From a virus, in the IMG/VR virus record IMGVR_UViG_3300020198_000002, positions 32,001 through 96,000 of that record: a DNA stretch of 64,000 nt, one strand, 5' to 3'. A program made the position numbers and the translations under genes. This document shows, in pieces, positions 1 through 64,000 of the stretch. Positions within the stretch are counted from its first letter, which is position 1. Every line of letters begins with the position of its first letter. A model generated the notes under the pieces. That model was given only the letters and a program-made list of their open reading frames with translations. It was not told the DNA's origin and did not search any database.

Positions 1-1
1 C

Positions 2-1318
2 CTCAGTGGATTCCAATCTGATTCCAAATCGGAAAAACTAACGGCTTCTTATGATTCATCAAGCACCGATTCTATTTCAGTATCTTCTGTTGGAATATTC
101 ACTTCTTTTGAAAACTATGAGGTTAGTGTTTCAAACCCAGGATATGCTTTGATTGGAAATGAAATAATCAGATATGTTGGGGTGTCAAGTTCTTTAGGAA
201 CATTAACTGGAATTACTAGAGCAATTGACAATACTAGAGCAAGTGATCATTTGAACAATGCATTAATTTCTAGATATGAATTGAATGGCATTTCATTGAG
301 AAGAATAAATGCAGAACATAGTTTCGCTGATGTAGATTCAAGTACATATCCTGTTGATATTGATCACTATTGGGTTAAAGTTGGTGTTTCTAGTAGAGGC
401 GTCGATAGATCAATTGGAAATTCAAGTGGACTTCCAGAACTATTTTTCAATAAAACAATGTCTGGCGGTTCTTATGATGTTAATTATGTTATTGTTGGAG
501 TTCCATTTGGACCTAGAGCAACGCAAAATATTCCATTCAATGCACTAACACCAAATGTATCAATTCTTAATCCAGAAGGAACATCTGTTTCTGCACGGGT
601 GCGAACGTTCACTGGAAATAGTGTTGATGGAGAAACCACTGCATTTGTTGATCAAGGATTCGAACCAATTTCTCTTACTGGTATAAACTACTTCACTTCA
701 CCAAGAATTATTGCTTCAAAGATTAATGAACTTTCCAAGTTAACAGACTTCCCAGGAAGAAAGTCATTCACAATGGAATTTACTTTGTCAACTCAGGATG
801 GAAAAGTAAGTCCAATGATTGACTTGGATAGGGTAAATATAATTACAACTATGAATAGGATTAATAGTAAGGTTCTTAACTATGCAACCGATTTTAGAGT
901 TAATTCTTTAGATGCAGATCCAAGTGCCGCAATATATCTTTCCAAACCAGTTAGATTGGAAAAGCCTGCAGACGGACTAAAAGTGCTTTTTGATGCATAT
1001 AGACATTCTAGTAATGACATTAGAGTAATGTATAGAATACTAAGACCAGATTCACCAGCAGAATATCAACTGTTTGAATTATTCCCTGGTTTTGATAATA
1101 TAGACGGTGATGGAGTCCCTCTTGATATTGCAAAAAATAGTGGATTGCCCGATAAAAGAGTATTGGCTTCAAACGGATTGGAGGATTATAGAGAATATGA
1201 ATATAATGCTGTTAATTTGCCTCCATTCAATGGATTCCAAATTAAGATTATTATGACTGGAAATAATTTTGCTTATGTTCCAAAAATTAGAGATTTACGA
1301 GCAATTGCATCCATTTGA
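2..1318 (+). CDS. large virion structural protein, C-terminal part (VrlC/DUF4815-like); 5' truncated by window edge
   Basis: Frame open from nt 2; C-terminus (AIYLSKPVRLEKPADGLKVLFDAYR...FQIKIIMTG...VPKIRDLRAIA) resembles the end of the large conserved cyanophage structural protein. Confidence 0.7.
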   Translation, partial: LSGFQSDSKSEKLTASYDSSSTDSISVSSVGIFTSFENYEVSVSNPGYALIGNEIIRYVGVSSSLGTLTGITRAIDNTRASDHLNNALISRYELNGISLRRINAEHSFADVDSSTYPVDIDHYWVKVGVSSRGVDRSIGNSSGLPELFFNKTMSGGSYDVNYVIVGVPFGPRATQNIPFNALTPNVSILNPEGTSVSARVRTFTGNSVDGETTAFVDQGFEPISLTGINYFTSPRIIASKINELSKLTDFPGRKSFTMEFTLSTQDGKVSPMIDLDRVNIITTMNRINSKVLNYATDFRVNSLDADPSAAIYLSKPVRLEKPADGLKVLFDAYRHSSNDIRVMYRILRPDSPAEYQLFELFPGFDNIDGDGVPLDIAKNSGLPDKRVLASNGLEDYREYEYNAVNLPPFNGFQIKIIMTGNNFAYVPKIRDLRAIASI

Positions 1319-1319
1319 T

Positions 1320-1526
1320 ATGAAGATAAAGGTAGAAAATAGCACATCTCTTTATAGAGACAGTCATAGTAATGCAATTATAAATTGTTCTGATTTGGAA
1401 TATGATAATTATATAAAAATTAAAAACAAAAAACTTAACGAAATTAATGAGATGCAACAATTAAAAAATGATGTTGATGAGTTGAAAGATATGATGAAAC
1501 TAATTTTAGAAAAATTAAATAAATAG
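1320..1526 (+). CDS. small conserved phage protein with C-terminal coiled coil
   Basis: ATG at 1320 directly after previous stop; LYRDSHSNAIIN motif and heptad-like C-terminus. Confidence 0.7.
   Translation: MKIKVENSTSLYRDSHSNAIINCSDLEYDNYIKIKNKKLNEINEMQQLKNDVDELKDMMKLILEKLNK
1518..1525 (+). promoter_or_regulatory. T4-type late promoter (NATAAATA)
   Basis: AATAAATA 22 nt upstream of ATG 1548. Confidence 0.6.
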
Positions 1527-1547
1527 TTAAACACTTCCCTGTGACAA

Positions 1548-1880
1548 ATGGCAGCAAGAGTTATAAATTTAGTTTTGGATCAGGGTGTAGATTTTCAAGC
1601 AAGTTTTACGCTTAAAAATCAAAATAACACTCCATTAAATCTTACTGGATATACAGCAGTATCAAAAATTAGAAAACATCCAGCCGCAACTAAGTCATAT
1701 CCATTTACAGTGACATTCCCAGATAGACTAAATGGAGTGGTACAAGTTTCTATGGGATTTACATCGACTGGATTAATTGAAGGAGGTAGATATGTCTATG
1801 ACATAATTCTCACATCGCCGAATGCATATAAAACTAAACCAATACAGGGAAATATTCTAGTTATTCCTGGAGTTTCATAA
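1548..1880 (+). CDS. virion structural protein (BppU-like Ig-fold type)
   Basis: NLVLDQGVDF...LNLTGYT...GRYVYDI pattern common in phage baseplate/fibre accessory proteins. Confidence 0.65.
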   Translation: MAARVINLVLDQGVDFQASFTLKNQNNTPLNLTGYTAVSKIRKHPAATKSYPFTVTFPDRLNGVVQVSMGFTSTGLIEGGRYVYDIILTSPNAYKTKPIQGNILVIPGVS

Positions 1881-2560
1881 TGACAAATTCCTACTTTGTA
1901 ACAGTAAATCAACCCGATCCATATAATATTGGGGTAAACTATGAAATTCCAACAAAGTCTGTACAATATGGAAATGTAATTCTGGATAGTATAAATTCTC
2001 TTTTTAATGGAACTTCTTTGAATTTTCCACTGGCTGCTACGGGAACATCATATCTTCCAGTAAACGATCAACAATTAATAGTATCGAAAAATAATTTAAT
2101 ACTAGAACCAGTTGAAGATTTTACTATTTCTGGTTCCAATATAATCTTTACAACTCCTCCAACTTTGGGAGATGATGTTTTTATCATAGCTCTTGCTACT
2201 ACTGCAGATTTGACCAGGACTATTAATTACGTCATTGATAGTGGCAGTTCACCAATGTTGCCAGGAAAAAAAGGAAAAGTTACATTAGATGTAAGTGGTA
2301 TTATTGATTCTGTAAAAATATTTTCAGATCAAACTGGAGGAGTTGTTTTTGAGATTTCAAAATCAAATTATACCAACTATCCTACTTTTACAAGTATCAC
2401 TGCAGGACAACGAGTCCAATTGATAAACAATAATAAGTATTTTGATGATATTCTAAATAATTGGGATAAAACAATTGTTGCGGGTGATATTTTAGATTTC
2501 GAAGTCATTAGCGTTTCCAATATCCGAAGATTTCTAATCTCTTTAAAATTAAAATTATAA
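1880..2560 (+). CDS. virion structural protein
   Basis: DFTISGSNIIFTTPP module typical of cyanophage baseplate-wedge repeats; TAATG coupling with previous gene. Confidence 0.6.
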   Translation: MTNSYFVTVNQPDPYNIGVNYEIPTKSVQYGNVILDSINSLFNGTSLNFPLAATGTSYLPVNDQQLIVSKNNLILEPVEDFTISGSNIIFTTPPTLGDDVFIIALATTADLTRTINYVIDSGSSPMLPGKKGKVTLDVSGIIDSVKIFSDQTGGVVFEISKSNYTNYPTFTSITAGQRVQLINNNKYFDDILNNWDKTIVAGDILDFEVISVSNIRRFLISLKLKL

Positions 2561-2563
2561 ATA
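2556..2563 (+). promoter_or_regulatory. T4-type late promoter TATAAATA
   Basis: Exact gp55 consensus upstream of GAGGAG RBS and ATG 2607. Confidence 0.8.
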
Positions 2564-2606
2564 ATCATAGTTCTTAAAAGTCTAACCCCTAAGAGGAGTT
2601 GTTTCG

Positions 2607-3614
2607 ATGGCATTACTAGTTCCTAATATTGGTGAAATTGAGACTCTACGTTATCTGATTGCTCAAAATAACTTTGTTGCTGATCTTGAGGACACTTCAC
2701 CAAGAAATCTTGTCCTAAAGTTGTATACAAGTAACACCACTCCGGCTGAGGGTGATGTTCCCACGGCTTCTGCGTATTTTGAACCATATATTGACGGTAA
2801 CGTCAACGGTTACGGAACTATCCCAGTTACTGGGTATCCACCTTTGGTAAATAATAGAACTGATCAAGTCTATACTTCCCAGTATGGTATTCTCTTAAAT
2901 GGTTCTCGTTGGGTTATTAAGAACGTTGGTAGCGGCACAACCGCTACATATCCAGAACAGACATTTACCTTCAGTGGTCCTGCGGGTAATATCTATGGTT
3001 ATTATGTAACTAGAGCAAACAATATGCCAATCGCGGTACAAGGTGTTGTACATGCTGCCAGTGTTGGTATTGGAACAACTATTACTAAGGGTACTGGTTC
3101 AGATCCATGTATTGGTATTGTTGGTAACTTCTACTTTATTGTTGATCCCGATGTAAGCATCGATGATCTAACTCTTGGTCAGTATATTGCAGGAAACGCT
3201 GGTATTCAAACTGGAACTAGGATTATCGGAATTGATAGGGCATTAAAAGTTGTTTATGTTGATAAACCACTTGTTGATAACATTCAAACTGCAACCGATC
3301 CATCTATTACTTTCAGTTTCGGTAAGATCTCGATTGTCAATCACCAACTCAAGAAGGGAGATGTTATTTACATCGCCGCGGGTACAGGAAATACTACTTT
3401 AGAATCAAACGTATATACTGTATTTGATGTTCCTAATGCAAATGAGTTCATTACGACTCCTTCACTAACTGCAACATCAAATGGTGTTCTTGGTCTAAAC
3501 ACTGCAACTCTTTACAGTTCAATCATGTATGCTGAAAGATTTACAAATGGACCATACAATATCCAAAACAATGGCGACCAAATTAAGATCACTCTAAACG
3601 TCGCTCTCGACTGA
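2607..3614 (+). CDS. virion structural protein
   Basis: 335 aa, late promoter and RBS; LVLKLYTSNTTP...YAERFTNGPYNIQNNGDQIKITL termini with Gly/Thr-rich insert. Confidence 0.65.
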   Translation: MALLVPNIGEIETLRYLIAQNNFVADLEDTSPRNLVLKLYTSNTTPAEGDVPTASAYFEPYIDGNVNGYGTIPVTGYPPLVNNRTDQVYTSQYGILLNGSRWVIKNVGSGTTATYPEQTFTFSGPAGNIYGYYVTRANNMPIAVQGVVHAASVGIGTTITKGTGSDPCIGIVGNFYFIVDPDVSIDDLTLGQYIAGNAGIQTGTRIIGIDRALKVVYVDKPLVDNIQTATDPSITFSFGKISIVNHQLKKGDVIYIAAGTGNTTLESNVYTVFDVPNANEFITTPSLTATSNGVLGLNTATLYSSIMYAERFTNGPYNIQNNGDQIKITLNVALD

Positions 3615-3645
3615 TATATATTTAAAATAAAATTATTGTCATGGT

Positions 3646-3681
3646 TGGGGGTTGCTTTATTACTAAGCAATCCCCATTTTT
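3646..3681 (+). terminator. rho-independent terminator
   Basis: 12-bp stem TGGGGGTTGCTT/AAGCAATCCCCA followed by T5. Confidence 0.75.
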
Positions 3682-3704
3682 CTTCAAATGAGAATTATTA
3701 AACT

Positions 3705-6700
3705 ATGCCAAATGTCTACGTCTACGATGAAACAAGAGTAGATTACTTTGTTACTGACGATTTGGGGAATGTTCCTCAACCAGTAACAGAGTTCATTGAC
3801 TATGGCAATGTTTCTGCACAAGCAGATCCACCAGAAATTGATTCATTGCAGTTTAATATAAATGATTACGGATTTGTATCGAGAATTGGTGATGTTTATC
3901 CATACGGCAAGATAAACATAACTGGAAATATTTCGACAGAAAGAGCATATGTACCTGTAACCACTGGACTTGGAATTGTTAGTGGTGCAGCTAAACAAAG
4001 ATTTATTAAATCGACCTGGATCGGGTCTGGCACCCTCTTTGAAATTGGTGGAGGACTGGAAAGACTTGTCATACCCGATTTGGGTGCCGCAGGACCATCT
4101 CCACGCATCACTGGTGGTTCTAGAGAAAGAACTACTAATCGTTATAATGGAACAACCGCAACATTTAAAGTCGTTGCTACTTCTGCGGTAACAAAGGAAT
4201 TTAATGTATATCCAGTAGTCTCTACAATTACCATATCGGTAACTGGAGGTACATCACAAGAATATCCATATGAGTATATCCAAACTATTGTTCAAGAACA
4301 GTTAGTTGGTAAAGCTCGAGAAAAAATTGCGTATCAGTATGCACTTACTGAGATTCTTCCTTTTGAAGAGGATGATTGGGGAGAGTTATCTGATGTAAAT
4401 GGAAGTGCGTTTGATGAAACAACAACAACATTTGATAGTACACTCACACAAAACGTTGCATTTAGTGATCAAGTTATTGTAGAAAAGGAATATTGGGGAG
4501 TAATAACACAAAATCCAAGTCAGACAGAAGATTATGGAAATATTGAGTCTGCCTTCCTGAATAAATTTGGCAAAATACGAACGGTCAAATATACTAAGGC
4601 GAAGTATTGTAAATCATTTGATTACTCTGGTTCTGGTTCAATTTCAGTTTCTACTGGAGTACCACCTACAGATACAGATAGAGCTCGCAAATTTGCAGGA
4701 TCTGGAAACATTGTTATTAATGGTCAACTGGGTCTTTCTCAAGCTCCTCAACATAGAGTATTTGGTCTTGGTGATAAAATTGTTCTTTCTGGCGGATCTA
4801 ATCAAAGATTTATACCAAAACCAATTAGGGGATCTGGACTCGTTAAGATCTTGGGTTCAGCTAGACACAGAAAGACATCCAATCCACCAGAAAGGAAAGC
4901 GGAAATCCTTATCTATGGTTATGTTGATAACGTTAAGACTATATTCCAGCCACAAAGAAAGACAGTCAGAATCAATGTTTCTGGCCAGGCTACAAGGGTA
5001 AAACTATTCAAGGCGTTTAAGGGATCCGATACGATTAGGGTTCTTGGTGCTCTTTCTACTCTGGATATCAGATTTGGTCCACATTGGAGGAGTCCCCTTG
5101 AGAGAGATGGTTATATCGAACCAATTGATTATGGATTTATTACTCAATCAACGACAGAACCTAATGAGGATTGGGGATTAGTAAGTGAAATTCCATTAGT
5201 CATTAATGGTGGCGGATCTCTTGACTTTGGTTATATTATTCCAATATTTACTCGAATCAATATCGTTGGAATTGCTGCTCAAGCATTTGCTAGAGATGCA
5301 TATAAGGGATTGGGTCTGATTAATCTATCTGGAATAAAGGCAGAAAAATCGGCTTATATCTTCAAATCTAATGGACTTTCTGGTATTGCAACTCATCCAG
5401 CCGGATTCTTCTTCTCTGGTGCAAATTGGTTCAGTCAGGCTCCTCAACATAGAGTATTTGGTATTGGTGATTACGTCAAGGTTCTTGGAACTGGTAATGA
5501 ATCCATAACTCCTACAACGGAAATTGGATCTGGAAATATATCAATTTCTGGTGGACTTTCTAATCTTAAGTTTGTAAGTTCTGCAGGAGAACAAACAATT
5601 CTTACCACTATTAGTGGTTCCTCAAAAGAAAGATTCATTCCCAACTTTAATGGATCTGGAAAACTTACTCTCAGTCAGGGAAGAGAGGCTGGACAAACCT
5701 ATCTCAGAATTATTACTGTGGATCCAAAAAGATCTGCAGTTCTATTCTCAGTATATAACAGTCTATCAATATTTGAGAAAAATACAGAATCTTACAATAA
5801 TTCATCAATCAGCAAGAGCGGTGGTGGATCTGCAGATTATGGAAGTATTCTTAATATTCCTTCTTATGGATTTGACCTATCACAACAAGGAAGTGGAAAT
5901 GGCGCATTAACACAAACCTTTGATAATGAAACTAATACTTATGATCAGGATATTGTTACAGGTCGTCGTTATAGTGATGATTTAATTAGCTCTGGATTGC
6001 TGCCAACATTTGATAAGACTTCTTCATATGAAGTCAATTTTGGTTCAAGAAATGTCAGCGAAGATTATGGATATGTCTATCCAAATACTGTTGGTGGACC
6101 GGCATACGATCAATACTTATATCCATATAATACTGGATTCTCTGATCAGGATGGAATTGATAAGGGATACGAAGATCTAGGGTTCTTGAATGAGAATCCG
6201 AATGAACAGGCAAAGGCTCCATTTGGAACAATCCGTCTCCAACAACCATCGTTTGCAAATATTTCCCGAGTTATTCCAAAATATCCAGGAAAAGTTACAC
6301 TATTTGTTTCTGGATTTGCTTCGCAGAAATTTGTACCGAATTGGAATGGATCTGGTACATTAAGTGTTCTTACTGGAGCTGCAGAAGCTTACAGTGCTCA
6401 GACCCCAGAAAATACACCACTAGTTGTAATTTCTGGATCCAGAATTAGTGAAAGGGCAACCTTTGCTATCGAAGGATCTGGTAATATTACAGTTTCTGGA
6501 CAAATTGTAGAAAGAGCAACATTTAGTGAAGTCGGTTCTGGATCTATTAATATTTCTGGAGATTCTCTCAATAGTGTCAGAGCCGATCCAATTGAAAATA
6601 CGGTCCTATTTACATTATATGGTGAATACGAGAAACTTAAGTTTGCCGTTAATCCACCAGTAATAAAAGCCACACTGCGACTTGCTGGGGAACTTAAACA

Positions 6701-8285
6701 TCCATTTATTGACTATACCCCACATTACGGTATTGACAGGAACGTTGGAATTGAGACTGGTATATTCATTCTACCTGGCGGGGCTGGTGGTGAATATGGA
6801 AATCCAGGTATTGTTACTACAAGATATATTCCACAATATCCTGGTGGTTATTCCAATGGTGGAACTGCAGGACCAATTATACTCAGAGATAGAGCAATTT
6901 CGCGTACAAATGCTCCTATCTTTACTGAAGGTACAATTTACATTCTTGGTATTGGTACTGCAGCAAATGGCGATCTCAATGGGGTCCAAGTTGGCGCTAA
7001 ATGGAGATTTATTCCGCAACTTGTTCGTGGTGGTCCTGGACTTATTTCAATCAAAGGTATTGCAGTCACAGCACCACGTCGAGTTTATGGTTACTACGGA
7101 GATCAGAAAAACCCAGGCACTTCTGGAACCATTGTTCTATCTACAGAAAAGAGAAAAACAGAAGAAAGGAAGATTATCAAAATCACTTCTTCAGCTGGAA
7201 TTATTTCTGTTTCTGGAACTGCAACCGAGAGAAAAACAAATGCGTATCAGGGTACTGGAACCCTATTCAAACTATCAGATGCACTGGATTCCAGAACAAA
7301 ATCTTATGTTGCAAGTGGCACTGTACGAGTACAAAGTCAGTCCATATCTTCAGAATCCTTTGTCGCACAAACTCCAGAAAATACAGTCCTCTACACTATC
7401 AGCGGACAAGCGAAAAAATCCGTTCTACTCACTACAGATTTCACTGGAGTTGTGCAAGTTTCGGGAACCAGTGGGGATCCCATTATTCGCAAATCTTTTG
7501 GAGGATCTGGAAAACTATCAACCCGTTCTGGAGCTGCTTGGAACTTTACTCGAAAGTCAATATCAAACGTTGTTCTCGTCAGTATTTCTGGAATCTCAAG
7601 AACCAAGATTGTCCAAGTATTTGGATATTATGGAGATCAAAAGAATCCAGGAACTTCTGGGACTATTACGATTTCTGGACAACTCAGCCATCCACAAATC
7701 GATTATACTCCGGCGTACAAAACTTCTGGATTGTTCAGAGTTGGTGGAACCGCAAAAACAAATCCAAGTCTTCTTGTCATTGGTATCGGCCGAATTTCAA
7801 TTTCTGGGGCATCAAAACAGAAATTCTCCTATCAGGGTTCGGAAAGAACAATTCTCACCACTATTTCTGGATCTGCAAATACCAGAGAACTCAATGTATA
7901 TCAAGACTTTATTACATCTGGTCTTTACAGGATATCTGGTATTTCGGCTACAAGGGAAATACAACTTTATGGATATTATGGGGATCAAAAGAATCCAGGA
8001 ACTTCTGGTGTTATCAGAATATCTGGGACACCTCTGGTACATCCAAATGTCAGATATATTCCATCTCCAGATGGCAGCGGCACAATCTTTATCAGTGGTG
8101 TTGGAAGAAGAAGAAGGATATTCCCACTATACACTGGCGCAGGAATTCTATTTGCATTTTCATCTGGAAAAGAATCTTATTCCAGATCAACATATGTTGG
8201 TATTGGAAATGTTATCCTATCTTCCTCTGGCATTACAGAAATATTGCAATTCGAAGAAGGCAGAACTTACGTTGTTATCATATAA
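3705..8285 (+). CDS. very large repetitive Ser/Gly/Thr-rich virion structural (fibre-like) protein, 1526 aa
   Basis: Long ORF in the structural module; repeated GSGxIxISG, (E/D)DYG and GYYGDQKNPGTSG motifs. Confidence 0.75.
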   Translation: MPNVYVYDETRVDYFVTDDLGNVPQPVTEFIDYGNVSAQADPPEIDSLQFNINDYGFVSRIGDVYPYGKINITGNISTERAYVPVTTGLGIVSGAAKQRFIKSTWIGSGTLFEIGGGLERLVIPDLGAAGPSPRITGGSRERTTNRYNGTTATFKVVATSAVTKEFNVYPVVSTITISVTGGTSQEYPYEYIQTIVQEQLVGKAREKIAYQYALTEILPFEEDDWGELSDVNGSAFDETTTTFDSTLTQNVAFSDQVIVEKEYWGVITQNPSQTEDYGNIESAFLNKFGKIRTVKYTKAKYCKSFDYSGSGSISVSTGVPPTDTDRARKFAGSGNIVINGQLGLSQAPQHRVFGLGDKIVLSGGSNQRFIPKPIRGSGLVKILGSARHRKTSNPPERKAEILIYGYVDNVKTIFQPQRKTVRINVSGQATRVKLFKAFKGSDTIRVLGALSTLDIRFGPHWRSPLERDGYIEPIDYGFITQSTTEPNEDWGLVSEIPLVINGGGSLDFGYIIPIFTRINIVGIAAQAFARDAYKGLGLINLSGIKAEKSAYIFKSNGLSGIATHPAGFFFSGANWFSQAPQHRVFGIGDYVKVLGTGNESITPTTEIGSGNISISGGLSNLKFVSSAGEQTILTTISGSSKERFIPNFNGSGKLTLSQGREAGQTYLRIITVDPKRSAVLFSVYNSLSIFEKNTESYNNSSISKSGGGSADYGSILNIPSYGFDLSQQGSGNGALTQTFDNETNTYDQDIVTGRRYSDDLISSGLLPTFDKTSSYEVNFGSRNVSEDYGYVYPNTVGGPAYDQYLYPYNTGFSDQDGIDKGYEDLGFLNENPNEQAKAPFGTIRLQQPSFANISRVIPKYPGKVTLFVSGFASQKFVPNWNGSGTLSVLTGAAEAYSAQTPENTPLVVISGSRISERATFAIEGSGNITVSGQIVERATFSEVGSGSINISGDSLNSVRADPIENTVLFTLYGEYEKLKFAVNPPVIKATLRLAGELKHPFIDYTPHYGIDRNVGIETGIFILPGGAGGEYGNPGIVTTRYIPQYPGGYSNGGTAGPIILRDRAISRTNAPIFTEGTIYILGIGTAANGDLNGVQVGAKWRFIPQLVRGGPGLISIKGIAVTAPRRVYGYYGDQKNPGTSGTIVLSTEKRKTEERKIIKITSSAGIISVSGTATERKTNAYQGTGTLFKLSDALDSRTKSYVASGTVRVQSQSISSESFVAQTPENTVLYTISGQAKKSVLLTTDFTGVVQVSGTSGDPIIRKSFGGSGKLSTRSGAAWNFTRKSISNVVLVSISGISRTKIVQVFGYYGDQKNPGTSGTITISGQLSHPQIDYTPAYKTSGLFRVGGTAKTNPSLLVIGIGRISISGASKQKFSYQGSERTILTTISGSANTRELNVYQDFITSGLYRISGISATREIQLYGYYGDQKNPGTSGVIRISGTPLVHPNVRYIPSPDGSGTIFISGVGRRRRIFPLYTGAGILFAFSSGKESYSRSTYVGIGNVILSSSGITEILQFEEGRTYVVII
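7086..8008 (+). repeat. three dispersed ~41-nt repeats encoding GYYGDQKNPGTSG (7086-7126, 7620-7660, 7968-8008)
   Basis: Copies 2 and 3 nearly identical (ggatattatggRgatcaaaagaatccaggaacttctgg); a second repeat gctcctcaacatagagtatttggt occurs at ~4743 and ~5439. Confidence 0.85.
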
Positions 8286-8289
8286 AAAG

Positions 8290-8297
8290 TATAAATA
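8290..8297 (+). promoter_or_regulatory. T4-type late promoter TATAAATA
   Basis: Exact consensus in the intergenic gap before 8333. Confidence 0.8.
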
Positions 8298-8332
8298 AAT
8301 CAGAAGCAAAATCGGTTCATGATTTTTGACTC

Positions 8333-8791
8333 ATGACAAAACAAGTACAGTTTAGAAAGGGCACAACTGCGGAGCATTTTAACTTCACAGGCGCCCTTGC
8401 TGAAATTACAGTTGATACTGATAAAAAGACAGCCATTGTACACGATGGAGTAACTCCTGGTGGTTTTGAACTTACGAAATCTAGATGGACATTAGCAACT
8501 GGAAATGCATATTTGGGGACAAATCAAAAGTATACTGTTGATTCCCAAAACAGTCCTGGTGGATTTACTTTAACAATGCCAGAACCAAGATCTGTTGGAG
8601 ACTGGGTTTGGATTGAAGATTTCGCAAATTTTTGGAGTCAAAATCCAGTAAATATTGTGTCCGCCTATGATTTTGAAAACGGACATTTGGTTAGAGAATC
8701 ATCTCCACTTATTCTTGATGTATCTGGTGCTTCAATTTCTTTAATTTGGAATGGAACCTTATGGAAAATCTTCAACAATAGAGGAAGTTAA
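8333..8791 (+). CDS. short tail-fibre-associated protein (Mtd/hyaluronidase N-terminal-like domain)
   Basis: QVQFRKGTTAEH..FTGALAEITVDTDKKTAIVHDG signature plus fibre C-terminal module (FTLTMP...VGDWV...LIWNGTLWKI). Confidence 0.75.
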   Translation: MTKQVQFRKGTTAEHFNFTGALAEITVDTDKKTAIVHDGVTPGGFELTKSRWTLATGNAYLGTNQKYTVDSQNSPGGFTLTMPEPRSVGDWVWIEDFANFWSQNPVNIVSAYDFENGHLVRESSPLILDVSGASISLIWNGTLWKIFNNRGS

Positions 8792-8793
8792 CT

Positions 8794-9198
8794 ATGGCAT
8801 TAACATTAAGTAATAGTATCTCTGGTGAGTTTATTCCATCAGAATCTTCTGGATTTTATGTTTATGCTTTAAGAAGAGATGCAGAATCAATGCTGTATCT
8901 ATCAAAAGTTAGCGCTGCCTCTACTGAAACTGGAGAATTTTATAGGGCAAATGGTACTGCAATTCCTGAATTTGGTGATGGTATTGATTATGGTTGTTAT
9001 GATGTAGGTGTAGGAAAAACTTCAGAAATTAGAAATGATATTGCAAGTAATAAAAAATTTCTAGATGATCCAAATGATAAATATCAACAGATCCGTTTCG
9101 ATAGAAGAAACTTATACTACTACATAGATAATGATGGTTTCTTCGTCATCCGATTCAATGGACCAGATTATGATTACCTCTCTATCGGACCCAAATAA
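8794..9198 (+). CDS. conserved hypothetical protein, probably virion-associated
   Basis: 134 aa between fibre genes; YQQIRFDRRNLYYYIDNDGFFVIR. Confidence 0.6.
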   Translation: MALTLSNSISGEFIPSESSGFYVYALRRDAESMLYLSKVSAASTETGEFYRANGTAIPEFGDGIDYGCYDVGVGKTSEIRNDIASNKKFLDDPNDKYQQIRFDRRNLYYYIDNDGFFVIRFNGPDYDYLSIGPK

Positions 9199-9216
9199 TA
9201 ATTAACAGGAGAAAAA

Positions 9217-12200
9217 ATGGCTGAGTTTAGACTTGGAAGAGTAAAATTCAACTGGACTGGCAATTGGCAGCCATCCAAATCCTACTTGATTGATGACATC
9301 ATCAAGTTCGGTGGGAATAGTTACGTGGCGGTCGTTAATCACACTTCCGTAGCCAGTACAGCAGATTTTTATGTAACTGATTTTGCTAAATGGAATGTCC
9401 ATTTAGAGGGTATTTCTAATACTGGAGAGTGGGCACCCAATTATTTGTATAAGGAAAACGAGGTTTTCAAATTTGGTAACGTTCAATATAGAGTTGTTGT
9501 CTCTCACCTTTCACATGGATCTTTTCCAGATCTAAGTAAAGTAGTTGAATACGTAGCTGGATTTAAAGCTGAAGGTGAGTGGAACAATAATACTCAATAT
9601 CAAACTGGAGATGTTGTCAACTATCAAGGATCTTCTTACGTTGCTTTAACAACATCCCTCGCTGGATTTTTGCCGCCAATTAACGTTGCAATTGGAACCG
9701 ATGTCGCCGGCAAATCTTGGCAAATTCTTGCCGATGGTCTTGCAGGTGCCGCAATCACCTTTACTCCTGGTACTTACTATAGAGGTCAATTAGTACAGTA
9801 TGGTGGACATATTTTTAGACATAAACTAGGTGTTACTACAAGCGTTTATCCTTTAGGGTCTGGTGATCCCGTAACTGGAACTGGTATTGGGAATTCTGCT
9901 TGGGAGCTCTTAGTACAAGGATTCAAATTTGTAGGTAATTTCTCGACAACATTTAATTACAATGTTGGGCATGTTGCAAGATTTGGTTCAAATTCATATG
10001 TTGCAGTAGGTAATTCATTCATAAATATTGACCCTTTAGCTGGTCTTGGTACATATTGGGAGACTCTTGCTGCTGGAGACAGTTCTGCAGCTCTTACTAC
10101 CAAGGGTGATATTTTAACTTACAATGGCGGTCCATTTAGAATCGGGATTGGTTCTACTGGATATGCACTTGCAGTAAATCCTGATGGGCTTCCTGGTTAT
10201 CAAATTGTGGGTGCTCAAACTCGTGTTTACTACGTAGACTCTGAGTCTGGTGATGATGGCTCCAATGGTCTTGCACCTAACCTAGCGTTCAAAACAATTA
10301 AGCAAGCTTGTCAGGCTGCACGTCCTGATAGAAGTATCACTAATTTTGAATATACTGCATCAACTGGACTTTCAACAATTACCGCTCCTGGTCACGGATT
10401 GGCAAACGTTGGAACATTCGTTCAGTTAGCTGAAATTGAATTTGAGTGTACCTCTGGTGGTAACACTTATGGAGTTCTTGGATTCAATTACACTCCAACA
10501 ACTGGTATTGCTACAGTAACTGCTATTAATATTGGTCTTGCTCCAGAAACTGGTATTGGAAATCTATTAAGAGTGAGAGATGTTCAAGTTTCATATAACA
10601 CGGGTGCAGGAAGTACTACGGCATTATTTGCAAATGCATTTGGTGGATCAAACTTCCCAATCACTGCAATTCCAAGCAACAACTCGGTAGCATTGAACGT
10701 TGGTATTAGAACATTCTCACTCAACTATATTGGTGGAGGTACTATCTTTGCTGGTATCACTACAACCATCTTCCCAGATGTTGCTTCCAAGTCTTATTTT
10801 GAAGTTCTTCAAGTTCTTGATACGAATAGAATTGTTGTTAACGTAGGTCCTTCTACTATTGCACACACCTACGTAGGCGGAGGACATATAACTGACCTAA
10901 CTCCTGCTGTTCTAAGACTTTCTGCCTCTCAGTTCTATGAGCAACTACCAATCATTGTTCCTCCATTCACTTCTATTGTTGGACATACACTTAGAGGTAC
11001 TACTGTCTTACCTAAGACTGGATTCTCCGATGACAATTCAACTCCAAATAATAGAGCTACAATGTTCCAGTTGAGTGATGCAACTACAATTCAAGCGTTG
11101 GCATTCAAAGGATTAGAAGGATTCCATTACGACTCTGCAGCTCCTTTTGAAATTAATAATACAAACGTTAGAACTGGTGTTGGTACAACCGCTTGTGGTA
11201 AGTTCTTTGCACTTAATCCAAATTCTCCAGTTAACAATAAGTCGCCTTATGTTAAGGATTGCACATGTTTCTCCGATCCTGCCAGTGCAGATGGCAGATT
11301 TGGCGGCGGTGGAGTAGGGGTATTCCTTGATGGTGGAGTCCATGAAGAGGGTGCGAGATCAATGGTATTTGACTCGTTTACCATGGTCAACTCTGATGGT
11401 GCTGGATATATTCTTGATAAAAACGCAATTGCAGAAATCGTTTCCTGCTTTACTTATTATTGCAAGTGGGGATATTATTCTGGTGGTGGATCCAGAATTC
11501 GTGCAGTTGGTGGTAATAACTCTTATGGTGATTATGGCGTCATTGCTTCTGGATTCTCTACCTCTGAACCAGTAAGATCCGCAAGACTCTTTGGTGATCT
11601 GATGAAGATGCAACCAGCAACAATTTTGGGTACAGTCGCTGTCGGGCAGACAATGGTTGGTGAAACATCTGGTGCTCACGGTTGGCTCATAAACGATCAA
11701 AGAGCTGCAGATAAATTCCACTTCAAGTATTATCCTGGTTACGGTGCAACTGCAACTACAGCAAACGGTAACATTGCGATTGGTACTTCACCATTTATTG
11801 ATGGAGAACTCGTCAATACATATAGCCCCACTAGTGGTGCAGGTGTAGCTGGTTCTTTCTATGTTGGTGCTGCTTCCAGTTCTATAAGTGGACAGAAGGG
11901 AACTATCGTCGAAGTTGATGCTGTTAGTGGTACGCTTCTTGTTGGAGACTCGGTTGGTTTCAAAACTACTTTTGGTCAAGAATCACTATTCTACATCATT
12001 AACACAATTACTAATGTTTCTGCTGCTCAGACTTTCATCGATGGTATGACTGGTATTGCATATACTTACTACAATAGAGCAACTTTGACAATTTCTCCTG
12101 ATAAGTCAAGAGCCACTCCAGATACTAGAAATATCCACCCACTTGGTAACTTCTCTACTTCCGTATCGGCTGGTTCTTCAATTGATGTAAGAACCAAGTT

Positions 12201-13035
12201 CTCACAAGTTCGTCTAACTGGTCACGACTTCCTCTATGTCGGTACTGGTAATAAGACCGAAACCAACTATCCATTTGTTGATGAAACAGCCCTTCAACAG
12301 GGCAATGAAACAAGAACATTTGGTCCTGGTAAGGTATTCTTCGTATCTACTGACCAAGGAGGCAACTTCCGTGTTGGTCAATTCTTCTCGGTTAATCAGT
12401 TAACTGGTCGTGCAACTTTGGATGCATCCGCATTCAACCTATCTGGTCTAACAGAACTTAGACTTGGTGCGATTGGTGGTCAGGTTGGAGAATCGATTAA
12501 TGAATTCTCTTCTGATGAACAAATGGGGGGCAACTCAAATAGTGCTTGCCCAACCGAATTTGCAGTTCGTGGTTTCTTACTTAGAGACAAAATGGGTACA
12601 GGCGCAATGGTTCCACCTAGAGGAACAACTGCACAGAGACCTTCAGGCCTAGATGCAAGTTTTGTTGCAGGTGCTCTTAGATTCAATCTAACCAACTCAT
12701 CACTAGAATTTTATGATGGATCAAAATGGGTTCAGCCTGGTAAACTGACTTATAACACAATTAACTCCGCAACCACCCTGGTGGCGCAGAATGTGTACTT
12801 TGTAAATACTGTATCGGGTGCTATCACAGTCACTCTCCCCGCTAACCCAGTTATCGGGGATACGGTTAGAATCTATGACCTTGCTAAAACCTTTGATAAT
12901 AATGCATTAACCGTCAACAGAAACGGCAAATTGATTCAAGGTGATGCACAAGATTTGACAGTTAACATCGAGGGTTCTGCTTTTGATCTAACCTTCTCTA
13001 ATGATACTTGGGGATGGAGAATCTTCTCAATCTAA
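9217..13035 (+). CDS. tail fibre/spike-like protein with N-terminal carbohydrate-binding-like repeats and a beta-helix region
   Basis: AGGAG RBS; repeated W...Y..gDvV.y.G.sYva modules; VYYVDSESGDD..NG...AFKTIKQA beta-helix cap; fibre C-terminal module. Confidence 0.75.
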   Translation: MAEFRLGRVKFNWTGNWQPSKSYLIDDIIKFGGNSYVAVVNHTSVASTADFYVTDFAKWNVHLEGISNTGEWAPNYLYKENEVFKFGNVQYRVVVSHLSHGSFPDLSKVVEYVAGFKAEGEWNNNTQYQTGDVVNYQGSSYVALTTSLAGFLPPINVAIGTDVAGKSWQILADGLAGAAITFTPGTYYRGQLVQYGGHIFRHKLGVTTSVYPLGSGDPVTGTGIGNSAWELLVQGFKFVGNFSTTFNYNVGHVARFGSNSYVAVGNSFINIDPLAGLGTYWETLAAGDSSAALTTKGDILTYNGGPFRIGIGSTGYALAVNPDGLPGYQIVGAQTRVYYVDSESGDDGSNGLAPNLAFKTIKQACQAARPDRSITNFEYTASTGLSTITAPGHGLANVGTFVQLAEIEFECTSGGNTYGVLGFNYTPTTGIATVTAINIGLAPETGIGNLLRVRDVQVSYNTGAGSTTALFANAFGGSNFPITAIPSNNSVALNVGIRTFSLNYIGGGTIFAGITTTIFPDVASKSYFEVLQVLDTNRIVVNVGPSTIAHTYVGGGHITDLTPAVLRLSASQFYEQLPIIVPPFTSIVGHTLRGTTVLPKTGFSDDNSTPNNRATMFQLSDATTIQALAFKGLEGFHYDSAAPFEINNTNVRTGVGTTACGKFFALNPNSPVNNKSPYVKDCTCFSDPASADGRFGGGGVGVFLDGGVHEEGARSMVFDSFTMVNSDGAGYILDKNAIAEIVSCFTYYCKWGYYSGGGSRIRAVGGNNSYGDYGVIASGFSTSEPVRSARLFGDLMKMQPATILGTVAVGQTMVGETSGAHGWLINDQRAADKFHFKYYPGYGATATTANGNIAIGTSPFIDGELVNTYSPTSGAGVAGSFYVGAASSSISGQKGTIVEVDAVSGTLLVGDSVGFKTTFGQESLFYIINTITNVSAAQTFIDGMTGIAYTYYNRATLTISPDKSRATPDTRNIHPLGNFSTSVSAGSSIDVRTKFSQVRLTGHDFLYVGTGNKTETNYPFVDETALQQGNETRTFGPGKVFFVSTDQGGNFRVGQFFSVNQLTGRATLDASAFNLSGLTELRLGAIGGQVGESINEFSSDEQMGGNSNSACPTEFAVRGFLLRDKMGTGAMVPPRGTTAQRPSGLDASFVAGALRFNLTNSSLEFYDGSKWVQPGKLTYNTINSATTLVAQNVYFVNTVSGAITVTLPANPVIGDTVRIYDLAKTFDNNALTVNRNGKLIQGDAQDLTVNIEGSAFDLTFSNDTWGWRIFSI

Positions 13036-13044
13036 TAATATGGT

Positions 13045-13065
13045 GGGGAGGCAACTCCCCGTTTT
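13045..13065 (+). terminator. hairpin/terminator with GCAA tetraloop
   Basis: GGGGAG-GCAA-CTCCCC then GTTTT. Confidence 0.7.
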
Positions 13066-13107
13066 ATTACTTAATTTTGCAACCAAAAAACAATGGGATT
13101 GTAATCA

Positions 13108-13890
13108 ATGGCAACATATGGAAGTTATAAAAGAATCACTACTGATCGAGTAACACCTGCAAGTCTACCAGATAATGCATTTGCTACTGGTGTCGGATTC
13201 AAGTATGGCATTGCATGGATTAGAGGTCCTATAGGTGGCACTACTTCTGGGTGTTGCTGCCTTTGGACAGTACCGGCGGGTGTTCATAAATTAACTTTTG
13301 AACTTTGGGGAGCCGGTGGTAATAGTCACGGATTTTGTTCCTGGAACCGCTGCCATCACTATTTTGGTGCTGGGTCTGGCACTTACGCAACAAAAACAAT
13401 TGCAACCGCGCCAGGGTGCCAGTACACTGTTTGTGCAGGCGGAACATTTCCTTGTTGTTCTTTTGAATGTGTTGGCTGTTGTGGTTGTGTTACGTATGTT
13501 AATGGATATAACTTGAGCAACTTCTGTTCTGTCGGAGGCAATCCAGGATGTGCTAATACAGACTGGAACACAATGTGTTATTCAGATTGGGACTGTTGTG
13601 TAGGCAGAACCATGAATAGTTCAGATTTTGCTATGGGAAATATGAGACCTGCAGGTACTGGACCGTTTAACTGCCATTGTTATAGACATACTTGGTGTGC
13701 TGCTAATGCTCCATTCCTCGCTGGATCAACCACCGGCGGTGAACTTGCTGAATGCTGGGTGCGACATGCGTGTTGGACTTCGGTCTATGCCCAGGGTGGC
13801 GGCGGCGGAATGACCACTTATTGTGGAAACTGGGATAATGGTTATGGGGGAATCGGCGGCAGCGGCGTAGTTAAAATTACATACGTGTAA
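13108..13890 (+). CDS. Cys/Gly-rich tail-fibre tip/adhesin-like protein, paralog 1
   Basis: WTVPAGV...FELWGAGG and GGSGVVKITY motifs of the phage glycine-rich fibre-tip domain; 24 Cys in 260 aa. Confidence 0.7.
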   Translation: MATYGSYKRITTDRVTPASLPDNAFATGVGFKYGIAWIRGPIGGTTSGCCCLWTVPAGVHKLTFELWGAGGNSHGFCSWNRCHHYFGAGSGTYATKTIATAPGCQYTVCAGGTFPCCSFECVGCCGCVTYVNGYNLSNFCSVGGNPGCANTDWNTMCYSDWDCCVGRTMNSSDFAMGNMRPAGTGPFNCHCYRHTWCAANAPFLAGSTTGGELAECWVRHACWTSVYAQGGGGGMTTYCGNWDNGYGGIGGSGVVKITYV

Positions 13891-13916
13891 ATATTAAGAG
13901 AGGAACCAAGTAAAAA

Positions 13917-14714
13917 ATGGCAAACTATTCATCTTACAAAAAAGTCTCTAGCGATATGGTTCCAGATGCATTCGTAACGGATGCTATGCTTGCTCCTGGA
14001 ACTAGAAAAAACTACGGTGTTCAGTGGTTCCGTGGATCACCAAACTCTGTGAGCAGTGGTTGTTGCTGTTTATGGACAGTGCCAGCTGGCGTTTCTAAAA
14101 TGCATATTGAGGCTTGGGGTAGTGGTGGTAATGGTCATGGATCTTGTTCCTGGGACCGCTGCCATCACTTTAAAAGTGCCGGCGGCGGGCAATACAATTC
14201 AAAATATATATTAACTGTACCTGGGTGTCAGTATACTATTTGCGCTGGTGGTGTATTTCCTTGTTGTTCTTTTGACTGCACTGGATGTGAGGGATGTTCA
14301 TCTTATGTGAATGGATATAATTTAAGTAACTTCTGTGCAGTTGGTGGAACCAGAGGATGTGCAAATACTTCTTGGGCAGAAACTTGTTACTCCGCGTTTG
14401 AGTGTTGTTTAGCACCTGGTAATAATGGTGGAGATTTTGGTTTTATTTCTCACGGTGGCCGTTTTGGTTCGGTAGAGTGGTGGTTTGGTGTTGGATTCTG
14501 TCACTGTCACAAACAAACTACAAGATCATCAACGGCTCCTCTAATTGGAGCTAACGTAGAAATATCAATTAATTACTGTTGGATTCGTCATGGTTGTTGG
14601 ACTGTTCCATATGGCACTGGCGGCCAAGGATCACAGACGAGTTATTGTGGAGACTGGAATAATGGTTATGGAAATACTGGTGGTCCAGGATTAGTTAAAA
14701 TTACGTATTTCTAA
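13917..14714 (+). CDS. Cys/Gly-rich tail-fibre tip/adhesin-like protein, paralog 2
   Basis: Colinear with paralog 1; 22 Cys in 265 aa; GAGG RBS. Confidence 0.7.
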   Translation: MANYSSYKKVSSDMVPDAFVTDAMLAPGTRKNYGVQWFRGSPNSVSSGCCCLWTVPAGVSKMHIEAWGSGGNGHGSCSWDRCHHFKSAGGGQYNSKYILTVPGCQYTICAGGVFPCCSFDCTGCEGCSSYVNGYNLSNFCAVGGTRGCANTSWAETCYSAFECCLAPGNNGGDFGFISHGGRFGSVEWWFGVGFCHCHKQTTRSSTAPLIGANVEISINYCWIRHGCWTVPYGTGGQGSQTSYCGDWNNGYGNTGGPGLVKITYF

Positions 14715-14720
14715 TAAATA
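14713..14720 (+). promoter_or_regulatory. T4-type late promoter (AATAAATA)
   Basis: NATAAATA 20 nt upstream of ATG 14741. Confidence 0.55.
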
Positions 14721-14740
14721 ATATAAACAGGATCTAAAAA

Positions 14741-15523
14741 ATGGCAAGTTACAGTTCCTACAAGCAATTAGCACCAACACAGTATGATGATGGTATCTTT
14801 ACAGATGCAAAAATATCAAATGCAGCTTTTGCATCCTGGTGTGTTCAGTGGGTTTATGGGCAACCAGAGGTTCTTGCTAGTGGGTGTTGCTGCCTTTGGA
14901 CAGTTCCTGCTGGTGTATCAAGAGTAACTTTTGAACTTTGGGGATCTGGTGGTAATGGTCATGGATCTTGTTCCTGGGACCGCTGCCATCACTTTAGAGG
15001 TGCTGGTGGTGGATATTACAACACAAAAACAATCACCACTGCAGCTGGGTGTCAGTACACTGTTTGTGCTGCTGGTGTATATCCTTGTTGTTCTTTTGAA
15101 TGTGTTGGCTGTAACGGATGTTCATCTTATGTGAATGGATATAACTTGAGCAACTTCTGTGCAATTGGTGGATACCGTGGCGAAGCTAATACTGCCTGGA
15201 ACACAGCGTGCAATAGTGTTTATGAGTGTTGTTTAGGTCCTGGTGATAATGGTGGAGACTTTGGTATGGGTAACCACTCTGGAAACTTTGGTTGGCACGC
15301 GAGTAACTGCCATTGTCATTGTGTTGGAACAGCCCCTTCAGCAGCTCCTTTCATTGGGGGGGATAGTCAACAACAACTTCATGAATGCTGGATTCGTCAT
15401 GGTTGTTGGACTGTTCCAGCTGGATATGGTGGTATGGGAGCGATGACCACTTATTGTGGAAACTGGGATAATGGTTATGGAAATACTGGTGGTAGTGGTC
15501 TAGTTAAAATTACTTACGTTTAA
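14741..15523 (+). CDS. Cys/Gly-rich tail-fibre tip/adhesin-like protein, paralog 3
   Basis: Colinear with paralogs 1 and 2; 23 Cys in 260 aa. Confidence 0.7.
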   Translation: MASYSSYKQLAPTQYDDGIFTDAKISNAAFASWCVQWVYGQPEVLASGCCCLWTVPAGVSRVTFELWGSGGNGHGSCSWDRCHHFRGAGGGYYNTKTITTAAGCQYTVCAAGVYPCCSFECVGCNGCSSYVNGYNLSNFCAIGGYRGEANTAWNTACNSVYECCLGPGDNGGDFGMGNHSGNFGWHASNCHCHCVGTAPSAAPFIGGDSQQQLHECWIRHGCWTVPAGYGGMGAMTTYCGNWDNGYGNTGGSGLVKITYV

Positions 15524-15547
15524 TTTTAATATAAACAAAAAACTAGG

Positions 15548-15578
15548 TGAGTTGGAGTACAATCCGACTCATTTTTTT
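15548..15578 (+). terminator. rho-independent terminator
   Basis: TGAGTTGGA-GTACAA-TCCGACTCA then T7. Confidence 0.8.
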
Positions 15579-15588
15579 GTGTGATTAT

Positions 15589-15596
15589 TATAAATA
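15589..15596 (+). promoter_or_regulatory. T4-type late promoter TATAAATA
   Basis: Exact consensus after terminator, before ATG 15630. Confidence 0.8.
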
Positions 15597-15629
15597 ATAT
15601 CGAAGGATAGTTAACCTGGACAAATAACG

Positions 15630-16508
15630 ATGGCAACAAAAATTATTAAAGTAGAGTTTGATCTACCTCTTCCAAATGAGTACCTTGTAGATCATGGATA
15701 TGATAAAGGAAATTCAAGAAAATACACATATCATGGGCCAGATAAAATATATTTACAAATTGGCCAGGATGGCAGCGAAAAATATGGCCCACTCACCGAA
15801 GATGACATTGCAGATGGTCGTCCTCAACCCCTTGATGTCGTAGAGTGGTTTGAAGTTGATTGCACCAAATACCCTCTTGTTTGCCAACTAAGAGGTCCCA
15901 TCGTAAATGAGTCGCAGGAAATTTCTGGACCTATTGGTCCAGACGGGAAAACACCGAATCCACAAAAAGGTGCAGCTGCCGGGTCTGTTAAGGCACATCC
16001 ACAATCACCAGATCTGGATGGATATGAGCGGTATGTATATAGTTTGCCCATCCTTCCAAAATTTATTCATGATCCTCTTTCCGTAAAAGTAGTTGATGGT
16101 GTTCCCGTTGTAAGACCATTTACGGTAAACGAGTGTGTATTAGGAGTTGATAGAGAATTTACTATCACTGATTTGAGAATTCATAGAAACCAAATGTTAA
16201 ATGCTTCAGATTCTAGCATTTCATCGGATATGCCAGAATTTGCAGTAAATGCATTTAAGACATTTAGACAGGGTTTACGAGATTGGCCAGATTTGGTGGA
16301 AACCAAAAAGATTCCAGTACATATTGCCTTAAAAATGGCTCCTATCCATCCAGATACAAATACTCCTAATGTTGGAGTAGGCGCATATGCTGCAGCTGCT
16401 GCTGGTGATGCACGAGCTGCAGAGATTAAATCAAGACAGGAGGAACTTAGAGAATTGGCTGAGGAAGAAGGCCGTAAACAGATGGAAAGAGCGAAGTATA
16501 AGGGATAA
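15630..16508 (+). CDS. tail fibre assembly chaperone-like protein
   Basis: LRIHRNQMLNASD...FRQGLRDWP matches the R..RN.LL..SD...YRQ.LRD.P chaperone motif; follows fibre-tip genes. Confidence 0.65.
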   Translation: MATKIIKVEFDLPLPNEYLVDHGYDKGNSRKYTYHGPDKIYLQIGQDGSEKYGPLTEDDIADGRPQPLDVVEWFEVDCTKYPLVCQLRGPIVNESQEISGPIGPDGKTPNPQKGAAAGSVKAHPQSPDLDGYERYVYSLPILPKFIHDPLSVKVVDGVPVVRPFTVNECVLGVDREFTITDLRIHRNQMLNASDSSISSDMPEFAVNAFKTFRQGLRDWPDLVETKKIPVHIALKMAPIHPDTNTPNVGVGAYAAAAAGDARAAEIKSRQEELRELAEEEGRKQMERAKYKG

Positions 16509-16526
16509 TAATTACATAGTTAAAAG

Positions 16527-16545
16527 GGGGGGTCAATGACCCCCC
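16527..16545 (+). terminator. GC-rich hairpin (possible terminator, either orientation)
   Basis: GGGGGGTC-AAT-GACCCCCC; A-tract upstream, late-promoter-like CTAAATA immediately downstream. Confidence 0.55.
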
Positions 16546-16583
16546 TAAATAGTTTTAAGTTGAATTTGATATTTTAAATTCTC

Positions 16584-17729
16584 ATGAGATCTAAAGCATT
16601 TTTTATTAACGGCGGCGCCGGTAGAGTAATTTGTTCTATTCCTGCATTTGAAAAGTATGCAGAAACACATGAAGATTTTATTATCGTGTGTGAAGGGGGA
16701 ACCGATTTTTTCAAAGGACATCCAATATTACACAATAAAGTTTACGACAATTGGCACAAGGGACTATTCGAAGATCAACTGATTCATAGAGATCTTATTA
16801 GTCCAGAACCATATAGAAATTGGCATTATTACAATCAAAAGTGCAGTCTTTCTCAAGCTTTTGACATCATTATTAACGATCTGGATGATCCTAGGGAACT
16901 TCCAGATCCAACATTAAACCTCACTAAAATGGAGGTTTGTACAGCTCAAAATATACTAAAAGAAATTAAATCTGGTACAGGAAAAGATAAAGTTGTAATC
17001 ATACAACCTTTTGGTAGATCAGTACAATCTCTAGAAGATTTTATTGTTGACCCCACTTCAAGAAGTATGAATTTGGTCAATACTATTGATATTATTAATG
17101 ACCTTAAAAAAGATTATTCGATAATTATTATGAGTGAAATTCATTTTCCTCTTGAAGAAAACGAAGATAAATCAAAATATAAGGTTGCTAGACCCCAAAT
17201 TGAAGATGTTCGACTTTGGGCCGCATTAATTGAAGGTGCAGATCATTTCATTGGATGCGATAGTGTAGGACAACATATTGCAAAAGCCGTTGGTACGACA
17301 GCAACGATTATTATTGGATCAACTTTCCCAATCAATATTTCTTATCCAAATTTTTCTGGATTCGATATTATTGATATTGGAGATGGTAAGAGGAAGTATG
17401 ATCCAATCAGGGTTTCTATCGATGATGAAAGAACAAGATTTAACGATCAATCATGCGAAATGTCCAAAGAACAGGTTAAAATGGTAATTGAGTCCGCAAG
17501 AAAGAGATTGGGAAAATCAGTTGAATATAAACGACCCCAAATAGAACCAAAAAAACCCGATAGTTCTACTAATAATAATTCTGGATATCCAATTGTTCCA
17601 AGTCAACTACCAAGTTTAAAACCACAAAAATTGGAAATTCCCAACTCAATCCTCAGTTCCGCAAGTAAAACAAAAGTATCTAAGGGTTTTAAAGAAGAAG
17701 TAGAAAATTTGCTTAAGTCAACAAAATAA
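16584..17729 (+). CDS. glycosyltransferase, GT9/heptosyltransferase-like
   Basis: N-terminal GGAGRVICSIPA; C-terminal WAALIEGADHFIGCDSVGQHIAKAVG matches the GT9 (a.li..ad.fig.DSg..HlA.A.g) motif. Confidence 0.7.
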   Translation: MRSKAFFINGGAGRVICSIPAFEKYAETHEDFIIVCEGGTDFFKGHPILHNKVYDNWHKGLFEDQLIHRDLISPEPYRNWHYYNQKCSLSQAFDIIINDLDDPRELPDPTLNLTKMEVCTAQNILKEIKSGTGKDKVVIIQPFGRSVQSLEDFIVDPTSRSMNLVNTIDIINDLKKDYSIIIMSEIHFPLEENEDKSKYKVARPQIEDVRLWAALIEGADHFIGCDSVGQHIAKAVGTTATIIIGSTFPINISYPNFSGFDIIDIGDGKRKYDPIRVSIDDERTRFNDQSCEMSKEQVKMVIESARKRLGKSVEYKRPQIEPKKPDSSTNNNSGYPIVPSQLPSLKPQKLEIPNSILSSASKTKVSKGFKEEVENLLKSTK

Positions 17730-17743
17730 CAAGGAGATTTATT

Positions 17744-19546
17744 ATGGATCAATGGATTGCTGGTATAACCAGAGGTCACAATTCTGGTGTATGTTTGATT
17801 AAGAACGGCGAATTGGTATTTGCCATTGAAGAAGAAAGACTATCAAGAGCAAAGTATGATGGTGGACCTTTTGCAGCAATGATAAAGATCCTAGAATATA
17901 CCAACAGATTGGATTACCTCGTTGTAGCACATACGCAATCGTTAGTTCAAACTGCAGGCCGAGTTGATTTTAGTGGGGATGATGTCTATACTGGTTTGGC
18001 AAGAAAACTTGGATTAATAGACAGGAAATCCAAACTACAGGATCATCCACAAGTCATTGATTTAAGTAGAACTCACCACAAACTTCATGCTGCTTGTGCA
18101 TTCTATAGATCTGGATTTAAAGATGCTGTCGCATTAATTGTTGATGGTGCAGGAACATTCATCCAAATGAATATTGGTAATCAAGTAGAAACTACTTGGG
18201 AACTAGAAACCATTTTTGATTGTAAATATCCTGCAGATTTTAAAACACTCTATAAACATCAGGGTGGTAGAGGACCTTGGGGATCAGCAAGAATTGAAAA
18301 ATTCCCAAGTGATGGGGAAGGTGAGGAAGGAACTCACGAATTCGTTCTTGATGACAGTGCAGGTATCACAAAAGCATACGAAGCAGTAACGCAATACTGC
18401 GGTTGGGCTCCAATTGAGGCTGGTAAAACTATGGGACTATTCCCATACGGACAACCAAATGAAAAAATTCCAAAAATTTACTCTGATATTGGTGGAAATT
18501 CAAATTGGAAGACGGCAAACCGAGATGTAATTATTCCAACATATCCAAATGGTGCTCTAGTTAATGAAGGTAGATTTCCAGAATTGTACACACCAGAAAA
18601 CTTTGATGGGGATCTAACCCAATTAAAAAATAGAAGAGATATGGCTTATGCAATCCAAACCCAATCTCAATCAATGGTTTTGGATTTAATTAGAAAGGCC
18701 GTAAAAATTAGTGGCAAAAATAACGTTGTTATCTCAGGTGGTTATGCACTAAATTGTGTTGCAAATTACTGGTATCTAGAACAACTGAAAGACGAAGGAA
18801 TCAATCTATATGTAGAACCAGTTAGTAATGATGCGGGGACTGCAATTGGAGCTGCATATTTGCAATATTACAGAACAACAAATGATAATAAAATTAGAGA
18901 ACCACTTAAAACTTTATATTCTGGACCAATATACACGTACACAATCGAAGATATCGTAGATATTGCCGATAAGTATGGTGCTGATAGAGTATTTGAAGCA
19001 AGCAATGAAGATGTCGTTGAATTGATTTCTGATAAAAATATTGTTGCTCTCTTCCAAGGAAGATCGGAAGCTGGTCCTCGTGCTCTTGGTAATCGTTCCA
19101 TTCTTTATGATCCTCGTGATCCTGATGGAAAAGACCATGTGAATTCAATTAAACATAGGGAATATTTCCGACCATTCGCTGGATCTATTCTAAACGAACA
19201 TGTTCATGAATGGTTTGATCTTCGTGGAATGGAAGATACTCCTTTCATGATGTATGCTGTCAATTGTAAAGAAGGCATTGAGGAAAAAATTCCAGCGATC
19301 ATTCATGTTGATGGGACATGTAGAATTCAGACAGTAACAAAAGAAGAAAATAAGAACTATCATGATCTAATTGAGACATTTTACAAAAAAACTGGCTGTC
19401 CAATTATTTTCAATACGTCTTTCAACTTAGGTGGAGAACCACTAGTAGAAGATCTTGATGATGCTTGTCGCACTTTAGAAAACAGTCTAATCGAGTACTT
19501 ATATCTTCCAGAATATGGATTAATGATTGAGGTGAAAAATAAGTAA
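17744..19546 (+). CDS. carbamoyltransferase (NodU/CmcH/TobZ family)
   Basis: EEERLSRAK, HHKLHAACAFY, VDGAG, GGYALNCVAN, GPRALGNRS, REYFRPFA, HVDGTCRIQTV, NTSFN. Confidence 0.92.
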   Translation: MDQWIAGITRGHNSGVCLIKNGELVFAIEEERLSRAKYDGGPFAAMIKILEYTNRLDYLVVAHTQSLVQTAGRVDFSGDDVYTGLARKLGLIDRKSKLQDHPQVIDLSRTHHKLHAACAFYRSGFKDAVALIVDGAGTFIQMNIGNQVETTWELETIFDCKYPADFKTLYKHQGGRGPWGSARIEKFPSDGEGEEGTHEFVLDDSAGITKAYEAVTQYCGWAPIEAGKTMGLFPYGQPNEKIPKIYSDIGGNSNWKTANRDVIIPTYPNGALVNEGRFPELYTPENFDGDLTQLKNRRDMAYAIQTQSQSMVLDLIRKAVKISGKNNVVISGGYALNCVANYWYLEQLKDEGINLYVEPVSNDAGTAIGAAYLQYYRTTNDNKIREPLKTLYSGPIYTYTIEDIVDIADKYGADRVFEASNEDVVELISDKNIVALFQGRSEAGPRALGNRSILYDPRDPDGKDHVNSIKHREYFRPFAGSILNEHVHEWFDLRGMEDTPFMMYAVNCKEGIEEKIPAIIHVDGTCRIQTVTKEENKNYHDLIETFYKKTGCPIIFNTSFNLGGEPLVEDLDDACRTLENSLIEYLYLPEYGLMIEVKNK

Positions 19547-21066
19547 TGCAAAGAAAAGCCAAATCAATAACCATTGTTGGTGGTGGTAGTTCTGCGTGGT
19601 TAACTGCAGCACTTTTAAATAATAGTATTAAAAAATATAGAGAAATCTACGTTATTGATAAAGAAGTAGGCACTCCAGTTGGAGTGGGAGAAGCTACAAT
19701 CCTAAGTTTCAAAAAATTTATGGATGATTGTGGATTCTCTATCCTAGATTGGTTCAGTGAAATATCAGCAACTTTCAAAGGTGGTATTTTATTTGAGAAT
19801 TGGCTTGGAAAAGAAAATCATGTTTGGCATCCATTTGCATTTCCAGATTTCCAATATAATCAAACAACAATGTTGGAACATTGGTCAAATTGTCAAGAAT
19901 TAGATTTTAAAACACATTCTCTTGTCCACTATAATGTTTGCACAAAAGACCAAAAAATAGATCCAGATAACATAGGAATCTATGCATTTCATATTGATGC
20001 TGCACTACTAGTCAAATACATCAAATCAAGAATTGTTGGAAATGGAGTGACATTCATACAATCTGAAGTAAAAGGTATTGTCAGGGACGATAATGGTTAT
20101 GTTACAGAATTGGTTTTAAACAATGGGGAAGTTCATAAGTCAGATTTGTTTGTTGATTGTACTGGATTCAATGGACTATTAAAAGAAAAGAATGATAGAG
20201 TTGATTTAAGTGACAGACTATTCTGTGATACTGCAGTTTGCACTCAAGTTCCATATTTGAATAGAGAGATTGAACTCAAACCATACACTGGATGTGATGC
20301 AGTAGATCATGGATGGATTTGGAAAATTCCAGTAAAGAATAGAATTGGTTCTGGTTTAGTTTTTAATAGATCAGTTACTGATATTGAAGAGGCAAAAGAG
20401 TACTTTGTTAAATATTGGGACAATAGGATTACCAAAGAAGAACTAAAAGTTCTGGATTGGACACCTTTCTACAATAAAAACTTCTGGGAAAAAAATATTG
20501 TTTCCGTTGGACTTGCTGCTGGATTCATTGAACCTTTGGAAAGTACTGGTATTGGACTTGCTTGTGCAGGAGCATGGGGATTATTGAATCGAATTAAAAC
20601 AACAGAATTTGATTCACATGATATCGATTTTTATAATGCAGAACTAAAATGTTTCTTTGAAAACTGCATAGATTTTGTCAATATGCATTATTCAAAATCT
20701 AAGAAAGAAGGTAAATTCTGGGAGTGGGTACATCAAACTTATAAACCAACCGAAAAATTCTCATATCACATTGATGAGATGAAATCGAACACGATTGATA
20801 TTGTTGACGAAGGGAAAGAAATGTTTTCTTTTAACAACTGGATGTGTTGGATGATTCAATTGGGTCATGAAATTTCGCCAAAAATTAGATCAAACTCAGT
20901 TCAAAATTCTGAAGATCTGGTTAAAGATTTCTATTCTAATGAAAAAAATAAGTATGATTACTTACCTACAGCTTCGGTATACAATGACTACTTTAACGCA
21001 CTAACTACACTCACAAAAGAAGTGATAAATCCGTATAAGAACAATGAAAAGACCAAACTTTATTAA
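19546..21066 (+). CDS. tryptophan halogenase-like flavoprotein
   Basis: VGGGSSAW FAD loop, GVGEAT, ATFKGGI (catalytic Lys position), GWIWKIP (WxWxIP), FIEPLESTG. Confidence 0.88.
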   Translation: MQRKAKSITIVGGGSSAWLTAALLNNSIKKYREIYVIDKEVGTPVGVGEATILSFKKFMDDCGFSILDWFSEISATFKGGILFENWLGKENHVWHPFAFPDFQYNQTTMLEHWSNCQELDFKTHSLVHYNVCTKDQKIDPDNIGIYAFHIDAALLVKYIKSRIVGNGVTFIQSEVKGIVRDDNGYVTELVLNNGEVHKSDLFVDCTGFNGLLKEKNDRVDLSDRLFCDTAVCTQVPYLNREIELKPYTGCDAVDHGWIWKIPVKNRIGSGLVFNRSVTDIEEAKEYFVKYWDNRITKEELKVLDWTPFYNKNFWEKNIVSVGLAAGFIEPLESTGIGLACAGAWGLLNRIKTTEFDSHDIDFYNAELKCFFENCIDFVNMHYSKSKKEGKFWEWVHQTYKPTEKFSYHIDEMKSNTIDIVDEGKEMFSFNNWMCWMIQLGHEISPKIRSNSVQNSEDLVKDFYSNEKNKYDYLPTASVYNDYFNALTTLTKEVINPYKNNEKTKLY

Positions 21067-21769
21067 TGAATCCGAAGTATTTGCAATAAACCCAGGACTT
21101 GAAGCTTCTGTACATGTAATTGGACCAGAAGAAGTAAAAGTAGTCGTTATTGAAAATTTTTATTTAAATCCAGATTTGGTAAGAGAATTGGCGTTAACAA
21201 TTCCGCCAACAGAAAATTCAAAAATTTTAGCAGGATCTCCTGGAACTAGGGTTTTTGGACATTATAATTTTGTTAGTATGTTCCCCATCTTTCAACATAT
21301 TTTTAGAAACGTATATCCTGAGGTGACAAAAGAAGTAACAGACGAAGAAATGAAGTCCAGTATCTGCAATACTCCATTCTGTGTAAATATCAGTCAGTCT
21401 GACAAGATGCCTCCTGTTGTTCCCCATATTGATGATGAAGATAGAATGTTATTTGCTGGAGCTTTATACCTCAATAAACCCGATGAGTGTTCTGGTGGAA
21501 CATCTTTTTACATGTTAGATGGAAAACAACAAGTAACAAATACATATGTTGGTGATTGGTTGAAAAAAAATAATCATACAAATTTTTATACTCATTACTT
21601 AACTGACAGTGAAGATGATTGGGATCTTTTATCTGTTGCAGAAATGAAGTATAATAGATTAATAATTTATCCTGGAAACGTTCTGCATACTGCATACGTA
21701 AAACCAGAAATGTTTACAGATGACAAATATAGACTAGTCCAGATGTTTTTTATAGCACTTAAATCATAA
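21044..21769 (+). CDS. 2OG-Fe(II) oxygenase (DUF6445-like)
   Basis: IENFYLNPD, PHID, YLN...GGTSFY, KYNRLIIYPGNVLH, RLVQMFF. Confidence 0.8.
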   Translation: MKRPNFINESEVFAINPGLEASVHVIGPEEVKVVVIENFYLNPDLVRELALTIPPTENSKILAGSPGTRVFGHYNFVSMFPIFQHIFRNVYPEVTKEVTDEEMKSSICNTPFCVNISQSDKMPPVVPHIDDEDRMLFAGALYLNKPDECSGGTSFYMLDGKQQVTNTYVGDWLKKNNHTNFYTHYLTDSEDDWDLLSVAEMKYNRLIIYPGNVLHTAYVKPEMFTDDKYRLVQMFFIALKS

Positions 21770-22485
21770 TGAGTTTTACTTCTAGATTTCCATCAATTTG
21801 TATTGATGGATTTTATTCCGAACCAGATGAAATCGTCAAATGGGCTTCATCTTTAGAATATAATAAAGACCCCAAGTCTGGATGGCCTGGTTGGAGAACT
21901 CCGCCACTATCCACTATTGATTATCAATTTGATGATCAATTTAGTAAAAAATTAATGGGAGTATTTTTTGATCTAGATCGAGATTGGGTTAGTTGGGAGA
22001 TACAAACTCATTTCCAAATTATAAAACCATTTTCTGGTGATAAAAATGATCCAAGGAATTGGGGTTGGGTTCATCAGGATTCTGATGGTGTTTATGATTT
22101 GGTAAAAGGATTTGAACCAATGAAATGCGAGTACGCAGGAATTTTATATTTAACTCCAGAGGCAGATTTGGACACTGGTACATCTATTTTTAGATCAAAA
22201 GTAAAAGATCCAGACACAAAACAGCCTTTCAAAAAAGAACTATTTTCTGGAGAAGAAATTGAGTTTGAAAAATATAAAGAAGGTATGATTAATGCTAGAT
22301 CTCAATTTGAAGAGACAATACGTTACTGCAATGTATACAATAGATTAATTGCATTTGAAGCGTCAAATTACCATGCAGCAATGAACTTCAAAATGGATTC
22401 CGATAAGATTAGATTGACTCAAGTATTTTTTATAAAAAATATTAAAACACAGGTCAATCCAATTCTAAGAGGATTTTTAAGATGA
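21769..22485 (+). CDS. 2OG-Fe(II) oxygenase (DUF6445-like)
   Basis: IDGFYSEPD, WPGWRT, VHQD, YLTP...GTSIF, YNRLIAF...YH, RLTQVFF. Confidence 0.8.
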   Translation: MSFTSRFPSICIDGFYSEPDEIVKWASSLEYNKDPKSGWPGWRTPPLSTIDYQFDDQFSKKLMGVFFDLDRDWVSWEIQTHFQIIKPFSGDKNDPRNWGWVHQDSDGVYDLVKGFEPMKCEYAGILYLTPEADLDTGTSIFRSKVKDPDTKQPFKKELFSGEEIEFEKYKEGMINARSQFEETIRYCNVYNRLIAFEASNYHAAMNFKMDSDKIRLTQVFFIKNIKTQVNPILRGFLR

Positions 22486-23273
22486 AAAAAAATTTTATTA
22501 ATGAGGATGAAGTTTTTGCCTTGAATGAAGGATTGGAAGCAAAAGTTTATACTATAGGTCCAGAAAAAGCCAAAATAACCTATGTTGATAATTTTTATAA
22601 AAATCCAGATTTGGTTAGGGACCTTGCGTTAACAATTCCACCAACAAGGAATCCAATTATTATGGCTGGAGCTCCTGGATCTAGAGTCGATGCGTATTAT
22701 AATTTTTCCCCCATGTCTCCATTTTTTCATTATATTTTTAGAAATGTTTACGGAGATATAGTTAAAGATATATCTGATGAAAAAATTTATGATTCCATGA
22801 AAGGAGTCACTTTTTGCGTAAATGTAACTCAATCAGACATTCTCAATCCAATTGTCCCACATGTAGATGATACTGGAGACCTACTTTTTGCAGCAACCGT
22901 ATATCTCAATAAACCAGAAGAATGTGCGGGAGGAACTTCCTTTTATACTTTAGAAGGAGAACAGCGAAGTAGTGCAGATAAAATTGATGCATGGTTAAAA
23001 AAAGTAGGCAAGTATCCATACTATGATAATTATATTACTGACAGTGAATCTGACTGGGAAATGATTCATTTGGCTGAAATGCAGTATAATAGGTTTGTAA
23101 TCTATCCAGCAAATATTTTACACACAGGATATATAAAACCAGAAATGTTTACTGGAGACACTCATCGTTTAGTCCAGATGTTCTTTGTTTTTCTTGGCGG
23201 ACCAGGATCATTCTTACCAGTGAATCATAATGAATATAAAAAATACTTAGAGAATAAAGATGCATCTAGTTAA
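22482..23273 (+). CDS. 2OG-Fe(II) oxygenase (DUF6445-like), close paralog of 21044-21769
   Basis: Shared NPDLVR.LALTIPPT, PHVD, YLNKP.EC.GGTSFY, YNR..IYP.N.LHT.Y.KPEMFT. Confidence 0.8.
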   Translation: MKKNFINEDEVFALNEGLEAKVYTIGPEKAKITYVDNFYKNPDLVRDLALTIPPTRNPIIMAGAPGSRVDAYYNFSPMSPFFHYIFRNVYGDIVKDISDEKIYDSMKGVTFCVNVTQSDILNPIVPHVDDTGDLLFAATVYLNKPEECAGGTSFYTLEGEQRSSADKIDAWLKKVGKYPYYDNYITDSESDWEMIHLAEMQYNRFVIYPANILHTGYIKPEMFTGDTHRLVQMFFVFLGGPGSFLPVNHNEYKKYLENKDASS

Positions 23274-23847
23274 GGCTTTTGAAAATTTTATTTCTATAGA
23301 AGAAAAAAATATTTTAAACAAATGGACTCTTGCGAATTATAATCAAGATTATTTTATTGACCCAAGAATGGATTCTCGGGGATTAAAAAGAACGAAGTTA
23401 ACAACTAGGTTTGCTACTCCATTAGTTACACCATCATTATTTGTAAGTTCAAACTCAAATTTTGAGTATCCGAGTTTAGTATACAACATACAAAGAAGAA
23501 TAATATATACCTTTGGATTTAATGAATATGGTTTGTCTCCAGTTGGCAAGAATGGTATAATTACAGAAATAGGTTTTAAGGGAGGAACTGTACATCCACA
23601 TATTGATCCAGTTTGGATTGAAAATACGGATACTATTCATTGCAATATAATAACACAAAAACCAAAATCTGGTGGAATTACATATATTGAAAATGAACCG
23701 TGGGAGGTTAATGAAACTGATCTTCTGATGTATGTTGTATCTTCGGCAGAACATAAGGTAGATGAAATCATTGGGGACAAAAATAGAATATTATGGATTT
23801 TTAGTTTTATCTTATCAAAAAATGATGCGGAGAAAATTTTATCATGA
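23260..23847 (+). CDS. 2OG-Fe(II) oxygenase
   Basis: HPHID (HxD), SGG, distal EHKV...RILWIF. Confidence 0.7.
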   Translation: MHLVKAFENFISIEEKNILNKWTLANYNQDYFIDPRMDSRGLKRTKLTTRFATPLVTPSLFVSSNSNFEYPSLVYNIQRRIIYTFGFNEYGLSPVGKNGIITEIGFKGGTVHPHIDPVWIENTDTIHCNIITQKPKSGGITYIENEPWEVNETDLLMYVVSSAEHKVDEIIGDKNRILWIFSFILSKNDAEKILS

Positions 23848-24245
23848 AAACAGTTTTTGTTAATGGTACTTTCGATATCCTGCACCCAGGACATATAGAA
23901 CTTTTCAAAGTTGCTAAATCTTTGGGAGATAGGGTCATTGTCGCAACGGATAGTGACGAAAAAATTCGTAGGGATAAAGGACCAAATAAACCCATTAATG
24001 ATCTATGTCACAGAGTTTCTATGCTCCAATCAATTAGATACATAGATATGGTTCTATATTTTAATACTAAAGAAGAGTTGGAATCAATTATAAAATTATA
24101 CCAACCAGACATTCTTCTTTTGGGAAATGATTGGGAGAATGGAGTAGTAATTGGAAAAGAATTTGCAAAATCCGTAAGATTTTTTCCTAGGGTTGGAAAT
24201 TATTCTACTAGTAATATTGTTAATAAGATCAAAAATCATGAGTAA
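23844..24245 (+). CDS. ADP-heptose synthase-like nucleotidyltransferase (HldE/RfaE domain II)
   Basis: NGTFDILHPGH, DSD..IRRDKGPNKPIN, YSTSNIV. Confidence 0.85.
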   Translation: MKTVFVNGTFDILHPGHIELFKVAKSLGDRVIVATDSDEKIRRDKGPNKPINDLCHRVSMLQSIRYIDMVLYFNTKEELESIIKLYQPDILLLGNDWENGVVIGKEFAKSVRFFPRVGNYSTSNIVNKIKNHE

Positions 24246-25011
24246 TTTTTCGGTATTAGTTATTGGCGATTCATGCGAAGATGAGTATGTTTATGGATCG
24301 GTCACTAGGATCAGTCCAGAAGCTCCCGTACCCGTATTAAAGTATGAATACTTAAAAAAGTCTTTAGGAATGGCTGCAAATGTCAATGAGAACTTAAAAT
24401 CTTTTGGAATGCAAACAAATCTTGTCACACAAAAAGAAAAAATAGTAAAAAGAAGATTTATTGATAGACAAACAGGACAACAGTTGATGCGAATGGATGA
24501 AGAAAACGTATCTACATTTTGCAGTGCAGCTCAGATCCGAATTGCTTTCATTCATGGAAATTATGATGTCTTAGTGATTTCGGATTATGATAAGGGATTT
24601 TTGGGTTACAGTGAATTAGAAGATCTATGTCAAAGTTTTGATGGTCCTGTTTTTGTAGATACAAAGAAAAAAAGACTTATTAAAAAAGAAAATGTATTTT
24701 TCAAAATAAATTTAAAAGAGTATGAGAAATTAGACAAGGATTGTTTGCCGGATCCAACAAATTTAATTGTAACTCTTGGGGCAAATGGTGTAAAATGGAA
24801 TGGTATAGACTTTGCATCCGAGAAAGTACCAGTATATGATGTAGTTGGAGCGGGAGATACTTTTCTTGCGGCTTTAGTTTATCATTATATGATTACGTCA
24901 ACTATGAAAGAGTCTATTGAATTTGCAAATAAAGCTGCTGCACTTGCAGTTCAGCATCCTGGGACTTATAAACTTACTGAAAATGACATTAATTTACTGT
25001 GTGGATATTGA
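24238..25011 (+). CDS. heptose-7-phosphate kinase-like PfkB sugar kinase (HldE/RfaE domain I)
   Basis: YVYGSVTRISPEAPVPV, GMAANV, ISDYDKG, DVVGAGDTF; likely ATG at 24238. Confidence 0.88.
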   Translation: MSNFSVLVIGDSCEDEYVYGSVTRISPEAPVPVLKYEYLKKSLGMAANVNENLKSFGMQTNLVTQKEKIVKRRFIDRQTGQQLMRMDEENVSTFCSAAQIRIAFIHGNYDVLVISDYDKGFLGYSELEDLCQSFDGPVFVDTKKKRLIKKENVFFKINLKEYEKLDKDCLPDPTNLIVTLGANGVKWNGIDFASEKVPVYDVVGAGDTFLAALVYHYMITSTMKESIEFANKAAALAVQHPGTYKLTENDINLLCGY

Positions 25012-25309
25012 TGGTACAATCTGTAATAATTCCAAAGATGGAAATTATATATCAGTTATTCCAAATCCCGATAGAATTGCAAAAATAAATAACCTGTATG
25101 ATGAAGGCCACTACATCATATACTTAACAGCAAGAGGAATGTCGAGATATAAAAATTCCAGAGTGGCTGCTCATAACGAATTTTATAATTTTACCTACAA
25201 TCAATTAAGATCTTGGGGTTGTAGATTTCATGAACTTCATATGGGTAAACCTGCTGCAGATATATATGTAGATGATAAAGGGGTGAACGACAATGACTTC
25301 TTCAATTAA
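24983..25309 (+). CDS. HAD-family phosphatase (capsule-biosynthesis type; candidate GmhB equivalent)
   Basis: VDIDGTIC motif I, TARG motif II, GKP...YVDDK; likely ATG at 24983. Confidence 0.8.
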   Translation: MTLIYCVDIDGTICNNSKDGNYISVIPNPDRIAKINNLYDEGHYIIYLTARGMSRYKNSRVAAHNEFYNFTYNQLRSWGCRFHELHMGKPAADIYVDDKGVNDNDFFN

Positions 25310-25652
25310 ATTTGTTTCTAAAGGATGGGGATTCGAAAAGTGGATTGTAAACTGCGATAAGTACTGCGGAAAACTTCTTTATTTTATAAAAGGAGGACAG
25401 TGCTCTTGGCATTATCATAAAGTAAAAGACGAAACATTTTATATTCAATCTGGAAAACTTATTTTGTTTTACGGGGAAGATGATGATATTAATTCAGCAC
25501 AAAAGAAAGTTTTGAGAAAGGGCGATCATTTTCATGTTCCTGTAGGACTTAGACATAGGATGTATGCTCTAGAAGATACTGAATTATTTGAATTCTCTAC
25601 AGAGCATTTTGAGGAGGATAGTATTAGGATAATTCTTGGAGATACTGTTTAA
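25293..25652 (+). CDS. cupin-fold sugar isomerase-like protein
   Basis: KGWGFE, SWHYHKVKDETFY, HRMYA, EFSTEH. Confidence 0.8.
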   Translation: MTSSIKFVSKGWGFEKWIVNCDKYCGKLLYFIKGGQCSWHYHKVKDETFYIQSGKLILFYGEDDDINSAQKKVLRKGDHFHVPVGLRHRMYALEDTELFEFSTEHFEEDSIRIILGDTV

Positions 25653-26433
25653 CTGAAATATAATCATGATCATACCATGATGTATCTGCACATGTGTATG
25701 TCTGATATTGGCCACTCAAATGTTCTGGGAAGGGGACGAGTTCAATCTCACCCCCTTCTTTTTTTGCAACCAATTCCGCAACTTCTTTAAATGAAATTGG
25801 ATTCCCAGTCCCAATATCATAAATTCCACTATCGCAGTTATTGTTTAATACGACATCAACTATGTCACCAACATATACAAAGTCTCTGTAGAATTTTTCG
25901 GATCCTTCAAATAGTTTTAACTTTCCAGTTTCACGAATTTGTTTTGTAAATTTTGATATGGGACTAGCCTGTTCTCCTTTATGATCTTCCCCCGAGCCAT
26001 ACACATTAAAATATCTAAATCCTTGGATTGATTTAAAGTTTCTAATGTTATCAAGAACAAAATAATCAATTTGCAATTTTGATATTGCGTAATAGTTTAA
26101 TGGATTAATCAATTTTTGTTTTTTAGTTTGATTGCCATACACAGATGCAGAAGATGCATATTTTACTGGGATTTGATATTTGATCGCATAATCAAACAAC
26201 ATTAAAGTGAAAGCGACATTGTGGTGATGTATTGTTCGTATATCTTTTTCCGTAGTTGAAGATATTGCTCCTTGATGGATAATCATTGTTACCTTATCCC
26301 AATCTTGGAAACTACTTAAAAATTTCCAAGAATTTTCTCGTTCTATGCATTTTGTTGGCAATCTGATTTCTTCTTCTAAAACACGAAGAAAATTTGATCC
26401 GATAAATCCGTTATATCCAGTTAGTAAGATCAT
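25624..26433 (-). CDS. hldD: ADP-L-glycero-D-manno-heptose 6-epimerase-like SDR
   Basis: TGYNGFIGSN, HQGAISSTTE, YASSASVYG, YAISK (YxxxK), FRYFNVYG..E.HKG, RDFVYVGD, YQTYTCAD; AGGAG RBS on - strand. Confidence 0.88.
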   Translation of the reverse strand: MILLTGYNGFIGSNFLRVLEEEIRLPTKCIERENSWKFLSSFQDWDKVTMIIHQGAISSTTEKDIRTIHHHNVAFTLMLFDYAIKYQIPVKYASSASVYGNQTKKQKLINPLNYYAISKLQIDYFVLDNIRNFKSIQGFRYFNVYGSGEDHKGEQASPISKFTKQIRETGKLKLFEGSEKFYRDFVYVGDIVDVVLNNNCDSGIYDIGTGNPISFKEVAELVAKKEGGEIELVPFPEHLSGQYQTYTCADTSWYDHDYISVKQYLQELS

Positions 26434-26460
26434 AAGTATTTTGCTCCTGATAAATTATAA

Positions 26461-26468
26461 CATAAATA
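26461..26468 (+). promoter_or_regulatory. T4-type late promoter (CATAAATA)
   Basis: NATAAATA upstream of AGGAG and the gp13 start. Confidence 0.6.
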
Positions 26469-26493
26469 TCTCTAGAAATAGGAGAAAGTTGGA

Positions 26494-27312
26494 ATGGCCC
26501 GTCCTTCTAGTAGAGAAGAATTGAAGGAATATTGTCTTAGAAAGTTAGGCAAACCTGTGCTAGAAATTAACGTTGACGATGATCAAATTGAAGACGCTAT
26601 AGATGAAGCCGTCCAATTTTATCAGGAAAGACATACTGACGGTATTGATAGAGTATTTTTAAAGCACAAATTAACCAATCAAGATATTACTACAATTGTA
26701 GGTATTGCGAGTACAACTATAGGCACTAGTACTAAGGGAGGAATTCCATCTGCACAGTGGCAAGAAGGTGCAAACTATTTACCACTCCCAGACCCAGTAA
26801 TTAGCGTAACAAAAATATTTAAACTAGACTCAAGTTCTATCTCAGACGGACTATTCAATATAAAGTATCAATTATTTCTTAATGACTTATATTATTACGG
26901 TGCAATTGATTTACTAAATTATTCAATGGTAAAAACATATCTAGAAGATTTGGATTTTTTGATAAATCCAACGGCACAAGTTAGATTTAATCAAAAAAAT
27001 CGTAGACTATATTTGGATATTGATTTAAAAGATATTTCCGAGGGTAGATATTTACTTATAGATTGTTACAGAGTAATAGATCCAGAAGGAGAAAATGCTG
27101 TTTACAATGATTTTTGGTTAAAGAGATATACAACGTCTTTGATTAAGAAACAGTGGGGCCAAAATTTAATTAAATTTCAAGGAGTGAAACTTCCAGGCGG
27201 AGTCGAACTAAACGGTAGACAAATATATGATGATGCAGTTTCTGAACTAGAAGTTTTGGAAGAGAAGTTGATGACTGAATATTCTTACCCACCATTAGAT
27301 ATGATAGGATAA
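26494..27312 (+). CDS. gp13: neck protein gp13
   Basis: ELKEYCLRKLGKPVLEINVDDDQ, KKQWGQNLIKF.GV.LPGGV.LNG. Confidence 0.92.
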   Translation: MARPSSREELKEYCLRKLGKPVLEINVDDDQIEDAIDEAVQFYQERHTDGIDRVFLKHKLTNQDITTIVGIASTTIGTSTKGGIPSAQWQEGANYLPLPDPVISVTKIFKLDSSSISDGLFNIKYQLFLNDLYYYGAIDLLNYSMVKTYLEDLDFLINPTAQVRFNQKNRRLYLDIDLKDISEGRYLLIDCYRVIDPEGENAVYNDFWLKRYTTSLIKKQWGQNLIKFQGVKLPGGVELNGRQIYDDAVSELEVLEEKLMTEYSYPPLDMIG

Positions 27313-29591
27313 TGCCATTAAATCCTTTTTTCCTACAAGGTTCACAGAGCGAACAGAGATTAGTACAAGATCTCGTCAACGAACATTTAAAAATGTTTGG
27401 ACAGGATATTCTGTATTTGCCAAGAAAAATTATAAATGAAAAGACTATTATAAAAGAAATTGCTGATTCGAAATTTGATGATAGTTATAGAATAGAAGCA
27501 TACCTAGAAAACTATGATGGTTACGGAGACTCTCCAGATTTTCTCACAAAGTTTGGTGTAAGAGTTGCAGAAGAAATTACCCTCATACTTTCTAAAGAAA
27601 GATATGATGATTTCATTACTCCATTTTTAAGACTCTATCCAGAAGGAACTTTCAAATTAACAAATAGACCAGCAGAAGGAGATTTGATTTACTTCCCACT
27701 CGATAATGCCTTATTTGAAGTTAAGTTTGTTCAATATGCAGTTCCTTTTTATCAGTTGAACGATTTGTATATGTATCAACTCAAGTGTGAGTTGTTTGAG
27801 TTTGAAAACGAAGTCATTGATATTCCAGATTCTGAAACTGGGACGAATGGCGAATCAATTATTGAACCAATTGGTGGTGCTGGCACGGCAATGATTGTGA
27901 ACTTTGTTGGTTCTGGTGCAAGTTCAGCAACCGCTAACATTTCCTATGCATCTACAATTCAAGGAGTAAAATCTGTACAATACATTGATTTAATTAATGA
28001 TGGTGCAAATTATATTTCTGCTCCAATAATTACTATAAGTAGGCCAGAAATTGGTAGATCTGCTGTTGCAATAGCTGGAATTGATACTGGAAGCGTATCT
28101 TCAATTACACTCATGGACTCGGGGTATAATTATACCAATATTCCATCAATTACTTTTACTCCTCCCAATAGACCAATATCTGCTCAATTAAAATTTGGAA
28201 ATAATACATTACATCATAGTAATTTTTCAATGGTAGAAAATTCTACTTTTAATTTTCCTTCGAATATTGATGCTAGGAATGGAAGAGTAGTTATTAGTTT
28301 TTGGATTTATCCAACTATTTTAGACCCAGACCCATCATACGGTGGATCTATACTTTGGTCTAATACTTTAAAAGTATATCATCTCCCAGACGGCAAAATT
28401 AGATTCTCATCAGCACAAGCAACTGCGGGAACAAATAATACATTAAATTTAAATCAATGGAATTTTGTAAGAATAGTACAATATCAAAACCAAGCGAGTA
28501 TTTCTTTAAATGGAACTGTACATGGACCATTTTCAAATTACAATCCGATTCCATTCCCAGGACATAAACCTTTATACATTGGATCCGATGCACAAGGAAG
28601 TAGTGTTTCAGTTTATCCAACCAGAGGGTTTGTGGGATACTTTGATCATTTAACTATCAATGTAACTTCCGATAATAATTTTAGGTCTGTTGTTGCTTCA
28701 CAAATACCAACGTCAACAACTGAACAAGAGGTTGACTCATACACAGGAACTTCTGCTCAATATGTAAGGCCATTTAATAATTTACATCCAGTGGCTACAG
28801 CTACTTTAGGTTTAGATAACAAAGTATCAGGTATTACTTTAAATAGTCCAGGATATGGGTATCTAAATCCACCAAATATAATTCTAACTCCTCCAGTTTC
28901 TGGTAGACAAGCAACAGCAGTTGCAATAATGACCAGTAGAACTGGTGTTCCAAAGTTAGCAATTGATCGAATACTTTTGGTCGATCCAGGAGTTGGATAT
29001 GATAATCCTCCTACAGTAACCATAACTAGTGGAAACGGATCTGGAGCCATTGCAACAGCAGTTATTAACCGAGGTGTAATGGGCCCTGTTGCAATAACAA
29101 CTGGTGGAGTTGGATATTCTACGATTCCGAATGTTTATGTTGATCGTACTTTCATACCATCTGGAGTAGGCATTTCATCAAATATTAGGAATGTATCAGC
29201 CGAAGCAATTATTAATTCAGCTGGTACGGTAACTCAAGTTAGATATGTAAATGCGGGAACTGGATATAGTTCTATTCCAAATATTACTTTTGATCCCGTA
29301 CAAGATCCATCTTTTGGTAATTTTACTTTTAACGAAAAGGTAAAAGGATTGCAAAGCAACACAGAAGCATATGTTAAATCGTGGGACTTTAAAAACAGAA
29401 CTCTGTCACTATCTTCTCCAAATGGAAAATTTATTATTGGAGAAACTATCGTTGGGATCGGTGCAAGTTACACGATATCAGAAATAGATTTCCAAGATTC
29501 GAGTTTTGGTTATGGGGAAAATGATACTATTGAAGAGGAAGCAGATGATATTTTAGATTTCTCCGAGAGAAACCCATTCGGTGAGTTCTAA
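27312..29591 (+). CDS. gp14: neck protein gp14 with large insertion (LamG-like domain and G.GY...P repeats)
   Basis: N-terminal EQRLVQDLVNEHLKMFG..RPAEGDLIYFP; C-terminal ILDFSERNPFG; 759 aa. Confidence 0.88.
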   Translation: MPLNPFFLQGSQSEQRLVQDLVNEHLKMFGQDILYLPRKIINEKTIIKEIADSKFDDSYRIEAYLENYDGYGDSPDFLTKFGVRVAEEITLILSKERYDDFITPFLRLYPEGTFKLTNRPAEGDLIYFPLDNALFEVKFVQYAVPFYQLNDLYMYQLKCELFEFENEVIDIPDSETGTNGESIIEPIGGAGTAMIVNFVGSGASSATANISYASTIQGVKSVQYIDLINDGANYISAPIITISRPEIGRSAVAIAGIDTGSVSSITLMDSGYNYTNIPSITFTPPNRPISAQLKFGNNTLHHSNFSMVENSTFNFPSNIDARNGRVVISFWIYPTILDPDPSYGGSILWSNTLKVYHLPDGKIRFSSAQATAGTNNTLNLNQWNFVRIVQYQNQASISLNGTVHGPFSNYNPIPFPGHKPLYIGSDAQGSSVSVYPTRGFVGYFDHLTINVTSDNNFRSVVASQIPTSTTEQEVDSYTGTSAQYVRPFNNLHPVATATLGLDNKVSGITLNSPGYGYLNPPNIILTPPVSGRQATAVAIMTSRTGVPKLAIDRILLVDPGVGYDNPPTVTITSGNGSGAIATAVINRGVMGPVAITTGGVGYSTIPNVYVDRTFIPSGVGISSNIRNVSAEAIINSAGTVTQVRYVNAGTGYSSIPNITFDPVQDPSFGNFTFNEKVKGLQSNTEAYVKSWDFKNRTLSLSSPNGKFIIGETIVGIGASYTISEIDFQDSSFGYGENDTIEEEADDILDFSERNPFGEF

Positions 29592-29613
29592 ATAACTAAT
29601 AAACAGTCTCATT

Positions 29614-30675
29614 ATGTTATCAAATCAATATTACCACGAAATAATAAGAAAAACCATCATCGCTTTTGGTACATTATTCAATAATATTGAAATTGCATCG
29701 AAGAATGAACAGGGAGATATAATCAAACAACTGAGAGTTCCTATTGCATATGGACCTACTCAGAAATTTTTGGCTAGACTTGAAGCAAGAAATAATATAA
29801 AAGGACCTGGGCCCGCAAAAGTAGCAATTACATTACCAAGAATGTCATTCGAAATGACAGGCATTCAATATGATCCCTCAAGAAAGATAAGTACCCTACA
29901 AAGTTTTAATTCAATAACAAAAACTGGCAAACTAGTGAAAAATTTTATGCCAGTTCCATATAATATTTCAATGCAGTTGAATATCCTTACGAAGTTAAAT
30001 GATGATGCATTACAAATATTAGAACAAATACTTCCATACTTTCAGCCAAACTTTACACTAACTGTAGATTTGGTTAATACCTTAGGTGAAAAAAGAGATA
30101 TTCCAGTTACTATAGAAAACATAAGTTTTGATGATAACTACGAGGATGATTTCACAAGTAGAAGAAATTTGACTTATACTATAAACTTCCTATGTAAGAC
30201 ATATCTATTTGGTCCTACAGTAAATAATTCAACTGGACTTATCAAAAAAGTTCAAATTGATTATCACGGAAATACACAAAATCTAAAAAATTCATCTAGA
30301 CAATTAAGATATACAGCTGTTCCTACTGCAGCTAAAGATTATGATTCTGATAATCAAGCTGTTCTTGCAGAACTTTTAAATGAGTCTGTTACCGAGTTTA
30401 ATGTAAGTATAACAGGAACTCTTCTTTACAATATGTTTATTCAAATTGATGATGAAGTAATGAAAATTAAAAATATAGAAGGTAATACTTTAACGGTACT
30501 TAGAGGTCAAAATGGCACAAGAATGGTTCCACATGATGTTGGAACAATAATTCATAGTCTAACGGAAGCCGATAATAATTTAATTGAGATCGATGATGAT
30601 TTTGGATTCTCGGAAACTATAGAAGAATTTGGTGATGGAAGATTATATAGTACAACAAAAAGGACTGATGTATGA
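29614..30675 (+). CDS. gp15: tail sheath stabilizer/completion protein gp15
   Basis: YHEIIRKTIIAFGTLFNNI, VPIAYGPTQKFL, LPRMSFE, QILEQILPYFQP. Confidence 0.92.
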   Translation: MLSNQYYHEIIRKTIIAFGTLFNNIEIASKNEQGDIIKQLRVPIAYGPTQKFLARLEARNNIKGPGPAKVAITLPRMSFEMTGIQYDPSRKISTLQSFNSITKTGKLVKNFMPVPYNISMQLNILTKLNDDALQILEQILPYFQPNFTLTVDLVNTLGEKRDIPVTIENISFDDNYEDDFTSRRNLTYTINFLCKTYLFGPTVNNSTGLIKKVQIDYHGNTQNLKNSSRQLRYTAVPTAAKDYDSDNQAVLAELLNESVTEFNVSITGTLLYNMFIQIDDEVMKIKNIEGNTLTVLRGQNGTRMVPHDVGTIIHSLTEADNNLIEIDDDFGFSETIEEFGDGRLYSTTKRTDV

Positions 30676-31094
30676 ATACTGATTTTGATGAGATAAACAA
30701 ATCTTTAGATATTGAATCTACTTCAGTGTCTAAAGATATTGTGAGATCTAAAAAATCACCCATTACAAAACAAGACAAATCAGAACCAGAAGCTGATTAT
30801 GAATATACAAGGGCTCAACTTTACTCGTTAATCGAAAAGGGACAGGAAGCAATCGATGGAATTTTGGAAGTTTCTCAAGCAAGTGATTCTCCACGAGCAT
30901 ATGAAGTTGCAGGTCAACTAATTAAAAGTGTTGCAGACACTGCAGATAAACTAATTGATCTACAACAAAAAATGAAAGATTTAAGTAAAGATGATTCTAA
31001 AGGACCAGCAAATATAACAAATAATGCTCTATTCATTGGATCTACTCACGATTTGCAAAAATTTTTAAAGGCTCAAAACAGTGAAAAGAAATAA
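30672..31094 (+). CDS. gp16: terminase small subunit gp16
   Basis: DYEYTRAQLYSLIEKGQEA..SPRAYEVAGQLIK..NNALFIGST. Confidence 0.9.
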   Translation: MNTDFDEINKSLDIESTSVSKDIVRSKKSPITKQDKSEPEADYEYTRAQLYSLIEKGQEAIDGILEVSQASDSPRAYEVAGQLIKSVADTADKLIDLQQKMKDLSKDDSKGPANITNNALFIGSTHDLQKFLKAQNSEKK

Positions 31095-31095
31095 T

Positions 31096-31248
31096 GTGAA
31101 TCCCAAAAAAGAATGGGAAAAGACTTTGGGATCAATGTTAAATAATAAAAATACTTTTGTTCCCCAAAAGTTAACAGCAAAACAACTCCAAAAAGATAGT
31201 CCATTGCGTATGATAATGTATTATCTCAATAGTAAATTGAAAAAATAA
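31096..31248 (+). CDS. small basic hypothetical protein (50 aa), absent from the ORF track
   Basis: GTG...TAA frame MNPKKEWEKTLGSMLNNKNTFVPQKLTAKQLQKDSPLRMIMYYLNSKLKK fills the gp16-gp17 gap almost exactly. Confidence 0.5.
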   Translation: MNPKKEWEKTLGSMLNNKNTFVPQKLTAKQLQKDSPLRMIMYYLNSKLKK

Positions 31249-31250
31249 TT

Positions 31251-32903
31251 ATGGCTGATAAAAGTTTATATCTTGGTAATCCGAATCTAAAAAGAACTAA
31301 TGTTGCCATTCAATTTACCCAAGATCAGATTCAAGAATATTTGAAATGTAAAAGTGATCCAGTTTATTTTGCACAAAATTATGTAAAAATTATTAATCTC
31401 GATCATGGATTGGTTTCATTTGACATGTATCCATTCCAAGAGAAGTTAGTAAAAAATTTCCATCATAGTAGATTTAATATATGTAAGATGCCTAGACAGT
31501 CGGGAAAATCCACGACAGTCGTTTCTTACTTATTACATTATGCTCTCTTTAATGACAGTGTAAATATTGGTATTCTTGCAAACAAGGCTCAAACTGCAAG
31601 AGAACTCTTACAGAGATTACAAACTGCATATGAGGCATTACCCGACTGGATGCAACAGGGGGTTGCTGTGTGGAATAGGGGTTCCGTAGAGTTAGAAAAC
31701 AAATCCAAAATCATTGCTGCTTCCACATCAGCATCTGCTGTCCGAGGAATGTCATTCAATATCATTTTTCTAGATGAATTTGCGTTCATTCCAAATCACA
31801 TTGCTGATGATTTCTTTAGTTCAGTATACCCCACAATTTCATCTGGTACATCTACAAAAGTAATTATTGTTTCTACCCCCAAGGGTATGAATCATTTCTA
31901 TCGTTTATGGCATGATGCAGAACTTGGTAGAAATGAATATGTGACTACAGAAGTTCATTGGTCTGAGGTTCCTGGTAGAGATGAGGCGTGGAAGGAACAA
32001 ACTATTAAGAATACATCTGAGTCTCAATTTAGAGTAGAATTTGAATGCGAATTTCTAGGATCTGTTGATACTTTGATTGCGCCTTCTAAACTAAAGTCGA
32101 TGGTTTATGATGAGCCACTAGCAAAAAATAATGGAACGGAAATTTATTCTCATGCAGAAAAAAATCATAACTATGTAATCACAGTTGATGTTGCTAGAGG
32201 AGTAGAAAAAGATTACTCCGCATTTATAATATTTGATGTGACTTCATTTCCATACAAAGTTGTAGGAAAATATAAGAATAATCAGATCAAACCAATGTTA
32301 TTTCCAAGCGTAATTCATGAATTTGCTAGAGCTTACAATCAAGCTTACGTGTTATGCGAGGTTAATGATATTGGAGATCAGGTAGCTTCCATCTTACAGT
32401 TTGATTTGGAATACGAAAATCTTCTCATGTGTTCTATGAGAGGACGAGCTGGTCAAATTGTAGGAACGGGATTTTCTGGTAAGAAGACCCAATTGGGTGT
32501 AAAGATGTCCAAAACTGTCAAAAAAATTGGATCTATAAATCTAAAAACTTTAATTGAGTCTGACAAACTAATAATATGTGACTATGATATTATTGCAGAA
32601 CTTACGACCTTTGTTCAAAAAAATCAGTCTTTTGAAGCTGAGGAAGGATGTAATGATGATTTAGCAATGTGTCTAGTAATCTTTGCTTGGTTAGTTGCAC
32701 AAGATTACTTCAAAGAAATGACGGAAGATGATATTCGCAAGAGGATATATGAAGAACAAAAAAATCAAATCGAACAGGATATTGCTCCATTTGGATTTTT
32801 AAGTGATGGATTGTCTGAAGAACAAAGTTTTGTTGATATTAATGGTGATCGATGGCATCTTGACGAATATGGAGACATGTCCTATATGTGGGAGTATCAT
32901 TAG
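31251..32903 (+). CDS. gp17: terminase large subunit gp17
   Basis: YLGNPNLK, PRQSGKST Walker A, IFLDEFAF Walker B, STPKG, VDVARG, DDLAM. Confidence 0.96.
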   Translation: MADKSLYLGNPNLKRTNVAIQFTQDQIQEYLKCKSDPVYFAQNYVKIINLDHGLVSFDMYPFQEKLVKNFHHSRFNICKMPRQSGKSTTVVSYLLHYALFNDSVNIGILANKAQTARELLQRLQTAYEALPDWMQQGVAVWNRGSVELENKSKIIAASTSASAVRGMSFNIIFLDEFAFIPNHIADDFFSSVYPTISSGTSTKVIIVSTPKGMNHFYRLWHDAELGRNEYVTTEVHWSEVPGRDEAWKEQTIKNTSESQFRVEFECEFLGSVDTLIAPSKLKSMVYDEPLAKNNGTEIYSHAEKNHNYVITVDVARGVEKDYSAFIIFDVTSFPYKVVGKYKNNQIKPMLFPSVIHEFARAYNQAYVLCEVNDIGDQVASILQFDLEYENLLMCSMRGRAGQIVGTGFSGKKTQLGVKMSKTVKKIGSINLKTLIESDKLIICDYDIIAELTTFVQKNQSFEAEEGCNDDLAMCLVIFAWLVAQDYFKEMTEDDIRKRIYEEQKNQIEQDIAPFGFLSDGLSEEQSFVDINGDRWHLDEYGDMSYMWEYH

Positions 32904-32918
32904 TAAGAAGTAGCAATT

Positions 32919-32926
32919 TATAAATA
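32919..32926 (+). promoter_or_regulatory. T4-type late promoter TATAAATA
   Basis: Exact consensus upstream of gp18. Confidence 0.8.
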
Positions 32927-32964
32927 AGTTTAGGGAAAAATGAACTTCTTTAAGGGGCACTCAC

Positions 32965-35376
32965 ATGGCGTTAAATTTAGTATCACCAGGCGTCAAAGTA
33001 CGAGAAGTTGACTTAACTATTGGTAGAATTGATGATATTAGTGATCAAGTAGGTGTTATTGCTGGTCCTTTTGCAAGAGGTCCAGTTAATGTACCAGTCC
33101 TGGTGGAGACTGAACAAGATTTACTCAATCGTTTCGGAAAACCATATTCAGCTGATGATCAATATGAGTATTGGTACACTGCTTCTTCCTACCTATCATA
33201 TGGCGGTGTTCTAAGAGTAATTAGATCAGATGGACCAACACTATCGAACGCTAACTCGCCCGTCGGTGTTGCAGTTACAACTTTGAAAATTGCCTCTAGT
33301 GAGGATTATATCAATAACCACACCACGGATTCTGATTGGTACTACGCAGCCAGAAATCCTGGGTCATGGGCAAATGACCTTAAAGTCTGTGTAATTGATG
33401 CCCTTGCTGACCAGAGACTTGCAATTGGAACTGATGGTCTTGTAGTTGGATGGGCAATAACTGCTGGATTTTCTACTAATTTTGCAAATTCCGATGGCAC
33501 TGTTGGTGTTTCTACTGGTTTTGTTAAAGGAGTAATCACAAAAGTTAACGCTGATAGTGTAGACGTAAAGATTGTTTCTAAGTACATAAACAGGACTGCA
33601 GAGTGGGTAAGTATTAACTATGAGGAAGGCAGTGGAATTAATGCTTTCCAAGGTTATGATACTAAATTTACTATTGGTCTCGGAACAGATCTGGGAAATC
33701 ATCAAAATAGATATAGAATTTTCAATGCAAGTGGAGCAGAACAAAGAATAGAAAGATATAGATTTACTGCTACGGTTGGTGCTGGTTCAACTATAGTTGC
33801 CCTTGATAGTTTGGATGGCAGATATATTGGACCTGGTGATCAATTAAAATCACTAAATGGTACATATACTACTGAGGTCATTGGATTCTCCACAGGAACT
33901 ACGCCGGCTGTAATCGTAAATAGTGCAGCCCCAGTTGCATTTGCAAATACTAGTTTCATTGTAAAAACTGGAATTGGCTCTGGACTTCTACTTTCCAACG
34001 TAAATACAGCGGTCGATTGGTATAATCAACAAACATTGGGACTTACCAATACAACAGTATATTGGAAAAATATTGCACCAAAACCAGCGACATCTGCATA
34101 TGCATCAGAAAGAAATGGAAATCATGATGAATTCCATGTTGTAGTTGTGGATGATACTGGAAATGTAACTGGAACTTCTGGTAATATTGTCGAGAAGTGG
34201 ACTGGATTGTCCAAGGCTCGTGATGCAAAGATATCGCCATCTACTGCAGTTTACTATAAAGATTATGTTGCAAATGGCTCAAATTATATCTTTGCTGGAC
34301 ACCCAGAAACTGGTGTTGGACTTAAGTTCACTAGTCTAGGTGGATATACTGTAGATTCCACTGGCGCGTGGGGTGGTCAAGCTCAAAATACAACTTTCAA
34401 TGCAATTGGTTCGAAGGTTTATACGTTAGGTAGTGGTAACGACTATACGGGGGTTAAGGAAACATTTAGTGTTGATCTTGGTGAACTTATCACTTCATAC
34501 TCAGTTGTTGAGAATCCTGCAGAATATTCCATAAATTTCCTCATCCAAGGTCCATCTGGAGGGGCTTCTATATTTGAATCGCAGGCAAAGGCAATCAAGC
34601 TGATGCAAATTGCTCAGACAAGAAAAGATTGTATTGCTTGTATCTCGCCACATAAATCTGGTGTTGTTGGAGTTGTAAATTCCGATCAACAAACAAACGC
34701 AATCATTACATTCTTTGATGCTCTGCCTTCTAATTCATACTCAGTATTTGATAGTGGATATAAGTACATGTATGATAGATTCAATAACACATTTAGATAT
34801 GTTCCACTGAATGGAGATATAGCTGGATTGATGGCAAGAACGTCTATCAATGCATACCCTTGGTATTCCCCTGCAGGTTCTGGAAGGGGTGCTATTAACA
34901 ATGCAGTTAAACTTGCATATAATCCATCTCCAGCGCAGAGAGATCTCTTATATCCCAAGAGAATTAATCCAGTTATTTTCTCTCCTGGCGCAGGTGTTGT
35001 TCTATTTGGGGATAAGACCGCACTTAAAGAATCATCTGCATTCGATAGAATCAATGTTCGTCGTCTATTCCTGACTATTGAACAGACAATTGAAAGAGCA
35101 GCGAAAGCTCAACTCTTCGAATTTAATGATGTTCTTACAAGAACTAACTTCCTTAATATTGTTGAACCATATCTACGTGATGTAAAGGCTAAGAGAGGTA
35201 TTACCGATTTCATCGTTATATGCGATGAAACCAATAACACCCCAACGGTTATTGATGCTAACCAATTTAGAGCAGACATCTTCGTTAAGCCAGCAAGATC
35301 TATTAACTTTATTGGTCTAACTTTTGTTGCTACCAGAACTGGTGTTAGCTTCGATGAAGTCATCGGTGCAGTCTAA
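32965..35376 (+). CDS. gp18: tail sheath protein gp18
   Basis: LVSPGVKVREVDLT, PWYSPAG..RG, FDRINVRRLF, KPARSINFI. Confidence 0.96.
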   Translation: MALNLVSPGVKVREVDLTIGRIDDISDQVGVIAGPFARGPVNVPVLVETEQDLLNRFGKPYSADDQYEYWYTASSYLSYGGVLRVIRSDGPTLSNANSPVGVAVTTLKIASSEDYINNHTTDSDWYYAARNPGSWANDLKVCVIDALADQRLAIGTDGLVVGWAITAGFSTNFANSDGTVGVSTGFVKGVITKVNADSVDVKIVSKYINRTAEWVSINYEEGSGINAFQGYDTKFTIGLGTDLGNHQNRYRIFNASGAEQRIERYRFTATVGAGSTIVALDSLDGRYIGPGDQLKSLNGTYTTEVIGFSTGTTPAVIVNSAAPVAFANTSFIVKTGIGSGLLLSNVNTAVDWYNQQTLGLTNTTVYWKNIAPKPATSAYASERNGNHDEFHVVVVDDTGNVTGTSGNIVEKWTGLSKARDAKISPSTAVYYKDYVANGSNYIFAGHPETGVGLKFTSLGGYTVDSTGAWGGQAQNTTFNAIGSKVYTLGSGNDYTGVKETFSVDLGELITSYSVVENPAEYSINFLIQGPSGGASIFESQAKAIKLMQIAQTRKDCIACISPHKSGVVGVVNSDQQTNAIITFFDALPSNSYSVFDSGYKYMYDRFNNTFRYVPLNGDIAGLMARTSINAYPWYSPAGSGRGAINNAVKLAYNPSPAQRDLLYPKRINPVIFSPGAGVVLFGDKTALKESSAFDRINVRRLFLTIEQTIERAAKAQLFEFNDVLTRTNFLNIVEPYLRDVKAKRGITDFIVICDETNNTPTVIDANQFRADIFVKPARSINFIGLTFVATRTGVSFDEVIGAV

Positions 35377-35411
35377 TTTTACTAAATAAATAACGAAGAG
35401 GTACAACCGCT

Positions 35412-36116
35412 ATGCCTATCTCACGACAATCATTCAATCCACCAAAAATAGCTGACAGAACCATTGATGATTTCAAGGCCAAATTGATTGGTGGTGCCGC
35501 AAGACCAAATTTATTTGAAGTTGAACTCAAGTTTCCATCATTTGTTCAAGGTGGAGCTGATGCAGCCATGTTGGACAAATCAAGATTTTTAATAAAATCT
35601 GCAAATTTACCAGCATCAAATATTAATGTTATTGAAGTTCCCTTCAGAGGAAGAAATTTAAAAATTGCTGGAGATAGAACATTTGATATTTGGACAATTA
35701 CTGTTATCAATGACACCGACTTTTCGATCAGAAATGCTTTTGAAAGATGGATGAATGGCATTAACAAACATGATAATGCAACTGGATTTATCAATCCAAG
35801 TCAATATCAATGTGATGCGGTAATTTACCAACTTGGCAGAAATACTAATGCCTCTGCTGCACAGGCTCAACCTGCGGCTGCAGCTCCAATTGCATCCGCT
35901 AGTAACTATCCAGTTCTCAAAAAATATCTTTTCCATGGTGTTTTTCCAACTAATGTTGGAGCAATCGAAATGTCATACGATTCAAGTGATACAATTGAAG
36001 AATTTACGGTAGATCTTCAAGTTCAGTGGTGGGATGCCCTAGACGAAACAAATAATACCATTCTTTACTCTGAAGAAGAACCCGTAGGAAGAACAGACTC
36101 ACAGCCTTCCTCCTAA
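35412..36116 (+). CDS. gp19: tail tube protein gp19
   Basis: GAARPNLFEV, VPFRGRNLKIAGDRTF..WTITVIND, IEEFTV; AATAAATA at 35385-35392. Confidence 0.95.
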   Translation: MPISRQSFNPPKIADRTIDDFKAKLIGGAARPNLFEVELKFPSFVQGGADAAMLDKSRFLIKSANLPASNINVIEVPFRGRNLKIAGDRTFDIWTITVINDTDFSIRNAFERWMNGINKHDNATGFINPSQYQCDAVIYQLGRNTNASAAQAQPAAAAPIASASNYPVLKKYLFHGVFPTNVGAIEMSYDSSDTIEEFTVDLQVQWWDALDETNNTILYSEEEPVGRTDSQPSS

Positions 36117-36171
36117 AAGAACTTGATTCAAATTGGAATAAATAGTCAAGTATAAGTTAATAACTTGAATA

Positions 36172-37848
36172 ATGGCTTCTAAATTATTTGGTTTCAAAAT
36201 ATCAGGAGAATCTGAAGATAAAAAAGGTATTGTCTCTCCAGTACCACAGAACGATGAAGATTCTTCTGATTATTTTGTTTCTAGTGGGTTCTACGGTCAG
36301 TATGTAGACATTGATGGTGTATATAAATCAGAGGCTGATTTAATAAGAAGATATCGAGAAATGGCACTTCATCCTGAAGTAGATAGTGCTATTGAAGATA
36401 TTATAAACGAAGCAATTGTTTCGGATCAGAACGACTCTCCTGTCCAAGTTGATTTGGAAAACGTTCCTGCATCTGAGAAATTAAAAGATCTGATAAGAGA
36501 AGAGTTTAAAACAATTAAAGAACTTTTAGACTTTGACAAAAAATGTCATGAAATTTTGAGAAATTGGTACGTTGATGGTAGATTATTCTACCATAAAGTT
36601 ATTGACATAAAAAATCCTTCAGATGGAATAAAAGAAGTTAGATATATTGACCCACTTAAAATTAAATATATTAGACAAATTAAAAATCCACCTAACGCAA
36701 TTACGGTAGGATCAAAAGATACATTGCTCACTAATAATCCAGACATAGAAGAGTATTACTTATACGATCCACAGGCAAACTCAGTTAAAGATACATTGGG
36801 AACTTTAGGTGCATCGTCATTTAAAGATCAACTACAGAAAGTAAAAATAGCTCCCGACTCAATTACATTTTGTCATTCTGGATTAGTAGATAGAAATAAA
36901 CAGACCATTCTTTCATATCTACACAAAGCAATTAAATCACTCAACCAACTTCGCATGATTGAAGATGCGTTGGTTATCTATCGCTTGTCACGAGCACCAG
37001 AAAGAAGAATTTTCTACATCGATGTAGGCAATCTCCCTAAAGTAAAAGCAGAACAATATCTGCGTGACGTAATGACCAGGTATAGAAATAAACTTGTATA
37101 CAATGCTAACACTGGTGAAATTCGTGATGACAAAAAATACATGTCAATGCTTGAAGACTTCTGGCTTCCAAGACGTGAGGGAGGCCGAGGTACAGAAATT
37201 ACAACACTTCCTGGTGGTCAGAATCTAGGCGAACTTTCAGATATTGAATATTTCCAAAAGAAACTTTATAGATCTTTGGGAATTCCAGAATCACGTATTG
37301 CTGGTTCAGGAGAAGGATTTAATCTTGGAAGATCATCGGAAATCCTTAGGGATGAATTGAAGTTCACTAAGTTTGTTGGTCGTCTCAGAAAAAGATTCTC
37401 AAACATATTTAATGATATGTTAAGAACTCAATTAATTTTAAAAAACATTGTAACTCCTGAAGATTGGGACACTCTTAGTGATCACATTCAATACGATTTC
37501 ATTTATGACAATCATTTTGCAGAATTAAAAGATACTGAACTAATGACCGAAAGACTCAATATTGTCGCAGCAATTGAACCATATTTGGGTAAATATTTTT
37601 CTGTTGATTATGTTAAGAGACGTGTTCTAAAACAGAAAGATTCGGAAATTGTTGAGTTAAAGAAACAAATGGATAAGGAAATAAAAGATGGTGTCATTAT
37701 GGATCCCGCTCAGGTTCAACAAATGCAAATGGGAATTCCACCTGAAGGATCAGGAGCTGCTGAAATGGACATGGGACAACCAATTGTTGAACCAGATGTT
37801 ACGAAAAATTCTCAAGTAACTCAACTCCCCAACGGTGGGGAAATATAA
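36172..37848 (+). CDS. gp20: portal vertex protein gp20
   Basis: LRMIEDALVIYRLSRAPERRIFYIDVGNLPK, EDFWLPRREGGRGTEI; AATAAATA at 36137-36144. Confidence 0.97.
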   Translation: MASKLFGFKISGESEDKKGIVSPVPQNDEDSSDYFVSSGFYGQYVDIDGVYKSEADLIRRYREMALHPEVDSAIEDIINEAIVSDQNDSPVQVDLENVPASEKLKDLIREEFKTIKELLDFDKKCHEILRNWYVDGRLFYHKVIDIKNPSDGIKEVRYIDPLKIKYIRQIKNPPNAITVGSKDTLLTNNPDIEEYYLYDPQANSVKDTLGTLGASSFKDQLQKVKIAPDSITFCHSGLVDRNKQTILSYLHKAIKSLNQLRMIEDALVIYRLSRAPERRIFYIDVGNLPKVKAEQYLRDVMTRYRNKLVYNANTGEIRDDKKYMSMLEDFWLPRREGGRGTEITTLPGGQNLGELSDIEYFQKKLYRSLGIPESRIAGSGEGFNLGRSSEILRDELKFTKFVGRLRKRFSNIFNDMLRTQLILKNIVTPEDWDTLSDHIQYDFIYDNHFAELKDTELMTERLNIVAAIEPYLGKYFSVDYVKRRVLKQKDSEIVELKKQMDKEIKDGVIMDPAQVQQMQMGIPPEGSGAAEMDMGQPIVEPDVTKNSQVTQLPNGGEI

Positions 37849-37851
37849 ATA
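37844..37851 (+). promoter_or_regulatory. T4-type late promoter TATAAATA
   Basis: Exact consensus overlapping the gp20 stop. Confidence 0.75.
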
Positions 37852-37875
37852 TCTTTAGTTGAATAAAATAAATTT

Positions 37876-38157
37876 ATGGAAGACACTGATTTGATTGACA
37901 TGATCGTAAGTGATGGTTCACCATCCGAGATTCATGCAAAAATTAAAGAATTAATTAATCAAAAAGTCGTACAGAACGTTGATGATGTAACTCCATATGT
38001 TGCAGCATCTATGTTTGGAGCAGAAGCTCCAGTGGATTCCGAGGAAGAATCCGAGGAAGAATCCGAGGAAGAATCTGAAGAAGGATCCGAACAAGAATAT
38101 GATAATGAAGAGAGTGAAGAAGATTCTGAGGAAAATTCTGAAGAAGAATCCGAATAA
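37876..38157 (+). CDS. acidic prohead core protein (gp67-like position)
   Basis: Between gp20 and gp21; poly-Glu/Ser tail. Confidence 0.65.
   Translation: MEDTDLIDMIVSDGSPSEIHAKIKELINQKVVQNVDDVTPYVAASMFGAEAPVDSEEESEEESEEESEEGSEQEYDNEESEEDSEENSEEESE
38038..38075 (+). repeat. 12-nt tandem repeat (tccgaggaagaa)x3 encoding SEEE
   Basis: Directly visible; degenerate copies continue to ~38154. Confidence 0.85.
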
Positions 38158-38179
38158 ACTTAACCCCCCTGCATGTAAA

Positions 38180-38890
38180 ATGAAACTCATTACCGAAGAA
38201 ATAGAATCAGCCAAATTTATTATTGAAGAAAATGAAGGAAAAAAATCGATGTTTATCGAAGGCATTTTTCTTCAGGGAAATATGAAAAATCGTAATAATC
38301 GTATGTATCCAGTAGAAGTTCTTGAAAAAGAAGTCATACGTTACTGCGAATCTTTTGTTGCAAAAGGCAGGGCACTAGGAGAACTTGGTCATCCAGATGG
38401 TCCAACAGTAAATCTGGATCGTGTTTCCCATAAAATTGTTTCCCTTCACAAAGAAGGTTGCAATTTTATTGGTAAAGCAAAACTTCTTGATACTCCAATG
38501 GGCAACATTGCAAAAAATTTAATTGATGAGGGGGTAACTCTTGGTGTTTCTTCTAGGGGTATTGGTAGTTTAAGAGAAACAAGCGAAGGATATAAAGTAG
38601 TGGGCGAAGATTTTATGCTGGCCACTGCTGCTGATATTGTCGCTGATCCTTCGGCACCTGATGCATTTGTTAACGGAATTATGGAGGGGGTTGAATGGAT
38701 TTGGGAAAGCGGGGTCCTAAAAGCCAAACAACCAGAGATCCAAATCCCCGTTGCAGTTATAGAAAAAACTGAATTAAAAGTTGAAGAAAAGATTGAAAAA
38801 ACTAAAAAAACTATAAATAAGTTAGTCGAACAAAAGAGACTTGATGAAATGAAACTGGAGTTATTCCAGAACTTTTTATCAAATCTCTAA
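38180..38890 (+). CDS. gp21: prohead protease gp21
   Basis: MKLITE start at 38180; NRNNRMYP, ALGELGHP, GVSSRG, DIVADPSAPDAFV. Confidence 0.95.
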   Translation: MKLITEEIESAKFIIEENEGKKSMFIEGIFLQGNMKNRNNRMYPVEVLEKEVIRYCESFVAKGRALGELGHPDGPTVNLDRVSHKIVSLHKEGCNFIGKAKLLDTPMGNIAKNLIDEGVTLGVSSRGIGSLRETSEGYKVVGEDFMLATAADIVADPSAPDAFVNGIMEGVEWIWESGVLKAKQPEIQIPVAVIEKTELKVEEKIEKTKKTINKLVEQKRLDEMKLELFQNFLSNL

Positions 38891-38947
38891 TTTTGATAAA
38901 TAAATACAGAATACGATATCAACATCGATAGTAGACGGAGAGTTCAA

Positions 38948-40030
38948 ATGTCTCGTGGAGATTTACAAGAAATGGAAGTAGGCACAAAGCAATCCAAAAC
39001 CGCTGTAAACAGTGGTGCCGCAGGTGGAGATCCCATGCCAAAGGCTCCAAATTATGTCCCCGATGCAGGGGCTATTGAAGATTTGGGAGGACCTTCACCA
39101 GAAAATTCCAAGCCCGATGATGATTCTAACAAGCTTAAGACCCCTGAGAAAACCATTCAACATGTAAAGAATGTGGTAAACAAGGGTGCTAAGCCTGCAG
39201 AACCAATGCCAGTTGCAAACAAAGGTGCCATGTCCTACGAAGAAAACGAATCTGAGGTTGAAGAAACAATTTCAGAAGATGAGACAACAGAACTAGATAT
39301 CGATTCTGCAATCAACGAAGATGTTGACGCTCTACTAAGCGGCGAAGAGCTTTCCGAAGACTTCAGAAACAAAGCAAAAATTGTTTTCGAAGCAGCTCTT
39401 AACGCAAAAGTAAATCAAGTTGAAAAAGAACTTGAAGAACAGTATGCCGTTGCTCTTTCAGAAGAAATCGATTCGATCAAAATCGAATTGACTGAAAGAA
39501 CAGATTCATACTTAGAGTACGTCGCTCAGGAATGGTTAGAAGAGAATGCACTTGCTGTTGAGCATGGCATTAAAACTCAGATGACCGAATCGTTCCTAGT
39601 GGGACTAAAAGAGCTTTTTGAAGCACATTATGTATCACTCCCTGAAGATAGATATGATGTACTTGAGAGTATGGTAGACAAACTTGATGAGATGGAAACA
39701 AAACTCAACGAGCAAATCGAAAGAAACATTGCTCTAAATAACAGACTGTCAGAGACGGTTGCTGAAACCATCATGAATAATGTTGCGGAAGGATTAGCTG
39801 TTTCTCAGAAAGAGAAACTCTTCTCCTTGGCAGAGAGTGTTGAGTTTGAAAGTGAAGAAGGCTATCGTGAGAAACTGGAAACTTTAAAGGAAGCATATTT
39901 TCCAACTAAGTTTAGTTCTCCGAAGGAGACGGTTGCACAAGAACTAAGAGAAGAATCTGACTACACTGAAGTTACATCTTCAATGTCAGCTTATCTCCAA
40001 GCTCTTTCAATCCAAGCTCCAAGGCAGTGA
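38948..40030 (+). CDS. gp22: prohead core scaffold protein gp22
   Basis: LSEDFRNKAKIVFEAAL, YLEYVAQEWLEEN; acidic coiled coil before gp23; tandem late-promoter motifs at 38895-38906. Confidence 0.92.
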   Translation: MSRGDLQEMEVGTKQSKTAVNSGAAGGDPMPKAPNYVPDAGAIEDLGGPSPENSKPDDDSNKLKTPEKTIQHVKNVVNKGAKPAEPMPVANKGAMSYEENESEVEETISEDETTELDIDSAINEDVDALLSGEELSEDFRNKAKIVFEAALNAKVNQVEKELEEQYAVALSEEIDSIKIELTERTDSYLEYVAQEWLEENALAVEHGIKTQMTESFLVGLKELFEAHYVSLPEDRYDVLESMVDKLDEMETKLNEQIERNIALNNRLSETVAETIMNNVAEGLAVSQKEKLFSLAESVEFESEEGYREKLETLKEAYFPTKFSSPKETVAQELREESDYTEVTSSMSAYLQALSIQAPRQ

Positions 40031-40069
40031 TTAAAAACAAACACACCAACACCCTAAGGTAATCCAACA

Positions 40070-41461
40070 ATGCAACAACAGTTTAACTATAACCAACTCA
40101 CCGAAAAGTGGGCACCTCTTCTAGACTATAATGGTCTAGATCCAATCAAAGATTTACACCGCCGTAATGTTACTGCAGCGCTTCTTGAGAATCAGGAGCA
40201 AATGCTCCGTGAGAACGCTGAGTTCCTCGGCGAAGCATCACCAACCGTTTCCGCTGGTACTGGTGGATTCAGTGGTAGCTCCACAGCATCAGGACCTGTT
40301 GCTGGTTTCGATCCCGTTCTGATCTCACTGATCAGACGTGCAATGCCTAACCTGGTTGCTTATGACCTGGCAGGTGTTCAACCAATGAATGGTCCTACTG
40401 GACTCATCTTCGCAATGCGTTCACGCTACACCAACCAAAGCGGAACAGAAGCACTCTTCAACGAGCCAGATTCGGCATTCGCTGGTCAGAACTCTGGAAG
40501 AAACCTCACCGCAGGATTCGTTGACGGTGCTGCTGGTTTTGGTACGACTGCACAGTCAGGCACCAACCCATCAGTCCTCAACCCAGTTGGTTCCGCAACA
40601 ACCTCTGCCTACAACGTTGGCGAAGGTATGACCACTGGTAACGCTGAGGCACTCGGAGATGGTGCGGGTAACCACTTTGCAGAAATGGCATTCTCAATCG
40701 AGAAAGTCACTGTTACTGCAAAGTCACGCGCACTGAAAGCTGAGTATTCACTTGAGCTCGCTCAAGACCTCAAGGCAATCCATGGTCTGAATGCTGAGGC
40801 TGAACTCGCAAATATCCTCTCAACTGAGATTCTTGCCGAGATCAACCGCGAAGTCATCAGAACCATCTACAAGATTGCTGAGCAAGGTGCAACCCTCAAC
40901 ACCGCAACCGCTGGTGTATTTGACCTCGACGTTGACTCCAACGGTCGTTGGTCGGTTGAGAAGTTCAAAGGTCTGCTCTTCCAGATGGAAAGAGATGCAA
41001 ACCAGATTGCACAAAGAACTCGTAGAGGGAAGGGCAACGTTATTCTCTGCTCTGCAGACGTTGCTTCCGCTCTAACCATGGCTGGTCTCCTCGACTACAC
41101 CCCTGCACTCAACGCTAACCTCAACGTTGATGACACTGGCAACACCTTTGCTGGTACTCTTGCTGGTAAGTTCAAAGTTTACATCGATCCATTCGCTGCA
41201 AACAATGACGCCAACCAGTACTACGTTGTTGGTTATAAGGGTTCTAATCCTTATGATGCAGGTCTATTCTACTGCCCATACGTTCCTCTCCAGATGGTTC
41301 GTGCAGTTGGTCAGGACACCTTCCAGCCAAAAATTGGATTCAAGACTCGTTATGGAATTGTTGCCAACCCATTTGCAGAAGGCACCGATCAAGGTCTTGG
41401 TAGACTCCTCGCTAACGCAAACCGTTACTACAGAAGAGTCAAAGTTACCAACCTCATGTGA
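40070..41461 (+). CDS. gp23: major capsid protein gp23
   Basis: LIRRAMPNL.AYD..GVQPM.GPTGLIFAMR, KSRALKAEYSLELAQDLKAIHGL, YCPYVPLQM; strong C-ending codon bias. Confidence 0.98.
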   Translation: MQQQFNYNQLTEKWAPLLDYNGLDPIKDLHRRNVTAALLENQEQMLRENAEFLGEASPTVSAGTGGFSGSSTASGPVAGFDPVLISLIRRAMPNLVAYDLAGVQPMNGPTGLIFAMRSRYTNQSGTEALFNEPDSAFAGQNSGRNLTAGFVDGAAGFGTTAQSGTNPSVLNPVGSATTSAYNVGEGMTTGNAEALGDGAGNHFAEMAFSIEKVTVTAKSRALKAEYSLELAQDLKAIHGLNAEAELANILSTEILAEINREVIRTIYKIAEQGATLNTATAGVFDLDVDSNGRWSVEKFKGLLFQMERDANQIAQRTRRGKGNVILCSADVASALTMAGLLDYTPALNANLNVDDTGNTFAGTLAGKFKVYIDPFAANNDANQYYVVGYKGSNPYDAGLFYCPYVPLQMVRAVGQDTFQPKIGFKTRYGIVANPFAEGTDQGLGRLLANANRYYRRVKVTNLM

Positions 41462-41481
41462 TTCATTCACGACAGTTTTTG

Positions 41482-41506
41482 GGGGTCCAAACGGACCCCT
41501 TTTTTT
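41482..41506 (+). terminator. rho-independent terminator after gp23
   Basis: GGGGTCC-AAAC-GGACCCC then T7. Confidence 0.85.
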
Positions 41507-41528
41507 ATGAATAAATAAAAATAAAAAC

Positions 41529-42086
41529 ATGGCTAGAACTGGATCTGGAACTTTGAGTGCTTGGGATAGGCAAATCCAAAATAGAAATTTTTTGTCTCCA
41601 GTTGGATTTAAATTTAATTTATCAAAAGCACCAAAAGTAGATTTTTTTTCAACCTCAGCTAATATTCCATCCATTGATTTGGGTGTAGCTATTCAACCAA
41701 CGTATCTAAAAGATATTCCCATCCCAGGGGATAAGTTGGTATATAATGATTTTAGTATAAATTTTTTGGTAGACGAAAATTTAGAAAATTATTTACAGAT
41801 CCATAACTGGATGCGAGGTCTGGGTTATCCAGAATCCGTGCAAGAATATTCTGATCTTGTAAGCGAAGATCCCTACTTACCAGATAATCCAGAAGCAATT
41901 TACTCAGATGGCACTCTACTAATCTTTAATAGTTCTCTCAATCCAATTGTAAAAGTTACCTTCAAACACTTATTTCCAGTATCATTGACTCAAGTTGAAT
42001 TTGATTCCCAAGGCAGTGATATAACATATGTTACTGCCACAACAGTTTTTAAATACACAATTTACGATATTAAAAGTTTGATATGA
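41529..42086 (+). CDS. gp3: tail completion/terminator protein gp3
   Basis: NRNFLSPVGFKF, FLVDENLENY..IHNWM, LFPVSL; AATAAATA at 41510-41517. Confidence 0.88.
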   Translation: MARTGSGTLSAWDRQIQNRNFLSPVGFKFNLSKAPKVDFFSTSANIPSIDLGVAIQPTYLKDIPIPGDKLVYNDFSINFLVDENLENYLQIHNWMRGLGYPESVQEYSDLVSEDPYLPDNPEAIYSDGTLLIFNSSLNPIVKVTFKHLFPVSLTQVEFDSQGSDITYVTATTVFKYTIYDIKSLI

Positions 42087-42511
42087 ATCTTGATGAAATC
42101 CAGACTATGTGGGAATTAGATTCCCAAATTGATAATGACGATCTGCATTTAGAGTCAACAAAAATTCCATCTCTACATGCAAAATATTTTAAATTATTCA
42201 ATTCCGTGTTGACTTTAAAAAAGTCTCAGGAGAATAAGTTTAAAATTTTAAAAAAAGAAAAGTGGGAATACTACACAGGAAAATCAGATCCAGAAGTGTA
42301 TGTAGAAAACCCCTTTGATTATAAGGTACTAAAAACAGATTTAGACAAATACTTAGATGCAGATCAAGACTTGATTCGATGCATAACCAAAATAGAATAT
42401 TATCAGATGATGATAAATTACCTAGAAAGTATTATCAAAGTAATTTTAAATAGAAGTTTTCAAATAAAAAATGCTATTGAATGGCAAAAATTTATAAGAG
42501 GATATGACTGA
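42083..42511 (+). CDS. uvsY: recombination mediator UvsY
   Basis: IPSLHAKY, YYTGK, RSFQIKNAIEWQKF. Confidence 0.9.
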   Translation: MNLDEIQTMWELDSQIDNDDLHLESTKIPSLHAKYFKLFNSVLTLKKSQENKFKILKKEKWEYYTGKSDPEVYVENPFDYKVLKTDLDKYLDADQDLIRCITKIEYYQMMINYLESIIKVILNRSFQIKNAIEWQKFIRGYD

Positions 42512-43970
42512 TTTAATTATTTCTAAAAAGAACGAAGTATATCTACAAGTAAAAGCGGAACCACATATTAATCAAGAATTGTCCGAATATTTTACTTTTG
42601 ATGTTCCTGGTGCAAAATTTATGCCTCAATATAGAAGTAAATATTGGGATGGAAAAATTCGTTTATTTTCTACGGCAACAGGAGAAATATACGTTGGTCT
42701 TTTAGATAAAATAGTTGCATGGTCAAAAAAATCTGGATATACTGTTAGTTTCGAAAACAATAAATTTTATGGAACTCCGTTTGAACATAATGAAATAATT
42801 TCGTTAGAGGGAGTTAGCAATTATATGAGGTCGATCTCAAAACATCCTCCTAGAGATTATCAAATTGATGGTGTTTATGATGCCTTAAAATACAATAGAA
42901 GGCTGTTGATATCTCCAACTGCTTCTGGGAAATCGTTGATGATTTATTCTATAGTAAGATATTTTGTAGAATCTGGTAAAAAAGCTTTATTGATAGTACC
43001 AACGACATCTCTTGTAGAACAAATGTATAAAGATTTTGAAGAGTATGGGTGGGACTCAGATAAGTATTGCCATAAAATTTATTCTGGTAAAGAAAGGACG
43101 AATGAATATCCAGTGACAATTACAACTTGGCAATCAATATACAAATTAGATAAAAAATTCTTTGATGGATTTGATGTTGTAGTTGGAGATGAAGCACACC
43201 AATTTAAATCCAAATCTCTAATTGGAATTATGACAAAACTAAGAGATACGAAATATAGATATGGATTTACTGGAACACTTGATGGATCTCAGACGCACAA
43301 ATGGGTCTTAGAAGGTTTGTTTGGTCCTAGTTATAGGATTACACAAACCAAGGATTTAATTGAGAAAGGACATCTATCCAAATTAAATATTAGAATTTTA
43401 CTACTTAAACATCCACCACATAAATTTGAAACCTATGAAGATGAAATTCAATATTTAATCTCACATGAACAAAGAAATAAGTTTATCAAAAATTTATCCC
43501 TGTCATTAAAAGGCAATACACTAATTCTTTATAGTAGGGTAGATACCCATGGAAAACTTTTATATGATTTGATAAATAATTCTGTTGATAAGAAACGTAA
43601 AGTATTCTTTGTTCATGGTGGAGTAGGAGCTGGAGAACGAGAGTCGGTAAGAGAGATTACCGAAAAAGAAGATAATGCAATCATAGTTGCTTCTTATGGA
43701 ACGTTCTCTACAGGAATTAACATTAAAAATCTACACAATGTTGTTTTTGCATCTCCATCAAAATCAAGAATTAGAAATCTCCAATCAATTGGGAGAGTTC
43801 TAAGGAAAGGAAATAATAAAACACAAGCAATATTGTATGATGTCTCTGATGATATAACGTATAAGTCTAAAAAAAATTATACGCTGAATCACTTAATAGA
43901 AAGAATCAAAATTTATAACGAAGAAGATTTTAACTATGAATTCACTCAAATAAAATTAAAAGAAAACTAA
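42504..43970 (+). CDS. uvsW: RNA-DNA/DNA-DNA helicase UvsW
   Basis: SPTASGKS, DEAH, GFTGT, STGINIKNLH, QSIGRVLR. Confidence 0.95.
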   Translation: MTDLIISKKNEVYLQVKAEPHINQELSEYFTFDVPGAKFMPQYRSKYWDGKIRLFSTATGEIYVGLLDKIVAWSKKSGYTVSFENNKFYGTPFEHNEIISLEGVSNYMRSISKHPPRDYQIDGVYDALKYNRRLLISPTASGKSLMIYSIVRYFVESGKKALLIVPTTSLVEQMYKDFEEYGWDSDKYCHKIYSGKERTNEYPVTITTWQSIYKLDKKFFDGFDVVVGDEAHQFKSKSLIGIMTKLRDTKYRYGFTGTLDGSQTHKWVLEGLFGPSYRITQTKDLIEKGHLSKLNIRILLLKHPPHKFETYEDEIQYLISHEQRNKFIKNLSLSLKGNTLILYSRVDTHGKLLYDLINNSVDKKRKVFFVHGGVGAGERESVREITEKEDNAIIVASYGTFSTGINIKNLHNVVFASPSKSRIRNLQSIGRVLRKGNNKTQAILYDVSDDITYKSKKNYTLNHLIERIKIYNEEDFNYEFTQIKLKEN

Positions 43971-44386
43971 TGGAAGAAGAATTTTACGGAACTATAAAAT
44001 TAATATCTGGAGAAGAAATATTTGCTGAGATTCTCCCAGTAAAAGAAGAAGGAAGAACTTTACTACTTCTTTCCGATCCCGTTGAGGTGCAAACTATTTC
44101 AATAGGATCAAATGGTGTAGAGGGAGTTAAGATTGATCCATGGATTAAAAGTCAATCCGATAGTGTTATTGTCATCGATATGGACAAAGTAATTACAATA
44201 CTTGAAGCAGATGATGACTGTGATATGATTCGTGCTTACAAAAAATTTCTAAGAACCAGATCACAAAGAACAAATAAATCCAGACTTAGTAAGAAGATGG
44301 GTTATCTAAATACGGTAGCAAATGCGAGGATCACTCTAGAAAAGATATACAAAATGAAAGCAGCTAATACTGATTCTGAACTCTGA
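43970..44386 (+). CDS. conserved hypothetical protein (Sm-like fold suspected)
   Basis: IKLISGEEIFA motif; usual position between uvsW and gp55. Confidence 0.7.
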   Translation: MEEEFYGTIKLISGEEIFAEILPVKEEGRTLLLLSDPVEVQTISIGSNGVEGVKIDPWIKSQSDSVIVIDMDKVITILEADDDCDMIRAYKKFLRTRSQRTNKSRLSKKMGYLNTVANARITLEKIYKMKAANTDSEL

Positions 44387-44393
44387 CAGAGTT

Positions 44394-44422
44394 ATTATAC
44401 TAATTTTTAAAGGTCTTGTCAA
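44394..44422 (-). promoter_or_regulatory. perfect sigma70 promoter on the - strand (antisense)
   Basis: Reverse complement reads TTGACA-N17-TATAAT. Confidence 0.75.
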
Positions 44423-44444
44423 TAAGTTTGGATTATGTTAAAAT
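44416..44444 (+). promoter_or_regulatory. sigma70-type promoter for gp55
   Basis: TTGTCA-N17-TAAAAT with TG extension. Confidence 0.7.
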
Positions 44445-44479
44445 TGGTACATGTTGATTGAATCTAAGGTCAATGGGAT

Positions 44480-45001
44480 ATGCAAATCAAAACGAAAAAA
44501 AGATCAGAGCATTATGTTAATAATAGAGAACTATTAGATGCATTAGTTGTTTATCGAAATAAAGTTGAAGAACATTTTTATAGTAAAAATGGTAGAAAAC
44601 CAACTAAAGAAGATCGATCAAACCATTGGGAAGGCAAACCCACAATTCCAAATTATTTGGGTGAGTGTTTTCTAAAGATTGCCACACACCTTTCATACAA
44701 ACCTAACTTTGTTAACTACATGTTTAGGGAAGATATGATCTGTGATGGCATTGAAAATTGTGTTCAATATATTCACAACTTTGATCCAAGTAAATCGACA
44801 AATCCATTTGCATACTTTACCCAAATTATTCATTATGCTTTTCTCCGTCGTATTCAGAAAGAGAAAAAACAAATGGAAATTAGATCTAAAATTTTAGAAA
44901 GATCTGGATATGATGAAGTATTTTTCGTAGATGATGATTACGGGAATCCTTCTGATTTCAATTCTATAAAAGACGCCGTTCAATCGAAACTGAATCAATG
45001 A
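44480..45001 (+). CDS. gp55: late transcription sigma factor gp55
   Basis: HYVNNRELL, YLGECFLKIATHLS.KPNF.NY, NPFAYFTQI...AFLRRIQKEKKQ. Confidence 0.95.
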   Translation: MQIKTKKRSEHYVNNRELLDALVVYRNKVEEHFYSKNGRKPTKEDRSNHWEGKPTIPNYLGECFLKIATHLSYKPNFVNYMFREDMICDGIENCVQYIHNFDPSKSTNPFAYFTQIIHYAFLRRIQKEKKQMEIRSKILERSGYDEVFFVDDDYGNPSDFNSIKDAVQSKLNQ

Positions 45002-46284
45002 AAATAGCTATTATTGGCAAAGGAACTAGTGCTTTAGTTACTGCAATGATTGTTCTTCGTAGAGGACACCTTGTGGAAATGTTTTACGATCCTAATCGAG
45101 AACATTTACGAGTTGGTGAATCTACAACTCCACACATTTCCTGTCTCATTAGAGATGTTCTTGGATTGTGCATCGGAAATCTAATCGATGATAAGATTGC
45201 TTCATACAAGAACGGAGTCCATTTTATTGACTGGGGTAAAGGTGGCGAATTTACTCACCCTTTTAATAGTAATCATACCGCATTCCATTTGGATAGTGGT
45301 AGATTTAATCCATATATTCTTGATCTTCTTCAAAAGAAGAGGGGTGTCAAACTACATGCAGAAGAGTATACTGGATACATTGAACTACCAAATGATAGAA
45401 TTAGTATCAATGAAAAGGAATTTGATTTTGTAATCAACTGTAGTGGTTGGCAAGATGATAGCGAGTATTCCGAACCATTGCTGGAAACAGTGAATTCTGC
45501 ATTACTGTTTACTATTCCAGAGATGAATCAATATCACCATACAATTCACCTCGCTCATCCACACGGTTGGCAATTCCAACTCCCATTCCCAGAACTGAAT
45601 GGTGGTGAAAGTCACTGTGGATTTATGTATAATAGTAAGTTCACGACTTTAGAGGAAGCAAAAGCAAGAGTTAAAGAACAACACGGTGATGTTGTTACTA
45701 AAGAAATTTCTTGGAAACCTAGGTATGCTAGGAGAATGATCAAAAATAATTTTGAAGCATTCAACGGTAATCGATTGTTCTTCCTGGAACCTCTTCAAGC
45801 TCTGTCTCTTGATTATTACAAACTCCTTACAGAATCAATTGTTGATTTTCTAGAACAGAGATCCTATCCAAAGTTTTGCGAAATTAATAAGTATTATCGC
45901 AAAGAGATGATAGACTACCAGTATGCACTGGCTCTTCATTACCAATTTGGATCAATTTACGACACTCCTTTCTGGAATCACGTAACGACTCAAGCAAAAA
46001 ATAATCTGAAGTATCACCCAGTTGCGTGTGATGATGGTCTGTTCTATGAGTACATGATGTGTGATACAATAACTTCTGATGATCTAAGGACGCCATATCA
46101 GTGGAAAGAACAAGTCAGACCTGAACATTTTACTGCTCAAGGTAGACCTAATATTGGTAATACTGTAACGGCACATTTACAGATTGGTGGATTTAATTAT
46201 TTTGATACCAAGACTCTCTACTGTGGATTTAATCAGATTAGATTTTTAGACTTTGATGAAAAGTATGATGGTTTGCCTAGATGA
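44998..46284 (+). CDS. tryptophan halogenase-like flavoprotein (divergent)
   Basis: IGKGTSA, RVGESTT, ASYKNGV, GWQFQLP, FLEPLQA. Confidence 0.75.
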   Translation: MKIAIIGKGTSALVTAMIVLRRGHLVEMFYDPNREHLRVGESTTPHISCLIRDVLGLCIGNLIDDKIASYKNGVHFIDWGKGGEFTHPFNSNHTAFHLDSGRFNPYILDLLQKKRGVKLHAEEYTGYIELPNDRISINEKEFDFVINCSGWQDDSEYSEPLLETVNSALLFTIPEMNQYHHTIHLAHPHGWQFQLPFPELNGGESHCGFMYNSKFTTLEEAKARVKEQHGDVVTKEISWKPRYARRMIKNNFEAFNGNRLFFLEPLQALSLDYYKLLTESIVDFLEQRSYPKFCEINKYYRKEMIDYQYALALHYQFGSIYDTPFWNHVTTQAKNNLKYHPVACDDGLFYEYMMCDTITSDDLRTPYQWKEQVRPEHFTAQGRPNIGNTVTAHLQIGGFNYFDTKTLYCGFNQIRFLDFDEKYDGLPR

Positions 46285-47324
46285 AAATAGCAATTATTAC
46301 TGATACTCATTACGGTGGTCGTAGATGCAGTAAAACTTTTCATGATTATTTTCAGAAATTTTATGAAAATATATTTTTCCCCTTTTTAGAAGAAAATAAA
46401 ATTTCCGTTTGCATTCACATGGGAGATGCCTTTGATAATCGTAAAAGTATTGACTTTTGGGCTTTGAACTGGGCGAAGAAAAATGTTTATGACAAGTTTA
46501 AAGAACTTGGTATTCAGGTTTATCAATTGGTTGGTAATCATGACTGTTATTATAAAAACACAAATGAAGTAAACTCTATTACTTCTTTATTGGATTATTA
46601 TAATAATATTGTTCCAATCTCATCTCCTGGTGAATATAATATCAACGGATTCAAAGCATTTATGGTTCCTTGGATTTGTGCTGAAAATTTAGAAGAAACA
46701 AAAACAAAAATTTTAAAAACAAAAACAAAGATATCTTTTGGTCACTTAGAACTGAATGGATTCAATACTTATCCTGGACATGTTCAACAACATGGTATGG
46801 ATAAATCTATATTTCAAAAATTCAAATATGTATTTTCGGGACATTATCATACTAAGAGTAATGATGGCCATATTTTTTATTTGGGAAATCCATATCAACT
46901 GTATTGGAATGATGTAAATGATAAGAGAGGGTTCCATATCTTTGATACTAATACATATGAATTAGAGTTTATCGAAAATCCATACACAATCTTTGAAAAA
47001 ATTTATTATGAAGATACCAATCCAAGTTTGTTTAATGTTGAACCTTATGTAGATAAAATTATAAAAGTTATTATTCGCACAAAAACAAATCAAGTTCTGT
47101 TTGAAAAATTTATTGATAAAATTATCAAAGCTGGAATTATTGATTTGAAGATTGTTGAGAACGTTCAAATCTATGATGAAGATGTTGATTTTGATACGGA
47201 AAAAATAGAGGACACTATTACTCTCTTGGATAAATATGTTGATGACTCCGATTTTTCTTTAGACAAGGAACGAGTTAAACAACTTCTGAAAGAAGTTTAC
47301 ATAGAAGCCTGCGAATTAGAGTAG
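46281..47324 (+). CDS. gp47: recombination endonuclease subunit gp47 (Mre11/SbcD-like)
   Basis: ITDTHYG, GDAFDNR, VGNHD, GHLE, SGHYH. Confidence 0.95.
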   Translation: MKIAIITDTHYGGRRCSKTFHDYFQKFYENIFFPFLEENKISVCIHMGDAFDNRKSIDFWALNWAKKNVYDKFKELGIQVYQLVGNHDCYYKNTNEVNSITSLLDYYNNIVPISSPGEYNINGFKAFMVPWICAENLEETKTKILKTKTKISFGHLELNGFNTYPGHVQQHGMDKSIFQKFKYVFSGHYHTKSNDGHIFYLGNPYQLYWNDVNDKRGFHIFDTNTYELEFIENPYTIFEKIYYEDTNPSLFNVEPYVDKIIKVIIRTKTNQVLFEKFIDKIIKAGIIDLKIVENVQIYDEDVDFDTEKIEDTITLLDKYVDDSDFSLDKERVKQLLKEVYIEACELE

Positions 47325-47325
47325 A

Positions 47326-47589
47326 ATGTACATTTTATCTCTTATTGGACAAGAAGGAGAGGGTGCTTATGCTGTTGAGGATGAAGATGGCGAAAAAGCC
47401 CTTTACATATTTGAAGAGGAAGATGATGCAGAAAGATTCGTCGGACTATTAGAAGCGGATGATTATCCAGAATTGACAGTTGTGGAAATAGATCCAGAAG
47501 TTGCAATAAAGACATGTGAAGTGTATAATTATAGATACGTAGTAATATCTCCAGATGATTTTGTAATCCCACCATATGATTCTATTTAA
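47326..47589 (+). CDS. small acidic conserved protein
   Basis: GAYAV...FEEEDDAERF..LLEA; between gp47 and gp46. Confidence 0.7.
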   Translation: MYILSLIGQEGEGAYAVEDEDGEKALYIFEEEDDAERFVGLLEADDYPELTVVEIDPEVAIKTCEVYNYRYVVISPDDFVIPPYDSI

Positions 47590-49297
47590 AAAAATTAGAT
47601 GGCGTAACTTTTTATCAACAGGAAACAAGTTCACCGAAATTGAATTAACCAAAGCAAATACGAATCTTATTGTTGGAACAAACGGTGCAGGCAAGAGTAC
47701 GATTCTTGATGCACTTACTTTTGTTTTGTACAACAAACCTTTTCGTAAAATTAATAAACCACAATTAATCAATAGTGTAAATGATAAAGATTGTGTGGTT
47801 GAAATTGAATTCTCGATTGGTGTTCGGGAATATAAAGTTGTACGCGGAATTAAACCAAATATTTTTGAGATATGGATAGATAATCAACTACAGAATCAAG
47901 ATGCTGCAAATTCTGATCAACAAAAATACTTAGAAGAAAATATCTTAAGGTTAAATTATAAGTCTTTCACTCAGACGGTAATTTTGGGATCAGCTACTTT
48001 TGTGCCATTTATGCAACTTTCTGCTTCCAATAGAAGAGATATTGTTGAGGATCTCCTGGACATCAAAATCTTTTCTAGCATGAATTCCATTATAAAAGAA
48101 AAGATTAGATCTGCAAATGATGTAGTCAGAGAGTCTTCGATCAAAAAAGATTTGGTTGAAGATAAAATTGAGATGCAAAAAAATTTTATTGCTGATTTGG
48201 ATAAACGCGGTAAAAACAGAATCCAAGATAAGAAGAAAAAAATTAAAGAGCTTGAAGACTCTATAGAAGTTTTTTTTGATATGAATAATGGGTCTAATTT
48301 TATTTTAGAATCCAAACATGAAAAACTAAAAGAGCTTTCAAAGTCCAATAAAAATCTAGAAAAACTTAAATCTATCAAATTAAAACTGAATCATAAAATA
48401 CAACAGTTATCTGAAGATCATAAATTTTTCGGTAGTAATACGGTTTGTCCCACCTGCACTCAAGAAATTGAAAATGATTTTAGGTTAAATAAAGTTGGAG
48501 AGATTGAAAGTAAAGCTTATGAGCTTAAACAAGCATATGATGAACTTCATGTAAGTATACTTGAAGAGGAAAAACGAGATAATGAATTCATTGAAATCTC
48601 CAAAGAAGTTTCTAGAATCAACAATGACATTTCTACCACAAATACAAAAATTTCTGAATATCAAAGACAACTACGAGAACTCGAACAAGAAATTCAAGAA
48701 ATTGTCGAACAAATTGCAAACAGAAATTCTGAAAGAAACGCTCTTAACGATTTAGAAAATGAACTAGAAAAAATTTTAATTCAAAAATCAAATACTACAG
48801 AACAGATTGCGTATCTAGAATTCTCTCATTCTCTTATGAGGGATGGTGGGGTAAAATCTAAAATAATCAAAAGATACCTACCAATAATGAATCAGCAGAT
48901 TAATAAGTATCTGCAAAAAATGGAATTTTATATTAACTTTACTTTAGATGATGAATTTAAAGAAAGCATAAAGTCTCCCATTCATGAAGATTTTACTTAT
49001 GACTCTTTTAGTGAAGGCGAAAAAATGAGAATCGATCTGGCTCTTCTCTTCACCTGGAGAGATATTGCTAAGATGAGAAACTCTGCATCTACTAATTTAC
49101 TAATTCTTGATGAAATTTTCGATTCATCCTTAGATGGAGCGGGTACAGATTTCTTCACTAATATTATTAGATATATGATTCAAGATACAAATGTTTTTAT
49201 TATTTCGCATAAAACTGAAGAATTGACTGATAAGTTTGAAAATCTAATAACCTTTGCCAAAGTGAGTGGATTCAGTAAATTGGTGGGGACACTTTAA
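47576..49297 (+). CDS. gp46: recombination endonuclease subunit gp46 (Rad50/SbcC-like)
   Basis: GTNGAGKST, CPTC zinc hook, FSEGEKMRIDLA, LDEIFDSSLD. Confidence 0.96.
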   Translation: MILFKKIRWRNFLSTGNKFTEIELTKANTNLIVGTNGAGKSTILDALTFVLYNKPFRKINKPQLINSVNDKDCVVEIEFSIGVREYKVVRGIKPNIFEIWIDNQLQNQDAANSDQQKYLEENILRLNYKSFTQTVILGSATFVPFMQLSASNRRDIVEDLLDIKIFSSMNSIIKEKIRSANDVVRESSIKKDLVEDKIEMQKNFIADLDKRGKNRIQDKKKKIKELEDSIEVFFDMNNGSNFILESKHEKLKELSKSNKNLEKLKSIKLKLNHKIQQLSEDHKFFGSNTVCPTCTQEIENDFRLNKVGEIESKAYELKQAYDELHVSILEEEKRDNEFIEISKEVSRINNDISTTNTKISEYQRQLRELEQEIQEIVEQIANRNSERNALNDLENELEKILIQKSNTTEQIAYLEFSHSLMRDGGVKSKIIKRYLPIMNQQINKYLQKMEFYINFTLDDEFKESIKSPIHEDFTYDSFSEGEKMRIDLALLFTWRDIAKMRNSASTNLLILDEIFDSSLDGAGTDFFTNIIRYMIQDTNVFIISHKTEELTDKFENLITFAKVSGFSKLVGTL

Positions 49298-49344
49298 CAA
49301 GTAGCACATTCCCCCTTTCCAGGGGGAAATTTTTTCTGTATACT
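49287..49344 (+). promoter_or_regulatory. cyanophage early-type promoter (palindrome, hairpin, -10 TATACT); the hairpin may also terminate gp46
   Basis: GGACACTTTAACAAGTAGCAC, TTCCCCCT-TTCC-AGGGGGAA, TATACT at 49339. Confidence 0.6.
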
Positions 49345-49367
49345 TAGTTCAAGTAAAACAGTTTTCC

Positions 49368-51551
49368 ATGTCAGTCAACTACGAAGTCAAAGGCCAACTT
49401 GCTAAACTCCTCGCCACCGAAGATCTTATTGTCGAAAATAGGCAGGTGTCTACGGCTTCTTTTGATGTTCACCGTCGTGTTCTAACTCTCCCTCTTTGGG
49501 AAAAAGCTAGTGGGACTGTATATGATCTTTTGGTTGGACACGAAGTGGGACATGCTCTTTATACTCCAGACAGGATTTGGATTGAAGAATATCCAGATGT
49601 ACCCCCCTCCTTCGTAAACGTTATTGAGGATGTTCGAGTTGAACGTTTAATAAAAGCCAAGTTTCCTGGTTTGGCCAAAACTTTTTATTCTGGTTATTTG
49701 GAACTTTCTAATGAAGATTTTTTTGGAATCGAGTCAGAGGATATTTCTACATATTCTTTGATTGATCGTATCAATCTTCAGAGTAAAATTGGTAATTTCA
49801 TCAAGGTTCCTTTTTCAGATGAAGAAAAAATTTATCTTAAAAGGTCCCTAAAAGTTCAAAGCTTTGATGAGGTCCTTGTGCTAGCTAATGATATTGTTAA
49901 ATTCATAAATCAAAGCAAAGAAGAAATCGACCTCAAATCTCTGCCAGACCCCTCTGGCTCGTCTTCTGAGGCGTTCAATGCTCCTGGTGGTGGATTAGAT
50001 GTAGATTCTTCTTTTGGAGATGATTTCGAGGAATCTAGTGACTCAACAGAAGAAGGAGAATCTGTCGATAGTAACACAGAATCCAAACCTCAAAATTTTT
50101 CTGGGGGGACGACTAACAATAATATGGAATCTTTAACAGATAAAATTCTCAAGGAAAATCTGGAAGAGTTGTGTAACAAACTTGAAATGGGAGAACATGT
50201 TTATGTTGAATTCCCCGATGTAGATATGGATACGGTTGTAATTAAAAATGAAAAAGTTCACAAGTTTCTCCAAAACTTTTACGATGAAACTGAAGAAAGA
50301 TTATACTGCCCTACCGTTCCAAATATTTTTGAGGAACCAGATCAGGAGTATTCTAAGTTTAGACTTTCCGCACAAAAGGAAGTCAATTATTTGGTGAAAG
50401 AGTTTGAATGTCATAAGGCAGCTGATTCTTATTCTCGTTCTTCACTTTCTAGGACTGGAGTTTTAGATATGAATTCTCTTCATACCTACAAATGGAATGA
50501 AGATATTTTCAAAAAAATCACTACTGTTGCTGATGGCCAGAACCATGGTCTGGTGTTTGTCTTGGACTGGTCTGGGTCAATGTCGGAAGTTCTTGGAGAT
50601 ACTTACAGACAACTTCTTAATCTTATGTGGTTCTGTAGGAAATGCTCTATTCCTTTTGTAGTCTATGCATTTACTACTGAGTGGGCTAAAGTTTCTTACG
50701 AGTTTGATGAGAAAACTGGTAAAAGGTATCCTAAATATCCACCTCAACATCATAAAAAGGAAACTGGGAATATTCTAATTCCCGAAGAGTTTTCTTTGTT
50801 GGAACTTTTTGACAGCAAAGTTAGATCCTCCGTATTTGAAAATCAAGTTCGTAATATTTGGAGGTTGGTTTATTCTTTGGATAGTCATCGATATTATTGT
50901 CGATATCAGTACCCGCTTCAACTTTCTTTGTCGGGCACTCCTCTGAATGAAGCTTTGATTTGTATGACGAAAGCCATTCCAAAATTCAAAAAAGAACATA
51001 ACTTACAGAAAGTTCAATGTATTGTATTGACTGATGGGGAAGCGCCTCCGATTCGATATCTCACTGAGCATCCAATTAAAAACGCAGAAACTGGTGAGAC
51101 TGAGTGGAATATCAGAATTCGGAGTTTAACTTCTCTTGGAAAGTTTTATATTAGGGATCGTAAATCTGGGATCACTAAGTTAGTTCCTTTCGGCACGAAA
51201 GATCTTACTAAAGCCATTCTTGAGTGTCTTCAACATAGATTCTTGGATGTCAATTTTATTGGCATTCGCATTCTCCTTTCTCGTGAGGCTTCTTCTTTTA
51301 TTCGTGGTTATGATCAACATAATTTTGAAAAAAATATAGAATTTTGGAGAAAAAATAAAACTATTGTCCTCAAAAATACTGGATACAATGCTTACTTTGG
51401 ATTATCTTCTTCTGCACTGAATGTTGATTCTGAGTTTGAAGTTTCTGAGGATGCTTCTAAATCTCAGATTCGCTCAGCGTTTAAGAAGTCTTTGGGTGCT
51501 AAAAAAACAAATAAAAAAATTCTTAATGAGTTTGTTAAACTTATTGCCTGA
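49368..51551 (+). CDS. metallopeptidase-like/VWA protein (CobT-like partner of AAA+ ATPase)
   Basis: GHEVGH (HExxH), acidic linker, MIDAS DWSGS...GTPL...LTDG. Confidence 0.8.
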   Translation: MSVNYEVKGQLAKLLATEDLIVENRQVSTASFDVHRRVLTLPLWEKASGTVYDLLVGHEVGHALYTPDRIWIEEYPDVPPSFVNVIEDVRVERLIKAKFPGLAKTFYSGYLELSNEDFFGIESEDISTYSLIDRINLQSKIGNFIKVPFSDEEKIYLKRSLKVQSFDEVLVLANDIVKFINQSKEEIDLKSLPDPSGSSSEAFNAPGGGLDVDSSFGDDFEESSDSTEEGESVDSNTESKPQNFSGGTTNNNMESLTDKILKENLEELCNKLEMGEHVYVEFPDVDMDTVVIKNEKVHKFLQNFYDETEERLYCPTVPNIFEEPDQEYSKFRLSAQKEVNYLVKEFECHKAADSYSRSSLSRTGVLDMNSLHTYKWNEDIFKKITTVADGQNHGLVFVLDWSGSMSEVLGDTYRQLLNLMWFCRKCSIPFVVYAFTTEWAKVSYEFDEKTGKRYPKYPPQHHKKETGNILIPEEFSLLELFDSKVRSSVFENQVRNIWRLVYSLDSHRYYCRYQYPLQLSLSGTPLNEALICMTKAIPKFKKEHNLQKVQCIVLTDGEAPPIRYLTEHPIKNAETGETEWNIRIRSLTSLGKFYIRDRKSGITKLVPFGTKDLTKAILECLQHRFLDVNFIGIRILLSREASSFIRGYDQHNFEKNIEFWRKNKTIVLKNTGYNAYFGLSSSALNVDSEFEVSEDASKSQIRSAFKKSLGAKKTNKKILNEFVKLIA

Positions 51552-51607
51552 CCAGTTTTGAAACTGTCATATGCACCACAGACAAACCACATATAGTGGA
51601 GTATCAT
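51550..51607 (+). promoter_or_regulatory. cyanophage early-type promoter (palindrome, second palindrome, -10 TATCAT)
   Basis: GACCAGTTTTGAAACTGTCAT, CCAC-ATATA-GTGG, TATCAT at 51602; same spacing as the 49287 element. Confidence 0.6.
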
Positions 51608-51632
51608 TACTACATACTTCAAAGGACTTCAA

Positions 51633-52763
51633 ATGACCGCCCGCGTGAACTCTATTAATTTGATTGACTCGATGCGAGATCTTTACGGCGATATTATCAC
51701 CGCCGCTGATGTACGGGCTTATTGCGCTATGAATAGAATTTCTTATCCTACGGTTACCTCTAAACTAGAAAACTATAAAACCAGTCGGGGAAATTGGAAT
51801 CTTAATGTCACTAGGGAACGAGTTGAAGAAATTGAACGTACATTTCAATCTCCCTCTGTTGTTCCCCCTATTGAACAAAATCTTATCCCTGAAAAAGATG
51901 ATACCTTCGTCCAGTTTGGTAGTTTTTCTGACATTAAAAAAATTATTCAGTCCTCTCTTTTTTATCCTACGTTCATTACGGGTCTTTCGGGTAACGGTAA
52001 AACGTTCTCTGTGGAGCAAGCGTGTGCTCAACTCAAGCGTGAACTTATTCGTGTAAACATTACTATTGAAACTGATGAAGATGACCTTATTGGCGGTTTC
52101 CGCCTTGTTGATGGTGCCACTGTTTGGCACAATGGTCCAGTTATTGAAGCCCTCGAACGAGGAGCGATCTTGCTACTTGACGAGGTTGACCTCGCCTCCA
52201 ACAAAATCCTTTGTCTACAATCCGTGCTAGAAGGTAAAGGTGTTTTCCTCAAAAAAACTGGTCGCTATGTAAAACCCACTGCTGGTTTCAACGTGATTGC
52301 TACTGCTAACACCAAAGGTAAGGGCAGCGATGACGGTCGTTTCATCGGCACCAATGTACTTAACGAAGCGTTTCTAGAACGTTTCTGTGTAACATTTGAA
52401 CAGGATTATCCTACTTCTAAAACTGAAGTTAAGATTCTAGATTCTGTTTCTCGGAAACTGAATTGTTATGATGCTATCTTTAACCAACGACTATGTGATT
52501 GGGCAGACATCATCCGCAAGACCTTCTATGATGGTGGTATTGAGGAAGTAATTTCTACCCGTCGATTGGTTCATATTATTCGTGCATATGCAATCTGGAA
52601 TAATAAAGCGAAAGCAATCGAAGTGTGTACAAATCGTTTTGATTCTGAAACAAAACAAGCATTTCTTGATTTGTATGATAAAGTAGACGCAGACGTGGAA
52701 TTTTCCAAGGACACGATTGCAACGTCACTATCAGACGAAAATGAATCACAACAAACCTTTTGA
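51633..52763 (+). CDS. cobS: CobS-like MoxR-family AAA+ ATPase
   Basis: GLSGNGKT, LLLDEVD, ATANTKGKG, NEAFLERF, ISTRRL. Confidence 0.88.
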   Translation: MTARVNSINLIDSMRDLYGDIITAADVRAYCAMNRISYPTVTSKLENYKTSRGNWNLNVTRERVEEIERTFQSPSVVPPIEQNLIPEKDDTFVQFGSFSDIKKIIQSSLFYPTFITGLSGNGKTFSVEQACAQLKRELIRVNITIETDEDDLIGGFRLVDGATVWHNGPVIEALERGAILLLDEVDLASNKILCLQSVLEGKGVFLKKTGRYVKPTAGFNVIATANTKGKGSDDGRFIGTNVLNEAFLERFCVTFEQDYPTSKTEVKILDSVSRKLNCYDAIFNQRLCDWADIIRKTFYDGGIEEVISTRRLVHIIRAYAIWNNKAKAIEVCTNRFDSETKQAFLDLYDKVDADVEFSKDTIATSLSDENESQQTF

Positions 52764-52788
52764 CTGTGTAGGAAAAACATGGTAGAAT
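52760..52788 (+). promoter_or_regulatory. sigma70-type promoter
   Basis: TTGACT-N17-TAGAAT with TG extension. Confidence 0.7.
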
Positions 52789-52806
52789 AAGCCTTTCTGT
52801 TTTTGT

Positions 52807-53478
52807 ATGGTTAATGCTTGGAGCTTACTACATGATGAACTTTATGGAGATGATGAAATGACCGAAGAAAAACATTCAAAACATTATTACGATTATAATC
52901 GTAATGATATTAATAGACCAAACCCTTTTTATAATGCAGATCACCCAAGTCAAGAATTTTGGCGGGAAGATGGCTTTAGTTTGACTGGTAATCCTGCTCC
53001 TAGTTCCGAGGATATTTTTACTCTTGATCTAAGCACTGCTGATCGTAATATTGTCTATGAATCACCAGATAAAGGAAAGACTGTTTATGCTCGTAAACCT
53101 GGACAATCTCCATCTGAGAGAACGTTGATTAAGAGTTCGCCGGATTCTCTGAGAGTGAATAATACAAATACAAATGCAAATGGATTCTGGAAGTATGAAG
53201 AAGACAAGACACTGAAAGATGTGGAACAGTATCTTGCCAGTACTTATCATTCCCACTATACTTCTGAAACTTCTAAAACCCAAACTCTTGATTTGGTTGA
53301 AAGTATTGGAGATGCAGAAGCATTCACTCGTTCAAATGCTATCAAGTATCTTTCCCGTTTTGGTAAAAAGAATGGTAAATCTAAACGAGATATCCTGAAA
53401 GCGATTCATTATTGCATTCTTCTCTATCATTTTGCCGGACTTCATAAAAAAAATTCCGACAGTGACTATCCTTATTGA
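52807..53478 (+). CDS. DUF3310-like protein with N-terminal extension
   Basis: TYHSHY...NAIKYLSRFGKKNG...DILKAIHY. Confidence 0.75.
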   Translation: MVNAWSLLHDELYGDDEMTEEKHSKHYYDYNRNDINRPNPFYNADHPSQEFWREDGFSLTGNPAPSSEDIFTLDLSTADRNIVYESPDKGKTVYARKPGQSPSERTLIKSSPDSLRVNNTNTNANGFWKYEEDKTLKDVEQYLASTYHSHYTSETSKTQTLDLVESIGDAEAFTRSNAIKYLSRFGKKNGKSKRDILKAIHYCILLYHFAGLHKKNSDSDYPY

Positions 53479-53480
53479 TC

Positions 53481-54167
53481 ATGAAACTTAAACCCGCTAT
53501 GAAATTGTCTGATCGGACTATCCAACTTCTTCGTAATTTTTCATCTATTAATCAATCTCTTCTGTTTAGGAAGGGGAAACAACTCCGTACAATTTCTGTG
53601 ATGAAAAATATTCTCGCAGAAGCAAATGTAGAAGAAGAATTTACGAGGGATTTTGCAATCTATGATCTTGGTGAATTTCTCAATTGTTTGAGTCTTTTTA
53701 AAGATCCTGAACTTGATTTTTCTAATGATAGTTTTGTTGCTCTTAAAGAAGGAAAAACTAAATCAAAGTATTTCTTTGCAGATCCGAGTGTAATTGTAGT
53801 TCCTCCCGATAAATCTTTAGTGCTTCCTAGTTCAGATATTACTTTCAATCTAAAAAGTAATCAACTTGATACTTTGAAAAAAGCTGCATCTGTTTATCAT
53901 CTCGATGATCTTTCTGTAGTCGGAGAAGAAGGACAGATTCAACTGATGGTTCATGATCGCAAGAATGATACTTCTAATGATTATTCTATTGTGGTTGGTG
54001 AAACTACTACTAACTTTGCCCTGCACTTTAAAGTTGAGAATATCAAGATTATCCCTGGATCATATGATGTATCCATTTCACGTAAACTTCTATCTCAATT
54101 TAAATCAACAGAGTATGATCTTACCTACTATATTGCTTTGGAACCTGATCTTACTTGGGAAGAATGA
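53481..54167 (+). CDS. gp45: sliding clamp gp45
   Basis: MKLSDRTIQLLRNFSSINQSL, FAIYDLGEFL, YYIALE. Confidence 0.93.
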   Translation: MKLKPAMKLSDRTIQLLRNFSSINQSLLFRKGKQLRTISVMKNILAEANVEEEFTRDFAIYDLGEFLNCLSLFKDPELDFSNDSFVALKEGKTKSKYFFADPSVIVVPPDKSLVLPSSDITFNLKSNQLDTLKKAASVYHLDDLSVVGEEGQIQLMVHDRKNDTSNDYSIVVGETTTNFALHFKVENIKIIPGSYDVSISRKLLSQFKSTEYDLTYYIALEPDLTWEE

Positions 54168-54679
54168 ATATCTTTGCAACATCTCCTTGGCCTGCTGAAA
54201 GTGCTGTCTGTCTTCCAGATAAACACATTGTCAAAATGCCACTGGAGTGCTGCCAGATGCTTTCCATCGTGGCATCTGAAAAGTGGGGCCATAACTACGG
54301 CACTCTGCCTAAAACTGACGGCACTCCCTACAAAACTGAAAAAGGTGCGTTTCGTAATCACCCCTGCACCAAATGGGCAATGGATAGTATCCACAATGCC
54401 TATTGGTTGATCAAGTGGGGCATGAATCTGTGCGACGAATATTCTATTCGTTATGATAATAAAACGCATTCATGTTATAATACTCTTTTACAAGCGTATT
54501 ATCTTTTTCCACAAGGTAAAATAGACAAAGTAACACCATTTGCCCGTGCTATGCCAAATGAATTTAAACTTGACACAAGCATTGACACTTTTACTGCTTA
54601 CAAGATGTATATCGCATCCAAACCTTGGGTTGCATCTAATTATCTTCGTATGCCGCAACGAAAACCTGAGTGGGTATAA
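54164..54679 (+). CDS. pyrimidine-dimer DNA glycosylase/DenV-like family protein
   Basis: MNIF...DKHIVKMPLECCQML...NHPCTKW...AMP; ATGA overlap with gp45. Confidence 0.75.
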   Translation: MNIFATSPWPAESAVCLPDKHIVKMPLECCQMLSIVASEKWGHNYGTLPKTDGTPYKTEKGAFRNHPCTKWAMDSIHNAYWLIKWGMNLCDEYSIRYDNKTHSCYNTLLQAYYLFPQGKIDKVTPFARAMPNEFKLDTSIDTFTAYKMYIASKPWVASNYLRMPQRKPEWV

Positions 54680-54684
54680 ACATT

Positions 54685-55635
54685 ATGAGTCGTAATGAAT
54701 TTTTGTGGGTCGAAAAATATCGACCTAAAAATATTGAAGATTGTATTCTTCCTGAAAATATTAAAAAAACCTTTAGGGATTTTTTAGATCGTGGTGAATT
54801 ACCAAACATGCTTTTGGCTGGTCCCCCAGGAATTGGAAAAACTACAGTGGCAAAAGCCCTTTGTAATGAATTAGGAGTAGATTATTATGTCATTAACGGA
54901 TCTGACGAGGGACGATTTCTCGATACGGTACGGAACCAAGCCAAAAATTTTGCTTCGACCGTCTCACTTTCGGTATCTGATGCTAAGCACAAAGTCATCA
55001 TTATTGACGAAGCTGATAACACAACCCATGATGTACAGCTCCTCTTACGGGCAAATATTGAGACATTTCATAACAACTGCAGATTCATCTTCACCTGCAA
55101 TTACAGGAACAGGATTGTTGAACCAATCCAATCCCGATGTACGGTCATTGAATTTGGAGTCAACGGAAAAGACAAACCAGCAATTGCTGCCGCGTTCTTC
55201 AAAAGACTCACCGACATCTTGGAAAACGAGGGGATTACATTTGATAAGAAAGTTCTTCTAGAACTTGTAAATAAACATTTTCCAGATTGGCGTCGAGTGT
55301 TGAACGAATGTCAACGTCATTCGGTCGGTGGTGAAATCGATTCTTCCATTCTCGCTAGTTTTTCGGATGTAAATATCAATGATCTTATTAGAAATCTTAA
55401 AGAAAAAAAGTTTCCTGAAGTACGTAAATGGGTCGTCAATAATCTGGATAATGATCCTGGGGTACTTCTGCGTCGTGTTTACGATGCTCTTTTTGAAACC
55501 GTTGATGGTCCTAGCATTGCTGCTGCTGTGCTTATTATTGCTAAGTATCAGTATCAAATTGCCTTCGTAGCTGATCAAGAGATTAATCTCCTTGCTTGTC
55601 TAACCGAAATCATGTGTGAGTGTGAATTCAAATGA
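54685..55635 (+). CDS. gp44: clamp loader large subunit gp44
   Basis: LWVEKYRP, GPPGIGKTT, IIDEAD, SRC, FPDWRR. Confidence 0.95.
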   Translation: MSRNEFLWVEKYRPKNIEDCILPENIKKTFRDFLDRGELPNMLLAGPPGIGKTTVAKALCNELGVDYYVINGSDEGRFLDTVRNQAKNFASTVSLSVSDAKHKVIIIDEADNTTHDVQLLLRANIETFHNNCRFIFTCNYRNRIVEPIQSRCTVIEFGVNGKDKPAIAAAFFKRLTDILENEGITFDKKVLLELVNKHFPDWRRVLNECQRHSVGGEIDSSILASFSDVNINDLIRNLKEKKFPEVRKWVVNNLDNDPGVLLRRVYDALFETVDGPSIAAAVLIIAKYQYQIAFVADQEINLLACLTEIMCECEFK

Positions 55636-56192
55636 ATAGGAATCCTATTTCTGATCGTGAGTGGATTGGAAGTGCAGACATCAGTAAGTTTGGATCTTAC
55701 ACAGATCGCAAAACTTCGTTTGATGATGATAAGGACATTGAATCATTTATTCTTTTTTTAAAACTTGTATATAATACAACGTCTTCTGTAGAAGACTACG
55801 TATTCAAACCGAAACCATATGGACCATATGGTGTTGATCTGGGTATATTTAAAAACAATAAACTTGTTCTTGCTATAGACATTGAGAGATGGAGTAAGTG
55901 GAATGAAGAGTGGCCAAAAAATTATAAGTATGTTAGTTTTTTAAGTAGAAAATTGAAGTTTGTCCATAAACATAATAAATTCACCATGGTCTTTTTTAAC
56001 TATGATAGATCAAAATTTATTTGTGTAGATGGGGAAAATATAACAAAATATCCTTCTGGGGCTAGATATACGCAAGGCAAAATGGATTCCGTCATCAAAA
56101 TCCCATTTGATGATGCTCGTTTATATGGCAATAACTTGACAGAAAAAGAAAAATATTTATTTAAGAATCATACTATCCGTAAAATCAAATGA
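55632..56192 (+). CDS. hypothetical protein, possible PD-(D/E)xK-type nuclease fold
   Basis: YGVDLGIF...LAIDIERW acidic motif spacing; basic; ATGA overlaps at both ends. Confidence 0.45.
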   Translation: MNRNPISDREWIGSADISKFGSYTDRKTSFDDDKDIESFILFLKLVYNTTSSVEDYVFKPKPYGPYGVDLGIFKNNKLVLAIDIERWSKWNEEWPKNYKYVSFLSRKLKFVHKHNKFTMVFFNYDRSKFICVDGENITKYPSGARYTQGKMDSVIKIPFDDARLYGNNLTEKEKYLFKNHTIRKIK

Positions 56193-56392
56193 GACATCAA
56201 GTTAAATCTAAATGGTATTACATCTTCTGGGGTGCCTGTGCCGTAGCGGTTGTCGGTGGTCAATTCTACGTTGGATCTGGTTATCGTGAGATGGCAGAAG
56301 CAACCAAGAATAATATCATTACAGTTCGGTGTGTGCCACCCTATCAGATCCCTGTTCAACCATACAGAAATAAAACAGGAGAGTTTGAGTAG
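56189..56392 (+). CDS. small membrane-anchored protein
   Basis: WYYIFWGACAVAVVGGQFYVG hydrophobic stretch. Confidence 0.65.
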   Translation: MRHQVKSKWYYIFWGACAVAVVGGQFYVGSGYREMAEATKNNIITVRCVPPYQIPVQPYRNKTGEFE

Positions 56393-56427
56393 ATTGCGTA
56401 ACCGATTAATTATAACAATCAGATTTA

Positions 56428-56970
56428 ATGAATAACGAATATACCCTACTTAATTGGAATTATATTAATGACAATAAACAAAATTTTATTGATCATCTGA
56501 CTCATTCTCATGAGTCCCTAGTAAATTATGGTATTCGGGATTCTACCTTCAAGTATACGGATTATAATATATTTGCTATAAGTTCTCCCTCTATTCACAT
56601 GTATAAACTTTATTATGTGATACGGGAATTGGTTAGAAATAAACTACAAGATGAAAACCATTTGTGGATTCAATCCTGGTTAAATTTCCATACCCATGAA
56701 CAGGTATTGGGATGGCATAATCACGATGCCAGTTGGCATGGATATGTCTCCATTGAACCACAGGACACCTTTACGGAATTTGAAAACTGGAAAATAGATA
56801 ACAAATGTGGTAATATATACTTTGGTCCTGGACATAATAGACATAGAGTAGTCAATAATTCAAAATATACTGGACTCAGAATCACTATAGCATTTGATAT
56901 AATGACTGAACGTGATTGTGATTTATACGGAGACCCTACTCATAACTTTGGTTGTATGCCTTTTTTATAA
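56428..56970 (+). CDS. 2OG-Fe(II) oxygenase-like protein
   Basis: QSWLNFH...WHNHD...HGYV...HRV...RITIAFD. Confidence 0.7.
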   Translation: MNNEYTLLNWNYINDNKQNFIDHLTHSHESLVNYGIRDSTFKYTDYNIFAISSPSIHMYKLYYVIRELVRNKLQDENHLWIQSWLNFHTHEQVLGWHNHDASWHGYVSIEPQDTFTEFENWKIDNKCGNIYFGPGHNRHRVVNNSKYTGLRITIAFDIMTERDCDLYGDPTHNFGCMPFL

Positions 56971-56971
56971 T

Positions 56972-58090
56972 ATGATACTTGAAGTAGATGACGCTGTTTA
57001 TGCGGCAAACAAATTTATTGATTATTTTTCGAATAAGGGACGAATTGATGAATATCTTCGTACTGTAAAACTTGATAGGATGGCTCAGAAAACTCCAAGC
57101 CTTCCAGGGTTTGGGCCAGAAGATGATATGTTTTCTGATTTTGATATTCATCCAAATGATATGGACTTTAAAGTATATGCTGCCGGCGAATCTGGTAGTT
57201 ATACTAATCAGTTTTTTAATGATCGTTTGCAGATTACTACGTCACATGCAATTGAGGATTGTGTTCCTGGGAAATCATTGAAGTGGATTGTCCAAGAAAC
57301 AAATACTAAAAAAATTGTAGGTTTCATAAGATTTGGTTCTCCCACAATTAATTCCAAACCTAGAAATCTTTGGCTCAATCAAGTTCCCGATTTGACTAGG
57401 TTTAATCGACATGCAATTATGGGGTTCATTATTGTTCCAACTCAACCCTTCGGATTTAATTATCTTGGGGGAAAATTACTCGCTCTTATGTGTTGTTCTC
57501 ATATGGCTAGAGAAACGTTAAATAATAAGTATGATGCAGATATTTGTTTGTTCGAGACCACTTCTTTGTATGGTTCTAGTAAAACATCATCTCAATATGA
57601 TGGACTGAAACCAATGATGAAGTATCGAGGACTCACTGAGAGTGATTTTACTCCTCTTCTGCATGATGATATTTTCCACGATCTAAACAAATGGTTTATA
57701 ATCAGGAACAACGACAAGACTTTAGTAAAGGAAGACGCATCGAGTCGCAAGCTGAAAACACAACAGAAGATGATATCAATTATCAAGAAAAGTTTACCTT
57801 CTCAAAAGGGTGTGGAGTTTCAGGATGCGATTGTAAATGCAAAAAATCTAACTGAAAAGAAAAGATTTTACACGTCTGACTATGGGTTTAGGAATTCTAG
57901 AGAAGTTATCTTGGGAATAGAAGATAAACTTATTCCCGCAGATAACCATGACAGGTATGATTTTTATAACTTAGTTTCTTGGTGGAAAAGAAAAGCTTCT
58001 AACCGATATGAAACTTTGAAATCAGAGGGTAGATTAAGAACGGAACTAGAAACATGGAATATTAATTCAAATATTGATATTATACGATAA
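56972..58090 (+). CDS. DUF4338 (DruA-like) family protein
   Basis: VPTQPFGFNYLGGKLLAL.C.S, FETTSLYG..SSQY motifs; likely ATG at 56972. Confidence 0.7.
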   Translation: MILEVDDAVYAANKFIDYFSNKGRIDEYLRTVKLDRMAQKTPSLPGFGPEDDMFSDFDIHPNDMDFKVYAAGESGSYTNQFFNDRLQITTSHAIEDCVPGKSLKWIVQETNTKKIVGFIRFGSPTINSKPRNLWLNQVPDLTRFNRHAIMGFIIVPTQPFGFNYLGGKLLALMCCSHMARETLNNKYDADICLFETTSLYGSSKTSSQYDGLKPMMKYRGLTESDFTPLLHDDIFHDLNKWFIIRNNDKTLVKEDASSRKLKTQQKMISIIKKSLPSQKGVEFQDAIVNAKNLTEKKRFYTSDYGFRNSREVILGIEDKLIPADNHDRYDFYNLVSWWKRKASNRYETLKSEGRLRTELETWNINSNIDIIR

Positions 58091-58422
58091 TGCTTGGTAA
58101 ACATTGTTTTTTAAGTCTCTATGATTGCGATAGGACTGTATTAGATAGTAAAGATATTCTAATAGAAATAATAGAAAAAGCCGCAGAAATTTCTGGAGCA
58201 ACAGTAGTTCAAACCATTTACAAAAAATTTGAACCTCAGGGAGTTACTATCATTACTCTGCTTGAAGAAAGTCATATTAGTATCCACACTTGGCCAGAGA
58301 CTGGAGAAGCTGCTGTTGATATTTTTACCTGCGGTCAGAAATGCAAACCCACCAGGGGTGCGGATTATATCGTAGAAAAACTTGGACCCAGTAGTTACAA
58401 TATGGATGTTGTTGACCGATGA
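58090..58422 (+). CDS. speD: S-adenosylmethionine decarboxylase proenzyme (pyruvoyl-dependent)
   Basis: GKH, FEPQGVT...LEESHISIHTWPE..AAVDIFTCG. Confidence 0.92.
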   Translation: MLGKHCFLSLYDCDRTVLDSKDILIEIIEKAAEISGATVVQTIYKKFEPQGVTIITLLEESHISIHTWPETGEAAVDIFTCGQKCKPTRGADYIVEKLGPSSYNMDVVDR

Positions 58423-58808
58423 ACTATGATCTTAAGGATTATTTGAATTCAATTAATCACACAAAAGAAAATTTGATGGGATCTGATGATGTAATGTGGG
58501 AGAAAAAATATCCTGCATTTATTATCAATAAATGTCTATCTGGATTTGTAGATACAATTATGTTTGCAAATGAAATGAATATGAAACACGTTCTTCCATC
58601 AAAGTTGCAATATGACTTTTATCTAAATAGTATCAGGAAGAAAAAAAGATTTTCTCCTTGGCTAAGAAAAGAAAAAATTCAAAACCTTGATGCAGTAAAA
58701 TCGTACTATGGTTATAGTAATGATAAAGCAATGCAGGCTTTGAGAATCTTAAATAGAGAACAAATCGATTACATTAAAAAGCGACTTGATGTTGGAGGTA
58801 GAAAATGA
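58419..58808 (+). CDS. gp62: clamp loader small subunit gp62
   Basis: YPAFIINKCLS, QYDFYLNSIRKKKRFSPW, YYGYS. Confidence 0.92.
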   Translation: MNYDLKDYLNSINHTKENLMGSDDVMWEKKYPAFIINKCLSGFVDTIMFANEMNMKHVLPSKLQYDFYLNSIRKKKRFSPWLRKEKIQNLDAVKSYYGYSNDKAMQALRILNREQIDYIKKRLDVGGRK

Positions 58809-59236
58809 CTGCATTTGCAGAACCCGAAATTAAATGGTCTCCCGACCAGATGGTTGAGGTGACTCTTAATGAACCCGATGATTTCCTGAAAGTTCGTGAA
58901 ACTTTGACTCGCATTGGAGTCGCTTCTAGAAAAGAAAAGAAAATATATCAGTCATGTCACATCTTACATAAACAAGGTAGATACTACATTGTTCACTTTA
59001 AGGAACTGTTTGCTCTGGATGGTAAACACGCCAACTTGACCGTGAATGATGTTCAACGTAGAAATAGGATTATAAATCTACTTTCTGACTGGGGACTAGT
59101 CTCTGTAGTAGATGATACTTCTACTAGTGACGTGGCTCCTCTCAATCAAATAAAAGTTCTTTCCTATAAGGATAAGGGTGATTGGACCTTAGAAAGTAAG
59201 TATAATATTGGTAAGAAAAAGAAAGTAGAAAATTGA
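58805..59236 (+). CDS. regA: translational repressor RegA
   Basis: DDFLKVRETLTRIGVAS, QSCHILHKQGRYYIVHFKELF. Confidence 0.96.
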   Translation: MTAFAEPEIKWSPDQMVEVTLNEPDDFLKVRETLTRIGVASRKEKKIYQSCHILHKQGRYYIVHFKELFALDGKHANLTVNDVQRRNRIINLLSDWGLVSVVDDTSTSDVAPLNQIKVLSYKDKGDWTLESKYNIGKKKKVEN

Positions 59237-59245
59237 GGATGTTGA

Positions 59246-59815
59246 ATGATTTTGGTGCCTCCCTGCTCTCCCCCAGAGGGAGCAACGTGCCCTTTTGTAT
59301 ATGCAGATGGGGTCTTTACGGAACAGGAACTTGATAAAATAGATTGCATAGTTGGTGGACTGGAGTTAACTGATGCTGGAACTCAGATATACAATGAAAA
59401 TTATAGAAATTCTTTAGTATCTTTCTTTGATTCTAATGATGAAACTAACTGGATTTTTAACAAACTTGTCCATGTAGTCCATCAATTAAACTCAAAATAT
59501 TACAGATTCAATCTATCCGTGATGGATAGTATTCAATATGCTTTTTATGATTCTGAGTTTGGTGGAAAATATGATTGGCACCATGATTACAATGAGGGAC
59601 TTTTTCCATCTAGAAAATTGACAGTAGTCGTTCAGTTATCCGAACCAGAAGAATATGATGGTGGGATTTTGGAAATATTCCCAGATTCTCAGGTAGAAAA
59701 GAAACGAGGATTGGTTTGTATGTTTCCCTCATATGCATATCATAGAGTTACTCCTATTGTTTCTGGTAAAAGAAAAGTTCTAGTCGCTTGGATATGGGGC
59801 CCGCCATTCAGTTAA
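59246..59815 (+). CDS. 2OG-Fe(II) oxygenase (prolyl-hydroxylase/PKHD type)
   Basis: YDWHHD, RKLTVVVQLS..EEYDGG, FPSY..HRVTP..SG.R..LVAW. Confidence 0.88.
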   Translation: MILVPPCSPPEGATCPFVYADGVFTEQELDKIDCIVGGLELTDAGTQIYNENYRNSLVSFFDSNDETNWIFNKLVHVVHQLNSKYYRFNLSVMDSIQYAFYDSEFGGKYDWHHDYNEGLFPSRKLTVVVQLSEPEEYDGGILEIFPDSQVEKKRGLVCMFPSYAYHRVTPIVSGKRKVLVAWIWGPPFS

Positions 59816-59829
59816 CCGAATAAAAATAT

Positions 59830-59853
59830 ACGGGATTTATCACCCGTTTTTTT
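59830..59853 (+). terminator. rho-independent terminator
   Basis: ACGGG-N8-CCCGT plus T-tract. Confidence 0.6.
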
Positions 59854-59930
59854 GTACGATGTCTTATAATTACTATTGAACGCCTTCGGGGTTCACAAAA
59901 CATAAACTCGCTTTTAAAGGAGCTACTATA

Positions 59931-60365
59931 ATGACTAACCTTACAAGGTATGCTGCTGCGGATCTTCCTGCACTGATGGACAGAATCACTCGCAATAGTA
60001 TTGGTATGGATGAATACTTTGATCGAATTTTTAATCTTCATGAAACTACATCAAATTATCCTCCCTATAATCTTATTCAAGTAAATAATGTTGAGTCGTA
60101 TTTGGAAATTGCGCTCGCGGGGTTTAGAAGGGAAGAAGTCAATGTATTCACAGAGTATGGAAAACTTTTTGTTGAGGGACAAAAAAAAGAAGTCGATGAG
60201 GATAGGACGTTTGTCCACAAGGGAGTGGCTAGCAGAAGTTTTAAACGAGCGTGGACTCTATCCGATGACACCGAAGTTGGGGAGGTCACATTTGAGGACG
60301 GACTTCTACGGATCGTACTTAGGAAAATAGTTCCAGAACATCATGCTCGCAAAGATTATCTCTAA
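59931..60365 (+). CDS. hsp20: small heat shock protein Hsp20
   Basis: NYPPYNLI, LEIALAGF, HKGVASRSFKRAWTL, FEDGLLRI; AAGGAG RBS. Confidence 0.93.
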   Translation: MTNLTRYAAADLPALMDRITRNSIGMDEYFDRIFNLHETTSNYPPYNLIQVNNVESYLEIALAGFRREEVNVFTEYGKLFVEGQKKEVDEDRTFVHKGVASRSFKRAWTLSDDTEVGEVTFEDGLLRIVLRKIVPEHHARKDYL

Positions 60366-60388
60366 ATATATTTGAATATCGTCGGCGC

Positions 60389-60431
60389 GAGGAGGACCTG
60401 GCAAAATCCAGGTTGACTCCTCCTTTTTTTT
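60389..60431 (+). terminator. terminator after hsp20, overlapping a sigma70 promoter (TTGACT 60413-N17-TAGAGT 60436)
   Basis: GAGGAGGACCTGG/CCAGGTTGACTCCTC imperfect stem plus T8. Confidence 0.7.
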
Positions 60432-60461
60432 GTGGTAGAGTGGAGTGTATTCGGTAATAGT

Positions 60462-60779
60462 ATGACGATAAAATTACTTTTGCTTAAGTCTGGAGAAGAA
60501 GTAATTGCTAATGTGCAAGAACTTGTAGATGAAGATGAGAAACCATTGTTCATCGTGCTCACAGATCCGTTTATGGTAAAACTTGTAGAGAATCCAGAAC
60601 TATTGGTAGAGGGAGTATCTTCCGATCAGAAGAATAGGTATAGTGTAAAGTTTTATCAGTGGATGCCTTTGTCTGCAGAAAATAGAATTGCAGTGGATCC
60701 AACCTGGATTGTAACCGCAGTTGAACCATTAGAACTAGTAAAAAAATCCTATATGGAGAAAACCAATGGATGTGAATGA
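60462..60779 (+). CDS. conserved hypothetical protein (Sm-like fold suspected)
   Basis: MTIKLLLLKSGEEVIA...WMPLS; usual gene pair between hsp20 and gp43. Confidence 0.75.
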   Translation: MTIKLLLLKSGEEVIANVQELVDEDEKPLFIVLTDPFMVKLVENPELLVEGVSSDQKNRYSVKFYQWMPLSAENRIAVDPTWIVTAVEPLELVKKSYMEKTNGCE

Positions 60780-61077
60780 CGTAAATATTCAAATCATATT
60801 ATTGTCCAATGACGAAGTATTAATTACTCAAATAGAGGAAATTGTTGCTGATCTTGGTGAACCAAATTGTAGATTAATTTCTCCCTATAAGATCGTTTGT
60901 AGTCCAAGTGATAGATCTTATGATACAGTTAGTACATTTGATGCCGATAAACTAGTTCCTTGGCTAAGTAATTTCACCGACGATTCGGAAATTCTTATTT
61001 CTTCGGATAAGATACTCACAATAGTTGAACCACATAAACATATTATTGATCTTTACTTGAAATTGGCCACAACATGA
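60766..61077 (+). CDS. conserved hypothetical protein
   Basis: LGEPNCRLISPY...LVPWL...ILTIVEP. Confidence 0.75.
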   Translation: MDVNDVNIQIILLSNDEVLITQIEEIVADLGEPNCRLISPYKIVCSPSDRSYDTVSTFDADKLVPWLSNFTDDSEILISSDKILTIVEPHKHIIDLYLKLATT

Positions 61078-63575
61078 GATTTTACACTAACGTTTTTCAA
61101 TTTGGAAATAATATTTTAGTTCGTGGTTATGAAGATGGAAAACATTTTAGTGATAAAGTAGAATTTTGCCCAACGTTCTTTGTTCCCACTAAGAAAAAAT
61201 CTAAGTGGAAAACTTTAGAGGGCATTGCGGTTGAATCTGTCAATCCAGGTACTATCAAAGATTGTAAGGATTTTATTGAAAAGTATTCTGGTATTAGTGG
61301 ATTTGATGTGTATGGAAATGAAAGGTATGTGCATCAATATATTTCCGAAAAATATCCAGAAGACGAAATAAAATTTGATATTAATAAAATTAAACTTGTA
61401 ACGATTGACATTGAGGTTGCTGCTGAAAGCGGATTCCCCGATGTTTTTAACTGTGCTGAGGAAATCCTTCTCATAACAATTCGTGATTATTCTACCAAGA
61501 AAATTATTACTTTTGGTTCTAGACCTTACGAAAATAATAGTAGAGAAAATTATAATTATATCCTTTGTGACTCTGAATATGACTTAATCCATTCGTTTTT
61601 GAATTGGTGGGAAGAAAATTCTCCAGAAGTTATCACTGGATGGAACTGTGAACTATATGATATTCCCTATCTTATTGGTAGGGTAGATCGTATTATGGGA
61701 GAGAAGATTGCAAAAAAATTTTCTCCATGGGGTATAGTAAGAAAGAACGAACTAGTAATCTCTGGTCGTAAACAAATTTCATATGAAATTGCTGGTATTT
61801 CTATCATCGATTATTTGGATTTGTATAAAAAATCTCCTGCAACTCCTAACCAAGAAAGCTATCGACTGGATCATATTGCTTTTGTGGAGCTTGGATCTCG
61901 CAAGTTAGACCACAGTGAATTTGATACATTCAAGGAGTTCTATTCAAAAGACTGGAATAAATTTGTAGATTACAACATTATTGACGTAGAACTTGTAGAT
62001 AAATTAGAGGACAAATTGAAACTGATTGATCTATGTTTTACTAGGGCATATGACGCAAAAGTTTCTTTTACTGATATTGCCTACCAGGTTCGTACATGGG
62101 ATGCAATTATCTACAATTATTTGAAGAAAAAGAATATTGTAATTCCTCAAAAAGAAAGGAACTCCAAGGATGAAAAATATGCTGGTGCCTATGTGAAAGA
62201 ACCAATTCCAGGGAAGTATGATTGGGTTGTCTCTTTTGATCTTAACTCTCTATATCCACACCTCATTATGCAATACAATATTTCTCCAGAAACTTTAATG
62301 GAAGAAAGACACTCATCTGCAACCGTAGATAAGGTTTTGAATCAAGAACTTACTTTTGAATTGTATAAAGATTATGCGGTTTGCGCTAATGGTGCAATGT
62401 ACCGTAAGGATGTTCGCGGATTTCTTCCAGAACTCATGGAAAAAATGTATAATGAAAGAGTCATCTTTAAGAAGAAGATGATCGATGCTAAAAAAGAGTA
62501 TGAAAAAACTAAAGATAAAAATCTCATAAAAGAAATTGCAAGATGTAATAATATTCAGATGGCGAAAAAAATTGCACTTAACTCCGCTTATGGTGCTATC
62601 GGCAATCAGTATTTTCGTTATTATAAACTAGCAAACGCAGAGGCAATTACTCTATCTGGTCAGGTTTCCATTCGCTGGATTGAGAACAAGATGAATGCCT
62701 ATCTCAACAAACTTCTAAAAACTAGTGAGGTTGACTATGTTATCGCTTCTGATACCGATTCCATTTATCTTAATATGGGTCCTCTGGTCGAAACTGTATA
62801 CAAAGGAAGAGAGAAAACTACTCAAGGCGTTGTTTCGTTCCTTGATAAAATCTGTCAAATGGAACTTGAAAAATATATTGAAAGTTGTTACCAAGAATTG
62901 GCCGACTATGTGAACGCATACGATCAGAAGATGCAGATGAAACGTGAGAACATTGCCGAACGTGGAATCTGGACCGCAAAGAAAAGATACATTTTAAATG
63001 TTTGGGATAGTGAAGGTGTTCGTTATTCTGAACCAAAACTTAAAATCATGGGTATTGAAGCAATTAAAACTTCAACCCCTGCTCCTGTAAGGAACATGAT
63101 TAAGGATGGTCTTAAACTTATGATGAGTGGCACCGAAGACACCATGATCGAATTCATCAAATCTTGTCGTAAAGAATTTAAAGAACTTCCACCTGAACAA
63201 ATTGCTTTCCCCAGAAGTGTGACCGAAATAAACAAATGGAAGTCTTCTTCTTCAATGTATGAAAAGGGATGTCCCATCCATGTAAGAGGAGTTATTTTGT
63301 ATAACTTTCATACTAAGAAAAATAATCTTGATAAAAAGTATGCACCTATTCAAAGTGGAGAGAAGATTAAGTTCGTCTATTTGACGATACCAAATCCAAT
63401 TCAAGAAAATGTTTTATCTTTCATTCAAGATTTTCCTGCAGAACTAAATCTAACAAAATATGTTGATTATGATTTGCAGTTTAATAAGTCTTTTATTGAA
63501 CCGATTAAAATTATTTTGGATTGTATTGGGTGGAGTATTGAGAAAACTAATACTTTGGAAAGTTTCTTCGTATGA
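61074..63575 (+). CDS. gp43: DNA polymerase gp43 (family B)
   Basis: DIEV ExoI, SFDLNSLYPH, KKIALNSAYGAIGN, SDTDS. Confidence 0.97.
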   Translation: MRFYTNVFQFGNNILVRGYEDGKHFSDKVEFCPTFFVPTKKKSKWKTLEGIAVESVNPGTIKDCKDFIEKYSGISGFDVYGNERYVHQYISEKYPEDEIKFDINKIKLVTIDIEVAAESGFPDVFNCAEEILLITIRDYSTKKIITFGSRPYENNSRENYNYILCDSEYDLIHSFLNWWEENSPEVITGWNCELYDIPYLIGRVDRIMGEKIAKKFSPWGIVRKNELVISGRKQISYEIAGISIIDYLDLYKKSPATPNQESYRLDHIAFVELGSRKLDHSEFDTFKEFYSKDWNKFVDYNIIDVELVDKLEDKLKLIDLCFTRAYDAKVSFTDIAYQVRTWDAIIYNYLKKKNIVIPQKERNSKDEKYAGAYVKEPIPGKYDWVVSFDLNSLYPHLIMQYNISPETLMEERHSSATVDKVLNQELTFELYKDYAVCANGAMYRKDVRGFLPELMEKMYNERVIFKKKMIDAKKEYEKTKDKNLIKEIARCNNIQMAKKIALNSAYGAIGNQYFRYYKLANAEAITLSGQVSIRWIENKMNAYLNKLLKTSEVDYVIASDTDSIYLNMGPLVETVYKGREKTTQGVVSFLDKICQMELEKYIESCYQELADYVNAYDQKMQMKRENIAERGIWTAKKRYILNVWDSEGVRYSEPKLKIMGIEAIKTSTPAPVRNMIKDGLKLMMSGTEDTMIEFIKSCRKEFKELPPEQIAFPRSVTEINKWKSSSSMYEKGCPIHVRGVILYNFHTKKNNLDKKYAPIQSGEKIKFVYLTIPNPIQENVLSFIQDFPAELNLTKYVDYDLQFNKSFIEPIKIILDCIGWSIEKTNTLESFFV

Positions 63576-64000
63576 TTAGTATGTTTGCCAGGCACCCATT
63601 TGGTCCTGTCGTATTGGAAGCTGAATGCCCTGAATCTATAATTGATGGTCTCAACGATCTTATCGATAATATGTCAGAAGATAAATTGAAAATTTGTTCT
63701 TCTAGACATAATGATTCGAGTATCCCTAATTTACTTAATAGGGGATTTGAAATTGTTTATCTACTTAAAGATGATGTTGAGGAGTTATCATATGATGATT
63801 ATCTTTTGGCAATATCGGCCGAATATCTTAGATATTTGAATAGACCTGTTGATGGACTTTACTTGCCCGATCCAATTTTTTCTGATAAATTCTACGACGT
63901 TTGGATTAATAGATACTTCAAGGGCGATATTACTCCCCCACATGGACATGCTCATTATCTTTCTGGAGTAACAATTTTAAAATTACCTACTGATGTTTCT
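63572..64000 (+). CDS. 2OG-Fe(II) oxygenase-like protein, 3' truncated by window edge
   Basis: ATGA overlap with gp43; open to the end; VWINRYFKGDITPPHGH...LSGV. Confidence 0.7.
   Translation, partial: MISMFARHPFGPVVLEAECPESIIDGLNDLIDNMSEDKLKICSSRHNDSSIPNLLNRGFEIVYLLKDDVEELSYDDYLLAISAEYLRYLNRPVDGLYLPDPIFSDKFYDVWINRYFKGDITPPHGHAHYLSGVTILKLPTDVS

Follow-up and report, generated by a model that had tools for sequence, protein, structure and literature searches.

A coding zone without stop triplets in any sense frame at the 3' end of a putative phage tail-module gene

The 3' end of a 1526-aa cyanophage structural gene in an IMG/VR virus record raises the question of why a coding stretch of more than a kilobase should be free of stop triplets in all three sense frames, and of whether the two extra frames spell proteins or are themselves, as open frames, the thing selected. 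The window analysed here is the 64,000-nt stretch from position 32,001 to 96,000 of IMGVR_UViG_3300020198_000002, and all coordinates refer to it (Table 1). The gene belongs to no Pfam family, matches phrog_11522 (unknown function) and is syntenic with SSSM7_110 of S-SSM7 and SfFS3_93 of Sf-FS3. The C-terminal 440 residues of its product were modelled by AlphaFold2 with a mean pLDDT of 26.5, using an alignment of 23 rows (the window plus 22 of 77 loci). The sequence TATAAATA in the spacer behind the gene may correspond to a late promoter of the T4 type, whose consensus it resembles.

Table 1. Coordinates of features at the locus
Feature	Position	Strand	Remarks
Main gene, 1526 aa	3705..8285	+	putative tail-module structural protein, G-S-G...SG.A modules
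Zone without stop triplet in any + frame	7001..8282	+	0 vs 34-43 expected
Open +1 frame, 543 codons between stops	6667..8298	+	20% Leu, shadow sequence; its stop falls within TATAAATAA after the gene
Open -1 frame, 442 codons	7001..8329	+	Trp 8.8%, Cys 5.7%, shadow sequence
YGYYGDQKNPGTSG protein motif, copy 1	7086..7127	+	conserved in family consensus
Protein motif copy 2, FGYYGDQKNPGTSG	7620..7661	+	
Protein motif copy 3, YGYYGDQKNPGTSG	7968..8009	+	
TATAAATA, late-promoter-like	8290..8297	+	in 47-nt spacer; provides the stop of the +1 frame
Next gene, 152-aa tail protein with Mtd_N domain	8333..8791	+	PF18454, E 2.8e-13; phrog_9648, E 4e-59

Extent of the stop-free zone and its chance expectation

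An earlier note, made by eye from the letters of the window, had described the zone and the two open frames above the gene, and its coordinates hold exactly. On the + strand a gap of 1285 nt without TAA, TAG or TGA runs from a TAA at 6998-7000, which lies in the -1 frame, to the TAA at 8283-8285 that closes the gene (bounds 6998 and 8283). The window as a whole carries 3737 stop triplets on this strand (58.4 per kb); its second-longest + strand gap is 158 nt and lies in the same gene, the longest on the - strand is 191 nt, and the runner-up in the 116,601-nt contig measures 162 nt against the 1285 nt found here. The +1 frame has its last stop at 6664 and is closed by TAA 8296-8298, while the -1 frame has an ATG immediately 3' of TAA 6998 and ends with TGA 8327-8329. 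Between 5701 and 7000 there are 52 out-of-frame stops, 42 in the -1 and 10 in the +1 frame, where about 50 had been counted by hand, and the - strand of 7001-8282 contains 78 stop triplets, in keeping with the claim that the constraint is strand-specific.

Codon shuffling, which the earlier note had proposed as a check on chance, did not return a stop-free zone in any of 10,000 shuffles, the lowest count being 21 out-of-frame stops. Drawing codons at window usage for an unchanged protein (5000 shuffles) gave a mean of 43.2 (sd 5.0, minimum 27), and permuting the region's own synonymous codons (5000 shuffles) gave one of 34.5 (sd 3.8, minimum 21). It might be supposed that the zone simply follows from codon usage, repeats or composition, the protein being repetitive with much Gly, Ser, Thr and Ile; we give this practically no credence, as the permutation of its own codons rules it out and as no other of the 64 out-of-frame trinucleotides is depleted in the window as strongly as TAA, TAG and TGA (z -5.0, -4.7 and -3.7). 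The preference for C-ending codons before AA, AG or GA, noticed by eye, is borne out by the counts: in the zone a T-ending codon precedes a codon beginning with AA, AG or GA in 0 of 85 cases and occurs in 162 of 341 other contexts, the corresponding figures upstream being 108 of 275 and 385 of 823. Among the contig's 67 ORFs this gene is the strongest outlier for out-of-frame stops (z -7.1, with a whole-gene O/E of 0.72; the second reaches -4.1), and a purge was found in no other ORF of that comparison.

The zone is an ordinary coding stretch that purifying selection, acting on synonymous codon pairs, keeps free of any out-of-frame stop; the selected trait is that the +1 and -1 frames are open, not the proteins spelled there. 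Since the constraint is specific to one strand and to stop triplets and works through the choice of synonymous codon pairs, its site of action is most likely translation.

Openness and sequence of the off-frames among homologues

For the family alignment, incomplete ORFs and ORFs of at most 1300 aa were excluded, so that 48 of 79 rows were kept; alignment A1 covered 16 of 120 listed proteins (337 found), and three contigs duplicating L003 and L005 (L004, L007 and L009) were left out of the stop counts. The 3' end is purged in all 50 complete close homologues, with gaps of up to 2145 nt, at a mean amino-acid identity of 55% in the zone. In these sequences the +1 frame, the more thoroughly purged of the two, contains 0-1 stops (3.3-10.6 expected) and the -1 frame 0-10 (22.8-34.6 expected). 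Beyond the close homologues the question of whether the frames stay open receives a divided answer. The purge is also present in S-CAM1, a distant positional homologue (~23% identity) with one stop in 3157 nt, but a ~30%-identical clade (L003, L005) has a normal stop density, with 68 observed and 68 expected. In S-SCSM2R the distant homologue contains stop-free gaps of 599 and 301 nt, longer than any others in that genome.

The zone is anchored at its 3' end, whereas its 5' limit differs between lineages, in the family as a whole by hundreds of codons. The zone starts ~25 codons past the best-conserved central block (PHYGIDRNIGIETG...TNAPI.T.GTIYILG) in the window, L006 and S-SSM7, and in three lineages the limit falls within ~5 codons of the same place, in different frames. 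Measured from the main stop, the +1 frame, open for 1299-3849 nt, closes at -11 to +67 nt in 35 of 35 sequences. The -1 frame falls 31-304 nt short of that stop in 28 of the 35 (100-304 nt short of it in 20), the next ATG lies at +46 to +65 in 34, and the frame relation of the next gene to the main gene varies (18, 10 and 6 of 34).

These positions bear on the idea that run-through serves the mRNA, with ribosomes in any frame kept going until the gene ends, so that the long late message is covered against RNases or the next gene is reached. The earlier note's version, delivery of ribosomes to the next gene, agrees with the ends of the +1 frame and their distance to the next ATG; it does not agree with the early closure of the -1 frame, with the varying frame of the next gene or with the late-promoter-like TATAAATA in the spacer, given which the next gene need not rely on coupling. 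Openness without coding constraint would suit either version, but with the main frame translated anyway, off-frame ribosomes would add little cover, and no other gene of the contig is purged. Although ribosome cover is itself a hypothesis put forward for the stop-free non-coding frames of narnaviruses (PMC8155312), we consider a service to the mRNA unlikely.

Synonymous rates were compared in 20 chosen pairs of the 68 close pairs, one of which had an upstream dS of 0, so that the zone/upstream dS ratio was taken from 19; its median is 0.98 (range 0.17-2.07). Off-frame translations of homologues are 25-30% identical, the level that shadows of a main frame at ~40% identity should show. Neither off-frame product has a match in Pfam or PHROG, as the description of both as shadow sequence without a domain had implied, and tblastn against the contig gave no match elsewhere below E 0.5. 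The comparisons show that the off-frames carry no amino-acid constraint: openness is kept while the off-frame amino acids vary freely. True overlapping genes in one or both off-frames, the triple overprinting of the earlier note, would account for ORFs far longer than chance (0 stops against 34-43 expected) and for the ATG directly after the last stop of the -1 frame. They would also be expected to lower dS, since each third-position change alters both off-frame proteins, and this is not seen; the ORF starts are not conserved either, and together with the shadow-level identity and the lack of domains or relatives these sequence data largely refute the model, which we hold to be extremely improbable.

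The turnover of out-of-frame stops was followed in 16 chosen pairs of the 68. Differences in stop presence or absence number 17 per 846 synonymous codon differences in the zone and 654 per 1931 upstream, so that turnover per synonymous change is 17 times lower in the zone. Because 116 of 978 synonymous changes in the zone (~12%) would create a stop, and yet turnover remains far below that upstream, selection against out-of-frame stops is ongoing. The purge persists through saturating synonymous divergence, which also argues against a by-product of composition.

Frame errors as a possible target of selection

If frames were changed in a programmed way, by ribosomal frameshifting or transcriptional slippage, both off-frames could supply alternative C-termini of nearly indifferent sequence, as their openness to about the gene end and the near coincidence of the 5' limit in three lineages would allow. 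In 34 sequences, however, no conserved slippery heptamer lies at or near the start of the zone, and homopolymers of at least 6 are likewise not conserved. The nearest slippery heptamers occur at alignment column 1705 in 2 of the 34 and at column 1732 in the window alone, and near column 1692 no heptamer is common to more than 2. With 5' limits hundreds of codons apart and off-frame sequences that evolve freely, programmed frameshifting, which the earlier note had also listed, is very unlikely. Among the 20 matches listed for window positions 6500-8400, all lake-water DNA metagenomes from which this DNA may itself derive, there was no RNA dataset.

Counts of slip-prone sequence cover 24 of the 36 non-redundant sequences. 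The zone has 9 in-frame X_XXY_YYZ heptamers (21.0 expected) and the upstream part 6 (79.6 expected), and homopolymers of at least 5 number 26 in the zone (71.6 expected, O/E 0.36) and 22 upstream (123.7 expected, O/E 0.18). For heptamers and homopolymers, respectively, O/E is 0.91 and 1.01 in the contig's other 66 ORFs, and genome-wide 0.70 and 0.82 in Sf-FS3 and 0.43 and 0.61 in S-SCSM2R. The avoidance is thus partly genome-wide in marine relatives and hence no clean gene-specific signal.

The depletion of homopolymers, which are prone to indels, also speaks against evolvability as the benefit, in which +/-1 indels and compensated pairs would yield full-length variants with new segments and a faster change of host recognition. 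The removal of out-of-frame stops is reported to broaden the indel spectrum of a protein loop in Bacillus subtilis in vivo (PMC13006647), and the zone behaves like an exchangeable cassette, L042 and L045 being identical upstream (dS 0) and diverged in the zone (dS 0.40). Against this, gaps of a length other than 3n occur in just 3 of 67 close pairs of the stop-free clade, each as a pair of gaps 7-15 nt apart; BLASTP of 96 off-frame against 48 main-frame translations gave 0 cross-frame matches; and the out-of-phase nucleotide blocks of at least 30 nt among the compared pairs, 6 in number, all lie upstream of the start codon. Nor is the zone more variable than the rest of the gene (amino-acid identity 0.55 and 0.53, indel events 5.6 and 8.8 per 1000 codons). 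We judge this benefit quite improbable.

The best candidate remains the frameshift tolerance suggested in the earlier note, which we infer rather than observe and to which we lean tentatively, at less than an even chance: ribosomes losing frame in a putative modular fibre gene cannot end early, and no truncated, assembly-competent subunits are released. The long modular subunit would be anchored by its N-terminus, and the purge would amount to an inverted 'ambush' strategy. A ribosome accidentally out of frame in the distal part would be unable to terminate and would continue to the gene end, giving a long aberrant tail, Leu-rich or Trp/Cys-rich, in place of a neat truncated subunit that could enter the virion but would lack the distal tip. 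The cost of each out-of-frame stop would scale with the frameshift rate, the number of codons 'caught' by that stop and the subunit copies per virion, and in very large phage populations even a small cost per stop might suffice to clear them step by step, beginning at the 3' end.

The 3' anchoring with a variable 5' limit fits such management of frame errors, as do the start of the zone ~25 codons after the conserved central block in the window, L006 and S-SSM7 and the family's avoidance of slip-prone heptamers and homopolymers. Several points stand against it. Many phage fibres trimerise from the C-terminus, and if this one does, truncated and run-on products would be equally inert. The -1 frame closes 31-304 nt before the main stop in most sequences, the avoidance of slip-prone sequence is not specific to the gene, and the clade of L003 and L005 manages without a purge. 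The thorough purging of the +1 frame does fit, because +1 slips have been proposed as the commonest accidental slips in AT-rich genomes (PMC5909447).

Relation to known systems and to tmRNA carriage

The purge matches no described mechanism found in the literature, and neither of the two extra frames spells a conserved protein; the remark that no phage system with this signature is described stands, our literature search having turned up no description of such a purge in phages. Phage genomes do contain overprinted genes and programmed frameshift products, such as the nested genes of phiX174 and the tail-chaperone pair G/GT. Like these, the present locus has long same-strand open frames overlapping a gene of a structural module; unlike them, it shows no suppression of the synonymous rate, no conserved off-frame protein and no conserved slippery site.

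The closest parallels concern openness itself. In ambigrammatic narnaviruses (PMC8155312, PMC6884476, PMC8316113) synonymous choice likewise keeps a long frame stop-free, openness again being what is selected, and polymorphism tests suggest that the open frame makes no functional protein (PMC8155312). A stop-free frame kept by synonymous choice without amino-acid constraint is what was found here too. The narnavirus frame, however, lies on the reverse strand of an RNA genome and runs its whole length, whereas here both sense off-frames are open in part of a dsDNA phage gene whose reverse strand is rich in stops. In the assays of Vallin et al. 2026 (PMC13006647) missing out-of-frame stops also alter the outcome of a change of frame; those assays, done in the laboratory, deal with DNA indels in a loop of 12 codons, and among the relatives compared here no frame-switched alleles were found.

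The ambush, or hidden-stop, hypothesis of frameshift defence (PMC5909447, PMC3700767, PMC2996987) shares with our preferred reading, the avoidance of early termination after a slip, both selection on out-of-frame stops by synonymous choice and the cost of accidental frameshifts as its rationale, and it has been examined with the same kind of codon-shuffle null. It concerns a mild genome-wide excess of out-of-frame stops; the present case is a full purge over 1.2-3 kb of one gene family, with 0 stops in the zone against the 34.5 expected and so no excess. If frameshift management is the cause, frame errors are strong enough to sculpt a gene, truncated structural subunits are the thing avoided, and the locus offers a direct test of a long-debated hypothesis through its opposite case. 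Constraint on synonymous sites is usually put down to codon usage, to RNA structure or to a further coding frame; the rule here is another, 'no stop in any frame', which one gene family of abundant aquatic viruses has kept over kilobases and for a long evolutionary time. Whatever the cause, detectors of overlapping genes based on ORF length would call false genes here, and fibre genes of this kind could lose a selected property unnoticed when they are recoded or codon-optimised.

It is possible, though rather doubtful, that the zone belongs to an undescribed form of quality control in which an out-of-frame ribosome cannot terminate and errors give long products that are presumably degraded or excluded, maybe with the help of a phage tmRNA. 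The tmRNA of several such phages might cooperate by removing truncated chains made from broken mRNAs; a direct non-stop route to tmRNA is ruled out, as both off-frames end at ordinary stops. In the passages of PMC3037559 consulted, this gene does not appear and tmRNA occurs only in the reference list. A link between purge and tmRNA is partly borne out; it is confounded with phylogeny, concerns very few genomes and is not exclusive, because S-SCSM2R, whose complete genome lacks a tmRNA, still has its two long stop-free gaps. The general model RF00023 gave sub-threshold matches only (0 of 5 records over the cut-off), and the contig of the window itself, only 55% complete, yielded no tmRNA. Cyanobacterial-type tmRNA was detected by ARAGORN and RF01851 in S-SSM7, Sf-FS3 and two IMG/VR contigs, to which blastn adds S-CAM1 and S-CAM3.

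Extent of the stop-free zone and comparison with chance

The 3' end of the fibre-type structural gene forms a zone bounded by the last stop triplet ahead of it, a TAA at 6998 in the -1 frame, and the main gene's own TAA at 8283, leaving a gap of 1285 nt. This recount agrees with the earlier note, which had described 7001–8282 as lacking + strand stop triplets. The + strand of the window holds 3737 stop triplets (58.4 per kb), and its second-longest stop-free gap is 158 nt; apart from the zone, no gap in the whole 116.6-kb contig exceeds 162 nt (+ strand) or 191 nt (- strand). The spans previously given for the two open off-frames were confirmed, the approximately 50 out-of-frame stops reported for the 1.3 kb ahead of the zone were counted as 52, and the - strand of the zone is indeed rich in stops, with 78 triplets.

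Coordinates of the main gene, its open off-frames, the adjoining spacer and the tmRNA genes of related phages
Feature	Position	Strand	Description
Main gene	3705..8285	+	1526 aa; 3' end without a stop triplet in any + strand frame
Open +1 frame	6667-8298	+	
Open -1 frame	7001-8329	+	
Spacer to next gene	8283-8333		47 nt; TATAAATA at 8290-8297 supplies the stop of the +1 frame
Permuted tmRNA gene, S-SSM7	L087:1477-1779		RF01851; beside phage tRNA cluster
Permuted tmRNA gene, Sf-FS3	L093:1309-1598		RF01851; beside phage tRNA cluster
Permuted tmRNA gene, IMG/VR contig	L089:1296-1586		RF01851; beside phage tRNA cluster

When the protein is kept and its codons are resampled at window frequencies (5000 samples), the zone should carry 43.2 out-of-frame stops on average (sd 5.0, minimum 27), and permutation of its own synonymous codons gives 34.5 (sd 3.8, minimum 21). 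The codon shuffling proposed in the earlier note thus never reached the observed value of zero, so it is the context of the codons that matters. Within the zone, codons ending in T precede AA/AG/GA codons in 0 of 85 cases but account for 162 of 341 codons in other contexts, which bears out the suspicion that synonymous choice is selected there. In the window, none of the other 64 out-of-frame trinucleotides is as depleted as TAA, TAG and TGA (z -5.0, -4.7 and -3.7); in two homologues all three fall among the four with the strongest depletion, and TGG, one step from the stop triplets, shows the strongest enrichment. Of the contig's 67 ORFs, the main gene stands out most (z -7.1, O/E 0.72; runner-up z -4.1, O/E 0.91).

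Conservation among relatives

The syntenic gene is present in two cultured relatives, the cyanophages S-SSM7 and Sf-FS3 (~71% nucleotide identity over 38–49% of the query), with a stop-free gap of 1197 nt in the former and gaps of 522, 363 and 243 nt in the latter; in L006, a metagenomic homologue of 60% identity, a gap of 1302 nt occupies the same place. A protein search returned 337 relatives at E ≤ 1e-10 and an IMG/VR profile scan 77 loci. All 50 complete close homologues are purged at the 3' end, answering in the affirmative whether both off-frames stay open: their last 1281 nt contain 0–1 stops in the +1 frame (3.3–10.6 expected) and 0–10 in the -1 frame (22.8–34.6 expected), and the longest gap among them is 2145 nt. 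Mapping of 34 non-redundant sequences showed a fully purged 3' block with a variable 5' limit, a +1 frame nearly devoid of stops from about alignment column 500 on, and, spanning columns 720–900, another purged island.

Only one stop triplet interrupts the 3157 nt (5747-8904) at the 3' end of the positional homologue in S-CAM1 (N330309_099, L121:2572-8964; 2130 aa, ~23% identity), and the more distant gene of S-SCSM2R has gaps of just 599 and 301 nt, which are nevertheless the longest in its 244-kb genome. Two genes of ~30% identity and 33% GC, L003 (3952-8799) and L005 (1971-7316), have 68 stops observed against 68 expected; this clade is a natural negative control, and its biology might reveal the purpose of the purge. 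All 20 runs with DNA of window 6500-8400 are lake-water metagenomes; the relatives in culture, by contrast, infect marine Synechococcus.

The target of selection

Because any third-position change in the main frame also changes both off-frame products, a lowered dS would be expected if those products were functional proteins. The zone/upstream dS ratio has a median of 0.98 (range 0.17 to 2.07, 19 pairs), and functional off-frame proteins were rejected on this basis. One off-frame product is 20% Leu and the other 8.8% Trp and 5.7% Cys, compositions already remarked upon from the sequence; neither has a Pfam or PHROG match or anything similar elsewhere in the contig. The suggestion of true triple overprinted genes accordingly fell. 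The scatter of the ratios is due to mosaic recombination. In one pair of relatives (L042 and L045) there is no difference over the upstream 1100 codons (dS 0), but the zone has dS 0.40 and dN 0.14; the C-terminal zone behaves as a cassette swapped between phages.

Roughly 12% of all the synonymous changes open to the zone would introduce a stop (116/978 in the window; 115–131 of 963–989 in four relatives). Per synonymous codon difference, stop presence or absence differs in 17/846 cases in the zone versus 654/1931 upstream (16 pairs). Stops are actively excluded from the zone, and the trait under selection is openness, not sequence, which settles the question of whether off-frame amino acids or only their openness are conserved.

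The defining features of phage overprinted or frameshift products fail in the zone. As for programmed frameshifting, raised previously as a source of alternative C-termini, the relatives share neither a slippery heptamer nor a long homopolymer where the zone begins, and the position of that start is itself variable; together with overlapping genes we consider it very improbable.

Possible mechanisms

The purge affects only stops, takes no account of sequence, is anchored at the 3' end, is confined to a single gene and goes furthest in the +1 frame, and these properties are best fitted by an inverse of the ambush hypothesis, in which out-of-frame stops are favoured as a defence against frameshifts. 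The frameshift-tolerant zone of the earlier note thus stays the leading candidate; the mechanism itself we infer, and tentatively hold to be the most likely one. When a ribosome accidentally slips within the distal portion of a long modular fibre subunit, stopping early may do more harm than carrying on: a shortened chain with the N-terminal and central parts could still enter the particle, minus the tip, whereas one bearing hundreds of aberrant hydrophobic or aromatic residues would more likely be excluded or degraded. Each out-of-frame stop would carry a small separate cost, so that stops could be removed one at a time. The zone starts just past the most conserved central block in three lineages. 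Slip-prone sequence is avoided in the gene family beyond the level of the contig's other genes, although in the marine relatives part of this avoidance is genome-wide: relative to codon permutation, in-frame X_XXY_YYZ heptamers and homopolymers of at least 5 have O/E 0.70 and 0.82 in Sf-FS3 and 0.43 and 0.61 in S-SCSM2R, against 0.91 and 1.01 in the other genes of the window's lake phage.

The ambush effect (PMC5909447) is of opposite sign, mild and genome-wide. Ambigrammatic narnaviruses likewise have a seemingly non-coding stop-free frame selected for openness, but theirs lies on the reverse strand of an RNA genome (PMC8155312). Full-text literature searches turned up no account of a phage gene whose sense off-frames are purged of stops.

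Delivery of ribosomes to the next gene, also proposed earlier, fits the +1 frame alone, whose end falls between -11 and +67 nt relative to the main stop in every sequence (35/35). The -1 frame, however, ends 31–304 nt short of it in 28/35 sequences, the frame relation of the next gene is not conserved (18, 10 and 6 of 34), and the spacer contains TATAAATA. In the window the -1 frame, ending TGA CTC ATG, shares the phase of the next gene, a relation not conserved in the family. Run-through at the mRNA level is unlikely. Out-of-frame stops have recently been demonstrated to limit indel variation (PMC13006647), and their loss could serve evolvability through tolerated indels; this we judge quite unlikely, given that non-3n gaps occur in 3/67 close pairs, every one a tiny adjacent pair, that 48 genes gave zero cross-frame protein matches, that out-of-phase nucleotide blocks of at least 30 nt are absent inside the gene, that variability in the zone does not exceed that of the rest (identity 0.55 vs 0.53, indels 5.6 vs 8.8 per 1000 codons) and that homopolymers are depleted. 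The remaining probability belongs to causes not yet thought of.

Any tie between the purge and phage tmRNA is at most indirect. Both off-frames end at ordinary stops, and frameshifted ribosomes would therefore not turn into non-stop complexes. tmRNA is absent from the complete genome of S-SCSM2R, which still has a short zone, and was not found in the window's own contig, which is only 55% complete. A cyanobacterial-type tmRNA (RF01851, 109–147 bits, cut-off 70) is present in S-SSM7, Sf-FS3 and two contigs, and S-CAM1 and S-CAM3 have blastn matches to it. At the S-SSM7, Sf-FS3 and L089 loci the records annotate only 'hypothetical protein', and the tag peptide predicted by ARAGORN has the form ...AANNIVAFSR...A.
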